A DNA stretch of 34,274 bases. It comes from a virus. The notes beneath the pieces were generated by a model that worked only from the letters and a program-made list of their open reading frames with translations, made no database searches and was not told where the DNA came from. The position numbers and the translations under genes were made by a program. Location of the stretch: the IMG/VR virus record IMGVR_UViG_3300035102_000071. The stretch is one strand, 5' to 3'. Positions 1 to 34,274 of this stretch are shown here, piece after piece (positions within the stretch are counted from its first letter, which is position 1; each line of letters opens with the position of its first letter).

Positions 1-265
1 CTCTCTGGACCTGGAAGGCACCGGCATCACCTCGCTGCCCGACAACCTGACCGTGGGCGGCTCTCTGGACCTGGAAGGCACCGGCATCACCTCGCTGCCC
101 GACAACCTGACCGTGGGCGGCTCTCTGTACCTGCGCGGCACCGGCATCACCTCGCTGCCCGACAACCTGACCGTGGGCGGCTCTCTGTACCTGCGCGGCA
201 CCGGCATCACCCCGCTGCCCGACAACCTGACCGTGGGCGGCTATCTGGACCTGGAAGGCACCGGC
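1..265 (+). repeat. 60-bp tandem repeat array, part A (about 4.4 units, continues from the window end)
   Basis: Units at 1-60, 61-120, 121-180 and 181-240 are identical except at three codons plus one T>C at 212. The fifth unit decays after about 265. Confidence 0.95.
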
Positions 266-727
266 AGCACCGATACGTCAAGCGTCAATCGCAACGCGCC
301 GTCGATGCTGACGTGGCAAAATGGCCGTTACATCCTGGCCGATGATATCTTTTCCGAGGTCGTGAACAAACGCGGCGGCGTGTGGAGGTTGAAAAACATA
401 GGCAAGAGCGAGATCGTCTATCTGGTGACTGACGGCGAAGGCCGCTACGCGCACGGAAAGACCATCAAGGGTGCCCGCGAAGACCTGATTTACAAGATCG
501 CTGACCGCGACAAGTCTGCATACGAAGGGCTTGGGCTCAACCATGAATTTACGTTCCAAGAAGCGATCGAGGCGTACCGCGTCATCACCGGAGCCTGCGC
601 AGCTGGCGTCAAGCAATTCGTTTCCAGCCAGGAGCGCAAGGACAAGTACAGCGTGCAGGAAATCATTGGCATTACTAAAGGCCAGTACGGACACGCATCG
701 TTCGCCGAGTTCTTTTCGGCAGCATGA
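2..727 (+). CDS. LRR-like tandem-repeat protein, 3' part (continuation of 33903..34274 across the circular junction)
   Basis: The frame is open from the first in-frame codon. It encodes 20-aa units G-x-L-x-L-x-GTGITSLPDNLTVG, then a roughly 150-aa non-repetitive C-terminal domain (NRNAPSMLTWQNGRYILADD...ASFAEFFSAA). The TGA at 725-727 overlaps the next ATG. Confidence 0.8.
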   Translation, partial: SLDLEGTGITSLPDNLTVGGSLDLEGTGITSLPDNLTVGGSLYLRGTGITSLPDNLTVGGSLYLRGTGITPLPDNLTVGGYLDLEGTGSTDTSSVNRNAPSMLTWQNGRYILADDIFSEVVNKRGGVWRLKNIGKSEIVYLVTDGEGRYAHGKTIKGAREDLIYKIADRDKSAYEGLGLNHEFTFQEAIEAYRVITGACAAGVKQFVSSQERKDKYSVQEIIGITKGQYGHASFAEFFSAA

Positions 728-1272
728 TTGATAGTAGGCAGACCATGACTCTCACTTGTCCACGACCAGCCTCCACGCCCTACCACGTAAGGGGCAAAGA
801 CACGAAATGTGAGTGGCTGACGCCACCCGAAATCATTCAGGCGCTCGGTCCGTTCGACCTAGATCCGTGCGCTCCGGTTGAGCGCCCATGGGCAACCGCT
901 GAACGGCACTACAGCATTTTGGACAACGGCCTCTTGAAGTCGTGGATGGGCCGCGTGTGGCTCAACCCGCCCTATGGGCGTCAAGCCGCTGCATGGATGG
1001 AGAAGATGGCAAAGCATGGCAACGGAATCGCCCTGACTTTCGCCAGGACCGATACGTCCATGTTCCACGATCACGTTTATCCATACGCCTGGGGGCTGAT
1101 GTTTATGCGCGGTCGGCTCGCCTTCTGCAACGTTGACGGGACCAGGGCCGAAGCTCGAGCGGGCGCACCGTCAGTCTTGATTGCATACAGCGAAGCGGAT
1201 CTCGCGGCCATCAAGTCGAGCGGCTTGGATGGTCGGGCGATTGGATTAAAGGATGGAGGCTCAAATGCGTGA
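724..1272 (+). CDS. Phage Dam-type DNA N6-adenine methyltransferase
   Basis: It has the NPPY motif (VWLNPPYG) and the WLTPPEII...FDLDPCA N-terminus typical of the phage Dam family. Its start forms an ATGA overlap with the upstream stop. Confidence 0.85.
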   Translation: MIDSRQTMTLTCPRPASTPYHVRGKDTKCEWLTPPEIIQALGPFDLDPCAPVERPWATAERHYSILDNGLLKSWMGRVWLNPPYGRQAAAWMEKMAKHGNGIALTFARTDTSMFHDHVYPYAWGLMFMRGRLAFCNVDGTRAEARAGAPSVLIAYSEADLAAIKSSGLDGRAIGLKDGGSNA

Positions 1273-1444
1273 GCATGAATGTAAAGGGTGCCCTCAATAC
1301 AATCTTTTAAAAGCAGACCAAAACCGCTCAAGCACATGGCGCGATATGTGTTTGGTCGATTGCAAAGAGGCAGCAATCGGCAAGCCTGGATGCATCAAAA
1401 ACAAAAAAGCAACCGATTCAAAATCAGTTGAGGAAAACAAATGA
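1265..1444 (+). CDS. Small Cys-rich hypothetical protein (59 aa)
   Basis: GGAGG at 1255-1259 lies 5 nt before ATG 1265. The longer form from 1253 has no RBS. The stop forms an ATGA overlap with the next gene. Confidence 0.5.
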   Translation: MREHECKGCPQYNLLKADQNRSSTWRDMCLVDCKEAAIGKPGCIKNKKATDSKSVEENK

Positions 1445-1677
1445 GCATATCGAGACGACAATTCTTGAAGGGTCTGGCCGCCCTTGCGGCTTCCGCCGCT
1501 ATCCCGGTTCCCGCCTTCTCCTGCCGACGCGCTCCATATGTTACCGTAGGTGGCGGTACGGTTAGCTATATCGGCCACTGTCCAGGTGGATTCATCGGTT
1601 CAAAGGTCGTTCATTCTGTTGGCCCGTGGGACGCGGTTAAACGTGCCATCTACGACGCCGACAAGGTGCAGGGGTAA
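1441..1677 (+). CDS. Small exported protein with a twin-arginine (Tat) signal peptide
   Basis: The N-terminus MSISRRQFLKGLAALAASAAIPVPAFSC matches the S-R-R-x-F-L-K Tat consensus, followed by a hydrophobic h-region. A Cys follows the AFS motif. Confidence 0.65.
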   Translation: MSISRRQFLKGLAALAASAAIPVPAFSCRRAPYVTVGGGTVSYIGHCPGGFIGSKVVHSVGPWDAVKRAIYDADKVQG

Positions 1678-1680
1678 GCC

Positions 1681-1965
1681 ATGTCCAGAGAAGCAATTGA
1701 ATATCCGCGCTGTGTGAATGGTCGGGAATCACTCTCCGACAACTATTTCATCCTGTCGCTCGGCAAGATCGTGTGTGGGTACTGGATAGGATTCACAATG
1801 CAGCACGTACTTGTGGGTGCTGGACTTGCTGAATGGAAGGAAGGCGACAAGGGCGTCACTCCTACCACGAAAGGGAAAAAGGTATTGTATGACCTGACAT
1901 TCGGCGGCGGGAGTCAGTATTTCCTTCTCCCGACCGGGCCGCACCCCACCCGTGAATGTCATTAA
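1681..1965 (+). CDS. Hypothetical protein (94 aa)
   Basis: The ATG lies 3 nt after the upstream stop, on the same strand as its neighbours. I recognised no motif. Confidence 0.5.
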   Translation: MSREAIEYPRCVNGRESLSDNYFILSLGKIVCGYWIGFTMQHVLVGAGLAEWKEGDKGVTPTTKGKKVLYDLTFGGGSQYFLLPTGPHPTRECH

Positions 1966-1988
1966 ATCTGTAAGAGGCGTATCATGGA
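1966..1988 (+). repeat. 23-nt gene-boundary repeat, copy A (ATCTGTAAGAGGCGTATCATGGA)
   Basis: It is identical to 2985-3007. It contains AAGAGG plus the ATG of the downstream ORF. Confidence 0.9.
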
Positions 1989-2109
1989 TGATTTTCACCG
2001 AGAAATGCGACGCATTCAGTGGAGGCATTTAAGACGTTTGATTTTCAAGGCCATCATTCTGTGCGGTTCAATCGCGCTGCTACTAAAACTGGAAAACTAC
2101 ATTCGATAA
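1984..2109 (+). CDS. Small membrane protein (41 aa)
   Basis: The ATG is embedded in the conserved AAGAGGCGTATCATG initiation motif. Translation is MDDFHREMRRIQWRHLRRLIFKAIILCGSIALLLKLENYIR, with one hydrophobic span. Confidence 0.4.
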   Translation: MDDFHREMRRIQWRHLRRLIFKAIILCGSIALLLKLENYIR

Positions 2110-2152
2110 CCGAGAATAGGGAATCAGCAGTTCAACGTTAAGGAGAAATACA

Positions 2153-2422
2153 GTGGAAAAATTCGACTTCAAAGAAGCCTGCAAGGGATGTACTATAGCT
2201 TCTGAAACAGACTGCACATTGCAATCTACTGAGTTCGGTTGCGTCCGAGAAACGCACGAAGCTGCCACCGAAATGCTAACCTTCTTCCATGGTCGGTGCG
2301 GAGCGGACGATTCGTCGATTATTGAAATCATCTGTAACGGCGAACACTCCGATTTGTACGCCCAGCACGTTGCAGATTTGTTCACTCGGCTTGAAAAGGC
2401 GGTCGGTTTTGCAAAGGGGTAA
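2153..2422 (+). CDS. Cys-rich hypothetical protein (89 aa, GTG start)
   Basis: AAGGAGA at 2140-2146 lies 6 nt before GTG 2153. The 3' end overlaps the possible TTG start of the HicA-like ORF. Confidence 0.5.
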   Translation: MEKFDFKEACKGCTIASETDCTLQSTEFGCVRETHEAATEMLTFFHGRCGADDSSIIEIICNGEHSDLYAQHVADLFTRLEKAVGFAKG

Positions 2423-2621
2423 GGTAAGCAAAAAGAAAATTGTGAAGCTGCTCAAGAAGAACGGCTACGCCTTGGACCGCAAGGCCAAGCATGAGATTTG
2501 GGTGAAGTGCGGGCATGAAATAACCGTTTCCCATGGGCAGACCGTGTCGGGAGCTATGGCCGCGCATATTCGCTCTCAAGTCAGAAACCCAGTCTACAAA
2601 AGCGAGGCATACAATGGATAA
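2409..2621 (+). CDS. HicA/YcfA-like small protein (possible mRNA-interferase toxin); start uncertain (TTG 2409 or GTG 2442)
   Basis: The peptide KKKIVKLLKKNGYALDRKAKHEIWVKCGHEITVSHGQTVSGAMAAHIRSQV follows the HicA pattern (k.l.k.L.k.Gf...r..gsH..w......tv.H......g....I..q). There is no ATG and no strong RBS. Confidence 0.45.
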   Translation: MQRGKVSKKKIVKLLKKNGYALDRKAKHEIWVKCGHEITVSHGQTVSGAMAAHIRSQVRNPVYKSEAYNG

Positions 2622-2736
2622 ATGTAACTGTGCCAAATGTGTGAAGAGGCGCAGGGCATCAGTCGTGAAGTGGAAGAACTCCGTAAAGATTCTCAAAGAC
2701 AATAAATTTATATTTGACCTGTGCATGGCTGCATAG
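2614..2736 (+). CDS. Small hypothetical protein (40 aa, CxC..C)
   Basis: ATG 2614 overlaps the end of the HicA-like ORF. Translation starts MDKCNCAKCVKRRRASVVKWKNSVK. Support is weak. Confidence 0.3.
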   Translation: MDKCNCAKCVKRRRASVVKWKNSVKILKDNKFIFDLCMAA

Positions 2737-2743
2737 GTCGCAC

Positions 2744-2764
2744 TATCCGCAAGAGGCGTACATG
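2744..2764 (+). repeat. Degenerate third copy of the gene-boundary motif (TATCCGCAAGAGGCGTACATG)
   Basis: It shares AAGAGGCGTA-CATG and the upstream TATC-G with copies A and B, and ends in ATG 2762. Confidence 0.7.
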
Positions 2765-2980
2765 CTTGAACTGAGCAAGACATTCAGCATCAAGAAAACC
2801 ACGTTCGACATTGGTGCGGCTATCTCAACGTCGTGGCCCCAGCTCTGGTACGTGACCTGCAAACGTGGTCATAAATCGTGGCTACCGCTCGCTATCAAGG
2901 TCACCCAGGAGAGGGACGGAAAGGGCACGCTTGTGTTTTTGATAATCGGTCCGCTCGGTCTGCATGTCGGGTGGATGTAA
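2762..2980 (+). CDS. Hypothetical protein (72 aa)
   Basis: ATG 2762 is preceded by the conserved AAGAGG motif. Confidence 0.45.
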   Translation: MLELSKTFSIKKTTFDIGAAISTSWPQLWYVTCKRGHKSWLPLAIKVTQERDGKGTLVFLIIGPLGLHVGWM

Positions 2981-2984
2981 CCCT

Positions 2985-3007
2985 ATCTGTAAGAGGCGTA
3001 TCATGGA
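2985..3007 (+). repeat. 23-nt gene-boundary repeat, copy B
   Basis: It is identical to 1966-1988 and carries ATG 3003. Confidence 0.9.
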
Positions 3008-3073
3008 ACCCGCATCCGCTTTTGTAAAATCAGCTACTTGCGTGGCCAGTGATACAAAAGTGATACATGACAG

Positions 3074-3493
3074 CTACGGCCACACCACCGACCACGGGAA
3101 ACCCTCTTGCTGTGGCACGTCTCGCAGGGATTGTCGTTTCGTCGCCCAGGCCGTCCTTTCCTCGTCGGTCAAGGGCGCGTCGGCCAGTTGCGTCCAGTCG
3201 CTTTCGGCCAGCAGCCGGTCGCGCTTCGCCCGGACCTTATCGGCCTCGGCAGCGTCCCTAGCCGCCTCGTCCACCACGGCGGTGACCGCCGTCTCGCGGT
3301 AAACCAGGTCATCGCCTTTGACCCACTCAGTCTCGTAAGTGGTGAACGGCTCGCGTTTGATGGGCACAGCCTCGTTGTAGCCGATCTCGTCGCGCTGGGC
3401 CGGGGTCAGGTCCGCGAATTTGCGAATGTATCCGTCGTATTCGACGCGGGCCGGGGGTCGCAGTCTCACGGTACCGTCGGGATATCTCCACAT
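3074..3493 (-). CDS. Tail-fibre assembly chaperone
   Basis: The C-terminal KRDRLLAESDWTQLADAPLTDEERTAWATKRQSLRDVPQQEGFPWSVVWP is the characteristic phage tail-fibre chaperone motif. AAGGAGG lies 7 nt upstream. It is the last gene after the fibres. Confidence 0.8.
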   Translation of the reverse strand: MWRYPDGTVRLRPPARVEYDGYIRKFADLTPAQRDEIGYNEAVPIKREPFTTYETEWVKGDDLVYRETAVTAVVDEAARDAAEADKVRAKRDRLLAESDWTQLADAPLTDEERTAWATKRQSLRDVPQQEGFPWSVVWP

Positions 3494-3505
3494 GATAGTG
3501 CCTCC

Positions 3506-4912
3506 TTATTGTGCGTTGCTGTATTTGGCCGGGGTCAGCAAGACGCCCGCCCAGTTGTAGGTAGTTCCGCTGGCGTTCTGCGTGGTACTCACGAGCTTGA
3601 ATCCGCAGGAGGTGAACATCACCACCGCGCCAGGCGTACCGTCGTTGGTGTAGGTGGTCCCTTCGATGGTCACGGATTCCAGGGATGCCCCAGTCCATAT
3701 ATGCGGACCGTTGGCAACCCCGTTGCCATCATAGGCCCCGGACAACGAATAGTCGTCGTCAAGCATGTTGGCGTTTGCGAGGGTAATGAACCCGTCCGGC
3801 TGCGTGTAGGCGTATCCGTGCTGGCCGAAGTCCACGGACACGTAGCCACCGTCGTATTCGCCGACGCCGGGAGCGACCGGTTGCGGGGTAAACGTGATAA
3901 GCGGATTCTCGCCAGTAGCCGGGTCTCCGTTGAGAATCCAGGTACCGTTATGGCTGACCCACATTTTCCCGGCCGATGGGTCCACGGCCACGCCGAGAAC
4001 GTCGCCATCGGCAAAAGGCCCGGGGTACCCGACGTCGGTTCCTACCACACCGTCCTCGTATTTGACGAGAGATGTGGAACTCTGGACGCGGAGTCCCCAG
4101 GACCCGACGAAGCCACCGACCACGGGAGTGTGTTCCAGGCCAGCCTCTGCACCCGTAGCTATGCCAAAAGTGTGGTATAGGATGCCTAGGTTGGGATCAC
4201 CAACCTCGAAGTAAAACGGGAAGCCTACCACGGCTGTGCCGAATATGCTGCGGTTGATCCCGCTGGGATAGCATCTAAACTTCAGGTTACCGTCGCTCAG
4301 TGTCCCGCCTGTAGTATATTCGAAACCACGCAGGGGGTTGATTACTGCGTAGTTGTTCGTAGGCGTGTCCACGGACTGAATCGCCCCGGTCAAGTCCCAA
4401 TCGTTACCATTTCCCGAGTAGTCCGCGCCAAGATTGACCGCGTCGGAGAAGTCCAGCAAGGTGTGGATGACCAGGCCGGCCAACCAGCGCGGCACCCACA
4501 GCCCGGTCACCACGCCGGATGCCTGATAGAAACTGGTGTAGTCCAAGGCCGCTTCAACGATGACGAGCCGCGAGACATATCCAGCGGTGGCCCCGGCGTA
4601 CTGGGTCAATGCCTCGGCCAGCAACCCGGCGTAGGTCGTGGCCGAGGTCGTGTAACTGCCGACCTGGATATCCTGTTTCCAGACAGTGACCGTGGTCCCG
4701 ACCTTGCGGATGGTCAGCAGATAATGGTGCGTGGGGTCGCACAGCGGGTAGGCGATATCCACCACCGTGGGCTTCCAGCAAAGGGCCATGGTCGCGTTGT
4801 CAGCCACGGCACCGGAGGACGAGAATCCGAACTCGCACAAGGCTGAATACCTGATATTGGCAGGGTATATGCTGCCACCGGTAGGCAAGATCACATCGTG
4901 TACAAGGCCCAT
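3506..4912 (-). CDS. Distal tail-fibre / receptor-binding protein with a SPRY (B30.2)-like domain
   Basis: TLSDGNLKF...GFPFYFEV...GSWGLRV...FADGDVLGVAVDPSAGKMWVSHNG matches the SPRY signature. There is a GGAGG RBS, and the gene sits between a fibre and its chaperone. Confidence 0.75.
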   Translation of the reverse strand: MGLVHDVILPTGGSIYPANIRYSALCEFGFSSSGAVADNATMALCWKPTVVDIAYPLCDPTHHYLLTIRKVGTTVTVWKQDIQVGSYTTSATTYAGLLAEALTQYAGATAGYVSRLVIVEAALDYTSFYQASGVVTGLWVPRWLAGLVIHTLLDFSDAVNLGADYSGNGNDWDLTGAIQSVDTPTNNYAVINPLRGFEYTTGGTLSDGNLKFRCYPSGINRSIFGTAVVGFPFYFEVGDPNLGILYHTFGIATGAEAGLEHTPVVGGFVGSWGLRVQSSTSLVKYEDGVVGTDVGYPGPFADGDVLGVAVDPSAGKMWVSHNGTWILNGDPATGENPLITFTPQPVAPGVGEYDGGYVSVDFGQHGYAYTQPDGFITLANANMLDDDYSLSGAYDGNGVANGPHIWTGASLESVTIEGTTYTNDGTPGAVVMFTSCGFKLVSTTQNASGTTYNWAGVLLTPAKYSNAQ

Positions 4913-4915
4913 ATC

Positions 4916-6463
4916 CTATACCTCCGTGTTGGCAAAGATGATCCACTGGTTTGTCCCGTCGTTGACCAGGGATATAACGCAGCCACTCTTGGTGGAATCA
5001 TACATGCCAACCACCTTATCATACCCCGCGTCATAGGCAACAGTACCGCCGCCAGTGAGCAGGAGCGTCACCCGGCCCACGCCAGTAATCATGCCAAGCA
5101 CCGTCTCTGGTGTTGCCCCAGCTTTTTGGTAGTCGGTTAGAGTACCAATTTCCGCTTGCGCCCCCCATACATAAAACCCATTAACACCATTTCCGAGATA
5201 GTTGGTAGTGGTTCCGTCGAAAAACCGAACGCCATTGTTGTATGCGGTTATACCAGTTCCGAGAGAGTACGTTAATGAACACCTATACCACCCGGACCCA
5301 ACGTCAACAATAGACGAGTCTAGGAACACCCCTGTACCGGAAAAGTAAGCCAATGTGCTAGTCACAGTAGAAAGGTTGTAACGCGCAACAACATAGTTGG
5401 TACTGTTTATCCCGTATAACTCGAATTGAGTGTTCTCAGCGGCCTTGGCGTAGATTGAAAATGTGACTACGGAATTGTCCGGCACAGATACATTCTGGGA
5501 TCTTGTCTTAATCGTAGTAGCCGAATCCTCGACTAACTTGTCAGCGGTCAATGATCCATCCGGGGCGGCTATTGCATCAATCGTTACTGTACAGTTTGAC
5601 GCAACCCACGCAGAAACAGGGTTTCCCTCGGAAGAGGTTCTAAAGTCTTCTGACGACTTTATCAAATTCTTTGCAGTGTCCACAGTGCGGAGCGACCCGG
5701 CAGACACGGCGATGTCACCCGAGGTGTAGGCGAGTGGTGTTTCGGTGAAGCCAACAGTCAGGGTGTTGGTGGTGTCAGCCTTGAGGATGCCGGGATCATA
5801 GGCCTCTACTGTGACACCGATGTCGCCAGTGACCAGGATGTCGGCGGCTGCGGGAATGGCGTCTCTCGCAGCCTCGGCTGCGGCCTGAGCGGTCTCGGCG
5901 AGTCCTTGAGCGGTCTCGGCCAGGACCTTTGATGCTGAAGCTGCTGTGGCGTAACCTTGGGCATTTGATATTTCATCAGATGTTGGGCCGTTTGTAAGGG
6001 CAGTCCCACCGGAGTTCCACGCTAGAGCCTTCCCCCCTTCCGGGTCAGGCACAGTCAGACCGGTGAAAGACGATGATTTTTTCAAGACAAGGGACCTGCT
6101 GGCATCTCGCCTGGCGTCTTGGATCATTCGTGTGATGGCATCCAATTGAGCGTTAATTTCTATTGCCCTGTAGTCCCCGCTAACCTGGAAATCCGTGGTC
6201 CTTTCAACCGTGGTGTCCCTTTCAATGGTGATCGTATCGTTGATTGCCGCACCGACCAGCAAGGTGATGTTGCCGGTGCTGTCTTCTCCGATGGAGACGG
6301 TGTAATCGGTTCCGAGCGAAAGGACAATCTCGGCGGACGTGAGGGCCACCAATTGGATAACAGTCAAGTCCGATTCGTCCCCGACGGGAAACGTGAAATC
6401 AAAAACCGTTTGCCCTGCGGTGGCCGTGTATCGGTCCCGCGCCGTGTTTTCTGAGGTAGCCAT
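4916..6463 (-). CDS. Tail fibre / tailspike with an N-terminal virion-anchor domain and a C-terminal lectin-like domain
   Basis: The N-terminus RYTATAGQTVFDFTFPV...LGTDYTV...ITLLVGAAINDTITIERDT..DF...AIEINAQLD is the common podovirus fibre anchor. The C-terminus has the APDGSLTADKLVED...GWYRCSLTY...YVWGAQAEIG jelly-roll motif. Confidence 0.85.
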   Translation of the reverse strand: MATSENTARDRYTATAGQTVFDFTFPVGDESDLTVIQLVALTSAEIVLSLGTDYTVSIGEDSTGNITLLVGAAINDTITIERDTTVERTTDFQVSGDYRAIEINAQLDAITRMIQDARRDASRSLVLKKSSSFTGLTVPDPEGGKALAWNSGGTALTNGPTSDEISNAQGYATAASASKVLAETAQGLAETAQAAAEAARDAIPAAADILVTGDIGVTVEAYDPGILKADTTNTLTVGFTETPLAYTSGDIAVSAGSLRTVDTAKNLIKSSEDFRTSSEGNPVSAWVASNCTVTIDAIAAPDGSLTADKLVEDSATTIKTRSQNVSVPDNSVVTFSIYAKAAENTQFELYGINSTNYVVARYNLSTVTSTLAYFSGTGVFLDSSIVDVGSGWYRCSLTYSLGTGITAYNNGVRFFDGTTTNYLGNGVNGFYVWGAQAEIGTLTDYQKAGATPETVLGMITGVGRVTLLLTGGGTVAYDAGYDKVVGMYDSTKSGCVISLVNDGTNQWIIFANTEV

Positions 6464-9400
6464 TATTTGCCCCCTGTGAGCGCTGTGGCGCGTTCTGTCT
6501 GTTTATTGATAACCCTATCCCGCAAATCTGGGAACTCTGCTAACATGCGGTCCTGTGCGGCTAAACGGTAATCGCCGATAACGCCCTTGATAACCTCTGA
6601 CTGTAATCCGTCAGGGCCGCTGCTCATATTTTTGAACCCAGGCTGTCCAACGATAGCTTTCAATTCCTCGAAGGCCGGTTGCCCGGCGAGTTCGACGTAT
6701 CGTGAATACTCCTTAGCCGTCAGCTTGACGCCCTGGATTTGCTGCCTTGGCATGGACACGCTGGTCTTGTTGTCCAGTATGGCCTGGTCTACCTGGTTCG
6801 GGTTGTCCGCACTGGCATAAATAGGGGACATGGCATCATATGCCCATCCGATCCTCGAGGCCCTATTGATGTCCCGGCCCCAAAGGTCTTTGCGGGGTGG
6901 CAAGTCCTTCGAATAGCCGGGGACTCTCGACCGGAATTCGTTGGTGATGGCCGCGAGGTATTCGCGGACCGGTTCGGAGATGTTGGGCATATCGGCCACC
7001 AGGGGATCAGCCGCGCTTGTTCGCGTCTGCCTAACCATAGGGTCAAGGGCCTGTGCTACTTGTCTGGTGAGAGAGCTGTATGGGATGAGACTGCCCGCAA
7101 ACTTGAGCAGCCACTTGTCTGGCGTCATGGTCGGGTTTCTGGGGTCCATCGCGCCTATCGCGTCGTACAGCCCTTGAAGGTACGTTTTGCTGGCAAAATT
7201 TTGCGCGAATGCAACAGCCCCGGCAGACACCAAGCGGCCACCTTCTTCTTCATCCAATTGAGAAATTATTTCCGTGATATCGGCTGAAAAACCAATGAGG
7301 GTCCCTATCGGGTCCAGACGGTTGTAGGCGTACCACTTATCTCCGATTTTAAGCGAATACGGCCGCCATCCCTGACGGCGCAAGGATTTTACCTGCTTAT
7401 GATCAGCCGGTCCGGCGCCGGACACCAGCCCGTCAGCGGCGAAATCGCCGACAGTCAACATCAGAGCAGAACCAGAGAGGACCTTGGCCCACGCAGTAGC
7501 TGCCGAGGCACCGCCTTTGCGTATGTCAGACCTTACAGCCCTGGAGGCAAAAGCCAGAGGTGTGCGCTCAAATGTGTATTTGAGTATATTCGCCGGAGTG
7601 CGCATGAAAGGCATGATAAATTTGCCCCCTGGGACTTTGCTGACCAGCCGTTGCAAGGCCTGTCCACGCTCGCCCAACGGGCGCGTAAAGGTCTGATAAC
7701 CGGCGAAGTCGACCCCTTTGTTAATAAGATCATCGGTCGGGTCCAAAGTGAGGTCGGCAATCCGTTCTGCGAGTTCTTTGCCTTCTAGCCCCTCGGACAC
7801 AGCCTGTCGGTACGCCTGCGCGTTGACCTCCATGCGGTATCCGATAGACTTAAAAAGGGAGTCGGTGCGATTTAACAAGCTGCCTGGAGCATTGATAAAC
7901 TTCCCCGAGTAATCAAAAAATTTGCCCCACGCCTTGGCCGGGTCGACCCCAAACGCCTCAGCACTGATGGCGTCTGTATACCCTTCAATCTTGCTGAACT
8001 GCTCAAACACGTCGGCAAGGCCTTCGACCCCTTCGGCCTTCTTGCCTAGGGCAAAAAGTTTTACCCCATCGCGAACGCCCTTCGTGAATCCATACGCCTG
8101 TGCCGCGACTTCCCCGTACTGTATTTCGCCGCGATAAAACACATCCGAAATAGCGGCGGAAAGGTATTTTTCAGGGATAGCCCAGAGAGCGGTTACGCTG
8201 TTCGAGAGCGCGTTGACAAGCTGTGTTTTTGGGCTTGATAGCAAACCGTTAATCCAAGTCTGATAGAATGCATCGCCAAGCTTGGACTTCATGCTCTTTT
8301 GAATTACGAGATTCAACCCTGTGGGGTTGTCCGCTACTTGGACTATGGCCCTTGCCAGTTGCCCGATAGGGGCAGATCCGCCGCTGGAATTCATCAATTG
8401 ATGGATTGCCCCGGCTCTCATTTCGTCAGTACCCGCGGGGATAGCCCATGAACGCAAAGCCCTTGCCGTTTCTGTCCTGGCAGCGAACACTTCGCTCTGA
8501 ATCGCGGAGTGGACGGCCATTGCCCGTCTAAAATTATACATGTCCGCTTTAGTCGCGGAGGGAGAAGAGGCAATCCTCGCAAGATCAGTCAACTGAGACG
8601 CAGATGTATTCAGCACTTCTCGAGCAGCGATAGCTTCCGGGGCGGACATCGGGCCGGGAGCGCGCCCGAGCAAGTCTTCAAGGTTTGTGTAATGCTCTGA
8701 ACTGGCATCAATCATATCCTCGAAGGACATGCGCCCACCAGTTGCTTTCTGAATATCGGATGATTTCAGTTCTGCCATGTTGCGGATCATAGCCTTAACA
8801 TCATCACCGGACTGTATCCTGGAATAATTGATGAAGACCTGATCTTTCGTCTCTGGAAGAACTTCAAACCCCATAGCCTGTTTAACTTCGTCTTCCATTT
8901 GTTTGACACGCAGCACAGCCGCTTCTTCTTCCGACACGGCGGACAAAACCTTAGCCTCTGTGGGCTGTACTTGCCTTATGGCTACATAATCTTCATCCGG
9001 GCGACCGAGACCGGCGGTTATTTCGTCCTCTGCGACAGGCTGTATAAATTCCTTTGCCGAGTCTTCAATGGCATCCTTAGCGGCCTTGTCAGCAGGAGTG
9101 ATGCCTAGATCAGCGGCCTCGAGTTTCAACCGGCGTTGCGCCTTGTAATACTTGAAAGCCCTGCCCAGCCCCTCAGTGGCGATACCAAGGCCAGCCCCTT
9201 CAAGGACGTTCTTCATGCGTCCTTCCCAGGCACTTTGATTCTCTGGATTGGTGTCAGCCAGGTAATCGGGGACGATAGCACCAAGCGCCGGGACTTCATT
9301 CAGGAAGGTGGACAGACGCGCCTCGAATGGATCAAAGGCGACAGCGTCGGCAATCGCGCCAGCCGTCATGGACTGTAAGACAGCACCACCCACACCGAGA

Positions 9401-9957
9401 GCCTTCACGCCACGTGCAGCCGGTATAAACGCCGTCATGAATTGCGATGCGGACCGGATGAACCCGCCCGTAACTGACTTCGGCTCTGCCGTTTCCGGGA
9501 GTCTCGCGGTGCGCTCCACCATGCCCTGTTGGACAAGCTGGCTAACCTCGTCACCGATTAGGATGTCAGGGTCAAATTTACCATCCTTGGTGAGCTGGAA
9601 AAACACTTCCGGGACGCCAATCTGGGACAGGCTCTGTTCAATGTCGACGCCCACATCGAGCATCTCATTGATGGCCTCCGAGAAGCCACCATAAATCTGG
9701 GGGACAGCCTCCCGTGCGCCGGTCAATATGTCACGGGCTACAGAACCAACACCGCCAAGGAATCCGCCGTCCGCCGAACCCGGGTCAGCGTTCGGGGCGT
9801 TATCTACAGTCTGGACAGCGTTGATGTCCTGCGGCTGCCTCTGGGGGGTGTTAAACATCTCCTCAAAGGCGCGCTCAGACTGACGGATTTCTTCGTCTTC
9901 TGTCCGCTTCTTGTATTCTGCGGAGTAATCGTCTTCCGGGCTGACAAGATTCTGCAT
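6463..9957 (-). CDS. Large internal virion / DNA-ejection protein (T7 gp16-like position, 1164 aa)
   Basis: It is the longest ORF, with TAATG coupling at both ends. Its position after two smaller internal proteins follows T7-type order. I recognised no catalytic motif. Confidence 0.7.
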   Translation of the reverse strand: MQNLVSPEDDYSAEYKKRTEDEEIRQSERAFEEMFNTPQRQPQDINAVQTVDNAPNADPGSADGGFLGGVGSVARDILTGAREAVPQIYGGFSEAINEMLDVGVDIEQSLSQIGVPEVFFQLTKDGKFDPDILIGDEVSQLVQQGMVERTARLPETAEPKSVTGGFIRSASQFMTAFIPAARGVKALGVGGAVLQSMTAGAIADAVAFDPFEARLSTFLNEVPALGAIVPDYLADTNPENQSAWEGRMKNVLEGAGLGIATEGLGRAFKYYKAQRRLKLEAADLGITPADKAAKDAIEDSAKEFIQPVAEDEITAGLGRPDEDYVAIRQVQPTEAKVLSAVSEEEAAVLRVKQMEDEVKQAMGFEVLPETKDQVFINYSRIQSGDDVKAMIRNMAELKSSDIQKATGGRMSFEDMIDASSEHYTNLEDLLGRAPGPMSAPEAIAAREVLNTSASQLTDLARIASSPSATKADMYNFRRAMAVHSAIQSEVFAARTETARALRSWAIPAGTDEMRAGAIHQLMNSSGGSAPIGQLARAIVQVADNPTGLNLVIQKSMKSKLGDAFYQTWINGLLSSPKTQLVNALSNSVTALWAIPEKYLSAAISDVFYRGEIQYGEVAAQAYGFTKGVRDGVKLFALGKKAEGVEGLADVFEQFSKIEGYTDAISAEAFGVDPAKAWGKFFDYSGKFINAPGSLLNRTDSLFKSIGYRMEVNAQAYRQAVSEGLEGKELAERIADLTLDPTDDLINKGVDFAGYQTFTRPLGERGQALQRLVSKVPGGKFIMPFMRTPANILKYTFERTPLAFASRAVRSDIRKGGASAATAWAKVLSGSALMLTVGDFAADGLVSGAGPADHKQVKSLRRQGWRPYSLKIGDKWYAYNRLDPIGTLIGFSADITEIISQLDEEEGGRLVSAGAVAFAQNFASKTYLQGLYDAIGAMDPRNPTMTPDKWLLKFAGSLIPYSSLTRQVAQALDPMVRQTRTSAADPLVADMPNISEPVREYLAAITNEFRSRVPGYSKDLPPRKDLWGRDINRASRIGWAYDAMSPIYASADNPNQVDQAILDNKTSVSMPRQQIQGVKLTAKEYSRYVELAGQPAFEELKAIVGQPGFKNMSSGPDGLQSEVIKGVIGDYRLAAQDRMLAEFPDLRDRVINKQTERATALTGGK

Positions 9958-11687
9958 TATTCACCACTCTGTTTAGGCATTGCCTGCTGGGCATCTGTCC
10001 ACATATTCAACAGCCGCAACTGACGGGCGTATGAAGTCTTTGTAATACGGCCGCTCTCAGATGCATTTTTAAGCGCCTGGTAAGTCTTCTGGATGTCTAC
10101 CGTGCCGGGGACAGGGCCGGGGACTGAGAACCTAGGAGCAACAAGGCCAGAAGTGTATGTATTCACACTCTTGGCATCCACCCGATTCTCAATGTCTGTC
10201 CTGACCGCTATCGGGCTTTCTCCCTCACGGACACGCAAGTCATACTCTGTCATGGCATTATTGCGCCTGCGCTCGGCCACCGGGTTAACACGCTCCAGCG
10301 GGCCAGTAACAGCCATGGAATTGTACAGCATCTTTCGCTGTTCAGAGGCCATATCAGGCGCGCCGGTAACCAACTTCGCGTTTTCAGTGAGCAGCTTGGT
10401 CACATCGGACTGTGTCAATTTGTCCCTATTGGCATTGACGAAACTGGTCACGTCCTGACCTTGGTACATCATCGTTTCGGCTTCAACCTTTGTATCCGGG
10501 TCGCTGAAATCAACGCCCGGTGATTCGATCGCCTTGACCATGTTCTTTGATTCTTCATAGCTGAGTTGCCCGGAATTGTACATTACGGTAACTTCATGGA
10601 CAGTCAGCGGCGTGGCACGCATCCCGGTGTCAGGGTCAACGCGCCCTTCTATCCTCGCCCAAGCCTGTATAGCGTTATTTTGCTGATCCTTCTCCAGGAT
10701 CTTCGCGTATTCGTCTTCTTGGCGCGACCTCATCTGATTCTCGAAAGAAAGTTGCCCTTTGGCATAGCGGACTAAATCGTCATACCGCTCATCGCCCAGC
10801 TCGTTCTTGATATTGACGGTCACGGCCTCGCCAGTCGGCTGTCCGTCTGGGCCATATTGATTGATATTGAACTCAAGCTTGCCATCAATCATCTTTTGGA
10901 TAAGTCCGAAGCTAGACCCGTTCTTGTCGATATATCCCTTGACAGCAGACGAATACATGTTGTCGCGCATTGCCTGGATTTGCTTCTGTGTCTCCAGCTT
11001 ACTGAACAGAGGCAACCCGTCAGGACCGATCTGGTTCATTGAGCCTTCAATGCGCTGAATGTCAGACAGCATCCGGCCCATCTGCATGGTGGACTTTTGC
11101 TGATCATCGGAAAACAGCAGAGAGGCGTTTTGCTCGTGGTCCCTGCGCATTACCTCGCCCAACTGGAAAACGTCCGATCTGGCCGAATCTCGCGCCAATC
11201 CGGCGTACTTGTTGGTCACATCAGCAAGGCCAGCCTGCTCCTGCAGCATATACCGCTGTTCGAAGGTAGGGACCAGCCAGGGGGCAACGCCCTGGATCTC
11301 CTCGGACACGCCCCGCATGTACGCCTTTGATGCGGCCATAAACTTGGCTGGATCAGCCGGGTTCTCCTGCTGTATGCGTGTCAGGGCTGCTCTGGACTGC
11401 AATTCTAGACGATTGGTATAGCTCTGGATGGCAGCCCGGTTGAAGGCCTCGCCACTGATGGTATTCTCATCACGTAAACTCGGTGCACCGAAAGCGCCGG
11501 CCTGAACGCCTTCGCGCTGTGCTTGGGTAGAAGCGCGCCTGTCGGCCTCATCAGCCAGAACATTAGCGACATTCGCCAATGAAATGGACGTCTGCCGCCA
11601 TGCGTTAGCTGCGCCAGTGTCGTAATTGATATTAATAGGCCCGGACAAGGACGCCCTGGAGCGTATACCTGTGATGCGTTCTGCCAT
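9957..11687 (-). CDS. Internal virion protein (gp15-like position, 576 aa)
   Basis: I chose the start at ATG 11687 (GAGGCG RBS, 1 nt after the upstream TAA) rather than the track start at 11738. Confidence 0.7.
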   Translation of the reverse strand: MAERITGIRSRASLSGPININYDTGAANAWRQTSISLANVANVLADEADRRASTQAQREGVQAGAFGAPSLRDENTISGEAFNRAAIQSYTNRLELQSRAALTRIQQENPADPAKFMAASKAYMRGVSEEIQGVAPWLVPTFEQRYMLQEQAGLADVTNKYAGLARDSARSDVFQLGEVMRRDHEQNASLLFSDDQQKSTMQMGRMLSDIQRIEGSMNQIGPDGLPLFSKLETQKQIQAMRDNMYSSAVKGYIDKNGSSFGLIQKMIDGKLEFNINQYGPDGQPTGEAVTVNIKNELGDERYDDLVRYAKGQLSFENQMRSRQEDEYAKILEKDQQNNAIQAWARIEGRVDPDTGMRATPLTVHEVTVMYNSGQLSYEESKNMVKAIESPGVDFSDPDTKVEAETMMYQGQDVTSFVNANRDKLTQSDVTKLLTENAKLVTGAPDMASEQRKMLYNSMAVTGPLERVNPVAERRRNNAMTEYDLRVREGESPIAVRTDIENRVDAKSVNTYTSGLVAPRFSVPGPVPGTVDIQKTYQALKNASESGRITKTSYARQLRLLNMWTDAQQAMPKQSGE

Positions 11688-11688
11688 A

Positions 11689-12273
11689 TTATCGCCTCGC
11701 GGCCCTAGATATTCCGATCGCGCCAGTCTGTGCGGCACCAGCTAAGCTACCAACGAGGGAGGACGTCCCCTGGCTTCTCGCTATACTCGCCTGTGTCTGT
11801 CTGGCCGCTGCGCGCATTTCTGCATCGGACCGGGTAATTCCAGTTTCAAATTCAGCCTCGGAAATAGCCTGGATCTTGCCCGTAGCGATACTTCCTGTAG
11901 GGGCCAGACCGGACGCAAACGCGGCGACAGTCTGTGCAGCAAGGTTGTCGTTCAATTCCTGCAATATGCGCAAGGAGTCAAGACGCCCCTGCAGCTTCTC
12001 CTGCTCTGCCTGCTGCTCTGCCAGTTGGGCCTGCTGTTCGGCAACACCCATGCCAGCCAACCCGCTGACTATACCCGCCGCTGAACTGGCTATAAACAGC
12101 CCTGTGGAAAGAGATTCGAGCAACCCGCCACCGGTAGCGCTGGCAGCCATTGCGTTGGCGAGCATACTCCCTGCCGCGCCGGAGACGCTCGTGGCCGCTG
12201 CTGTCCCTGCCGCTGCTGTCCCTGCGGTCGTGGCGCTTGACGTAAATAAAGCCGGTAACATCGTAGCCATCAT
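11689..12273 (-). CDS. Ala/Gly-rich internal virion protein (gp14-like position)
   Basis: Low-complexity A/G/S-rich hydrophobic N-terminal half plus a coiled-coil QQAQLAEQQAEQEKLQ. Its start overlaps the upstream TGA (nozzle stop 12270-12272; ATGs at 12273 and 12270). Confidence 0.7.
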   Translation of the reverse strand: MMATMLPALFTSSATTAGTAAAGTAAATSVSGAAGSMLANAMAASATGGGLLESLSTGLFIASSAAGIVSGLAGMGVAEQQAQLAEQQAEQEKLQGRLDSLRILQELNDNLAAQTVAAFASGLAPTGSIATGKIQAISEAEFETGITRSDAEMRAAARQTQASIARSQGTSSLVGSLAGAAQTGAIGISRAARR

Positions 12274-14456
12274 CCGCCCCTTACTGATATTTCGGCAGCG
12301 ATGCCGAGGATTTTCATATTCAAGCTGTCTTGCTGATAGACGTTAACCTGTCCGAAATCGTCCCACCCCAGGACGCCACGTACGGACGTGTCCCCGGTGA
12401 ACGACGGGATAGGCTGATCCAGCAGGGTTGCCCCAAGTTGCCTGAAGGCGACCAGATTGCGATTAACGTAAAGGCTGGAGGTATCCCTCAGTCTCAAATG
12501 TACTTGCACAATCCTCTTCTTGGTCCCGAAAATCGACCCAGATGACAAATTGGGCTCAACCGGCATGGTCTTTACCCATGTTTCTCGATATACCCCGTCG
12601 CCGCTATCCGTCACATCCGGGAATCTCAGGCCTACCTGATATGTCTCCATGCTGGCACGAGGGAAATCGACCGTGGCATTGCTGGCGACGATGTCCGGTT
12701 GCTGCAAATTGTCGAGGACCGTCCTCACGGTTTCACCGACCAGCTGCGGGACACTGGCATTACTGGCAACGCCAGACCCATTCGTGGCGCAATCGACGTA
12801 CAAATCATCGTCAAAAACCTCAAGGTAGAGCTTCTCAACCCCATTGATAGTGCGCTTGACCGCGAAATACATGTCCTGATCGTCAACCCCGACAGACTTG
12901 AATTCTCCGTCAGTCTCGCACAGCGTCCATGCGTTAATATCCTGCAATCTCAGAGTGCAGAACATCGCCAGCGTGCCGTCACCATTCACCAACAGCACAT
13001 AGTCAGCGTCGTCGGTGCTTGTCGACCGTCTCAAGGCCATATCTACAGGGGATTGCACCAGGTGGGAGGCCAACAAACTCAAGTTTTGTGCGCTATATGC
13101 CGTATCGGTTATCGAGAACAAGAGTTCCCGCAGGGCCTTCCCCCCTCGTTGCAGGAACATGGTTGCCCCGTCGACCTCAACGACCTTAACGCCTTTTTTG
13201 CTTCCCCGGCTGGAAGTCCGTCTAAGGACAAAGTTTTTTGGCGTGACCGCATTTTCATCAGAAATGGGTACGTAGAACTCGCTGGACTCTGAGAAAAGCT
13301 GCAGGTGCCGACCTGCATAGATATTGCAAAAAGCGCAGACATCGTCGGTCTCTGCCGTAACGTCTATGCCATAATCGACATCGGTCAGGGACGTGTCGAA
13401 GTCATTGGGATCACCGCTGCGGCTGCCCCATACGGTTTGGGGCCTGCCGATACTACCCGCCATCATCAATCGGCCTTGGAAGAAAGTGCCAGACACCGGC
13501 CACCCCCGAGCGTCCGACCAGACGTCTTCGCCGCCCTCCCCGTAGTCAAATTGCGGGATGTTGTTTAGCACCCAGGCGAATGGCTGCCACTCGTCGTCCG
13601 CACCTTGCCGCTGAACGGCCAGCGGTTGGTACGTGCCAGTGAACAATAGCAAGGTGTCAAGGTTCTGCGTCCAGTTTATTTCTGGGAGCATCTCCCCGGT
13701 TATGGCCGTGGGGATATCTCGCTGCCAGACCCCGTTTTTGTACACGGCTATATTCCTGTCCGTGGCGACCAACAGATACCGCTGAACAATTGAAAACTGG
13801 AAAGAGATAAGTCTGACCTCGCTGATAGTGCTGGTCATGTCCCACGCTTCAACAGATGCACACCGCGCCAGGGATACACCAAGATCATCAGAGCCGATCC
13901 TGGCGACCCTGGCGTACCTTGTCCCAGACGGCAACTCTCTGCGGTAGTCTTTCAGCGTATCAGTACCGACAGAACGGAAGGCCGACCCGGCGTTGCTCCA
14001 TGTGCTGCCATCCGCGCTATGTTGGACGTAGAACGAATTTATTGACTCAACGGCAGCACCACCATTGGAAAGCAGTCCAAACGACCGTACGTCGAAATAC
14101 CTGGGGTCTGTAGTCGCGGCCCCGAAGTCAACGGAGAATACAACGTATGGGTCAGTCGTGGAAATATTTGTGGTCGTGTCCAGATACGTGGACAAGTCGC
14201 CGTCGATCAGATTGCCGACAGTACCACCATTGACGGCAGTTATTTGCCCGGACGCTATAGCGGCATTAGAAAGGGTATAATTAAGCTGATCACGATAGCC
14301 AAGCCCAGGGCGTCTGCGTGCGCCACCTTGCGGGATAACCAAGACATTGCGCATCTTCTCCGCGCCGTTGTAATATGTCTTGATATCCAGCCTGGCGCGC
14401 AGTTCGGGGTCAAGCTCGCCGCTCGTGAAGTTCGTTTGCACATTGGTGATAGCCAT
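12270..14456 (-). CDS. Tail nozzle / tail tubular protein B-like, with an inserted discoidin-like domain
   Basis: The N-terminus NFTSGELDPELRARLDIKTYYNGAEKMRNVLVIPQGGARRRPG is typical of podovirus nozzle proteins. Residues about 62-206 carry DGDLSTY...SVDFG...QHSADGSTWSNAG (F5/8 type C-like). Confidence 0.75.
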   Translation of the reverse strand: MAITNVQTNFTSGELDPELRARLDIKTYYNGAEKMRNVLVIPQGGARRRPGLGYRDQLNYTLSNAAIASGQITAVNGGTVGNLIDGDLSTYLDTTTNISTTDPYVVFSVDFGAATTDPRYFDVRSFGLLSNGGAAVESINSFYVQHSADGSTWSNAGSAFRSVGTDTLKDYRRELPSGTRYARVARIGSDDLGVSLARCASVEAWDMTSTISEVRLISFQFSIVQRYLLVATDRNIAVYKNGVWQRDIPTAITGEMLPEINWTQNLDTLLLFTGTYQPLAVQRQGADDEWQPFAWVLNNIPQFDYGEGGEDVWSDARGWPVSGTFFQGRLMMAGSIGRPQTVWGSRSGDPNDFDTSLTDVDYGIDVTAETDDVCAFCNIYAGRHLQLFSESSEFYVPISDENAVTPKNFVLRRTSSRGSKKGVKVVEVDGATMFLQRGGKALRELLFSITDTAYSAQNLSLLASHLVQSPVDMALRRSTSTDDADYVLLVNGDGTLAMFCTLRLQDINAWTLCETDGEFKSVGVDDQDMYFAVKRTINGVEKLYLEVFDDDLYVDCATNGSGVASNASVPQLVGETVRTVLDNLQQPDIVASNATVDFPRASMETYQVGLRFPDVTDSGDGVYRETWVKTMPVEPNLSSGSIFGTKKRIVQVHLRLRDTSSLYVNRNLVAFRQLGATLLDQPIPSFTGDTSVRGVLGWDDFGQVNVYQQDSLNMKILGIAAEISVRGG

Positions 14457-14458
14457 CC

Positions 14459-15076
14459 CTACACACCCGCGAATCTGGCGTTAATCAAGGTGAAGTCTTC
14501 CAGCACCTGAGGCGGTGTTTCCTGGCTGTTCCGGCTCTTAGCGTTACCGAACAACCCGCCGTTAAAGTTCTCACTCGGCAGGCCGAACGCCTTCTGGTGC
14601 ATATCCTGGGCAAGATTCTGCTGGTCCGTAATCGGGTAAGCCAGCTTCGCGGCCATCGCATACTCCATGAGTTCCACGAAATACGGGGGCCAGGACGCCT
14701 CGTCCTTATCGGTCTGGTAATCAATCCATACTGCATCGATATCCGTTAACAGCTTGTCGCCCTGAATCTCGAAATTCTTGTATAGGCTCTCGCCCTCAGA
14801 GTTGGAAGCGAAGGCCTTGATAACCCCATTCGTCAACCGGTCGCTGGGGAGCTGATATGCGTACTTCCAATAGCTCACCGGGGCCATAGTTGACCGTGCC
14901 AGTTGCCTCTTGGTTATCGTGAACCGCCAATTATGCCGGGAAAGGATGCTCTCCTTTGTCGGCTCATACAAATTGGCACACAGCGTAGACGCGTCCGTTC
15001 CGTCCTCAAAGGACTGGATAGGACGCGCACCCAGCAGGAGCAATGCGTTGGAACAAATATCGATTGCAGTAGCCAT
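14459..15076 (-). CDS. Head-tail adaptor / tail tubular protein A-like
   Basis: The N-terminus AIDICSNALLLLGARPIQSFEDGTDASTLCANLYEPTKESILSRHNWRF matches the conserved adaptor motif. It sits between the capsid and nozzle genes. Confidence 0.75.
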   Translation of the reverse strand: MATAIDICSNALLLLGARPIQSFEDGTDASTLCANLYEPTKESILSRHNWRFTITKRQLARSTMAPVSYWKYAYQLPSDRLTNGVIKAFASNSEGESLYKNFEIQGDKLLTDIDAVWIDYQTDKDEASWPPYFVELMEYAMAAKLAYPITDQQNLAQDMHQKAFGLPSENFNGGLFGNAKSRNSQETPPQVLEDFTLINARFAGV

Positions 15077-15090
15077 CTAAAACCCCTTTA

Positions 15091-15132
15091 GCGGGGCCAG
15101 GGTGAACGAACGACCGCCCACCCAAGCCCCGC
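15091..15132 (-). terminator. GC-rich hairpin after the capsid genes (terminator or attenuator candidate)
   Basis: GCGGGGC (15091-15097) pairs with GCCCCGC (15126-15132), with an inner GGGTG/CACCC stem. On the minus strand it is followed by TAAAGGGGTTTTAG, which is not a clean U-tract. Confidence 0.3.
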
Positions 15133-15149
15133 ACCGACCAGAAGGGAGC

Positions 15150-15401
15150 TTACAAGTAAAGCGTAATCGCCTTGATAGAGATAGCGGTGCCGGAGTTGCT
15201 GATAGCAGCCAGCTTCCCGCCGTCAGTACCGACGTAGTAGATCAGGTCTCCATCTTCCATCACGCCGCCCACCTCGTCAAAGGTGAAATAGCTGGCACCC
15301 TCAATAGTGATCACAGCGTCAGCACTGGACTGATACGTATGGATATTGATGGTCCCCTTGGAAGAGCCACGGACATCGAGATTGGTCTTGTCAAATGCCA
15401 T
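15150..15401 (-). CDS. Small virion-module protein (83 aa; possible decoration protein)
   Basis: Strong AAGGAGG RBS. It is immediately downstream of the major capsid gene and looks beta-rich. The function is only a positional guess. Confidence 0.6.
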   Translation of the reverse strand: MAFDKTNLDVRGSSKGTINIHTYQSSADAVITIEGASYFTFDEVGGVMEDGDLIYYVGTDGGKLAAISNSGTAISIKAITLYL

Positions 15402-15412
15402 GTTGTGCCTCC

Positions 15413-16255
15413 TTAGACCACGGTTTCGTCAATGGTCACTTCAACGATACCAAGAGCATCGATGGCGACCGCGCCCGCGCTGAACAGACCGTTGGCGAGC
15501 CAGGAGGTCTTCTGCGGGATGTAGTTGATTTCGGTTCTGAAATCGATACCGACAGCCTCACCGACAGCCGCGCTGTGGTAGAAGAAGTTGGTCCGATCAT
15601 TGATGGACAGCGGCAGACCGCCTTCCGCACGATCCTCGATGAACTTGATGTCAAAGCCGAGCCAGCGGAAGATCTCTCCGTCGTACAGGGCCTTGATGGT
15701 GTTCTTGTCGAAGTCGTTCGCGTCATTGTCTCCCAGGAGCTGCTGGAGCCCGATAGCGGAGATAACCGCGTTGCGGCCTTCACCGGGAACGCCCTGCTGG
15801 TTGAGCAGCCCAGAGGCACTGCGCATCTTCGCGGTGTTCATGCCATTGACGCCGCCGACGGTATTGGCGACAGTCAGGGTGGTGGAAGCAGCGTCCATCG
15901 CATCGATGATGAGCTGGTCTTCACGGCGGGTGATAGCACCGGCGATGACTTCGGCCAGCTCCTGCTGCTCGTTGTAGTTCACCTTCTGCTGATCGAAGAT
16001 GTCCGTGTATTCGGGAGCGTTCCAGTCTTCCAGGGTGGCGGTGGCCTTGGTGTGTGCGATGTTCATCGGCACGACATCAGTCTGCGGGACACGCTGGGTG
16101 GCGAGGCCCTTGCCCATCTTCGGGAAACGGTGAGTGGAACCAACAATGCCGGTACGAAGCCGGACGGTGGGACGCAGCTTGCCCATGCCCTGATAAGCAT
16201 GCTTGACCATGCTATCAAAGGAAGCAATCGCGTTCTGGGTGAGATTCTTAGACAT
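15413..16255 (-). CDS. Major capsid protein
   Basis: It follows the scaffold gene, has an AAGGAG RBS, and is preceded by the longest leader in the late arm (225 nt). Assigned by synteny; I did not verify the fold. Confidence 0.7.
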   Translation of the reverse strand: MSKNLTQNAIASFDSMVKHAYQGMGKLRPTVRLRTGIVGSTHRFPKMGKGLATQRVPQTDVVPMNIAHTKATATLEDWNAPEYTDIFDQQKVNYNEQQELAEVIAGAITRREDQLIIDAMDAASTTLTVANTVGGVNGMNTAKMRSASGLLNQQGVPGEGRNAVISAIGLQQLLGDNDANDFDKNTIKALYDGEIFRWLGFDIKFIEDRAEGGLPLSINDRTNFFYHSAAVGEAVGIDFRTEINYIPQKTSWLANGLFSAGAVAIDALGIVEVTIDETVV

Positions 16256-16480
16256 TACGTCTACTCCTTGATTGCGTTTAACCTAACTGAATTCCTAGCC
16301 AATCTTGGATTGCTGCTAGACTTTCTGTCGGGCCGCTAAGGGTTGCCGCAATGTCTATTCAGGTCCTGCACGGGGCGTTTAACGCCCGCCCCGCAAGGCG
16401 GAGAGGAGGATACTATGAAACGTCAACTAACCTTGAAGAGGCTTCATGCGTTTCTCGTTACCACCGTATTATCATTTTTG

Positions 16481-17464
16481 TCAACCACGCTTGGTGCGCA
16501 GGTGGCTTGTGGACGTTCCGGGTACTCCATAGCCAGCCGGGGAAGAGCCAGCAGGGGCATTGCCGAAGATCTTTTCGCCAATGGCGCTCTTGCGCTCCAT
16601 GAACTGCTGGAAGTTCTCGCCGTCCTTGGCATGTGTCTCGAACTGCATGTTGTACCACGCATCGGCGCTCATGGGAGCATCGGGTCCGCTCCCCGGCATG
16701 GTCGGGATAGACATTTCTCCAGCCTGTTCACGCAACGCCTGCATGAGCTGCACGCCTGTCGCATCCCTGCCAAGCTCCATGGCCCTGGCGTACATATCGT
16801 CAGTCAGGAGCCCTTGTTCCTTGAGACCGACGACCCAGGACTTGTTCGCGTTGACGAGAGCGGCGGCGTTCTTGCCCAGCTTCTCCCGTTCAGCGTCCAT
16901 GTTGAGAGGCTCGGGGAGCAATCCGTTCCATTCGATCATGACCGATTCCACCAGAGTCTTGAACTGCTTGTCCGTAAGACCAGCTTCCTTGGCCGCATTC
17001 GCCACGGCAGACATTGCCGGATCGTCGCTGGCTATCTCCTTGAACTTCTCCGTCCCGTCAGGCATAACGAATTTGCCTTCCTCGTCCTGCACGGACTTGA
17101 AATACTCTGCCGCATCTTCCGGGGACTTCCCTTGCTGGCCGTTTTTCATGCGGTTGAACTCGGCCCTGAGGTCGTTGTAGCTCTTCGCCAGGGCGTCCAC
17201 GTTTACCTCTCCAGTCTCCTTGTTCAAGAACTGCTCAGGGATCTTCGTCTCGCCCTTCTGAGGCTCTTTCTCGCCCTTCTCGTCACCGGATGCCAACAGC
17301 CCTTCCGGTTGTGCCTTCTGTTCTTGCTGTTGTTCCGCAGCGTCAGCCTGCACGGCGTCTTCTGCCTGAACACCTTCACCAGAGTCCAGCAGACCGCCTT
17401 CGCCTTCCGGTTCAACGTCTGCAAAGTTCGCCAGCATGAACGCTTTCTTGAGTCGCTTGTTCAT
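16481..17464 (-). CDS. Scaffolding protein
   Basis: Highly acidic, predicted helical, with low-complexity E/K/Q/A runs. It lies between the portal and capsid genes. Confidence 0.7.
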   Translation of the reverse strand: MNKRLKKAFMLANFADVEPEGEGGLLDSGEGVQAEDAVQADAAEQQQEQKAQPEGLLASGDEKGEKEPQKGETKIPEQFLNKETGEVNVDALAKSYNDLRAEFNRMKNGQQGKSPEDAAEYFKSVQDEEGKFVMPDGTEKFKEIASDDPAMSAVANAAKEAGLTDKQFKTLVESVMIEWNGLLPEPLNMDAEREKLGKNAAALVNANKSWVVGLKEQGLLTDDMYARAMELGRDATGVQLMQALREQAGEMSIPTMPGSGPDAPMSADAWYNMQFETHAKDGENFQQFMERKSAIGEKIFGNAPAGSSPAGYGVPGTSTSHLRTKRG

Positions 17465-17488
17465 AAAATTTCTCCCTTCTGGTTATGA

Positions 17489-17920
17489 TTAGAGCCGTCC
17501 GCGAGCGTTTGCGCGCAGGTACGTGTCTCGTACCGTCGGTTCAGATGCCAGATATTGCAACATGATATTGTACAGGGGCGGACAATACCGCTGCCACTTT
17601 CCGCCGTCGGCCTGCATTGCCTGACAGAATTCTTCCATGAGGACGATAGGATTCTTCACCGGAGCGGGCACGTCCTCTTCGTCCACGTTAACCAGCCCAT
17701 CATCACGCTCAGGCTCGTCTACGGCCATATAGCGCACGAATCCGGGGCGCACCGCCTCAATCATGGAGCGGCTGGCCTTCTCGTCGCCAGCGTCCACCCT
17801 GCTCATGAGAGCGTTGACGGCCTCGATGGAAGGCAGCCCAAGCTTTGTCCAATGGTTATCATTCCCCTCGTCGAGTTTGTCCAGTGCACCTTCGATAGCC
17901 TCTTTCATGTAAATATCCAT
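17489..17920 (-). CDS. Hypothetical head-module protein (143 aa)
   Basis: AAGGAG RBS and tight spacing with neighbours. I recognised no motif. Confidence 0.6.
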   Translation of the reverse strand: MDIYMKEAIEGALDKLDEGNDNHWTKLGLPSIEAVNALMSRVDAGDEKASRSMIEAVRPGFVRYMAVDEPERDDGLVNVDEEDVPAPVKNPIVLMEEFCQAMQADGGKWQRYCPPLYNIMLQYLASEPTVRDTYLRANARGRL

Positions 17921-17922
17921 GT

Positions 17923-18258
17923 CTACTCCTTTTCTGCGTCTTTCACCAACCGTTCGATCTCGCGGATGATGCTGTTTTGTCCTTCCCGGAAGAAGCCATA
18001 ATAGATGGCGTTTTCGCCCTTCACCTCAGGGTTGAAGCACGGCTGTTCAATCGTCTTATCCCTCAGATACCGAAGAGCCGCAATCCCATACGCTCCACGG
18101 AAGCAGGTCACAAGGGCCATCTTCTGCACCTCAGATTCTGCCTGCTCTGATTCCATATGCCGCTCGGCCTTTTCCTGTGCTACTTGTTCGGTAGGCGTGG
18201 GCGTATCGTTAAGCCCTGCCCAACCCTTAGCCAGCCAATTAAAGTTCTGGTCTTCCAT
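17923..18258 (-). CDS. Hypothetical head-module protein (111 aa; possibly Bbp19-like)
   Basis: GGGAG RBS. CFRGAYGIAALRYLRDKT...EGQNSIIREIERL resembles a small family found next to portals in BPP-1-like podoviruses. This is tentative. Confidence 0.55.
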   Translation of the reverse strand: MEDQNFNWLAKGWAGLNDTPTPTEQVAQEKAERHMESEQAESEVQKMALVTCFRGAYGIAALRYLRDKTIEQPCFNPEVKGENAIYYGFFREGQNSIIREIERLVKDAEKE

Positions 18259-18276
18259 ATTTTGCTCCCTTCTGGT

Positions 18277-19890
18277 TTATTGCGGTGCCTGACCCTGTCC
18301 GGGTGACGGTTGCCCCTGCGCCTGTTGGGCCTGCATTTGTTGCATTTGAGCCTGTGCAAGCATCTGGACCACCATCTGCTGCAATTGCGTACGTTCAGTG
18401 GGCGATCTGACCAAATCAGAGTCAACGCCCATCTTCTCGCTCAGGTATTCCGGGATGTCCTCGACCTTGGCCCCGAGCATGAACGCTTCCATGCCGAGGC
18501 TCTGTACGACCTGCATCCAGTTTACGGTGCTCTGAACATCTGCAAGGTCCTGGCTCTTCGCCAACGGGCTGATAACCTGTACGTCAATCACGGAACCATT
18601 CACTCGGACCTTATCCAATCCCGGTATGTTCAGGATCTTGCGCTTGATCAGGATGTTGATAGTCCTCTGCATCAAAGGGCGTACGAACTCAGACATGATG
18701 CGCCCGAATGGGCTACCAATATCCTGCTGCAATTCACGCTGCTTGGCTATGATATACGTGGCCGACTGCACCGCGTCAGTCATATCCGGTATCTTGTCAT
18801 CGAACAACGTGGTCTTGATGCTCATCTTGAGATCTTCCATGACCAGCTGGCTGACATCGAAGTTGCCGGGAGGAGTAAGAGGAACTAGGCTTGGGCCGAA
18901 CGCCGCACCGGCATTACGCTGTACGGGGATGATCGCACCAGGCCTGATCTGCACCGTGTGTGGGTTCATCACGCCGTCATCTACTGCTGTCCAGACACCA
19001 GCCATCGCAAAGCTAGCATTCTTGAGAACAAGCTCCTTCGCCTTGTTGAGCGTCTTGGCATCCGGCAGAGCATAAATGACAGGGCCGCGACCATTAATCT
19101 CATTCGCTGCCTTGATCCAGCGGGTGATAATCCAGGGGCTTTCATCCATGTCCCGTTCAACGATGCGATCTGCGGCCTCTTTGCCGCTACCCTTCCAGTG
19201 GATAACGACATCATAGTACCAAGTGTCTTCCTTGTGGTCATAGTAGGTGACTTCGTCCAACCTTATTTTGCGTTCGGCGTTGCACTCTTCACTGACAAAC
19301 TTGTCCCAGCCTTCCGGGAATTCGGCGTCCGGCCACGTCTCATCAATGGCCCGTGCCTCCATCTCATACTTGCGGAATACGCCGTTCACCTTGCCGTATG
19401 CGCCCTGCTGTAAGGCCACCTCGTAGAAAGGCACAGCCACGTACCGTACAGGCGCGAAATCATCACCCTCAAGCACGAGCATCACGCCTGTACCAATAGC
19501 GAGATCAAGCAGAAACTCATTTACAGCCGTATCAAAGTCACTCGACTGGATAGCGCCGAACGACACGTCCCGGATATATTCCAGAGTGCGCCGTGCTTCC
19601 GTGGTCTGCTCGTCAGGTACGGCAGGGCCGGGGACGAGGTTCGCCCACTTGCTGAACGGAGGGAACAGCTCAGACTGGATACGGTTAGCAAACCGTGCCG
19701 TGCTGGTCATCAGCGTGGAGTCGAACACCTTGTCCATCTTATGCTGGCCGGGATTCTTCGGCAGGTCGCACAGGTTGCGGTTAGGCAATGCCAGTTCATA
19801 GGCATCCTGCAACAGCGAGTGCCATTGTTCTTTCCTGGCCCACGCCTGTTCCTTGCGTTTCATCAGGCCCTTGACTGAGATTCGTGCCAT
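18277..19890 (-). CDS. Portal (head-tail connector) protein
   Basis: 537 aa, located between the terminase and scaffold genes. The N-terminus KRKEQAWARKEQWHSLLQDAYELALPNRN...DSTLMTSTARFANRIQSELFPP is typical of T7-type connectors. Confidence 0.85.
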   Translation of the reverse strand: MARISVKGLMKRKEQAWARKEQWHSLLQDAYELALPNRNLCDLPKNPGQHKMDKVFDSTLMTSTARFANRIQSELFPPFSKWANLVPGPAVPDEQTTEARRTLEYIRDVSFGAIQSSDFDTAVNEFLLDLAIGTGVMLVLEGDDFAPVRYVAVPFYEVALQQGAYGKVNGVFRKYEMEARAIDETWPDAEFPEGWDKFVSEECNAERKIRLDEVTYYDHKEDTWYYDVVIHWKGSGKEAADRIVERDMDESPWIITRWIKAANEINGRGPVIYALPDAKTLNKAKELVLKNASFAMAGVWTAVDDGVMNPHTVQIRPGAIIPVQRNAGAAFGPSLVPLTPPGNFDVSQLVMEDLKMSIKTTLFDDKIPDMTDAVQSATYIIAKQRELQQDIGSPFGRIMSEFVRPLMQRTINILIKRKILNIPGLDKVRVNGSVIDVQVISPLAKSQDLADVQSTVNWMQVVQSLGMEAFMLGAKVEDIPEYLSEKMGVDSDLVRSPTERTQLQQMVVQMLAQAQMQQMQAQQAQGQPSPGQGQAPQ

Positions 19891-19894
19891 AATG

Positions 19895-20116
19895 CTACCC
19901 GCCCAAGGTCGTGGACTTCACACCCTGTTCACCGGTTTCCTCGAACAACGTGGCCGAACGCCTACGTCCCTGCTGACCGGACAGAAGCCGCTGACGCGCT
20001 TCCAGCGTGGCCTGTTCCTCCTCCTCTTGCTTCTGGATTCTCGCCAACTGTGCGTCCTGCGCGGACGTATCGACCTTAGAGCCGCCACCGAAAATTGAGC
20101 TTATGGCTTTACCCAT
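19895..20116 (-). CDS. Small hypothetical protein (73 aa)
   Basis: I trimmed it to ATG 20116 (AGGAG 7 nt upstream, 2 nt after the upstream TAA). The 152-aa track form would overlap the upstream gene. Confidence 0.55.
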   Translation of the reverse strand: MGKAISSIFGGGSKVDTSAQDAQLARIQKQEEEEQATLEARQRLLSGQQGRRRSATLFEETGEQGVKSTTLGG

Positions 20117-20118
20117 GG

Positions 20119-20583
20119 TTATTCTCCTTTTACCACGACCTTGGCCCCGAGGTACAAGAGGCGTCGGCATAATTGATATGGCGTCTGGACCTCCCAACAC
20201 GAAAGGCCCAGAACTGATTTCACGACACTCACGCAGGTCATTAGCCCACGGCTTCCTAAAACTCGCTCTCCGGGCAATTGTGCGCGATATTTCAGTATAG
20301 CCGTTGCCCCCTGCCTGTAGAAATCCTTGCAGACGTCGTCCGGTGAAGCCCACCAGATGTCCACGTCCGTGTGGCTGTTCGTGTATTCGATCTTCGCCGT
20401 GTACTGGTCAGCCATCAGCCCGGGGCTTGGCTTATAGATCGTGTAGAACATCCAGCAATGGCGGAATCCGGGCTTGGTAAACCCGTCCCACCAACGGCCT
20501 TCTCCGTCCTGGAAGACGATGTACGCGTCTAAAGCCTTGTTCACGGCCACAACTCCAGGATATGAGCCCATACGTATGTCCAT
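20119..20583 (-). CDS. Hypothetical protein (154 aa)
   Basis: ATG start, located between the terminase and portal genes. I recognised no motif. Confidence 0.6.
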   Translation of the reverse strand: MDIRMGSYPGVVAVNKALDAYIVFQDGEGRWWDGFTKPGFRHCWMFYTIYKPSPGLMADQYTAKIEYTNSHTDVDIWWASPDDVCKDFYRQGATAILKYRAQLPGERVLGSRGLMTCVSVVKSVLGLSCWEVQTPYQLCRRLLYLGAKVVVKGE

Positions 20584-20706
20584 GTCCAGAAACAGCCAAC
20601 CACGAATCCGGCCACGAGATAGAACCGCAGGTAGTCACGCCCCACGGTCTTGGCCCAATGCCATTTCACCCGACACCACAGTTTGAAATGCTCCCTTCTG
20701 GTCAAA

Positions 20707-22320
20707 TCAATCTCCAAACACGTTAAAATCTACAACGCTAGGGTTATTCCCTGGTACATACCCGGCACCCACCTCATGGGCGTGCGGAGTACGCATATCT
20801 CGCGCCTCACCGCCACCACACAGCAAGTATCCGAGCGCATCAGCCACATCAGAATATGGATGGTCCTTACACGGCACATCGCTATACCGCTCTTCTCCGC
20901 TTACCTGTAGACGCCTGTAGCACCACTTACCGGCCAGGGCCTTGATAAGCTGCTTGCATCGCGCATTGATAATAATACCCGGCCTGCTGTCCGGCATCAT
21001 GCGCCCAAACGGGGCCTTGATAGCTTGTACGCGCATCTTGACATCGTTGGTCGGCGCCGGGCTGATGGGAATATTCCGCTGTCGCATATGATCGAATGCG
21101 CTGGTTTCGAACAGTTCGTCACGCTTGAACCCCGCAGGGTCCCCCCAGGACTCGGTCAGGCTCTTGCCATCGTACCGCTGCGCCAAGGTCGCGTGTATCT
21201 GCTCGCAGAAGCGATGCAGTCCCATATCCTGGCAGACGACCTCGTCATGTATAACCCACATGCCCGTAAAAGGGTGACGTTGCCCCAGGACGAACGACGG
21301 GGCCAAGGTGCCGCCGCCGATATCTCCGCCTCCCAAAAGTGGCGCGTCGTCGATATACGGGGTATCCGGGAGTACATGCACATTCACGTTGAACTCACTG
21401 ATTACGGGCTTACCGTCCGCAACAAGTCCATTGCGAGCTTGGTAATAGACCTTGATGTGCTCCTTGTCCTTGCCAGACAAAAGCTCTGGATAGTACGCAC
21501 CTTTCGCTCTTGGGTCCTTATCCGGATTGACCACCTCATCAAATGGCAGATTCGGCAGGTTCTCCGCTTTCGGGTTGACCGTCCAATACGTATCCCGGCT
21601 GCTTTGGAAAATGTAGTCCTGTTTTTGTTCAATAATGCGTATGGGCTCTTCACTGACGCTCTCCCAATGGGCACCCTTGTTCTCTACCTGGAGGACGGCC
21701 GGAGGCTGCCGGAAAAACGCCCATCCATCTGGTTTCTCCCGTTCGGTCTGGCAATATGGGTGATCGTCTTCCATGGCGTTTGAATCGCCAATGACACCGC
21801 GCCAAGTGCATTCAACGCCACGGCTGCCCATGCTCGGGTATCGGCCCACGCGCTCGATGGCATTTTGAATCAGCTTCCACGGGATAGACCGAAATTCGTT
21901 GAACCAGATGATAGATCCTTCCCATGAGAGCAACTTGGCCACGTCCTTGGGTTTGTCCAGGCCGATGAATTCGACCAACAAATCCAGTCCGGTATAATTC
22001 TTCCTGGTAGGGATTTTTATGTGATGCTTGAGCGGATTGTAAACAATCTGTCCGCACGACTCCTCAGAAAACAGGGTGGACCATGTCTGCAGAGTCGTGC
22101 TGCGTAGCTCCGGCATGGTGTTGCGAACGACCATAGCCTTAAAATAGCGGGTGTTGTCATCGGGTGACGGCTCCTGAAGCAAAGCTCTGCGCATGATCTC
22201 CGTACAGCAGCCGGTGGACGTGCCGGACCCGACAGGCCCGACAATGAAGCGATACTTGCTATCATCGGTCATAAAACGCCACAAGGTCGGCGAATGCTCA
22301 AAGCTTATTTGCTTTTCCAT
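20707..22320 (-). CDS. terL: Terminase large subunit
   Basis: Walker A motif VGPVGSGTS near the N-terminus. The size and the position before the portal fit. I prefer ATG 22320 over the GTG at 22347. Confidence 0.85.
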   Translation of the reverse strand: MEKQISFEHSPTLWRFMTDDSKYRFIVGPVGSGTSTGCCTEIMRRALLQEPSPDDNTRYFKAMVVRNTMPELRSTTLQTWSTLFSEESCGQIVYNPLKHHIKIPTRKNYTGLDLLVEFIGLDKPKDVAKLLSWEGSIIWFNEFRSIPWKLIQNAIERVGRYPSMGSRGVECTWRGVIGDSNAMEDDHPYCQTEREKPDGWAFFRQPPAVLQVENKGAHWESVSEEPIRIIEQKQDYIFQSSRDTYWTVNPKAENLPNLPFDEVVNPDKDPRAKGAYYPELLSGKDKEHIKVYYQARNGLVADGKPVISEFNVNVHVLPDTPYIDDAPLLGGGDIGGGTLAPSFVLGQRHPFTGMWVIHDEVVCQDMGLHRFCEQIHATLAQRYDGKSLTESWGDPAGFKRDELFETSAFDHMRQRNIPISPAPTNDVKMRVQAIKAPFGRMMPDSRPGIIINARCKQLIKALAGKWCYRRLQVSGEERYSDVPCKDHPYSDVADALGYLLCGGGEARDMRTPHAHEVGAGYVPGNNPSVVDFNVFGD

Positions 22321-22391
22321 GTCATCACCAGCGCGATAAGAACGCACGCGGCTACGCCAACCACGAAAAAGGCGCTACACGCCGCGATCAT
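22305..22391 (-). CDS. Possible 28-aa hydrophobic peptide
   Basis: MIAACSAFFVVGVAACVLIALVMTWKSK fills the gap between the 122-aa ORF and terL and overlaps the terL start. It is very short. Confidence 0.25.
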   Translation of the reverse strand: MIAACSAFFVVGVAACVLIALVMTWKSK

Positions 22392-22392
22392 T

Positions 22393-22761
22393 TCAACCCA
22401 CAGTCGTAACATCCCCACGCTCCGCATCCCGTTTGGGCATTCTGTATTTCTGGTGGTGGTACTGCTTGACGATCTGCACGCACTCGTCACGGCTCAGGCT
22501 GTCCCAGGGAAGGCCTTGGACGAGGCCAGACGGCAAAAAGTTCGCGCTGTGCGGGTCATGGCTGATCCCCTTGCCCGCAGCGCGCGCACTGAGCCTGTGC
22601 CGACGCATCTCGTCGCGCCCAACGCTCTCCCACCAACGTCGGGCCTCTTCGACTACGACGCAGACAGGGACGCCGGTATCCAGCACCGCGTCCGAATCGT
22701 ACTTGCTCCAGTCCAGCAGGCCGCGCTGTTTCACGCCACCCAAATCTTTTATGTCTGCCAT
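22393..22761 (-). CDS. Hypothetical protein (122 aa)
   Basis: ATG start, in an operon-style tight array. I recognised no motif. Confidence 0.6.
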   Translation of the reverse strand: MADIKDLGGVKQRGLLDWSKYDSDAVLDTGVPVCVVVEEARRWWESVGRDEMRRHRLSARAAGKGISHDPHSANFLPSGLVQGLPWDSLSRDECVQIVKQYHHQKYRMPKRDAERGDVTTVG

Positions 22762-22768
22762 ATCGTAC

Positions 22769-22864
22769 CTAGTCCATTTTGACGGCCACGGCCTTAACCA
22801 GCGGTCCCTTGCCCCTCTGGCTCACATCGCCATTAATCCCGAAACTATCGATGTCGAAACTCAT
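22769..22864 (-). CDS. Possible 31-aa ORF
   Basis: Its start forms an ATGA overlap with the upstream 58-aa ORF. It is very short. Confidence 0.25.
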   Translation of the reverse strand: MSFDIDSFGINGDVSQRGKGPLVKAVAVKMD

Positions 22865-23037
22865 AGCTCGCCTCTCTCCATCATGCGCTGTTCGGCCCTG
22901 CAAAAGGCTAGGCAGAAGAGATTTTCGTCCTCGCAATCACCGAGCTCCACAGCCAAGTATGTCTCACCGTTTGGGTACGTGTGTTCCCAGATAGTCAAGG
23001 TGTCACCGTTGCCGTCTTTGGCCGTCGTCCTATGCAT
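22861..23037 (-). CDS. Hypothetical protein (58 aa)
   Basis: ATG 23037 lies 3 nt after the upstream TAG, with GGGAGTG upstream. It falls below the ORF-track length cut-off. Confidence 0.45.
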   Translation of the reverse strand: MHRTTAKDGNGDTLTIWEHTYPNGETYLAVELGDCEDENLFCLAFCRAEQRMMERGEL

Positions 23038-23040
23038 GTT

Positions 23041-23286
23041 CTACACTCCCTGGAAGTCTCTAGCCTTAATAGTCGCTCCGCCACCCACGAGACCACCCTT
23101 GAGGTCATCCTGCTGGTACTGAGCGCACACAGACAGCTCGATTACCCTGGACGCGCTCGGATGCTGCGGGGACTGAGCCACGCGCAACACCCAATCACGG
23201 TGCCGAGGACGCAGGCAGCGCTCGGCGAACAGGATGCCCACTTCCTCGTCCGTAAGTTCTTCTATCCTTCTGGTCTGGTCGATCAT
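23041..23286 (-). CDS. Hypothetical protein (81 aa)
   Basis: Its start forms an ATGA overlap with the upstream 43-aa ORF. Confidence 0.55.
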   Translation of the reverse strand: MIDQTRRIEELTDEEVGILFAERCLRPRHRDWVLRVAQSPQHPSASRVIELSVCAQYQQDDLKGGLVGGGATIKARDFQGV

Positions 23287-23414
23287 CCTTGCTTCCTCCT
23301 CTTAGCCTTCTCCGCCTCTATCGCTCGGCCCTGGCGTTCAGCATCAGACTTGCGCTTGTACACCTTGCCGTGCTTCCCCCAGCGGTAGCCACCTTTCACC
23401 TTGTGGACAGGCAT
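23283..23414 (-). CDS. Small basic protein (43 aa, KGGYRWGKHGKVY motif)
   Basis: MPVHKVKGGYRWGKHGKVYKRKSDAERQGRAIEAEKAKRRKQG. The GGYxWGxxGKxY...A..Q..AI pattern recurs in small phage proteins. TGATG coupling upstream. Confidence 0.5.
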   Translation of the reverse strand: MPVHKVKGGYRWGKHGKVYKRKSDAERQGRAIEAEKAKRRKQG

Positions 23415-23605
23415 CACAGCACCACAGCGAGAGCCAGCCCGACGAAGAAAGCACCAGCTGCAACGATGTACGGCCAGTACTTGGCCCAGAAGCTCTCTGC
23501 GGCGTCCTCAGCCTTCTTGTACGCCTTCTGCGTCTCTTCCTTGAGCTCGTTGACAGCGTGTTCAGCTGCGTCCCCAGCCTGTTTCTTGATCTCGTCAATC
23601 TTCAT
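23414..23605 (-). CDS. Tail-anchored small membrane protein (63 aa)
   Basis: Strong AAGGAGG RBS. Helical charged N-terminus and C-terminal TM segment YWPYIVAAGAFFVGLALAVVL. Confidence 0.6.
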   Translation of the reverse strand: MKIDEIKKQAGDAAEHAVNELKEETQKAYKKAEDAAESFWAKYWPYIVAAGAFFVGLALAVVL

Positions 23606-24053
23606 GGTCGGCCTCCTTCGGGGCGATAATGGTTAACCCGGTGAACGCTGAGCCGTCACCTGTGTGGTGCTGCTCTACGCGGTCGCCGTACTTCTTAGGC
23701 ATCCTCTTGGCGGCAATCCACTTCCTGGCATCCACCATGAGCCTGGCTCTGTTGATAGCATCATGATTAACGGCTGGGTACTCTTCGCCGTCCTTACCCA
23801 CCCTCATGACGACATCGTGTCGGTTGTCATCCGCAATGGCCTTAATATCCTCAACGTCCAACTCGGTGAGCATGTCACGAGCTCGCGCGTAGCGTTCCGC
23901 AAACTCCTCGTGGATACTCAACCACTTGAACATCGTAGATACAGCAATCCCTTCCGCTTTGCATATTTGACGAGTGGTCTTTTCGTCTATGACCATCTCA
24001 CAAACACGATCGACGAACTCTGATGTGTACTTTGTCGGTCTTCCGCCTGGCAT
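23595..24053 (-). CDS. terS: Terminase small subunit (HTH)
   Basis: MPGGRPTKYTSEFVDRVCEMVIDEKTTRQICKAEGIAVSTMFKWLSIHEEFAERYARARD is the typical terS N-terminal HTH. I prefer ATG 24053 over the GTG at 24059. Confidence 0.8.
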   Translation of the reverse strand: MPGGRPTKYTSEFVDRVCEMVIDEKTTRQICKAEGIAVSTMFKWLSIHEEFAERYARARDMLTELDVEDIKAIADDNRHDVVMRVGKDGEEYPAVNHDAINRARLMVDARKWIAAKRMPKKYGDRVEQHHTGDGSAFTGLTIIAPKEADHED

Positions 24054-24417
24054 CGTCACTTACCGATAAGCTATACGTTCACACCAAAACACCCGTAGCA
24101 TTTATCAGGACCAGATGCATACCCGCACCGTTTTCCCGGAGGCGGCTGGCTGGGCGTCGTCCCCTTTGTGGTTTTTATACCACGTTCCAGCTCTTTTATA
24201 CAGTCCTGTTTATCGGCTTCACCTCGGGGACGCTTGGAGTGCGCGTCTGGCCTCATCGCCTATCCGAGATCACGCCAGGGCCGGGTCAGCCCGCTATGAG
24301 ACACCGTTTATAGTGACTCCTGTCACTGATGCCGCTTTCTGTAGCCGTATCCCCTGGTTTTCGCCATCTGCACATGCTGAGCATGTACGCGCTTGAAAAA
24401 CGGATACCACTCAGCCA

Positions 24418-24738
24418 TTACACACGGCTGAGACGATCTACAAATGCGGTGAACTTGGCACCGGAGGTAAGGCTTGCCGGGGTGAACTTGATCTTGTCGT
24501 ATCTCCCGTTTGCCGTCTGGGTGTCCGGGGCCGTGCAGTCGAACGTGTTGCCCAACAGCACATAGTCAGACCCACCACGGGGCAGGGCTGAGATGGAAAC
24601 CGTGCCGCCTGAGGCCGTTCCGGTAGTGATCTCAAGAGAAAATTGGAGACTGGCATAACGCCTGTCCAGGATCTCGAACTCGACAGCGGTCGCGTTGTCC
24701 GCGCTCTCCTCACTCAAAGGCCAGTATTCGCTACTCAT
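24418..24738 (-). CDS. Hypothetical protein (106 aa)
   Basis: AGGAG RBS. Looks beta-rich. I recognised no motif. Confidence 0.6.
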   Translation of the reverse strand: MSSEYWPLSEESADNATAVEFEILDRRYASLQFSLEITTGTASGGTVSISALPRGGSDYVLLGNTFDCTAPDTQTANGRYDKIKFTPASLTSGAKFTAFVDRLSRV

Positions 24739-24747
24739 GACAAACTC

Positions 24748-24960
24748 CTATATAAACGCTGATTTAATCATTTCATACACGGTCCTGATAAGAGCAATGG
24801 CAGTCAAAAGTGACACTACACCGACCACAACCCAACCAATGGCTTCACGTACTGTCACCGGTTTTGTGTGTTGCTGCTCTTGGATAGGGCATACCGGACG
24901 ATATTTTGCAAGTTCCTCCTGCACGATCTTGCGTATTTCGTCGCTGATTTCCCTGTCCAT
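24748..24960 (-). CDS. Tail-anchored membrane protein (70 aa)
   Basis: C-terminal TM segment AIGWVVVGVVSLLTAIALI. It lies downstream of the lysis genes. Confidence 0.55.
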   Translation of the reverse strand: MDREISDEIRKIVQEELAKYRPVCPIQEQQHTKPVTVREAIGWVVVGVVSLLTAIALIRTVYEMIKSAFI

Positions 24961-24972
24961 GGACCATCCTTT

Positions 24973-25227
24973 CTACCCCGCCAGAATCTTATAAATCAAT
25001 GCAACCGATTGGGCCAAGACCACGGTGAATAGGAACCAAGTCATTTTTTGGAGATGCCCGATCTGGACGGCACGGGAATCACATGGCAATTGAGATAACC
25101 GTTTGTCATGTTCACTAACCTTGGCTTGCAGCGTGGCTTTTATCTCACGGACATCCTCAGATGTGGCCGCTGTCCTTTCATCCAAACGAATGAGGAGTTC
25201 TGAATACCCGGTCTCGGTCATCATCAC
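24973..25227 (-). CDS. Tail-anchored membrane protein (84 aa; possible i-spanin-like or holin-accessory protein)
   Basis: Helical N-terminus and C-terminal TM segment MTWFLFTVVLAQSVALIY. GTG/ATG/ATG start cluster. Confidence 0.55.
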   Translation of the reverse strand: MMMTETGYSELLIRLDERTAATSEDVREIKATLQAKVSEHDKRLSQLPCDSRAVQIGHLQKMTWFLFTVVLAQSVALIYKILAG

Positions 25228-25370
25228 TCCTCATCGACTAGCATCTCTTTGTATGCCGGGTGTACAGCAGACATGTCCAGGCGGGTTGTCAGCGGGATGG
25301 CTTGGCCTCTTCCGTGACAATCCAATTTGGACCATGATTCAAACTGCTGTGGGTAAATCGTTATCTCCAT
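25224..25370 (-). CDS. Possible 48-aa ORF
   Basis: ATG 25370 with AGGGGG 3 nt upstream. Its stop overlaps the next start cluster. It fills an otherwise 188-nt gap. Confidence 0.3.
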   Translation of the reverse strand: MEITIYPQQFESWSKLDCHGRGQAIPLTTRLDMSAVHPAYKEMLVDEE

Positions 25371-25415
25371 GCACCCCCTGTAAACTGTTTTCCAATTTTG
25401 TGCAACTACGCCACC

Positions 25416-25685
25416 TCAGCGGTTTTGACGTTCCCGGTGTATAGGAACATGCGCTCTTTTGGGGTCAACATTCCAGACGGGTCTATGACCCGTGAATCCC
25501 TCTTGCGCTTCTTCCGGGACCGACCAGTATTCTTCACAATCTTCATTCGTATTCTCCCTGTTTAAGTGCTCTGCCCAGGCTCGGACCTCGGCCAGAGGCG
25601 AAGGTTTAGGTTCCACCCAGTACGGCTTAAAAGCTGCCGAAAGGATAGCACACGACACGATGGGCAACAAGATCAGGAGCCGCAT
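25416..25685 (-). CDS. Secreted lipoprotein (o-spanin or u-spanin candidate)
   Basis: Signal peptide MRLLILLPIVSC with a lipobox-like IVSC. TAATG coupling to the endolysin gene. Confidence 0.6.
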   Translation of the reverse strand: MRLLILLPIVSCAILSAAFKPYWVEPKPSPLAEVRAWAEHLNRENTNEDCEEYWSVPEEAQEGFTGHRPVWNVDPKRAHVPIHRERQNR

Positions 25686-26092
25686 TACGAGACCAATTCA
25701 AAGTGGACCAGATCCTGGAAATCCTGGTCGGTCACGGGTTCTCCATCCATGTCCCAATTGCCGCCCCATCGGACCTTGAACCCGAGTGACGCGGCGATGC
25801 CGAGGATGATGCCCGCCATGTGGCAGCAGTGGGCCTTGTCATACGACAGATTGCCGTTGATAAATGGCGCGACATCCACGGCCCTGGAGGGTTTCGAATT
25901 GTGCTTCCCGTCAGGGTACCTTACCCGGCTTCTGCCCTCGTCATAGTACCGGTTCTGCGTGGCCTCGTCCCGGTACCCGTTCGTTATGGTCAAGTCCATA
26001 ATCCCGGTCTTCAGGGCTGCCCGCATGAGTATTTGCAACCGTGGGTGGCAGGTCTCCAAACGCTTCAAAGACACTTCGCTGAATTTGTACAT
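25685..26092 (-). CDS. Endolysin, peptidase M15 (VanY / L-Ala-D-Glu peptidase-like)
   Basis: NGYRDEATQ...GKHNSKPSRAVDVAP...DLVHFEL matches the zinc-ligand pattern of M15 cell-wall peptidases. ATG 26092 has GGAGG 6 nt upstream and TAATG coupling to the holin gene. Confidence 0.85.
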   Translation of the reverse strand: MYKFSEVSLKRLETCHPRLQILMRAALKTGIMDLTITNGYRDEATQNRYYDEGRSRVRYPDGKHNSKPSRAVDVAPFINGNLSYDKAHCCHMAGIILGIAASLGFKVRWGGNWDMDGEPVTDQDFQDLVHFELVS

Positions 26093-26529
26093 TACGGCCT
26101 CCAACTGGGTCTTACTTTTGCGATACGTTCAATGGTCACCTTGCCGGCCAGTCCGAGCATGGCGACGACCAGTTCCATTAACCCGTCGGCGCTGGCAGGG
26201 AACGGCGGCATGGAGTAGATGTCTGCCCCCCACGCGGCCTGAATCCACAGCACTGCGGCCAGCGCGTATTGCGGGATAAAATACATGCCGATGGAGATAG
26301 ACGCTATCCAGCCTAGCGCATTGTGCCATGACCATTTACCGGCCTTTTGGGCCAAGGCCTTATTAATGTCGCGCTGGTCCTGATGGGGTTTGTCCTGCAC
26401 CTGAGCCATCAGGCGCTTGGCCTCTTCCCGCTCCTCGTCGGACGTGAAGAGGTTATCCAGAACCTGGCCTATGCCTGTCGCCGCATCGCCCACCTCCTTT
26501 CCGATCCCCAAAAAACTCAACATGCCCAT
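26092..26529 (-). CDS. Holin (3-TM, GTA-type holin-like)
   Basis: GGAGG RBS. Charged N-terminal region, then hydrophobic spans (ALGWIASISIGMYFIPQYALAAVLWI, LMELVVAMLGLAG). It is directly upstream of the endolysin gene. Confidence 0.65.
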   Translation of the reverse strand: MGMLSFLGIGKEVGDAATGIGQVLDNLFTSDEEREEAKRLMAQVQDKPHQDQRDINKALAQKAGKWSWHNALGWIASISIGMYFIPQYALAAVLWIQAAWGADIYSMPPFPASADGLMELVVAMLGLAGKVTIERIAKVRPSWRP

Positions 26530-26537
26530 ATGGCCTC

Positions 26538-26924
26538 CTATTTTTGTCTGCCCTTTATAGTGCCTAGGTAGTTGTACATCACTGCCCTGGCCTCGTCAAA
26601 ACCTCTGCACACCTCGACTCTGTAACCTACATCGCGCAACGCCTCTATTTTTCTCTTCTGAGTGGATGAAACGCTGTACGATTTTTTGCGCTTCATCTCG
26701 ATGTAAAGACCGTGGTATCCCCGGCACGGGAAAGCGAACGTAATATCTGGAACCCCAGGCCGTACGCCCTCATCTTTCAACCGCTTGGCGACGATCTTGT
26801 TCCGCTCTTGGCCGTTTGGCGTTGCCCACAGCAGTCCGAGCAGATCATCGGAGAGGAACCATTGCGCCCACTCGAAAAAGGCGACCTGTTCTTCGTGCTC
26901 GTAGGGAATAAGCTCTTTTTTCAC
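26538..26924 (-). CDS. VRR-NUC domain nuclease
   Basis: EHEEQVAFFEWAQ...PNG...GVRPGVPDITFAF...GLYIEMKRKK...GYRVEVCRGFDEA matches the VRR-NUC D...ExK core. GTG start with a GGAGG RBS. Confidence 0.85.
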   Translation of the reverse strand: MKKELIPYEHEEQVAFFEWAQWFLSDDLLGLLWATPNGQERNKIVAKRLKDEGVRPGVPDITFAFPCRGYHGLYIEMKRKKSYSVSSTQKRKIEALRDVGYRVEVCRGFDEARAVMYNYLGTIKGRQK

Positions 26925-27109
26925 AATTCCTCCGCTTCGCCGTCTTCGCCCCGCTCTCGCCCCACCAGTTCATGGAACGGTGCGCCGGACCTGTATCGTT
27001 CAATGTCTCGCTGACTCAGCCCGCCACCAGCACCGTACAGGGCGAGCAAGGCGATGTCCGCCCCGCTCAGTTCGCGATATTCGCCGGTCTGTTCGTCGTA
27101 GACATGCAT
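26921..27109 (-). CDS. Hypothetical protein (62 aa)
   Basis: I prefer ATG 27109 (AGGGGG upstream, just after the helicase stop) over the GTG at 27130. Confidence 0.5.
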   Translation of the reverse strand: MHVYDEQTGEYRELSGADIALLALYGAGGGLSQRDIERYRSGAPFHELVGRERGEDGEAEEL

Positions 27110-27113
27110 AGTG

Positions 27114-28100
27114 CTACCCCCTGAATCCACGGTTGCCGTTGTTGAGCATGGCCAGCCGCGCCTCGGAATCGCGCGCCCTGGTCCTGGCCGCGCGTTGGTC
27201 CTTGGTCACCCACGACCAATCGCAATCAACGATGGGCACCATGTTTGACCCGGCGTGAATGGTGAAATCTATCTCCTGGCCCTGCGGGTTGGGAAACGAC
27301 ACCGGCGTCTTGCACTTGGTGATGCGCATGTAGTTGGCGTGCCCGTCGAAAAAGATGGACAGACCGAGGCGGGCCTTTTCCAGCGTGAACTCGGCCCCGC
27401 GGGCCAGGTCAGCACCGGACTTCTTTTGCAGGCACACGATAGCCACACCGCCCTGGAGCGCATTGTGGATCTGCTGAATCTGCTGGCCCACCTTCCAGAA
27501 CTCGTCGAGATTCTCCATGTAGTCGATGACGTTCAGGCCGTCGGGGTCGACCACCAGGTGAAAATCACGGGTGCGGGAATACGGTTCGAGACCGCTGCTC
27601 CACAGGTCTTGGCGCTGGTCGATGGCCATGAGACGGCCCCGCAACTCAGCCGGGTGCATCTCGGAGTTAAACAGGCGGACGCGATCATGCGCCCCGCCGA
27701 ACGCGGCCAGGTTGCGATAGATCGTGTTCAGCACGAACGCCGTTTTGCCCGCGTTCGTCTCCCCGGCCACGATGATGACGTTGCCGGGAGAAATGATGAC
27801 TTTCTCATTCAATCCGAGCGGGAGCCAAAGCGGATACGGTTCAACCTGTGCAGTCTGCCAGTCCATGGGAACCAAGTCGGTATCGACACGGTGATACCAG
27901 CCGTTGCGGTGTTCATCACGCTCGATCAGTTTTTGCCGCACCAACTCGTCAAGTAGCTGGTCGCGCAGTCGGACATTCTCAACGCCCGTCTCCTTCGAGA
28001 ACACATAGGCAGAGAACTTACCTCGGGCTCGGCGCACCCACCGCTTGGCCAGAGCGATTGATTGGGCTAGGTCTTCGCCGGAGAACTCAGGCAACCGCAT
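27114..28100 (-). CDS. DnaB-like / RecA-fold replicative helicase ATPase
   Basis: Walker A VAGETNAGKT, Walker B-like GLNVIDYM, and VAIVCLQKK. The N-terminal roughly 100 aa look winged-helix-like. Strong GAGGAGG RBS. Confidence 0.8.
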   Translation of the reverse strand: MRLPEFSGEDLAQSIALAKRWVRRARGKFSAYVFSKETGVENVRLRDQLLDELVRQKLIERDEHRNGWYHRVDTDLVPMDWQTAQVEPYPLWLPLGLNEKVIISPGNVIIVAGETNAGKTAFVLNTIYRNLAAFGGAHDRVRLFNSEMHPAELRGRLMAIDQRQDLWSSGLEPYSRTRDFHLVVDPDGLNVIDYMENLDEFWKVGQQIQQIHNALQGGVAIVCLQKKSGADLARGAEFTLEKARLGLSIFFDGHANYMRITKCKTPVSFPNPQGQEIDFTIHAGSNMVPIVDCDWSWVTKDQRAARTRARDSEARLAMLNNGNRGFRG

Positions 28101-28428
28101 ACTGCTCCTCCTCGGTGTCGAATCGCTTGGACAACCTGTCCAGGTAGCACCGCGCCTGGTCCTCGCTCAGAGCGACCTCCGGGAGGACGGCCAATCCGAG
28201 GGCAACATCCCAGTCAAAGCCGGACTCCGCGAAAATATTTGGCAACGTCACCGGCTGTCCGATCTCGTACAGGGCACGCATGGCCTCGAAAATAGGCCAT
28301 GCCTCGCCGGTGGAGATGAATGCCAGACCGTCGGCCTCGGGAATCAAGTGTGGGTTTTGCCACAGGCCGGACAACGCCCACATGCGCAGCTCGGACAAGC
28401 TGATTGCGTCGATGATGCTACGCCTCAT
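28087..28428 (-). CDS. Helical protein resembling a DnaB N-terminal domain (113 aa)
   Basis: I trimmed it to ATG 28428, because the 159-aa track form overlaps the organiser gene by 149 nt. Its 3' end overlaps the helicase start by 14 nt. The domain call is tentative. Confidence 0.5.
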   Translation of the reverse strand: MRRSIIDAISLSELRMWALSGLWQNPHLIPEADGLAFISTGEAWPIFEAMRALYEIGQPVTLPNIFAESGFDWDVALGLAVLPEVALSEDQARCYLDRLSKRFDTEEEQYAVA

Positions 28429-29230
28429 ACTTGCCCTCGATGACCTTGTTGAAATTCGTGGGCCGTACCAGCCACTCCAGGTCGGCCTGGAAAGGGGCCT
28501 TGCCTTCGCACCCGTCGACCAGCCCCATGAGAAACGGGCATCCACGGACGTACTCGAAGAACCCACGCCACCAATCCAGGCTTTGCCGTTTCTGCTCCGA
28601 CTTCCATCTTGCCCTCAGCAATTTCTCTCGATTGGCATCCCAAACGCGTACCTTTCTGAGCTCCGGCAAGACCTCGTGATAAAGTGCGATGATTTCCTGG
28701 TGAGGGCAGCGAGGAGGTCCGGCAGACGAAGTCTGTGGACAAGTACCCGTTAGGGTACTCTCTTCTTCTTCCGGAGAGGGAGAGGGAGAGGGAGAGGGAG
28801 AGGGAGAGGGAGAGGGGGCATTGCTACAATGTGCTTGTGGCATGCTCGTAGCATGCTCGGAGCATTTTTTAGCTTTGCCCCAACGTGCTTGAGCAGCCTT
28901 CTTAGCTTTGGCTGAACGCTCTTCTGCATGGGCCGCGTAGGCGTTGTGTTCTGCCCACCCGTGAATGGACAAGACGCCGTTTTCATCTTCATCGAGCAAC
29001 CCGATAGAGACAAGTATCTGCACAAATTCGTGGGGATCATCTTGCCAGTTGGCATCAAGGGCTATGTCCTCGGCGTCCATGCCGTGCAAAACGCCTTCCG
29101 GCCGCGTCTCGGCAACCATGAGCATCAGGTCAATGAACGCGAGAACTCCTTCTGCCCCAAGCCTGAGTTGCAACTTTTTCCGCTTCCTGTGGTCGCGGAA
29201 TGACGTTTTGATGCGAATATCATAGTTCAC
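28418..29230 (-). CDS. Replisome organiser / replication initiation protein
   Basis: The N-terminus (LRLGAEGVLAFIDLMLMVAE) and the C-terminus (CPHQEIIALYHEVLPEL...WWRGFFEYVRGCPFLMG...FQADLEWLVRPTNFNKVIEGKYE) are typical of phage replication organisers. GTG start with a GGAGG RBS. Confidence 0.75.
   Translation of the reverse strand: MNYDIRIKTSFRDHRKRKKLQLRLGAEGVLAFIDLMLMVAETRPEGVLHGMDAEDIALDANWQDDPHEFVQILVSIGLLDEDENGVLSIHGWAEHNAYAAHAEERSAKAKKAAQARWGKAKKCSEHATSMPQAHCSNAPSPSPSPSPSPSPSPEEEESTLTGTCPQTSSAGPPRCPHQEIIALYHEVLPELRKVRVWDANREKLLRARWKSEQKRQSLDWWRGFFEYVRGCPFLMGLVDGCEGKAPFQADLEWLVRPTNFNKVIEGKYEA
28774..28815. repeat. Hexanucleotide microsatellite (GAGAGG)x7 inside the organiser gene
   Basis: Seven perfect units. 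On the minus strand they encode a (Pro-Ser)n linker followed by EEEE. Confidence 0.95.
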
Positions 29231-29394
29231 AGATTATGCCTCCACCCCACGTTTCCGATTCGCGAACCACGAACAGACCTTGACCACCCACCCGGGCACC
29301 ACCACCTAGCGACACCTTCAAGGCCGAACAACTCTTCAAGCTCGACCATAAATTCGTCGCTTGAGGCGTCTGAAAAGTGCTTGAACCATCTCAT
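29227..29394 (-). pseudogene. Truncated N-terminal fragment of a second replisome-organiser-like gene
   Basis: MRWFKHFSDASSDEFMVELEELFGLEGVARWW is a typical organiser N-terminus. It then runs into direct-repeat copy 1 in a different frame and ends after 55 codons. Confidence 0.45.
29249..29302. repeat. 54-bp direct repeat, copy 1
   Basis: 29249-29292 is identical to 29840-29883 (44 nt). The next 10 nt carry 2 mismatches. Confidence 0.9.
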
Positions 29395-29396
29395 GC

Positions 29397-29498
29397 TTAA
29401 TTGCCTTTAGGTGTATCCCAATACGCGCTTTTGCACTTAGGACAAATTTTTGGCAAAGAACTATCTTTTTCTATTGCCCATTCATCAAGACTTTTCAT
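29397..29498 (-). CDS. Possible 33-aa zinc-ribbon peptide
   Basis: MKSLDEWAIEKDSSLPKICPKCKSAYWDTPKGN. It overlaps the end of the 93-aa ORF and lies in an AT-rich context. Confidence 0.35.
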   Translation of the reverse strand: MKSLDEWAIEKDSSLPKICPKCKSAYWDTPKGN

Positions 29499-29766
29499 TT
29501 TTTATAACCTCCATTAATTCTTTTGCTTCTTTACGCAACGAGGTAGCAATATTATATCCGTCACAGAACGGAGTTTTCATTTCAGAAATTGACTTGACAA
29601 AATATTCAAGATTATAAATGCGGTCTTCAAGTTTTTCGATCTTTTCATCATATCCTGATTCAACTTTTGCGATAACATCTTTAATCGGCAGGTCTGCTAA
29701 TTCTTGTTCTTCAAATGAATGGAACGACTCAGCGCAACTGCTTCGACCACAAATTTTACAACTCAT
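29485..29766 (-). CDS. Hypothetical protein in the low-GC cassette (93 aa, N-terminal CxxC...C, coiled coil)
   Basis: ATG 29766. Its composition differs clearly from the rest of the genome. Confidence 0.6.
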   Translation of the reverse strand: MSCKICGRSSCAESFHSFEEQELADLPIKDVIAKVESGYDEKIEKLEDRIYNLEYFVKSISEMKTPFCDGYNIATSLRKEAKELMEVIKNEKS

Positions 29767-29818
29767 AACCAACCCCTACTCCTGCTCTTTGGATTGTTCG
29801 TACTTGGCGGCGACAGAT

Positions 29819-29989
29819 TCAAGCATCTTCCACCACCAAACGTTTCCGATTCGCGAACCACGAACAGACCTTGACCACCCACCACGGCACCACGGCATAC
29901 CGCGCCTTCGTGCTGGCGATATCGCGCCGGAGCATGTGCGCATCGTACTTGGCTTCGAGCCAGCGGCGTTTGTAGTGCGGACGAGGCAT
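29819..29989 (-). CDS. Possible 56-aa protein
   Basis: MPRPHYKRRWLEAKYDAHMLRRDIASTKARYAVVPWWVVKVCSWFANRKRLVVEDA. The ATG is 4 nt after the HTH gene stop. The 3' end lies inside direct-repeat copy 2. Confidence 0.4.
   Translation of the reverse strand: MPRPHYKRRWLEAKYDAHMLRRDIASTKARYAVVPWWVVKVCSWFANRKRLVVEDA
29840..29893. repeat. 54-bp direct repeat, copy 2
   Basis: See copy 1. Confidence 0.9.
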
Positions 29990-29993
29990 AAGG

Positions 29994-30236
29994 TTAGTCT
30001 TGGTAATTATTCTTTGTGCATTCAGCGTTGTCGATCATCCACTTGATATGTTCCTGGATGACCTCAGACGGGACGCCAAGGCACTTGTAAGCGGCGATCT
30101 TATCCGCCCGAGGGAAGGCGTCGCCACGCAAATGAAAATTGATAGCCGTTGACGATATGCCTAATTCCTTTGCGGCCTTTGGTGCCGTCCAACGGTTGGC
30201 CTTAAACCATGCCTTGAGTGGTGTTTCGTTTTTCAT
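29994..30236 (-). CDS. Cro/CI-type helix-turn-helix DNA-binding protein (80 aa)
   Basis: The HTH TAPKAAKELGISSTAINFHLRG is present. It is the first gene of the leftward arm. I prefer ATG 30236 over the TTG at 30242. No SD is visible. Confidence 0.7.
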   Translation of the reverse strand: MKNETPLKAWFKANRWTAPKAAKELGISSTAINFHLRGDAFPRADKIAAYKCLGVPSEVIQEHIKWMIDNAECTKNNYQD

Positions 30237-30303
30237 AGCCAAAAGCTACCATGACAAGTGTAGGGAGGCAAGGAAAACTTTATCGAATTGATTAAAAAAC
30301 TTA

Positions 30304-30331
30304 TTGACTGGCGCTCAGGATTTGATATTCT
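30304..30331 (+). promoter_or_regulatory. Sigma-70-like rightward early promoter candidate
   Basis: TTGACT (30304-30309), a 16-nt spacer, and an extended -10 TGaTATTCT (30323-31). It sits in the only AT-rich stretch of the divergent region. Confidence 0.4.
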
Positions 30332-30340
30332 GACTTCACC

Positions 30341-30519
30341 GACGCACGAGAACACCCCGAACACGCTGCGCAGACAGCCAGCAAGTAGGGGCACCGGGCG
30401 GAGGTAACGCCAGAAGGCCGCAACAGAAAGCCCGCCCGCAAGGGGAGAACGGGAAGTCCACGGGAGGCCAGGCGTAGGAAACGCCGAACAGGACACAGAC
30501 AGGGAAGGAGAGGACAGGC
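30341..30519 (+). promoter_or_regulatory. T-depleted purine/C-rich 5' leader of the rightward operon
   Basis: Hand count gives 5 T in 179 nt. There are nine GGA triplets, and the region ends in the GGAGAGGA RBS of the first rightward gene. Confidence 0.5.
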
Positions 30520-30813
30520 ATGAACCAGTACGCAGAACACAACCCCAAGTGCTACGAGTGTGAGCAGTGCGAGGATTACCCGGGTGGCCGAATGGCTACC
30601 TGCATGACCGCCAGGGACGCCGTGCAGGAATGCACCGGGGTTGTCGCCTCAGAGGTCAAGTTTGATCCCGACCATGACGCCGGACATTGTCCCGATTTTG
30701 ACCCCACGCAGGAGTGTCTGAACCGCATTGCCGAAGACGCGCTCCAGGAGGAAGTCAAACGCGGGCTGTACCGGGGCACCGATTTTCCCGCCTCGCTCAG
30801 GTGGTGCGGGTAG
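30520..30813 (+). CDS. Cys-rich early protein (97 aa)
   Basis: GGAGAGGA RBS. Contains CYECEQCE and several further Cys residues. Confidence 0.6.
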   Translation: MNQYAEHNPKCYECEQCEDYPGGRMATCMTARDAVQECTGVVASEVKFDPDHDAGHCPDFDPTQECLNRIAEDALQEEVKRGLYRGTDFPASLRWCG

Positions 30814-30982
30814 GCTTTACGGAGCAGACAAATACCATTCCCACCGCCGACTTGTCAGGCCACCGTGTTGTCGGCGGGAGATTGTCGAAACGGGGCCAGG
30901 CTCTACCTTCTCTCACCATTGCCAGGCAACCGGCGGCCTGGGGGCCGAAACGCCGGGGAATTTTCAACCAAGCGAGGACGAT

Positions 30983-31252
30983 ATGACCACTACGACAGCA
31001 CTCGGACACCGCATCGACAAGCGCACACGGACCAGCGACGGGACGGAAACGTGCCGCTATTGCGGTGACATCATCCCCGAGGGGGAGCAGTACCAGCAAG
31101 AGACAGTGTCTATCGCCGGTAAGAATGTCGAAGTGTCGGTGTGTGCCCCGTGTCTCAAGGCCCGTCCGGCTGGCGACTGGTGCGCGGCTATCACCATCGG
31201 TGGTGCCGTGGTTATCACACTGTCCGTGGCTGCTGCCGTGTTCGGCGGGTAG
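30983..31252 (+). CDS. Zinc-ribbon protein with a C-terminal TM segment (89 aa)
   Basis: I trimmed it to ATG 30983 (GAGGA 4 nt upstream). CRYCG...CAPC plus AAITIGGAVVITLSVAAAVFGG. Confidence 0.55.
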   Translation: MTTTTALGHRIDKRTRTSDGTETCRYCGDIIPEGEQYQQETVSIAGKNVEVSVCAPCLKARPAGDWCAAITIGGAVVITLSVAAAVFGG

Positions 31253-31255
31253 GTT

Positions 31256-32080
31256 ATGAACCCCGGCATCTATACCGACATGACCAACGAGGCATACCAC
31301 GCCGAGCGGTCGGCAGTGTCCAACTCGGGCATTAGCAAGTTGGTCCAGAGCCCGGCCCACTTCCGCGCGTACCTGGATGAAGGGTTTTCCGAAACCCCAG
31401 CGTTGATCTTCGGCCGCATCGCTCATGAGGCCATCCTTGAGCCGGATCGGTTCGCCTATGCCGTAGCCCCGCAGGTAGACAAGCGTACAAAGTCTGGGAA
31501 GGCCGAGTGGGCGGACTTTGAAGCTGAAAACGCGGACAAGCACATCCTGACCAGCGACGACGAGAAGGCCATTCTGAGGATGCGCGACAACGTGTATGCC
31601 CACCCTGCCGCCAAGGCAGCTCTAACAACATCCAAGGGCCGCGCCGAGGTGTCCGTGTTCGGATACCAGGGAGATCAGTCTGGAGAACTCTGCAAGTGCC
31701 GTCCCGACTTCTGGCGCGACGACAACATCATCGTTGACCTCAAGACCACGAACGACGCAGGGCCGCACGAGTTCAACCGCTCCGTGTTCAAGTATGGCTA
31801 CCACCGGCAAGCGGCCTTCTATCTCAACCTATGCAGCCGCGCCAAGGCCGAGAAGCAAGAGGCGTTCATCTTCATCTGCGTGGAGAAGACGACGCCCTAC
31901 GCTGTGGCCGTCTACATGGCTGACGCAGAAATGATCGAATATGGGCGCTGGCAGTACGAACGCGCCCTGCTCACCCTGGCCGAGTGCAAAATCAACAATT
32001 ACTGGCCTGGCTACTCGGAGAAGATCGAAACTATTTCTCTGCCCGCCTGGGCAAAGAAGCAAATGGAGGACGCAGCATGA
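31256..32080 (+). CDS. PD-(D/E)XK exonuclease (RecE/YqaJ-like recombination exonuclease)
   Basis: YTDMTNEAYHA...SNSGISKL N-terminus and the IVDLKT catalytic motif. ATGA coupling to the recT gene. Confidence 0.8.
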   Translation: MNPGIYTDMTNEAYHAERSAVSNSGISKLVQSPAHFRAYLDEGFSETPALIFGRIAHEAILEPDRFAYAVAPQVDKRTKSGKAEWADFEAENADKHILTSDDEKAILRMRDNVYAHPAAKAALTTSKGRAEVSVFGYQGDQSGELCKCRPDFWRDDNIIVDLKTTNDAGPHEFNRSVFKYGYHRQAAFYLNLCSRAKAEKQEAFIFICVEKTTPYAVAVYMADAEMIEYGRWQYERALLTLAECKINNYWPGYSEKIETISLPAWAKKQMEDAA

Positions 32081-32961
32081 CTAATGTACCCGCCAATCAT
32101 TCGGATACCATCGCCGGGTTGCTGGCCAAGCAGGCCCCGGCAATCGCGAGGGCAATCGGTGGGCTAAGCCCTGCCGAGCAGCAAAAGCGTGCCGAGCGAT
32201 TCACCCGCGTTGCCCTGACAACCATCAGGAACAATGAAGGATTGATGAAGTGCAACCCACAAAGCGTCATGGGGGCGCTCATGCACTGCGCGAGCTTTGA
32301 CATGGAACCGGACGCACGCGGTCTTGTGTGGCTCGTCCCGTACAAGGGCGAGGCGCAGTTCCAGCTCGGATACAAGGGGATGATTGAACTGGCTGTCCGG
32401 TCGGGCGCGGTCAAGTCAATCCGGGCCGAGATCGTCTATGAGTCCGAAGTCGAGGCTGGGATGTTCGAGTACCATGGGGGTACCGAGCAGACCATCAGGC
32501 ACGACATCGATTTTTTAAAGCCCGAACTCCGTACCGGGAAAGTGGTCGCGGCCTACGCTGTGGCCGACATGTCCAACGGGACAAAAGCACTGGCCGTCAT
32601 TGACAGAGCTCACATCGAGAAGAGGCGCAAAGCTAGCCAGAGCGCAAGCAGCAGCTATTCCCCGTGGCAGAAGTGGACCGAGGAAATGATCAAAAAGACG
32701 GCCATCAAAGAACTGTGCCGCACTCTCCCGCAGTCCATCGAAAAGCTCCACCGCGCCATTGCCCTGGACAATGAATACGAGGCCAGAGTCATCGCGTCCA
32801 AAGATGCACCAGGCCAGAGCCTCGACGTAGAAACCCTCAACGCCAAGATCATGGGCGAGCAGAAGGACGAGCCCATCTGCCCCATCACCGAGGCACCGGT
32901 CAACGTGGACGACTGCGTGGACTGCGAAGAGGCAAGATCCTGCGCCAGCAAGGCCGCATAG
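32077..32961 (+). CDS. recT: RecT-family single-strand annealing protein
   Basis: LVPYKGEAQFQLGYKGMIELAVRSGAVKSIRAEIVYE is the RecT core. I chose ATG 32077 (GGAGG 7 nt upstream) rather than the track start at 31984. Confidence 0.85.
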   Translation: MTNVPANHSDTIAGLLAKQAPAIARAIGGLSPAEQQKRAERFTRVALTTIRNNEGLMKCNPQSVMGALMHCASFDMEPDARGLVWLVPYKGEAQFQLGYKGMIELAVRSGAVKSIRAEIVYESEVEAGMFEYHGGTEQTIRHDIDFLKPELRTGKVVAAYAVADMSNGTKALAVIDRAHIEKRRKASQSASSSYSPWQKWTEEMIKKTAIKELCRTLPQSIEKLHRAIALDNEYEARVIASKDAPGQSLDVETLNAKIMGEQKDEPICPITEAPVNVDDCVDCEEARSCASKAA

Positions 32962-33037
32962 ACCTCCACACCCATCCACCGCGCGGGCCGGGGCAATCCT
33001 TTCCATGTGCCCCGGTCCGCCAAAAGGAGACAATCAG

Positions 33038-33235
33038 ATGAATAAGCTCAACACCAATATCAACATGGCAGAACCGAGCCGCGAGAAACTGCGTCAGCTT
33101 GGCCGTGACGCCCTCGCCAGCAAATTCCGCAGCGCGGCCTTGCAGTGCACCCTGAAATTCAGCCTGAACGCCGACGACATCAACGAGGTGGCCTGCGAGA
33201 TCGCCAGAGAGATCGAGGCCTACACCGACGAGTAG
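33038..33235 (+). CDS. Hypothetical protein (65 aa)
   Basis: AAAGGAGA RBS (33022-33029) upstream of ATG 33038. Confidence 0.55.
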   Translation: MNKLNTNINMAEPSREKLRQLGRDALASKFRSAALQCTLKFSLNADDINEVACEIAREIEAYTDE

Positions 33236-33256
33236 GACGTCGAGGAATGGGGATCT

Positions 33257-33337
33257 ATGACCCAGGAGGAGCGGGACAAAGAGTGCCAGGACGCAATGTG
33301 GGATATGGTCGAGTGGGGATACGACACGGAAGGATAG
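33257..33337 (+). CDS. Possible 26-aa ORF
   Basis: GAGGAA lies upstream of ATG 33257. Translation is MTQEERDKECQDAMWDMVEWGYDTEG. It is very short. Confidence 0.25.
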   Translation: MTQEERDKECQDAMWDMVEWGYDTEG

Positions 33338-33902
33338 CAACCTACTGAACGATCTTTTAATTTTGCTCCGGGTCAGGAGAAAAACCCCATGCCGTGATTG
33401 GTTAGAGCCGCGTCACGACATGCAGGGCGGCGCAACCACAAGACCAACTCATTGGAGCAAAACAAGTCCCGGCTTTGTCCGGGCAGCTTGAGCAAAGGGG
33501 CCGCTCGCCGGTAAGGGCGTGTCAATACCTCGGCAGATGATGGTCACGCCGCCCCAGCTTAAATTTGATCTTTGACAATCGATGTTTTGAAGGAAGGCGG
33601 CGGCGTGGAAAGCTGGGGGAATTTTGTGTGCCCCCTGGAGACACGCAACTGCATTGGGGAGTAAAGGTGGCCTCTGTACCCACCGGCATAAAGTCGACGA
33701 GCCAATGTGGTCACTTGGGCAGCATTTGAGCCGGAGTAGCGCCCGGCCCGCCTTCCCCCAAAGCACCGAAGGACAGAAGTTCGAAGGTCGGTGCCTCCTG
33801 CGGTCTGGGTGGTCCAGGCCGTTGGAACAGTCCCTCGGAGGGGCGGCGCTTTTAGAGGTTTATCTCCGCGCCGCCCGGAAACAAACGAATGGAGAAACGG
33901 AA
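33338..33902 (+). ncRNA. ORF-free, GC-rich, stem-rich region: candidate structured RNA or long structured 5' leader (unclassified)
   Basis: No plus-strand ORF exceeds about 23 codons. I found at least six GC-rich stems (33463-33490, 33545-33607, 33615-33635, 33666-33684, 33763-33794, 33841-33876). It is the largest gap in an otherwise overlapping-gene genome. Confidence 0.35.
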
Positions 33903-34274
33903 ATGAAGGCAATACTCGACGGAAGCCATCTGGTTATTGACGGCGAGCGTTTTGATTTGGGCGGCTCTCTGTACCTGCGCGGCACCGGCATCACCTCGCT
34001 GCCCGACAACCTGACCGTGGGCGGCTATCTGGACCTGGAAGGCACCGGCATCACCTCGCTGCCCGACAACCTGACCGTGGGCGGCTATCTGGACCTGCGC
34101 GGCACCGGCATCACCTCGCTGCCCGACAACCTGACCGTGGGCGGCTATCTGGACCTGGAAGGCACCGGCATCACCTCGCTGCCCGACAACCTGACCGTGG
34201 GCGGCTCTCTGGACCTGGAAGGCACCGGCATCACCTCGCTGCCCGACAACCTGACCGTGGGCGGCTCTCTGGAC
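33903..34274 (+). CDS. LRR-like tandem-repeat protein, 5' part (continues in frame at the window start)
   Basis: GGAG (33891-33894) lies 8 nt before ATG 33903. MKAILDGSHLVIDGERFDLGG is followed by 20-aa units. There is no stop before the window end. Confidence 0.8.
   Translation, partial: MKAILDGSHLVIDGERFDLGGSLYLRGTGITSLPDNLTVGGYLDLEGTGITSLPDNLTVGGYLDLRGTGITSLPDNLTVGGYLDLEGTGITSLPDNLTVGGSLDLEGTGITSLPDNLTVGGSLD
33961..34274 (+). repeat. 60-bp tandem repeat array, part B (5.2 units)
   Basis: Units start at 33961, 34021, 34081, 34141, 34201 and 34261. They are identical outside three codons. Confidence 0.95.

Follow-up and report, generated by a model that had tools for sequence, protein, structure and literature searches.

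In the Hendrix model, illegitimate recombination between temperate phages produces mosaic genomes with 'novel joints', as reportedly seen in HK97/HK022 and mycobacteriophage comparisons. Among lambdoid phages, O-type initiators (lambda O) combine an exchangeable, origin-specific N-terminal domain with a conserved C-terminal domain. Mosaic novel joints are discussed in PMC2327257, which states that RecET-type systems recombine homologies of 5-13 bp and that Red recombines diverged sequences; on short-homology recombination by RecET/Red, it cites Shiraishi et al. 2002.

The locus described here lies in a viral contig of 34,274 nt (IMG/VR record IMGVR_UViG_3300035102_000071; 'the window' is this whole stretch). 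It is ordinary, if unusually well documented, phage genome mosaicism of a kind already known, and is probably the scar of an out-of-register, microhomology-mediated recombination between phages that were swapping origin-specificity modules. A preliminary description had presented the low-GC DNA between two direct repeats (the patch) as a recently acquired three-gene accessory cassette; the patch is not a self-contained mobile or anti-defence cassette.

Anatomy of the locus

All genes of this region are on the minus strand, among them the three small ORFs named in the preliminary description (ORF93, ORF33 and a 55-codon ORF). A RecT/DUF3799 gene pair lies 2 kb from the locus. The features are:

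31256-32961, plus strand: DUF3799 (PDDEXK-like domain) and RecT genes (Pfam, 1.8e-35 and 3.5e-47)
29994-30242, minus strand: Cro-like HTH gene (82 aa) that opens the minus-strand early operon, given for context
29819-29989, minus strand: ORF56, of the small ORF54/56/59 family, with its last 6 codons (LVVEDA*) made by joint J1
29840-29893: upstream repeat copy a_U (exact core 29840-29883)
29827-29839, minus strand: joint J1 (...AAACGT / TT / GGTGGTGGAAG...), from the ORF5x end to codons 31-33 of a foreign organiser stub
29776-29829, minus strand: segment c, stub codons 33-49 and stop (KMLESVAAKYEQSKEQE*)
29485-29766, minus strand: ORF93, the only intact gene of the patch
29397-29498, minus strand: ORF33, a chimera of the ORF74 N-terminus and the ORF46 C-terminus
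29431-29447, minus strand: deletion joint in ORF33, at the 17-nt repeat ATTTGTCCTAAGTGCAA (ICPKC), located by alignment and overlapping BLAST segments
29299-29394, minus strand: segment b, codons 1-32 of a low-GC organiser (MRWFKH...GVARWW)
29227-29394, minus strand: hybrid 55-codon ORF, made of segment b and the repeat in a shifted frame
29299-29306, minus strand: joint J2 (...CGCTAGGTGGTGG / TGCCCGGG...), from stub codon 32 to the interior of an L011-type ORF54
29249-29302: downstream repeat copy a_D (exact core 29249-29292)
29234-29305, minus strand: vestigial ORF54-type 3' end (VVVPGWVVKVCSWFANRKRGVEA*), with an in-frame TAG before it
28418-29230, minus strand: replication organiser/initiator (270 aa), with an N-domain of the MNYDIRIK type

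The repeat pair was confirmed at its reported extent: the cores are identical (44/44) and 54 nt (29249-29302 against 29840-29893) match with 2 mismatches, similarity running on, more loosely, to 73 nt at 88%. The exact core had 2 matches in the window (0 expected, 100 shuffles). Setting aside the 60-nt tandem array (terminal) and the 37-nt pair (near 2-3 kb), the window has no other long dispersed direct repeat. A correction concerns its nature: the repeat is not a clean target duplication; microhomology at the recombination joints accounts for the outermost ~10 nt at either end. The low GC content noted between the copies was likewise found (0.31-0.36 over 29400-29700 in 100-nt windows, compared with 0.55-0.60 in the whole genome and most flanks); it may be a trait of the early or origin-proximal module and does not prove that the host was foreign.

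The repeat is the 3' end of an ORF54/56-family gene, which directly precedes the replication organiser in cassette-free relatives; the ORF56 homologues P0002 (59 aa) and P0003 (54 aa) both end in ...NRKRGVEA. The HTH gene had weak matches to HTH/repressor families (phrog_35, 5e-4) and 84% amino acid identity to its homologue in contig L022. Both patch ends lie on the motif GGTGGTGG (stub codons 31-32), beside the GGTGG motifs that flank the repeat; the motif has 5 occurrences in 34 kb, 2 of them being the joints. The microhomology at J1 is GGTGG, and in a three-way alignment with L011 and L012 two nucleotides (TT), untemplated or mutated, were explained by neither parent. At J2 it amounts to 5-7 nt (GGTGG or GGTGGTG). 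The two halves of the 49-codon organiser stub stand in circularly permuted order at opposite ends of the patch.

In the hybrid ORF, the first 32 codons (MRWFKHFSDASSDEFMVELEELFGLEGVARWW) are an organiser N-terminus; in L022, the gene for an intact 245-aa organiser starts with a stretch of 95% nucleotide identity to segment b. The TGA of this ORF overlaps the GTG of the organiser (GTGA), an arrangement that suggests translational coupling of the two. The vestigial ORF54 end keeps the native GGAGG ribosome-binding site of the organiser, with the same reading in P0002/P0003 and L011. An intact three-gene cassette, as first described, is not what the patch contains: the organiser fragment is a half stub and ORF33 a two-gene deletion chimera, which leaves ORF93 alone intact. 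ORF74 and ORF46 are both intact zinc-ribbon genes in L022, where the 17-nt repeat occurs twice, about 340 nt apart; because ORF33 is their deletion fusion, the patch is decaying.

Relatives and the origin of the patch

Relatives were found through protein-based look-ups; L011 comes from ERZ28660125, L010 from SRR23823812, L022 from SRR26469900 and L012 from SRR28382711. A near-identity search of the locus against 50,697 GenBank phages gave no match, and exact and degenerate repeat patterns had none in viral, genome and metagenome contig collections. The same arrangement was present in the window and in three genome-length contigs (L007-L009; three JGI samples), all of about 34.2-34.4 kb, and the four were identical over 2.1 kb around the locus except for the copy number of a hexanucleotide. 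Misassembly, which the preliminary description had named as fatal to its own reading, is therefore scarcely credible here, whether two strains had been collapsed or mis-joined: an exact 44-nt repeat can mislead de Bruijn assemblers, but all four contigs keep the arrangement, each joint is a unique sequence that the reads must have contained, and the anatomy of the joints is that of real illegitimate recombination.

Two contigs, L010 and L011, are cassette-free, with an ORF54/59 that ends in ...NRKRGVEA* and leads directly into the organiser start. The junction of ...NRKRGVEA, GGAGG and GTG is the natural state in these contigs and in P0002/P0003, and the downstream repeat copy of the window reads in the same way (a 54-codon ORF, then GGAGG and GTG), exactly as had been predicted for the product of a deletion. 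The cassette-free junction that was to be looked for thus exists in L010/L011, but no cassette-free version of the window phage's own backbone was found; the two contigs are short (587 and 1047 nt), and whose backbone the window shares is not visible from them. The predicted ORF56 deletion product, in two variants, was absent from ~15 billion proteins by exact look-up. Of the proposed excision through the repeats, the prerequisites hold, since the repeats are long enough for RecT-type deletion and the product matches natural genes, but loss was not seen. Patch loss through the 44-nt repeats is plausible.

Contigs of the L012 and L022 families match the patch itself at 93-98.6% nucleotide identity. 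In the L012 family, segments b and c are contiguous as a 49-57-aa stub, followed by ORF95 and ORF74; window positions 29399 to 29299 correspond to L012 237-337, and 29837 to 29431 to L012 330-736. The patch is circularly permuted with respect to L012, so both of its ends fall at one site in the stub. The gene order of the L022 family is a truncated ORF93, ORF74, ORF46 and the intact 245-aa organiser that begins with segment b, with matches to the window at 29648 to 29431 (98.6%), 29447 to 29299 (95%) and 28769 to 28301 (95%). In both backgrounds the patch DNA occurs without a flanking repeat; the repeats are therefore a by-product of this one recombination, not the termini of a mobile element. 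What stands of the recently acquired accessory cassette is that the DNA is extra relative to L010/L011, foreign in composition and recently shared with other phage backgrounds.

Identity to L022 changes abruptly at the boundaries along the locus (81%, then 98.6%/95%, then 95%), and identity to L011 is 81% upstream and 93% downstream. The left flank of the window (the HTH gene and the 5' part of ORF56) is only ~81-83% identical to L022, L010 and L011 alike; no relative is closer to it than another, which calls for one or more additional exchanges. Within the organiser, the N-domain has 72% identity to a Desulfovibrionaceae prophage, and the C-domain, from about 28769 downward, has 95% identity to L022, whose N-domain is unrelated. 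Homology among all lineages restarts at this one interdomain point (about 28769), which fits N-domain swapping. Family matches of the organiser were to phrog_5810 (1.3e-31), phrog_10469 (7e-23) and phrog_345 (1.9e-22; 'O-like'), and Pfam matches were sub-threshold only (Phage_rep_org_N, Lin1244_N); by sequence, the protein belongs to the O-like/DnaD-like phage organiser families.

The locus thus carries abrupt changes of identity with different relatives on either side, joints at microhomologies, and truncated or chimeric remnants, as mosaic junctions do. From this decomposition, the joints and the cassette-free and donor-type relatives, the order of events may be reconstructed as follows. One lineage would have carried HTH - ORF5x - [stub remnant - ORF93 - ORF74 - ORF46] - low-GC organiser, and the other, of the L011 type, ORF54 followed directly by a high-GC organiser. 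The exchanged part would comprise the small upstream genes and the organiser N-terminal domain, with the scar at the exchange boundary. At J2, a GGTGG(TG) match would have linked the low-GC organiser, at its codon 32 (AGG TGG TGG), with a site inside ORF54. The last ~23 ORF54 codons would thereby have arrived a second time, carried in with the high-GC organiser, and the resident ORF56 would have remained upstream of the now functionless low-GC genes. The low-GC patch would be bracketed by direct repeats because this second ORF54 end came in while ORF56 stayed. J1 would have been made likewise at GGTGGTGG, between the ORF5x end and codon 33 of an older organiser stub, and the patch would since have decayed, ORF74 and ORF46 being fused into ORF33 by deletion across the 17-nt repeat. 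Catalysis probably came from the RecT/PDDEXK-type genes (RecT/DUF3799) that the phage itself encodes, which could also delete the patch through the 44-nt repeats. No contig with the postulated parent, HTH-ORF56-a|c-ORF93-ORF74-ORF46-organiser, was found.

Two parents are favoured by allele differences between the repeat copies and by unequal flank identity to L011. The 5' part of a_U (29884-29921) is an allele that differs from L010/L011, and ORF56 outside the 44-nt core is 73% identical to L011; the a_D region has 1 mismatch to L011 between 29303 and 29157 (~147 nt, including the first ~75 nt of the organiser). At the 5' edge, one copy reads CCGTGG, closer to CCGAGG of L022, and the other has the L010/L011-type CCCGGG. 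Yet the 44-nt core is the same in both copies, although immediately beyond it ORF56 and L011 diverge by ~27%; if divergence were uniform, this would have a P of about 1e-6, so a two-parent model needs strong conservation of the core or later gene conversion.

Core identity would follow directly from duplication of a single template, as in an insertion with target duplication into the single backbone of an L011-like phage, a reading close to the recently acquired insert of the preliminary description. Replicative template switching would have copied a circular or tandem donor (c-ORF93-ORF33-b) through one complete turn. Replication would have departed from the template at the GGTGG that follows the repeat and returned to it at the GGTGG that precedes the repeat, so that ~55 nt of target were copied twice. 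The patch is indeed exactly one circular permutation of the b-c-d unit, all four ends are at GGTGG motifs, and the downstream flank is near-identical to the cassette-free L011. We nevertheless regard such an insertion as unlikely: allele-type substitutions separate the 5' edges of the two copies, identity to L011 is only 81% upstream compared with ~99% downstream (147 nt), no circular or tandem donor was seen, and the donor must already have carried two stub copies. Moreover, ORF33 was already, or later became, a deletion product, and the insert is therefore not a functional unit.

An extended form, in which small gene units move as circles or tandem copies with RecT-assisted template switching at a Chi-like hotspot and, separately, the ORF93 family is under selection, is in our estimation doubtful. 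Its starting point is that the patch is an exact circular permutation whose four ends all lie at GGTGG(TGG) motifs; circles or tandem copies could constitute a recombinase-free 'cassette' mechanism that leaves long target duplications. For Haemophilus, bioRxiv 10.1101/2020.08.13.249359 quotes the Chi-like motifs GNTGGTGG and G(G/C)TGGAGG; GGTGGTGG and GGTGGAGG fit these, which may not be the motifs of the host. The hotspot was set aside, the motif counts being too small for a test.

Candidate functions of the patch and the repeat

In ORF93, a CCCH zinc knuckle (MSCKICGRSSCAESFHS) at the N-terminus precedes a helical hairpin, and the AlphaFold2 model, which shows both, is confident (pLDDT 85.5). 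Compared with L012, dN/dS was about 0.44 (6 synonymous and 12 non-synonymous changes). The first 38 codons are conserved, and the gene occurs in several phage backgrounds; genes of its family are normal constituents of the early/replication regions of phages with 35-64% GC. Selection might be maintaining ORF93 as a functional representative of a hitherto undescribed family of early phage proteins with a CCCH zinc knuckle. It had no informative Pfam, PHROGs or PADLOC match, no PDB sequence match, and no fold match in BFVD or PDB. A PADLOC match to a Type I specificity subunit (E = 0.0027) covers the coiled-coil stretch, and the JGI label 'archaellum component FlaC' was taken as a coiled-coil artefact; both were rejected.

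The low GC, the extra DNA relative to L010/L011 and the intact ORF93 with its conserved start in several backgrounds would be accounted for if the patch were an autonomous accessory cassette (moron-like or att-flanked) with a gene for exclusion or anti-defence, passing from phage to phage as one piece and leaving through the repeats on its flanks. Such a cassette is improbable, as the patch DNA in L012/L022 is not flanked by the repeat, there are no inverted repeats around the locus, and no integrase, recombinase or transposase was found among the ORFs scanned (a subset of the window ORFs). No terminator was found on the coding strand, and promoter-like sites occur only inside the AT-rich ORF93. 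Two of the three 'genes' are debris, and elsewhere the ORF93 family consists of normal early/replication-region genes. The suggested exclusion or anti-defence function found no support: searches of Pfam, PHROGs, PADLOC (whose models cover defence, not anti-defence, families), PDB sequences, and BFVD and PDB folds gave no significant match to defence models, protein families or structures.

The lambda oop antisense RNA occupies a position comparable to that of the repeat before the organiser. By that analogy, the repeat might work as a cis element, whether as operator, as iteron or as an oop-like antisense RNA across the end of the gene that precedes the organiser, with two copies kept for regulation; we hold this to be very improbable. 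The core is invariant, synonymous sites included, in both window copies, L010 and L011, with diverging flanks, and contains a palindrome, TTCGCGAA, found only in the two copies. Against this, relatives carry one copy, and L010/L011 share a longer near-identical stretch (about 125 nt), so that recent exchange explains the identity at least as well as constraint. As a repeated operator, the palindrome was rejected, being limited to the two copies and not significant in number (at least 2 in 12/100 shuffles). An oop-like antisense RNA or structured element was likewise rejected: Rfam gave nothing for the repeat, the fold z-scores of the two strands (-1.0 to +1.1) were not significant, and no terminator was present.

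Comparison with known systems

The locus opens no new biological question. Its value is as a clean natural example of mosaicism: the cassette-free state and both donor-type arrangements can be recovered alongside the product, every base of the joints is readable, and the patch also shows a subsequent deletion. It would illustrate how origin-specificity modules are exchanged at the interdomain linker of the organiser, and how an out-of-register exchange can leave repeat-flanked debris that resembles an acquired cassette. For annotation it carries a warning: low-GC, repeat-bracketed small ORFs beside replication genes need not be accessory or anti-defence genes.

Direct repeats bracket the segment, as in transposon target duplications, att cores and integron cassettes. 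Unlike in these, the repeat is 54 nt of target coding sequence without terminal inverted repeats. The shared DNA in L012/L022 has different ends and no flanking duplication, which sets it apart from transposable elements. In contrast to att/attC cassettes, no integrase domain was found in the scanned ORFs, which included some but not all of the small ones, and the L012 stub is contiguous, with no repeat copy between b and c. Like morons, the patch lies between genes that are adjacent in L010/L011 and deviates in composition; unlike morons, it has no promoter/terminator pair of its own, its genes are tightly packed or overlapping, it is mostly replication-module debris, and the same genes are regular early-operon members in other phages.

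The window phage resembles RecET/Red systems in its RecT and PDDEXK-like genes, its joints with 5-7 nt of microhomology and a deletion at one 17-nt repeat; at this locus the enzymes are putative agents. Its organiser is like lambda O-type initiators in sharing a C-domain with a phage whose N-domain is unrelated; it has no significant Pfam assignment, and its domain roles and origin binding are putative. The closest likeness is to the novel joints of the Hendrix model, with a sharp change of identity, microhomology of a few bases, a module swap in the same gene order and leftover fragments. The window differs from typical novel joints in that the exchange is out of register, with about 55 nt of the flanking gene duplicated, that cassette-free and donor-type arrangements were both recovered, and that both joints use one GGTGGTGG site.

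Gene order and the direct repeat

All genes at the locus are on the minus strand, in the following order of transcription:

29994-30242, minus strand: Cro-like HTH gene
29819-29989, minus strand: ORF56
29485-29766, minus strand: ORF93
29397-29498, minus strand: ORF33
29227-29394, minus strand: 55-codon ORF
28418-29230, minus strand: 270-aa organiser/initiator (phrog_5810, 1e-31)
27114-28100, minus strand: DnaB-like helicase (separated from the organiser by a small gene)

The preliminary description of a direct repeat enclosing low-GC DNA was confirmed: positions 29249-29292 equal 29840-29883 (44 nt), allowing two mismatches lengthens the match to 54 nt, and a looser alignment covers 73 nt at 88% identity. 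Two matches were present in the window, against none in 100 dinucleotide-preserving shuffles. GC content was 0.31-0.36 across 29400-29700 (100-nt windows), compared with 0.55-0.60 in most of the flanks and the whole genome. No other long dispersed direct repeat occurs in the 34 kb, a terminal tandem array of 60-nt units and a pair of 37 nt near 2-3 kb excepted.

The genome (~34.3 kb) is podovirus-like, with a T7-type connector and scaffold, an Sf6-type small terminase and a lambdoid-style early region. Its ends (1-271 and 33958-34274) carry one and the same 60-nt array (4.5 and 5.3 copies, 94-95% identity), each unit encoding 20 LRR-like amino acids (...LDLEGTGITSLPDNLTVGG...). The genome is probably complete, either circular or with terminal redundancy, and the assembler broke it inside a repeat-protein gene. 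The 37-nt pair (1952-1988 and 2971-3007, 84%) has the context of a ribosome-binding site plus ATG. It encloses a stretch of lower GC (49-50%, 1500-3000), which contains a HicA-toxin-like ORF (2289-2621; Pfam 9e-5, below cut-off) and may represent a further moron or mosaic patch.

Content of the low-GC patch

Close relatives of ORF93 were found in two other contig families, L022 and L012, each in about ten sequencing runs. The L022 order is HTH, ORF58, truncated ORF93, ORF74, ORF46 and an intact 245-aa organiser, which begins MKWFKHFSNASSDEFMVELEELFGLEGVARWWKLLEAVSA... and has a C-domain with 95% nucleotide identity to that of the window. The L012 order is a CopG/NikA-like gene, a 49-57-aa organiser stub (MKWFKH...GVARWW-KLLESVSAKYEQFKEQE*), ORF95, ORF74, an HTH gene and a third organiser type. 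The patch aligned with these families as follows:

29837 to 29431, minus strand: L012 330-736, 93% (stub codons 33-49, ORF93, ORF74 start)
29648 to 29431, minus strand: L022, 98.6%
29447 to 29299, minus strand: L022 2654-2802, 95% (ORF46 end and first 32 organiser codons)
29399 to 29299, minus strand: L012 237-337, 95%

From these alignments, ORF33 is a chimera of the ORF74 N-terminus and the ORF46 C-terminus, joined across a 17-nt repeat (ATTTGTCCTAAGTGCAA, 29431-29447), and the "truncated organiser-like fragment" of the preliminary description corresponds, by the same comparison, to codons 1-32 of an L022-type organiser. Stub codons 33-49 lie at the opposite end of the patch, immediately upstream of ORF93, and the patch is a circular permutation of the unit found in L012. 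Of the proposed three-ORF cassette, only ORF93 is intact as a gene.

Differences in the 32-codon stub (window 29299-29394; L012 242-337; L022 2707-2802) were mostly synonymous (dN/dS 0.03-0.12 on 5-6 substitutions); the stub is a mere fragment in two of the three lineages. Either the sequences would have diverged while within intact genes, or the stub itself has been retained, perhaps to serve as a leader for translational coupling.

The family of ORF93 is small and unannotated; its members are phage proteins of 55-130 aa (P0127-P0151; L031-L039) with invariant M1, C3, C6, C11, S14, F15, H16 and Q21 (MSCxICGRxxCTxSFHSxEEQE), followed by helices. The N-terminal motif is CCCH, and the AlphaFold2 model (pLDDT 85.5) is a knuckle with a helical hairpin. 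On viral contigs of 35 to 64% GC, family members occupy early or replication regions, and ORF93 looks like an ordinary early gene. Its dN/dS against L012 (~0.44, 18 substitutions) is weak evidence for constraint. Sequence-family and structure searches found no counterpart in Pfam, PHROG, PADLOC, PDB or BFVD, and the suggested exclusion or anti-defence function gained no support.

Joints and the exchange zone

The repeat is the 3' end of a gene of the ORF5x family, small genes preceding the organiser. ORF56 relatives formed only three 90%-identity clusters in 5.8 billion proteins (the window's own, and homologues of 59 and 54 aa), and both homologues end ...VVPGWVVKVCSWFANRKRGVEA, which is also how the downstream repeat copy reads. 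On the contigs of these two homologues, L010 and L011, the ORF5x gene directly abuts the organiser start with nothing intervening (L011: ...CGGAAACGTGGGGTGGAGGCATAATCTGTGAAC... then VNSDIRIKTSFRDHRKRKKLQ..., the latter 42/44 identical to the window's organiser). The predicted cassette-free junction therefore exists in nature, in these relatives but not in the phage's own backbone.

At joint J2 (minus strand, ...GAAGGTGTCGCTAGGTGGTGG|TGCCCGGGTGGGTGGTCAAGG...), stub codons 30-32 (AGG TGG TGG) are fused to L011-type ...GCGGTGGTGCCCGGG... via GGTGG(TG). At joint J1 (...AATCGGAAACGT-TT-GGTGGTGGAAGATGCTTGAA...), the ORF5x gene end (L011: AAACGTGGGGTGGAGGCATAA) is fused to the stub at GGTGGTGG, the same site as J2, with two bases (TT) attributable to neither parent. 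Two of the five occurrences of GGTGGTGG in the window are J1 and J2. The apparent 73-nt repeat thus consists of a target truly duplicated over ~55 nt, with microhomology flanking it on both sides.

From J2 to 29157, window and L011 differ once in ~147 nt; past 29157, third-codon-position differences emerge (~80% identity). Upstream, ORF56 shares 73% identity with L011 once the 44-nt core is left out. The core is invariant in both window copies, L010 and L011 (probability ~1e-6 under uniform divergence). In L022, unrelated DNA of ~180 nt (1921-2100) breaks the ORF5x gene within the repeat segment (window position ~29874) and also shortens ORF93 to 62 aa; this break makes a third joint, independent of the others, within one ~70-nt zone. 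Organiser homology among all lineages restarts at one point, ~28769, directly past the (SP)n/acidic linker. The identity shifts, the L022 joint and the common restart mark the ORF5x end and organiser start as a recurrent exchange zone, the exchanged unit being the organiser N-domain with small upstream genes.

The interdomain (SP)n linker is encoded by a (GGAGAG)7.3 microsatellite (28773-28816), whose copy number is the sole difference among four aligned contigs of this phage (full array in the window and L009, one unit fewer in L007, two fewer in L008). A prophage organiser from a Desulfovibrionaceae MAG (L050 8001-8888, CAXXDH010000003.1) matches this organiser in its N-domain (72% identity) and SPSPSP linker, yet differs in its C-domain, which shows that the two domains move independently. 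This N-domain identity, with which the 56% GC is consistent, suggests Desulfovibrionaceae as the host family.

Origin and possible loss of the patch

Out-of-register recombination at GGTGG microhomologies probably joined related phages of shared gene order and different origin-specificity modules. The resident ORF56 and the low-GC module residue would remain upstream, and the incoming high-GC organiser would carry along the terminal ~23 codons of the ORF54 belonging to it, thereby duplicating the ~55-nt segment. Duplication of the repeat segment from a single template would fit the mismatch-free 44-nt core and the exactness of the patch permutation, yet it is unlikely, for the copies differ in allele at the 5' edge: CCG TGG upstream, nearer CCG AGG of L022, and CCC GGG downstream, as in L010/L011. 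This difference favours two parents.

A transposon or att-type element was rejected: inverted repeats are absent, the ORFs scanned contained neither an integrase nor a transposase, and the same DNA occurs elsewhere without the repeat. A regulatory RNA or operator within the repeat was also rejected, as was misassembly, four contigs of the phage having the same arrangement.

Among the phage's genes are those for RecT and a DUF3799 (PDDEXK-like) protein, and systems of this type can recombine homologies that are diverged or very short (PMC2327257). The ICPKC deletion in ORF33 is a repeat-mediated loss already within the patch; deletion via the 44-nt repeats, restoring an L011-like junction, is therefore plausible. 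The deleted state was not seen in the window and three genome-length contigs (three JGI samples), identical over 2.1 kb except for GGAGAG copy number, and the predicted 54-aa deletion product was absent among ~15 billion proteins. The reading as an acquired, losable accessory cassette is supported in part: relatives have the cassette-free junction and loss is plausible, but the deletion is unseen.

No new kind of element is involved: the locus is probably a well-resolved case of mosaicism, a known process, produced where a replication module ends by microhomology recombination out of register.

Follow-up and report, generated by a model that had tools for sequence, protein, structure and literature searches.

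The 3' part of a gene-free gap in a podophage genome is homologous to the boxA-bearing early-operon leaders of related phages

Extent and coding status of the gap

Between a 27-codon ORF (stop codon TAG, 33335-33337) and an LRR-repeat gene (ATG at 33903), the plus strand of IMG/VR record IMGVR_UViG_3300035102_000071 has an ORF-free gap at 33338-33902. Coordinates are those of the window, the whole 34,274-nt stretch of DNA analysed; the genome is that of a circular podophage of ~34.3 kb. As in the original prediction, the 565-nt gap is real and non-coding, judged from codon usage, gene callers and homology searches, and it is unusual in a compact genome, being the largest gap of all (others are 170-365 nt). 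No frame has coding-like codon usage or homology: codon-usage log-odds are below 0 in 6/6 frames over ~33340-33850 (flanking genes +0.35 to +0.47), gene callers place no gene in the gap in any of eight contigs of the same phage, and no matches were found for nine ORFs of the gap in Pfam and PHROGs, for its six-frame segments in 50,697 phage records (tblastn), or for the gap itself in phages and plasmids (blastn). The gap sequence is identical in the seven other contigs, with no population variation. The LRR gene is preceded by a ribosome binding site (GGAG, 33891-33894; with the ATG, 33891-33905, plus strand), and its start is supported by homologue P0071, which begins at the same Met.

Two descriptive claims had to be adjusted. 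The absence of plus-strand ORFs longer than 23 codons holds for ATG starts only, as TTG or GTG ORFs of 42, 38, 54 and 49 codons are present and the LRR frame has no stop in the 104 codons before the LRR ATG. The gap was also called GC-rich, and its GC content (56-59%) is the same as that of the neighbouring genes. An overlooked or decaying protein gene, such as the remains of an LRR paralogue, would account for this LRR-frame opening and for two open frames of the minus strand (136 and 116 codons), and 33666-33696 weakly resembles one LRR repeat unit (local alignment score 30, reached by 15/500 shuffles). This origin is nonetheless extremely unlikely, given the negative coding score in every frame and the lack of Pfam, PHROG and tblastn matches described above. 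A profile of 120 LRR-family homologues found no match in the six frames, and neither did nhmmer with the 60-nt LRR repeat against the gap. The 136-aa frame, searched with HMMER against 1.84 billion representatives, gave two weak multi-stretch matches and no self-match.

Early-operon leaders of related phages

Two IMG/VR relatives, L036 and L039, were found through motif scans. In both, the counterpart of 33566-33850 lies within the 5' leader of the early operon, 150-200 nt past the early promoter, and the homologous share of the gap comprises its 3' ~340 nt (~60%). The module common to the three phages consists of a boxA, an abutting 22-nt stem (P1), a phage-specific insert, and conserved hairpins downstream of P1. 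The boxA site of the L036 and L039 leaders lies 145-170 nt downstream of a sigma-70-like promoter. In L039, the promoter is followed by leader sequence like 30340-30416, GGTTCTTTGACAATCGGTGTTTTGAAGGAAGGCGGCGGCGTGGAA (97.6% identical to 33569-33610), ~125 nt of unrelated sequence, a segment with 82% identity to 33730-33844, a leader end like 30484-30516, and the first gene. In L036, a CI-like repressor gene and a terminator precede the promoter (TTGACT-16-TATTCT) and a leader 72% identical to 30325-30482; then follow boxA, a tRNA-Ser(UGA) (7735-7824) inserted between boxA and P1, a 24-nt patch matching 33576-33599, 98 nt of unrelated sequence, and 157 nt that are 100% identical to 33746-33902 and lead into the LRR gene. 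No relative beyond these two was found in species-representative genomes and IMG/VR scanned with the pattern of hairpin H6 (see below).

The phage studied here has its own early rightward promoter (TTGACT-16-TATTCT) with a 182-nt leader (30304-30519, plus strand) homologous to the L036 and L039 leaders, but this leader lacks the boxA/P1 module that those carry. The module is found instead ahead of the LRR gene, ~3.2 kb past the early promoter. Inside the gap, no plus-strand sigma-70 promoter or intrinsic terminator reaches the scan threshold, and read-through from the early promoter is therefore the simplest source of LRR transcripts. The plus-strand RNA of the gap is G-rich (C/G at most 1.17) and would thus be a poor Rho loading substrate; a Rho-loading (rut) site was considered and rejected, as there is no C-rich, G-poor sub-window.

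The identity to L036 over 33746-33902 extends into the start of the LRR gene, indicating recent transfer. Together with the sharp homology breaks at 33746 and 33576-33599, it is consistent with a hitch-hiking relic: the LRR gene would have come from an L036-like phage with an early-leader tail that is now inert and slowly decaying, and the 5' 228 nt would be recombination junk. The LRR homologues of L006 and phage Edno5 have only 6-94 nt upstream, suggesting that the LRR gene does not need the leader. However, more than 500 nt of useless DNA is rarely kept in phage genomes, and the boxA-P1 block is 97.6% identical to that of L039 as against 83% for the neighbouring 97-aa gene. An inert relic is rather unlikely, but carries real weight among the explanations.

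boxA-like elements

The boxA-like element of the gap, GATCTTTGACAA (33567-33578, plus strand), matches the rrn-leader variant GTTCTTTGAnAA at 11/12 positions, the pattern being rrn-type and possibly not that of the host. The mismatch (T to A at pattern position 2) is inside the 8-nt core as defined previously (PMC3177189), so that a core position occupied by C or U in rrn boxA is a purine in this phage. The L039 element, GTTCTTTGACAA, matches GTTCTTTGAnAA at 12/12 positions, and that of L036 at 11/12 with the mismatch outside the core. In at least 120 genomes, spread over many phyla, the 16S 5' end (AGAGTTTGATC) is preceded at a distance of 110-140 nt by the pattern GTTCTTTGAnAA; by our estimate, chance would give ~2.

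With up to one mismatch, the pattern has only two matches in the whole window (0.37 expected). The second, GTTCTTTGCCAA (29450-29461, minus strand), has an intact 8-nt core and is found in the leftward early operon, in a 254-nt gap, 24 nt after the stop codon of a 93-aa gene and upstream of the O-like replication gene. Both matches are sense-oriented and in long gaps of the two divergent early operons. The element at 33567-33578, on the plus strand in a non-coding gap of the rightward operon, has the sense, untranslated position that boxA requires. As the early leader has no boxA, the copy in the gap is the only one in the rightward operon, which argues against an inert relic. In favour of a relic, the phage-specific changes fall in the boxA core and in a P1 pair.

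Stem P1, its insert and the downstream hairpins

The P1 5' arm, UCGAUGUUUUGAAGGAAGGCGG (33579-33600, plus strand), abuts boxA and is conserved in L036 (96%) and L039 (97.6%). With its 3' arm, CCGCCUUCCCCCAAAGCACCGA (33748-33769, plus strand), it forms an inverted repeat that ranks first among those of 22 nt in each of the three leaders. In L039, 21/22 positions are paired and none of 200 shuffles is as good, while the 19/22 pairs (including G-U) of this phage and L036 are at chance level (51/200 and 68/200 shuffles as good, respectively). Position 33582 is A here (A.C mismatch) and G in both relatives (G-C pair), and 33758 is C here (A.C mismatch) and U in L039 (A-U pair); P1 in this phage has one mismatch more than in either relative. 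The fold z-score of the P1 domain is -3.98 in L036 and -2.11 in this phage. P1 qualifies as a long-range duplex beside boxA, some two helical turns in length, as in the rrn processing stalk, with arms kept in three phages and an interior that is not. This enclosed insert (33601-33747, plus strand, 147 nt) is unrelated, its ends excepted, to those of L036 (~100 nt) and L039 (~145 nt).

Hairpin P2 (33602-33647, plus strand) pairs GCGUG (33602-33606) with CACGC (33643-33647), and its loop holds a phage-specific GGGGG/CCCCC hairpin (33615-33635). L039 has the same P2 stem with an 8-nt loop; aligned by hand, L036 also retains the stem, with A-U in place of one G-C pair. Hairpin P3, GCCGG-AGUAGCGC-CCGGC (33730-33747, plus strand), is directly followed by the P1 3' arm; L039 has the identical hairpin, and L036 a different one at that place. 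In H5 (33763-33794, plus strand), GCACCGA pairs with UCGGUGC, and the outer 7 nt of the P1 3' arm are also part of the H5 5' arm, which makes the H5 and P1 pairings alternatives. The H5 stem is kept in L039 (G-C to G-U) with a shorter and different loop. H6, CGGUCUGG-GUGGU-CCAGGCCG (33801-33821, plus strand), has invariant stems and a loop that differs in L039. A perfect 9-bp hairpin, GGGCGGCGC/GCGCCGCCC (33841-33876, plus strand), lies 14 nt upstream of the ribosome binding site and is common to L036; L039 has a similar-sized hairpin of other sequence there.

The original prediction listed six helices, all of which are present at the coordinates given, although one of them (33545-33553 with 33599-33607) clashes with pairings kept in the relatives. 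The description of the gap as packed with helices does not stand, as folding is not above chance (whole-gap z-scores of -1.67 on the plus and -2.58 on the minus strand). Ten 120-nt plus-strand sub-windows range from +1.34 to -0.96, and minus-strand sub-windows from +0.78 to -2.30. These chance-level local folding energies are also what a relic would show. Comparison with homologous regions, suggested as a check, yielded the leaders of L036 and L039 but almost no covariation, because there are only three sequences, and two of these do not differ in the 3' block. The changes between the three leaders include a single compensatory pair, in P2, and are otherwise one-sided. The Rfam/Infernal scan that had also been suggested found no family at the gathering threshold among all 4227 families over the window, and with the E-value limit relaxed to 10 the sole match is a snoRNA of 15.5 bits. 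On the L039 module, Rfam gives noise only, and no tRNA or tmRNA was found in this phage or L039 (ARAGORN, Infernal). A large structured non-coding RNA was one of the options first proposed; as a free-standing RNA of a new class it is unsupported: there is no Rfam match, the fold is at chance, and the 5' 228 nt and the stem interior are unconserved.

The exchange of the P1 interior raises the question of a discrete small RNA, encoded at 33601-33747 or elsewhere in the gap, with the leader as a carrier that would release it by processing. The interior is swapped wholesale between phages with the arms kept, the L036 leader hosts a tRNA-Ser, a T-arm-like hairpin is seen within the L036 P1 insert, and there is a terminator-like hairpin on the minus strand (33483-33468). 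Such an RNA is nevertheless improbable, as the inserts are without sequence similarity, no promoter was found, 33630-33749 has no fold signal (z = +1.1), and this phage and L039 are without Rfam or tRNA matches.

The 5' part of the gap

Near the upstream end of the gap is a 25-nt block, CTACTGAACGATCTTTTAATTTTGC (33342-33366, plus strand), that is 92% identical to L010 and is the tail of a recently exchanged module including the 65-aa gene. A weak sigma-70-like -10 element (TTTAAT, 33356-33361) within it is below the scan threshold. The rest of the 5' part (33367-33565, plus strand) contains hairpins at 33393-33419 and 33463-33490 and an inverted pair of the motif GGGCGGCG (33425-33438 and 33541-33554); it had no homologue in any search and its local fold z-score is ~0. 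As for synteny with homologues of the neighbouring genes, RecT relatives show none and reach no more than 65% identity, the 65-aa gene has homologues followed by no such gap or by a 232-nt gap sharing only 25 nt, and with the LRR homologues of L005, L006 and Edno5 the gap is absent or the contig ends there. A metagenome scan with the 20-mer TGAACGATCTTTNAATTTTG was also discarded, as none of its 16 matches had further similarity to this phage; the inspected locus, L015, is ABC-transporter coding sequence, and several others have the same second-match spacing.

Four of the six genomic copies of GGGCGGCG, a motif equal to the first 8 nt of lambda cosN, are inside the gap, and this is beyond chance. 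With their occurrence in both orientations and an AT-rich patch that they flank (33559-33595), they could mark the gap as a DNA-level site, namely a replication origin, a site for packaging or attachment, or an array bound by a protein that recognises GGGCGGCG. However, the O-like initiator and helicase genes map to 27.1-29.2 kb, those for terminase to 20.7-24.1 kb, TerL is related to those of BcepC6B/Mx8-type phages, and no integrase is found among the proteins scanned. The copies are irregularly spaced (122, 52, 242 and 28 nt) and three of them are not conserved in L039. A DNA-level site is thus very unlikely, including the origin or packaging site of the original prediction, for which the initiator and terminase genes are in the wrong place and the TerL is of BcepC6B/Mx8-like type. 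Lambda-cos-like, REP-like, CRISPR solitary-repeat, retron, DGR and attP readings were dropped, as there are no partner genes or matching geometry.

Interpretation and comparison with known systems

Of the options first proposed, a long regulatory leader fits best, given the homology to early leaders, the boxA-type element and the conserved long-range stem. With about even confidence, the gap can be regarded as composite: the 3' part (~33566-33902) as a copied early-operon leader RNA module with a nut- or rrn-like Nus-factor role, displaced upstream of the LRR gene, and the 5' part as a recombination junction. In the simplest view, 33338-33565 would be junction sequence from the recombination that joined the recombination-gene cassette to the leader. 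As a counterpoint, the module is not at the transcript start in this phage.

By analogy with known boxA systems, boxA would recruit host NusB/NusE(S10) and other Nus factors to the transcribing polymerase, and the Nus complex may make the long untranslated stretch resistant to Rho while keeping boxA tethered to the polymerase. The P1 5' arm, right after boxA, would then pair with the 3' arm ~150 nt later, closing a small multi-helix domain with a two-turn duplex of a size that RNase III could cleave. The outer part of the P1 3' arm may pair downstream instead (H5), giving two alternative folds, and the further hairpins would precede the LRR ribosome binding site. Nus binding, anti-termination and RNase III cleavage at this site are predicted from these resemblances, and an effect on LRR expression may follow. 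The boxA core substitution and the extra P1 mismatch, both derived, speak for a weaker form of the predicted function and are compatible with decay as well. A more elaborate version is clearly unlikely: the module would be a phage-borne imitation of the rRNA-operon leader serving as a swap-in platform, in which Nus factors hold the 5' arm and RNase III cuts P1, releasing phage-specific cargo RNAs that act on host or phage gene expression.

The module resembles many bacterial rrn leaders in its boxA variant (12/12 in L039, 11/12 in this phage), in being a long untranslated stretch with a tRNA inside in one relative (L036), as in rrn operons, and in a boxA that adjoins one arm, the 5' one, of a long-range stem enclosing structured RNA (PMC4807359). 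It differs in that the enclosed RNA is 100-150 nt, unrelated between phages and not rRNA, in being in phage mRNA upstream of protein genes, and in having no identified boxB or boxC and, in this phage, a boxA copy with a core substitution. With GOLLD, ROOL and HEARO it has in common a length of several hundred nt, non-coding status, a phage location and the occasional proximity of tRNAs; unlike them, it has no Rfam match even at the relaxed E-value, no conserved multi-domain fold, and a region conserved in part only. A boxA is also found in CRISPR arrays, and another in the untranslated suhB 5' UTR (PMC5725501). As in these, boxA here is at the start of a ribosome-free stretch otherwise open to Rho, but those cases are cellular rather than phage-borne and have no abutting long-range stem.

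The genome has a lambdoid layout (Cro-like regulator, O-like initiator, exo/RecT), and one boxA-like site in each of two divergent early operons, as with lambda nutL and nutR. The site in the relatives is likewise in the leader, 150-200 nt downstream of the early promoter, and is followed after ~25 nt by P2, a GC-rich hairpin of 5 bp whose loop contains GAAG. The lambda N leader has an RNase III-sensitive stem between nutL and N. In contrast to lambda, the loop of P2 is not a boxB pentaloop but has 8 nt in L039 and 36 nt in this phage, the rightward site of this phage is an internal one at a distance of 3.2 kb from the promoter, and boxA is of the rrn type, the lambda type being weaker (PMC3177189). 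A boxB (5-bp stem with a GNRA-like pentaloop a few nt past boxA) is absent; the hairpin nearest to boxA, P2, begins 24 nt past it. Pfam and PHROGs gave no N homologue, and a 56-aa protein with an arginine-rich start is only a lead to such a protein.

To our knowledge, such anti-termination signals have rarely been characterised outside enterobacterial lambdoid phages. If the leader interpretation is correct, uncultivated lambdoid-type podophages would use a host rrn-type boxA and a long-range stem to cross untranslated stretches and to process the early transcript, and boxA plus a stalk with an exchangeable interior, tRNA-hosting in one relative, would be a compact model of Nus-chaperoned long-range RNA pairing. 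If the module is a relic only, the region is an ordinary outcome of mosaic recombination. A practical rule would be to look for boxA and for early-leader homology in any long, apparently empty gap of a phage early operon before a new RNA class is named.

A non-coding gap precedes the LRR gene

The window represents an entire phage genome that closes into a circle, with the assembly break falling within the 60-nt tandem repeats of the gene of LRR-like repeats (LRR gene). As seen in other contigs of the same phage, this gene starts at 33903, runs past the window end and resumes at 53-727. These contigs (34,245-34,397 nt) are identical across the region of interest; they share the break point in the LRR repeats and differ in length. 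The structural genes resemble those of podoviruses and comprise a head-tail adaptor, tail proteins and an internal virion protein; TerL is a distant relative of those of BcepC6B and Mx8. Two divergent operons make up a lambdoid early region. The one running leftward encodes a small HTH regulator, small genes, an O-like replication initiator, a DnaB-like helicase, VRR-NUC and lysis genes. The rightward operon follows a sigma-70-like promoter (TTGACT-16-TATTCT, 30304-30331, plus strand) and a 182-nt leader, and comprises a 97-aa gene, an 89-aa gene, exonuclease, RecT, a 65-aa gene, the gap, the LRR gene, a Dam-like methyltransferase and small genes.

The gap (33338-33902, 565 nt) exists as originally predicted, bordered by the TAG (33335-33337) of a 27-codon ORF and by the LRR ATG (33903), which follows GGAG. 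P0071, an LRR-gene homologue, starts at the same methionine, 6 nt from its upstream gene. The gap is the largest of the genome, the remaining ones being 170-365 nt. A codon-usage log-odds score, trained on 15 long genes of the genome, is +0.07 to +0.33 for real genes and +0.36 and +0.41 for the two genes flanking the gap, and is negative in all frames on both strands from about 33340 to 33850. Gap ORFs have no match in Pfam or PHROGs, nor do six-frame segments of the gap among 50,697 phage records. The longest open frame has just two weak, multi-stretch matches among 1.84 billion representative proteins and none to itself, and thus was never called by any gene caller. In the LRR frame, no stop codon occurs over the 104 codons 5' of the ATG. 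That the gap is a decayed gene is considered unlikely.

The original prediction holds only in part: its wording, in which plus-strand ORFs stay within about 23 codons and the gap is GC-rich and stem-dense, has to be corrected. TTG- and GTG-start ORFs reach 54 codons on the plus strand, GC content is the same as in neighbouring genes, and stems are no denser than expected from base composition. Fold z-scores are -1.67 (plus strand) and -2.58 (minus strand) for the whole region, and +1.34 to -0.96 (plus) and +0.78 to -2.30 (minus) in ten overlapping 120-nt windows. The octamer GGGCGGCG is enriched beyond chance, with four of its six genomic copies inside the gap (33425, 33547, 33841 and 33869), and this accounts for several of the predicted helices. 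GGGCGGCG is identical to the initial 8 nt of the lambda cohesive end, and GGGCGGC belongs to each LRR repeat unit (GTG GGC GGC); both likenesses were judged coincidental. A DNA site in the gap is unlikely, whether for attachment or as the origin or packaging site first proposed.

The 65-aa gene upstream has just three homologues among 5.8 billion proteins. In two of them the next gene is 27-29 nt away; the third, in locus L010, has 91% DNA identity and is followed by a 232-nt gap whose similarity to the window is confined to the first 25 nt. These 25 nt mark the end of a recently exchanged block. The 65-aa gene stops at a TAG where the three homologues carry CAG (Gln) (window 33233-33337), and the 27-codon ORF (33257-33337) lies in the same frame, with a mildly coding-like score of 0.18. 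The TAG could be a recent nonsense mutation or be read through to give an extension, or a separate mini-gene could follow.

The 3' part of the gap is an early leader module in relatives

The Rfam scan suggested with the original prediction gave no match in the window, and ARAGORN found nothing there. RecT (closest proteins 65% identical, different genes downstream), the 65-aa gene (no shared gap beyond 25 nt, L010) and the LRR gene (short upstream spacers in locus L006 and Edwardsiella phage Edno5) were rejected as synteny anchors. A metagenome scan with the 25-nt block shared with L010 gave 16 matches, none with other similarity to the window; the one inspected (L015) is ABC-transporter coding sequence. 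Relatives were obtained by scanning IMG/VR with patterns from the gap helices, the 9-bp hairpin pattern yielding L036 and the 17-mer TGTTTTGAAGGAAGGCG yielding L039.

In L036, a CI-like (S24 peptidase) repressor gene, a terminator and a promoter (TTGACT-16-TATTCT) are followed by a leader with 72% identity to the window early leader (30325-30482), GGTTCTTTGAAAC, a tRNA-Ser(UGA) gene (7735-7824), CAATCGGTGTTTTGAAGGAAGGCG (one difference from window 33576-33599), 98 nt that do not resemble the window significantly, 157 nt with 100% identity to window 33746-33902, and the LRR gene. In L039, the promoter precedes a leader resembling window 30340-30416, GGTTCTTTGACAATCGGTGTTTTGAAGGAAGGCGGCGGCGTGGAA (97.6% identity to window 33569-33610), about 125 nt of unrelated sequence, a block with 82% identity to window 33730-33844, a leader end resembling window 30484-30516, the first gene, and a homologue of the window 97-aa gene. 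From these gene orders, relatives carry the 3' 60% of the gap as a module within the early-operon 5' leader. The window early leader is this same leader without the module; the module itself sits 3.2 kb further downstream, beyond the recombination genes. Of the three options originally put forward (structured non-coding RNA, long regulatory leader, origin or packaging site), the regulatory leader is the one supported. For the first 228 nt of the gap (33338-33565) no relative was found, and this remainder is most simply read as junction sequence.

Over its first ~150 nt, the early leader is 72-88% conserved in the three otherwise mosaic phages (window 30338-30482, L036 7547-7719, L039 4021-3941); this stretch is purine-rich, lacks an ORF and may contain further regulatory RNA elements. 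The first gene after the L039 leader (3235-3010, minus strand) encodes another repeat protein, marked by a long AAWAAARD/AAARAAAW tandem repeat, and holds the position taken in L036 by the LRR gene. The LRR family, with 20-aa LRR-like repeats and a conserved C-terminal domain of ~150 aa, has more than 225 homologues of unknown function, and its members lie in early regions at the phage loci examined (L006, Edno5, L036).

The module combines a boxA-like element with a conserved long-range stem

The module starts with a boxA-like element, which reads GTTCTTTGACAA in L039, GTTCTTTGAAAC in L036 and GATCTTTGACAA in the window (33567-33578). To see if this is a genuine boxA variant, one genome per species was scanned for GTTCTTTGAnAA preceding the conserved 16S 5' sequence AGAGTTTGATC by 110-140 nt, giving at least 120 loci where about 2 are expected by chance (our estimate); those listed belong to Actinomycetota, Bacillota, Bacteroidota, Acidobacteriota, Ignavibacteriota, Elusimicrobia and others. 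The variant agrees with the gamma-proteobacterial consensus GYTCTTTAANA (PMC5725501) save that one A is replaced by G; boxA of Aquifex likewise carries G there, and a purine swap at this site is considered tolerated (PMC3177189). The window boxA has A in the 8-nt core, where rrn boxA has C or U.

P1, a 22-nt stem (5' arm 33579-33600, 3' arm 33748-33769), begins one nucleotide after boxA. It is the longest inverted repeat of the region and is present in both the minimum-free-energy fold and the three-sequence consensus fold. Its arms are conserved in all three phages, with the intervening 100-150 nt not alignable. Pairing is 21/22 in L039, reached by none of 200 shuffles, and 19/22 in the window and L036, a level that shuffles often reach; the fold z-score of the P1 domain is -3.98 in L036 and -2.11 in the window. 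At 33582 the window has A opposite C (G-C in L036 and L039), and at 33758 C opposite A (U-A in L039), so that each of these mismatches is a pair in the relatives named. Inside P1, P2 (GCGUG/CACGC) follows the 5' arm, with an 8-nt loop in L039, an inserted GGGGG/CCCCC hairpin (among those first predicted) in the window loop, and one G-C to A-U exchange in the otherwise kept L036 stem (manual alignment). P3 (GCCGG/CCGGC, 33730-33747) adjoins the 3' arm. The predicted helix 33545-33553/33599-33607 is probably not a relevant pairing, because its nucleotides belong to the conserved P1 and P2.

Another predicted helix, H5 (GCACCGA/UCGGUGC), is retained in L039 with a shorter, different loop. The H5 5' arm coincides with the outer seven nucleotides of the P1 3' arm, which makes outer P1 and H5 alternatives; in L039 the competing strands are the identical heptamer UCGGUGU. 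In H6 (CGGUCUGG/CCAGGCCG) the stems are invariant and the loop varies. The 9-bp hairpin just 5' of the RBS is common to L036, and L039 has one of similar size and other sequence.

In L036 the tRNA-Ser(UGA) gene is inserted exactly between boxA and the P1 5' arm. Within the P1 insert, L036 7906-7945 includes a T-arm of near-canonical form (GGCGG-UUCGAGU-CCGC) with a 6-bp acceptor-like stem flanking it; this element, uncalled by ARAGORN, may be a tRNA remnant. The exchangeable P1 interior and the L036 tRNA hint at a processed small RNA from inside P1, which is possible, although nothing within the window gives it positive support.

A proposed Nus-factor leader

The order of the module (boxA, at once the upstream stem arm, a structured interior, the downstream arm) is that of rRNA-operon leaders. 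In rrn leaders, boxA-bound NusB/NusE with NusA, NusG and SuhB remain on polymerase, can block Rho, and are proposed to loop out nascent RNA, aiding the RNase III stalk at the 16S rRNA base (PMC4807359, PMC5725501). The same host factors act at the nut sites of both lambda early operons (PMC2724277, PMC3177189). From this shared architecture and these shared factors, we propose that the module would load Nus factors on polymerases entering the long untranslated stretch. Loading would shield them from Rho and favour P1 formation, and RNase III cleavage might then part the upstream message from the LRR message. No sigma-70-like promoter was found inside the gap, and its plus-strand RNA is G-rich and hence a poor Rho substrate; both fit this proposal. 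The sequences themselves show the homology, where the module lies in relatives, the boxA match and which parts are conserved, and the biochemical steps are inferred from these.

The main alternative is that the module only came along when the LRR gene was acquired from an L036-like phage, and serves no function in its present internal location. The 100% identity to L036 over 157 nt and the start of the LRR gene favours this, as do LRR homologues elsewhere without such a leader, and the two window-specific substitutions (boxA core, P1) are compatible with decay. The evidence from sequence favours reading part of the gap as a Nus-factor/boxA leader, rrn-like rather than lambda-like in design. 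The gap is a useful, testable example and not a new RNA class.

Just two boxA matches with at most one mismatch occur in the window (0.37 expected). The second, GTTCTTTGCCAA (29450-29461, minus strand), has an intact core and lies 24 nt past the stop of the leftward operon's third gene, upstream of the replication genes. As with lambda nutL/nutR, there is one boxA per divergent early operon. The leftward operon also has a direct repeat of ~60 nt (29240-29300 and 29838-29900), in which the C-terminal half of a 56-aa gene (29819-29989, minus strand) is copied into a 254-nt gap (29231-29484, minus strand). Downstream of the second boxA-like site, this gap may therefore contain a small paralogue missed in gene calling. 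The 56-aa protein starts MPRPHYKRRWLEAKYDAHMLRR, an arginine-rich N-terminus that in appearance recalls the motif with which the N antiterminators of lambdoid phages bind RNA; L010 (1369-1566) has a comparable start.

Follow-up and report, generated by a model that had tools for sequence, protein, structure and literature searches.

Near-identical leucine-rich repeats that differ at three codons in a podovirus-like phage

Phages diversify binding proteins by retroelements (DGRs) and by swaps of tail-fiber modules. Here, we describe a phage gene whose tandem repeat units are near-identical in DNA while positions 3, 5, and 7 of a leucine-rich repeat (LRR) differ between units. How are the units kept alike, how do three positions come to differ, and what might such an arrangement be for? 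The gene lies across the two ends of a 34,274-nt contig (IMG/VR record IMGVR_UViG_3300035102_000071); “the window” refers to this whole stretch of DNA.

A repeat gene across the junction of a circular phage genome

The window is a complete circular genome of a podovirus-like phage. It carries virion genes (terminase small and large subunits, head-tail adaptor/portal, T7-type scaffold, major head protein, tail tubular proteins, and internal virion proteins), lysis genes (holin and endolysin), and replication genes (replication initiator and helicase-like protein). A 60-nt tandem array was detected with TRF at both window ends (1–271 and 33958–34274; 94–95% matches). The final 70 nt of the window (34205–34274) are identical to its initial 70 nt (1–70), meaning that the contig is a circle closed within the repeat. 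A sequence-only reading of this DNA had joined position 34274 to position 2. Because the terminal 70 nt are duplicated, that join is wrong: it counts sequence twice and makes an aberrant unit in which ...GGSLD runs into SLDLE.... The 11 first variable codons listed in that reading are present, although two are duplicates (34206 repeats 2, and 34266 repeats 62). Joined in register from 34274 to 71, the gene has nine triads of variable residues (SYR YDE YDR YDE SDE SDE SYR SYR YDE) and encodes 342 aa; a join from 34274 to 11 gives 10 triads. Neither the order nor the number of triads is fixed by the assembly. The true number of units, about nine and possibly more, and their true order are uncertain, because short-read metagenome assemblies mis-order such repeats. 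The join across the window ends is real, since homologs such as P0003 carry a matching leader, repeat array, and C-terminal domain in one ORF; the P0003 leader (MTKATLNGSYLMIDGRRY) and the window leader (MKAILDGSHLVIDGERF) are alike.

The features given with coordinates below are on the plus strand. A Shine-Dalgarno-like GGAG, read from the sequence, is located at 33891–33894, 8 nt 5′ of the ATG. The start codon and a 19-aa N-terminal leader (MKAILDGSHLVIDGERFDL), homologous to that of P0003, occupy 33903–33959. No signal peptide is evident on this leader, and the protein is probably cytoplasmic. The first part of the array (33960–34274) comprises five full 60-nt units (SYR, YDE, YDR, YDE, and SDE) plus 15 nt, with variable codons starting at 33966, 34026, 34086, 34146, 34206, and 34266. 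The second part (1–265) comprises units SDE, SDE, SYR, and a further SYR that has a T>C at 212 (S>P), followed by a terminal half-unit, YDE, that diverges past GGCACCGGC. The remainder of the gene (266–727) encodes an unannotated, family-defining C-terminal domain of 153 aa and ends with a TGA stop codon at 725–727.

In register, the repeat unit reads GGC GGC xxx CTG xxx CTG xxx GGC ACC GGC ATC ACC TCG CTG CCC GAC AAC CTG ACC GTG, encoding GG-x-L-x-L-x-G-T-G-I-T-S-L-P-D-N-L-T-V, with variable residues at 3, 5, and 7. A 44-nt scaffold (GGCACCGGCATCACCTCGCTGCCCGACAACCTGACCGTGGGCGG) is present in nine copies in the window, of which eight are exact and one has the T>C at 212; zero copies are expected in shuffled sequence. 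Differences between units are confined to the codons TCT/TAT, GAC/TAC, and GAA/CGC, plus the single change at 212, and none of them is synonymous. Within the gene, the repeats fall in the 80–100% identity range of repeats with high internal conservation, the scaffold being uniform bar one base. The sequence-only reading had described units that are DNA-identical outside these sites, without synonymous differences, and of four types (SDE, SYR, YDE, and YDR). The in-register layout agrees on each of these counts.

The TGA of the repeat gene overlaps the ATG of the next gene in an ATGA at 724–727. The downstream gene (724–1272) encodes a Dam-type N6-adenine DNA methyltransferase (PF05869, 1.1e-10; phrog_111, 2.3e-38), and the overlap suggests that the two genes are probably co-translated. 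Upstream of the repeat gene, in the same early operon, are genes for an exonuclease VIII-like protein (31256–32080) and a RecT-like annealing protein (31984–32961). The upstream leader (33746–33902) aligns with 100% identity to an otherwise unrelated IMG/VR contig, L085. This leader contains a 9-bp GC hairpin, in which 33841–33849 pairs with 33868–33876; structure was not significant when the leader was folded (z = −0.41), and Rfam and a promoter/terminator scan gave nothing significant. No GenBank phage gave a DNA match to 25 kb of the window by megablast, and among metagenome contigs scanned with the C-terminal domain, none exceeded 55% identity. The only close relatives found are L085 (leader and first units) and L086/P0001 (C-terminal domain 89% identical), both of which are cut at the array.

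Predicted fold of the repeats and the C-terminal domain family

In a phmmer search of PDB sequences, the best match to the array was Vibrio FlrP (8z5u; E = 3.7e-27), with weaker matches to the LRRs of SspH1 and IpaH. In Pfam, LRR_1 reaches 21.8 bits (cut-off 20.6), yet without any one stretch that passes; LRR_4 and LRR_14 stay under their cut-offs, and DUF5649 is borderline (25.6 bits versus 25). The unit maps onto the LRR core motif as L4, L6, T9, I11, L14, and P15. An AlphaFold2 model of window positions 2–724, made with 75 aligned homologs, has a mean pLDDT of 89.8 and forms a regular solenoid, as had been expected of a structure prediction. Every unit has short strands at the L-x of xLxLx and at T-V, and the xLxLx segments form a parallel β-sheet. 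In Foldseek, the model matches FlrP with an rmsd of 1.2 Å over 86 columns (probability 1.00). By both similarity and model, the repeats are a 20-residue LRR-type β-solenoid, consistent with the LRR-type repeats proposed in the sequence-only reading. That reading had also placed the variable residues in alternation with the leucines; indeed, the variable codons are LRR positions 3, 5, and 7, beside core residues L4 and L6. Because they alternate with core leucines in a short β-strand, and by homology to other LRRs, the variable residues should point off the core and form three ladders on one face of the sheet. We infer that this face of the solenoid binds ligands.

In the same model, the N-terminal half of the C-terminal domain is β-rich and the other half is helical. 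Family alignments of this domain, which is ~140 aa across the family, have an invariant D, H, K, YRxITGxC, T, and FF; the window protein has such a domain, with the invariant residues, after its repeat module. The domain had been left unassigned in the sequence-only reading, and sequence, profile, and fold searches gave no match. There is none in Pfam, NCBIfam, or PADLOC; the best PHROG match has E = 0.17, which is not significant; a PDB profile search with a 20-sequence profile returned zero matches at E ≤ 10; and a Foldseek search of the model against the PDB matched only the repeat part, with profilin/SH3-like matches to the C-terminal domain at E > 0.3. We considered a Cys-His-Asp hydrolase from the invariant D, H, and C and dropped it, fold support having not been found. 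In predicted secondary structure, the segment YRVITGACxxG looks helix-turn-helix-like, by our own reading.

The C-terminal domain defines a large phage protein family that is absent from Pfam, NCBIfam, and PADLOC. An exhaustive search gave at least 916 representatives (50%-identity clusters) at E ≤ 1e-3 and 604 at E ≤ 1e-10; a word-indexed search gave 79 homologous clusters. The family has 124 loci in IMG/VR and 48 in GTDB genomes, the latter in Bacteroidota, Desulfovibrionales, Clostridia, Terriglobia, Alphaproteobacteria, and others. Hosts of family phages and prophages belong to many phyla, including Bacteroidota, Desulfovibrionales, Clostridia, and Actinomycetota. In all matches listed, the domain forms the C-terminal end of the protein or lies close to it. 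A repeat module precedes it in most members inspected, and a few short proteins start at the C-terminal domain. A literature search found no paper describing this phage family. In every context examined, family genes sit in early, recombination, and replication regions, with neighbors that include ERF, RecT, YqaJ, Sipho_Gp157, Rha, and methylases. Among 125 ORFs flanking family members, Pfam searches revealed no recurrent partner gene, only generic early-region functions. Several phages encode two or three paralogs of the repeat protein.

Origin of the variation and its possible role

To describe the variation across the family, we compared 34 independent arrays with at least four full units each. 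Nucleotide diversity at the three variable codons is 0.04–0.56 per site. For the scaffold, it is 0–0.11 in 30 of the 34 arrays, and four arrays have a value of exactly 0. Differences between pairs of units, which are not independent events, number 1,161 nonsynonymous versus 25 synonymous at the variable codons, and 1,018 nonsynonymous versus 1,306 synonymous in the scaffold (~17 codons), an extreme contrast. The three codons are hypervariable with a nonsynonymous excess, as in repeats of the high-internal-conservation class, and variation among homologs is not spread evenly, in line with what the sequence-only reading had anticipated. Residue use is narrow: the first position takes S>Y>D>N>G>W, the second is a near-binary D>Y, and the third takes R>S>E. 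Other scaffolds on the shared C-terminal domain toggle in the same way. These include LRR variants of 19–22 residues; a 20-residue unit, GG[DSY]V[DY]V[RQ]..., in L071; and a quite different 9-residue repeat, SG[DYN][SY][SA]x..., with D/N/Y and S/Y toggles in Dulem virus 31, L074, and L118. Because the same toggles converge on unlike scaffolds that share a C-terminal domain, these sequences argue for selection on what the residues do, rather than for a quirk of one sequence.

The number and order of units are polymorphic between close relatives, as read from short-read assemblies. L010 and L011, at 99.3–99.6% identity over their shared sequence, are set apart by exactly one 60-nt unit. Over 217 nt of flank (leader and upstream), L085 matches the window at 100% identity, with a triad order, SYR YYR SDR SYR YDE, that is unlike that of the window. 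In L074, a five-unit block is duplicated together with its synonymous markers, and four of the five units of L085 have come to share a synonymous GAC>GAT. The three variable codons appear to have two kinds of history. The GAA/CGC alternatives are common to the window, L085, and L003, and this recurrence points to an old shared polymorphism that is carried along. By contrast, S/Y and D/Y partners nearly always share the third base of their lineage: within arrays, there are 11 cases of TCT/TAT, 7 of TCC/TAC, 19 of GAT/TAT, and 18 of GAC/TAC, versus 7 of the mismatched GAC/TAT. This sharing indicates, from codon usage within arrays, that S/Y and D/Y arise by repeated single-base toggling within each lineage. 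The claim that the variation reflects reassortment of existing variants, not drift, thus holds for GAA/CGC, which is a pre-existing shared polymorphism, but not for S/Y and D/Y, which are recurrent single-base changes. We did not adopt the proposal that YDR must be a recombinant, given that single-base toggles recur on lineage-specific codons; recurrent mutation under selection explains YDR as well as does recombination between codons 3–6 nt apart.

Two rival explanations are an assembly artifact and dedicated mutagenesis. Most of the compared arrays come from short-read metagenome assemblies, and a unit mosaic could be a chimera put together from a collapsed repeat graph, or a mixture of strains, that exists in no one molecule. 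Assembly does struggle here: the contig closes within the array by its 70-nt overlap, about 33–35 of the best 80 IMG/VR loci end within the repeat gene, the array in a Dysgonomonas isolate scaffold has N gaps, and comparable fungal repeats could not be reconstructed from Illumina data, with short-read assemblies mis-ordering them (PMC11761791). Misassembly may shuffle units, but it cannot limit differences to three alternating codons, all nonsynonymous. Moreover, the same three codons vary in at least 34 independent arrays on different scaffolds, and the pattern is present in the cultured isolate Tetrasphaera phage TJE1 and in a closed 4.1-Mb chromosome, L110, that has 19 triad positions with only five triad types and 18 full units listed, 100% identical outside the three codons. 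We consider an assembly artifact very improbable. Dedicated mutagenesis, i.e., DGR-like or other enzyme-driven hypermutation aimed at the three codons, would account for variation that is extremely localized on an otherwise invariant scaffold. However, no reverse transcriptase was found among the window ORFs searched, as the sequence-only reading had also reported; no template copy of the unit exists elsewhere in the window, the scaffold occurring only within the array; the substitutions are C<->A, G<->T, and the three-base GAA/CGC swap, i.e., they are not adenine-specific; and the neighboring ORFs hold no conserved partner gene. For these reasons, a dedicated mutator, DGR-like or other, is unlikely, and targeted mutagenesis of the three codons, already disfavored, is the reading to which we give the least credence.

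The explanation that we consider, on balance, probable is that the units evolve in concert while diversifying selection acts on a putative binding face, without a mutator. The gene across the circular junction would encode a cytoplasmic early protein consisting of a leader, a solenoid of ~9 units (possibly more), and a conserved 150-aa C-terminal domain. Its array would turn over by duplication, deletion, and conversion of single or multiple units, through unequal recombination or replication slippage between the 60-nt repeats, and this turnover would homogenize the scaffold. Selection would keep, and by single-base toggles recreate, differing residues at three putatively exposed positions, using a small “paratope” alphabet of Tyr, Ser, Asp, and Arg/Glu. 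Each phage may thereby show its own patterned binding face, with no dedicated mutagenesis machinery involved. The solenoid could then be a rapidly evolving part that directs the protein to a variable partner inside the cell, most plausibly a protein of the host or of a competing element, e.g., a defense component, and the invariant C-terminal domain would supply a constant effector or anchoring activity. That the protein acts in counter-defense is a guess based on where the gene lies and how it evolves.

Other functional readings of the same arrays have to be weighed against this one. The solenoid might be only a spacer or oligomerization rod, with three positions that vary because they are unconstrained; some members (L005, L007, and L045) do have diverged, non-homogenized repeats. 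Neutral codons should gather synonymous changes too, however, and only 25 are seen against the 1,161 nonsynonymous differences; a broad range of residues would be expected where the observed alphabet is narrow, mainly Y, S, D, and R; and the same toggles occur on unrelated scaffolds. Relaxed constraint is, in our view, distinctly unlikely. Alternatively, each unit might read one element of a linear polymer (a nucleotide, peptide residue, or sugar), with the triad specifying which, much as TALE, PUF, or PPR repeats do; the array as a whole would in that case spell out its target. Such a modular code would fit the small number of discrete triad types, i.e., four in the window, with YYR and SDR in addition in L085, and only five over the 19 units of L110. 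The same proposal was made by Altae-Tran et al. for LRRs of Dictyostelium, whose di-residues are rich in Y/D (PMC10392669). The putative helix-turn-helix in the C-terminal domain would also be compatible with it. Nonetheless, many triads are acidic (SDE and YDE), which is unfavorable for binding nucleic acids; across the family, triads draw on a larger and less strict alphabet; and profile and fold searches of the PDB returned no DNA-binding fold. We know of no LRR that reads a polymer one unit per repeat, and we regard the idea as quite unlikely. A related speculation, unlikely but to our minds worth stating, is that these proteins are natural reprogrammable binders, in which the order of Tyr/Ser/Asp/Arg triads along a rigid solenoid is a decodable, unit-by-unit “repeat-variable tri-residue” code that is rewritten by unit shuffling to retarget the constant C-terminal effector. 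If so, the code would be comparable to TALE RVDs, with retargeting against host defense or other cellular proteins.

Concerted evolution with selection on a few sites would add a third route by which phages diversify binding proteins, one that acts in an intracellular early protein through homogenized repeats with few selected hypervariable sites. Should the variable face prove to track host proteins, the family could mark arms races between phages and their hosts, and it could also supply compact, naturally occurring LRR binders coded in Tyr/Ser/Asp. There are practical consequences as well. Such arrays break short-read assemblies, leave truncated ORFs in public catalogs, and produce terminal overlaps that can mimic circularity.

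Comparison with known systems

None of the analogs that we compared belongs to the same gene family, and none is viral. The nearest in sequence and fold is FlrP (PDB 8z5u/8z5w/8z60), which is bound to the polar flagellar rod and shares the 20-residue GxLxLxxTxIxxLPxxLxV unit. However, FlrP is a secreted periplasmic structural protein with diverged, non-homogenized repeats, and it lacks the C-terminal domain. In the IpaH/SspH/YopM effectors, too, the LRRs are short and contain an LxxLPxxL variable segment; these proteins match weakly in sequence and fold. Relatives of the phage protein in BFVD carry the automatic name “E3 ubiquitin ligase/SspH2”. These names are unsupported because the C-terminal domain has no Pfam match; having no match in NCBIfam either, and none in the PDB by profile or fold, it was rejected as a NEL E3 ligase.

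The sequence-only reading had likened the locus to variable lymphocyte receptors (VLRs) and to DGR targets. A DGR depends on a reverse transcriptase and a template repeat, and the changes it makes are adenine-specific. Lamprey VLRs are LRRs that vary at concave-face positions and are assembled somatically from flanking cassettes. The likeness to both is one of outcome, i.e., a diversified surface (a putative binding surface in the phage protein) on a constant scaffold, and to that extent the comparison stands. It does not extend to mechanism: the window has neither the reverse transcriptase and template nor the template-adenine bias of DGRs, and, unlike in VLRs, the phage variation is germline, between units of one array. 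Closer analogs are fungal NLR repeats and TALEs. There is also an analogy, and only that, with minimalist synthetic binders: Sidhu, Koide, and colleagues reportedly found that libraries with a minimal Tyr/Ser(/Asp/Ala) code suffice for recognition, and the phage variable positions are mostly Tyr, Ser, and Asp, plus Arg. Unlike the phage solenoid, those binders are engineered antibody or monobody loops.

Hypervariable LRRs have been described in Flavobacterium psychrophilum and Dictyostelium purpureum. A few positions on one face of their units are hypervariable, and those of Dictyostelium are mostly Tyr, Asp, His, and Asn (Altae-Tran et al. 2020, PMC10392669). The proteins concerned are cellular (cell-surface or amoebal) and have other repeat lengths and domain partners. 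Neither the phage family nor its C-terminal domain is described in that study (PMC10392669).

In evolutionary mode, the closest analogs are TALE variable residues and the fungal NLR repeats with high internal conservation. TALEs have helical repeats of 33–35 residues, with variable residues at 12/13 and a proven DNA code of one repeat to one base. As in TALEs, the phage array consists of near-identical tandem DNA repeats that vary in two or three codons per unit, come in discrete types, and differ in order between alleles; unlike in TALEs, the repeat has 20 residues and is an LRR β-solenoid, so that the phage protein falls outside the TALE definition. The WD40 repeats of fungal NLRs, such as those encoded by Podospora het-d/het-e, are 80–100% identical and evolve in concert (PMC11761791). 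They have few hypervariable codons, under diversifying selection and located on the binding surface, and their units are gained, lost, and shuffled (PMC11761791). Fungal NLR repeats form WD40 propellers in immune receptors of eukaryotic cells, whereas the phage early protein has a solenoid of 20-residue LRRs and an unrelated C-terminal domain. No NACHT or NB-ARC domain was found in the phage protein with Pfam or NCBIfam, and the likeness is one of evolutionary mode, not of gene family: like the fungal repeats, the units of the phage array are near-identical, with a few hypervariable codons in each.

Homogenised and diverged repeats

The prophage family member of L110 (OW818699.1, a 4.1-Mb chromosome; locus positions 1271-2932) carries an array with 19 triad positions, whose 18 full 60-nt units match one another perfectly at every base except those of the three variable codons. 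Within this array, F at position 1 always occurs with Y at position 3 (FLYL vs SLDL), and the variable sites therefore covary. Some phages encode two or three paralogues of the family, either adjacent to one another (L053/L054, L060, L066/L067) or 1-2 kb apart (L045, L077). The repeats of these multi-copy paralogues are strongly diverged, i.e., not homogenised; the family therefore has two states, "homogenised" and "diverged."

Sequences flanking the repeat gene

Window positions 33746-33962 are 100% identical over 217 nt to positions 7941-8158 of L085, a 24.5-kb IMG/VR contig that is unrelated to the window elsewhere. The shared segment comprises 157 nt of upstream sequence and the 60-nt leader, and the homology ends abruptly at window position 33745. 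This abrupt limit suggests a mosaic junction or a mobile gene cassette. Within the shared segment, and conserved in L085, is a GC-rich hairpin of 9 bp (GGGCGGCGC...GCGCCGCCC; window 33841-33876), positioned 15 nt upstream of the ribosome-binding site. The hairpin is not followed by a T-run, folding of the surrounding window sequence gives no significant structure (z = −0.41), and an Rfam search of the hairpin region gave no match.

At the other end of the gene, its stop codon and the ATG of the Dam methylase gene share bases in an ATGA configuration (window 724-727), an arrangement that suggests translational coupling of the two genes. Elsewhere in the window, a (GGAGAG)x7.3 repeat (28773-28816, + strand) specifies an (SP)7 linker of the replication-initiator protein, which is encoded on the − strand (28418-29230).

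Assembly, gene calls and classification

Family arrays systematically break short-read assemblies: in about 33-35 of the 80 best IMG/VR loci (L006-L084), a contig end lies within the repeat-gene array. Broken arrays yield truncated ORFs (P0001, P0002 and P0005), and family arrays can also produce terminal overlaps that are mistakable for circularity.

In Tetrasphaera phage TJE1, the family member (L001 2650-3420, corresponding to HQ225832 about 39094-39867) is probably mis-called. As annotated in HQ225832, orf51 starts at the C-terminal domain; the reading frame stays open upstream, where it encodes four repeats (GG[WG]L[YD]L[RS]SVT[IS]LPEGFNPTV) in a stretch that overlaps annotated orf50 on the opposite strand. 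The 35.8-kb record of Dulem virus 31 (L002, PP511318) contains a replisome organizer, YopX, ASCH and a member of the family whose repeats are 9 residues long, yet it is classed in Microviridae, a placement that looks wrong.
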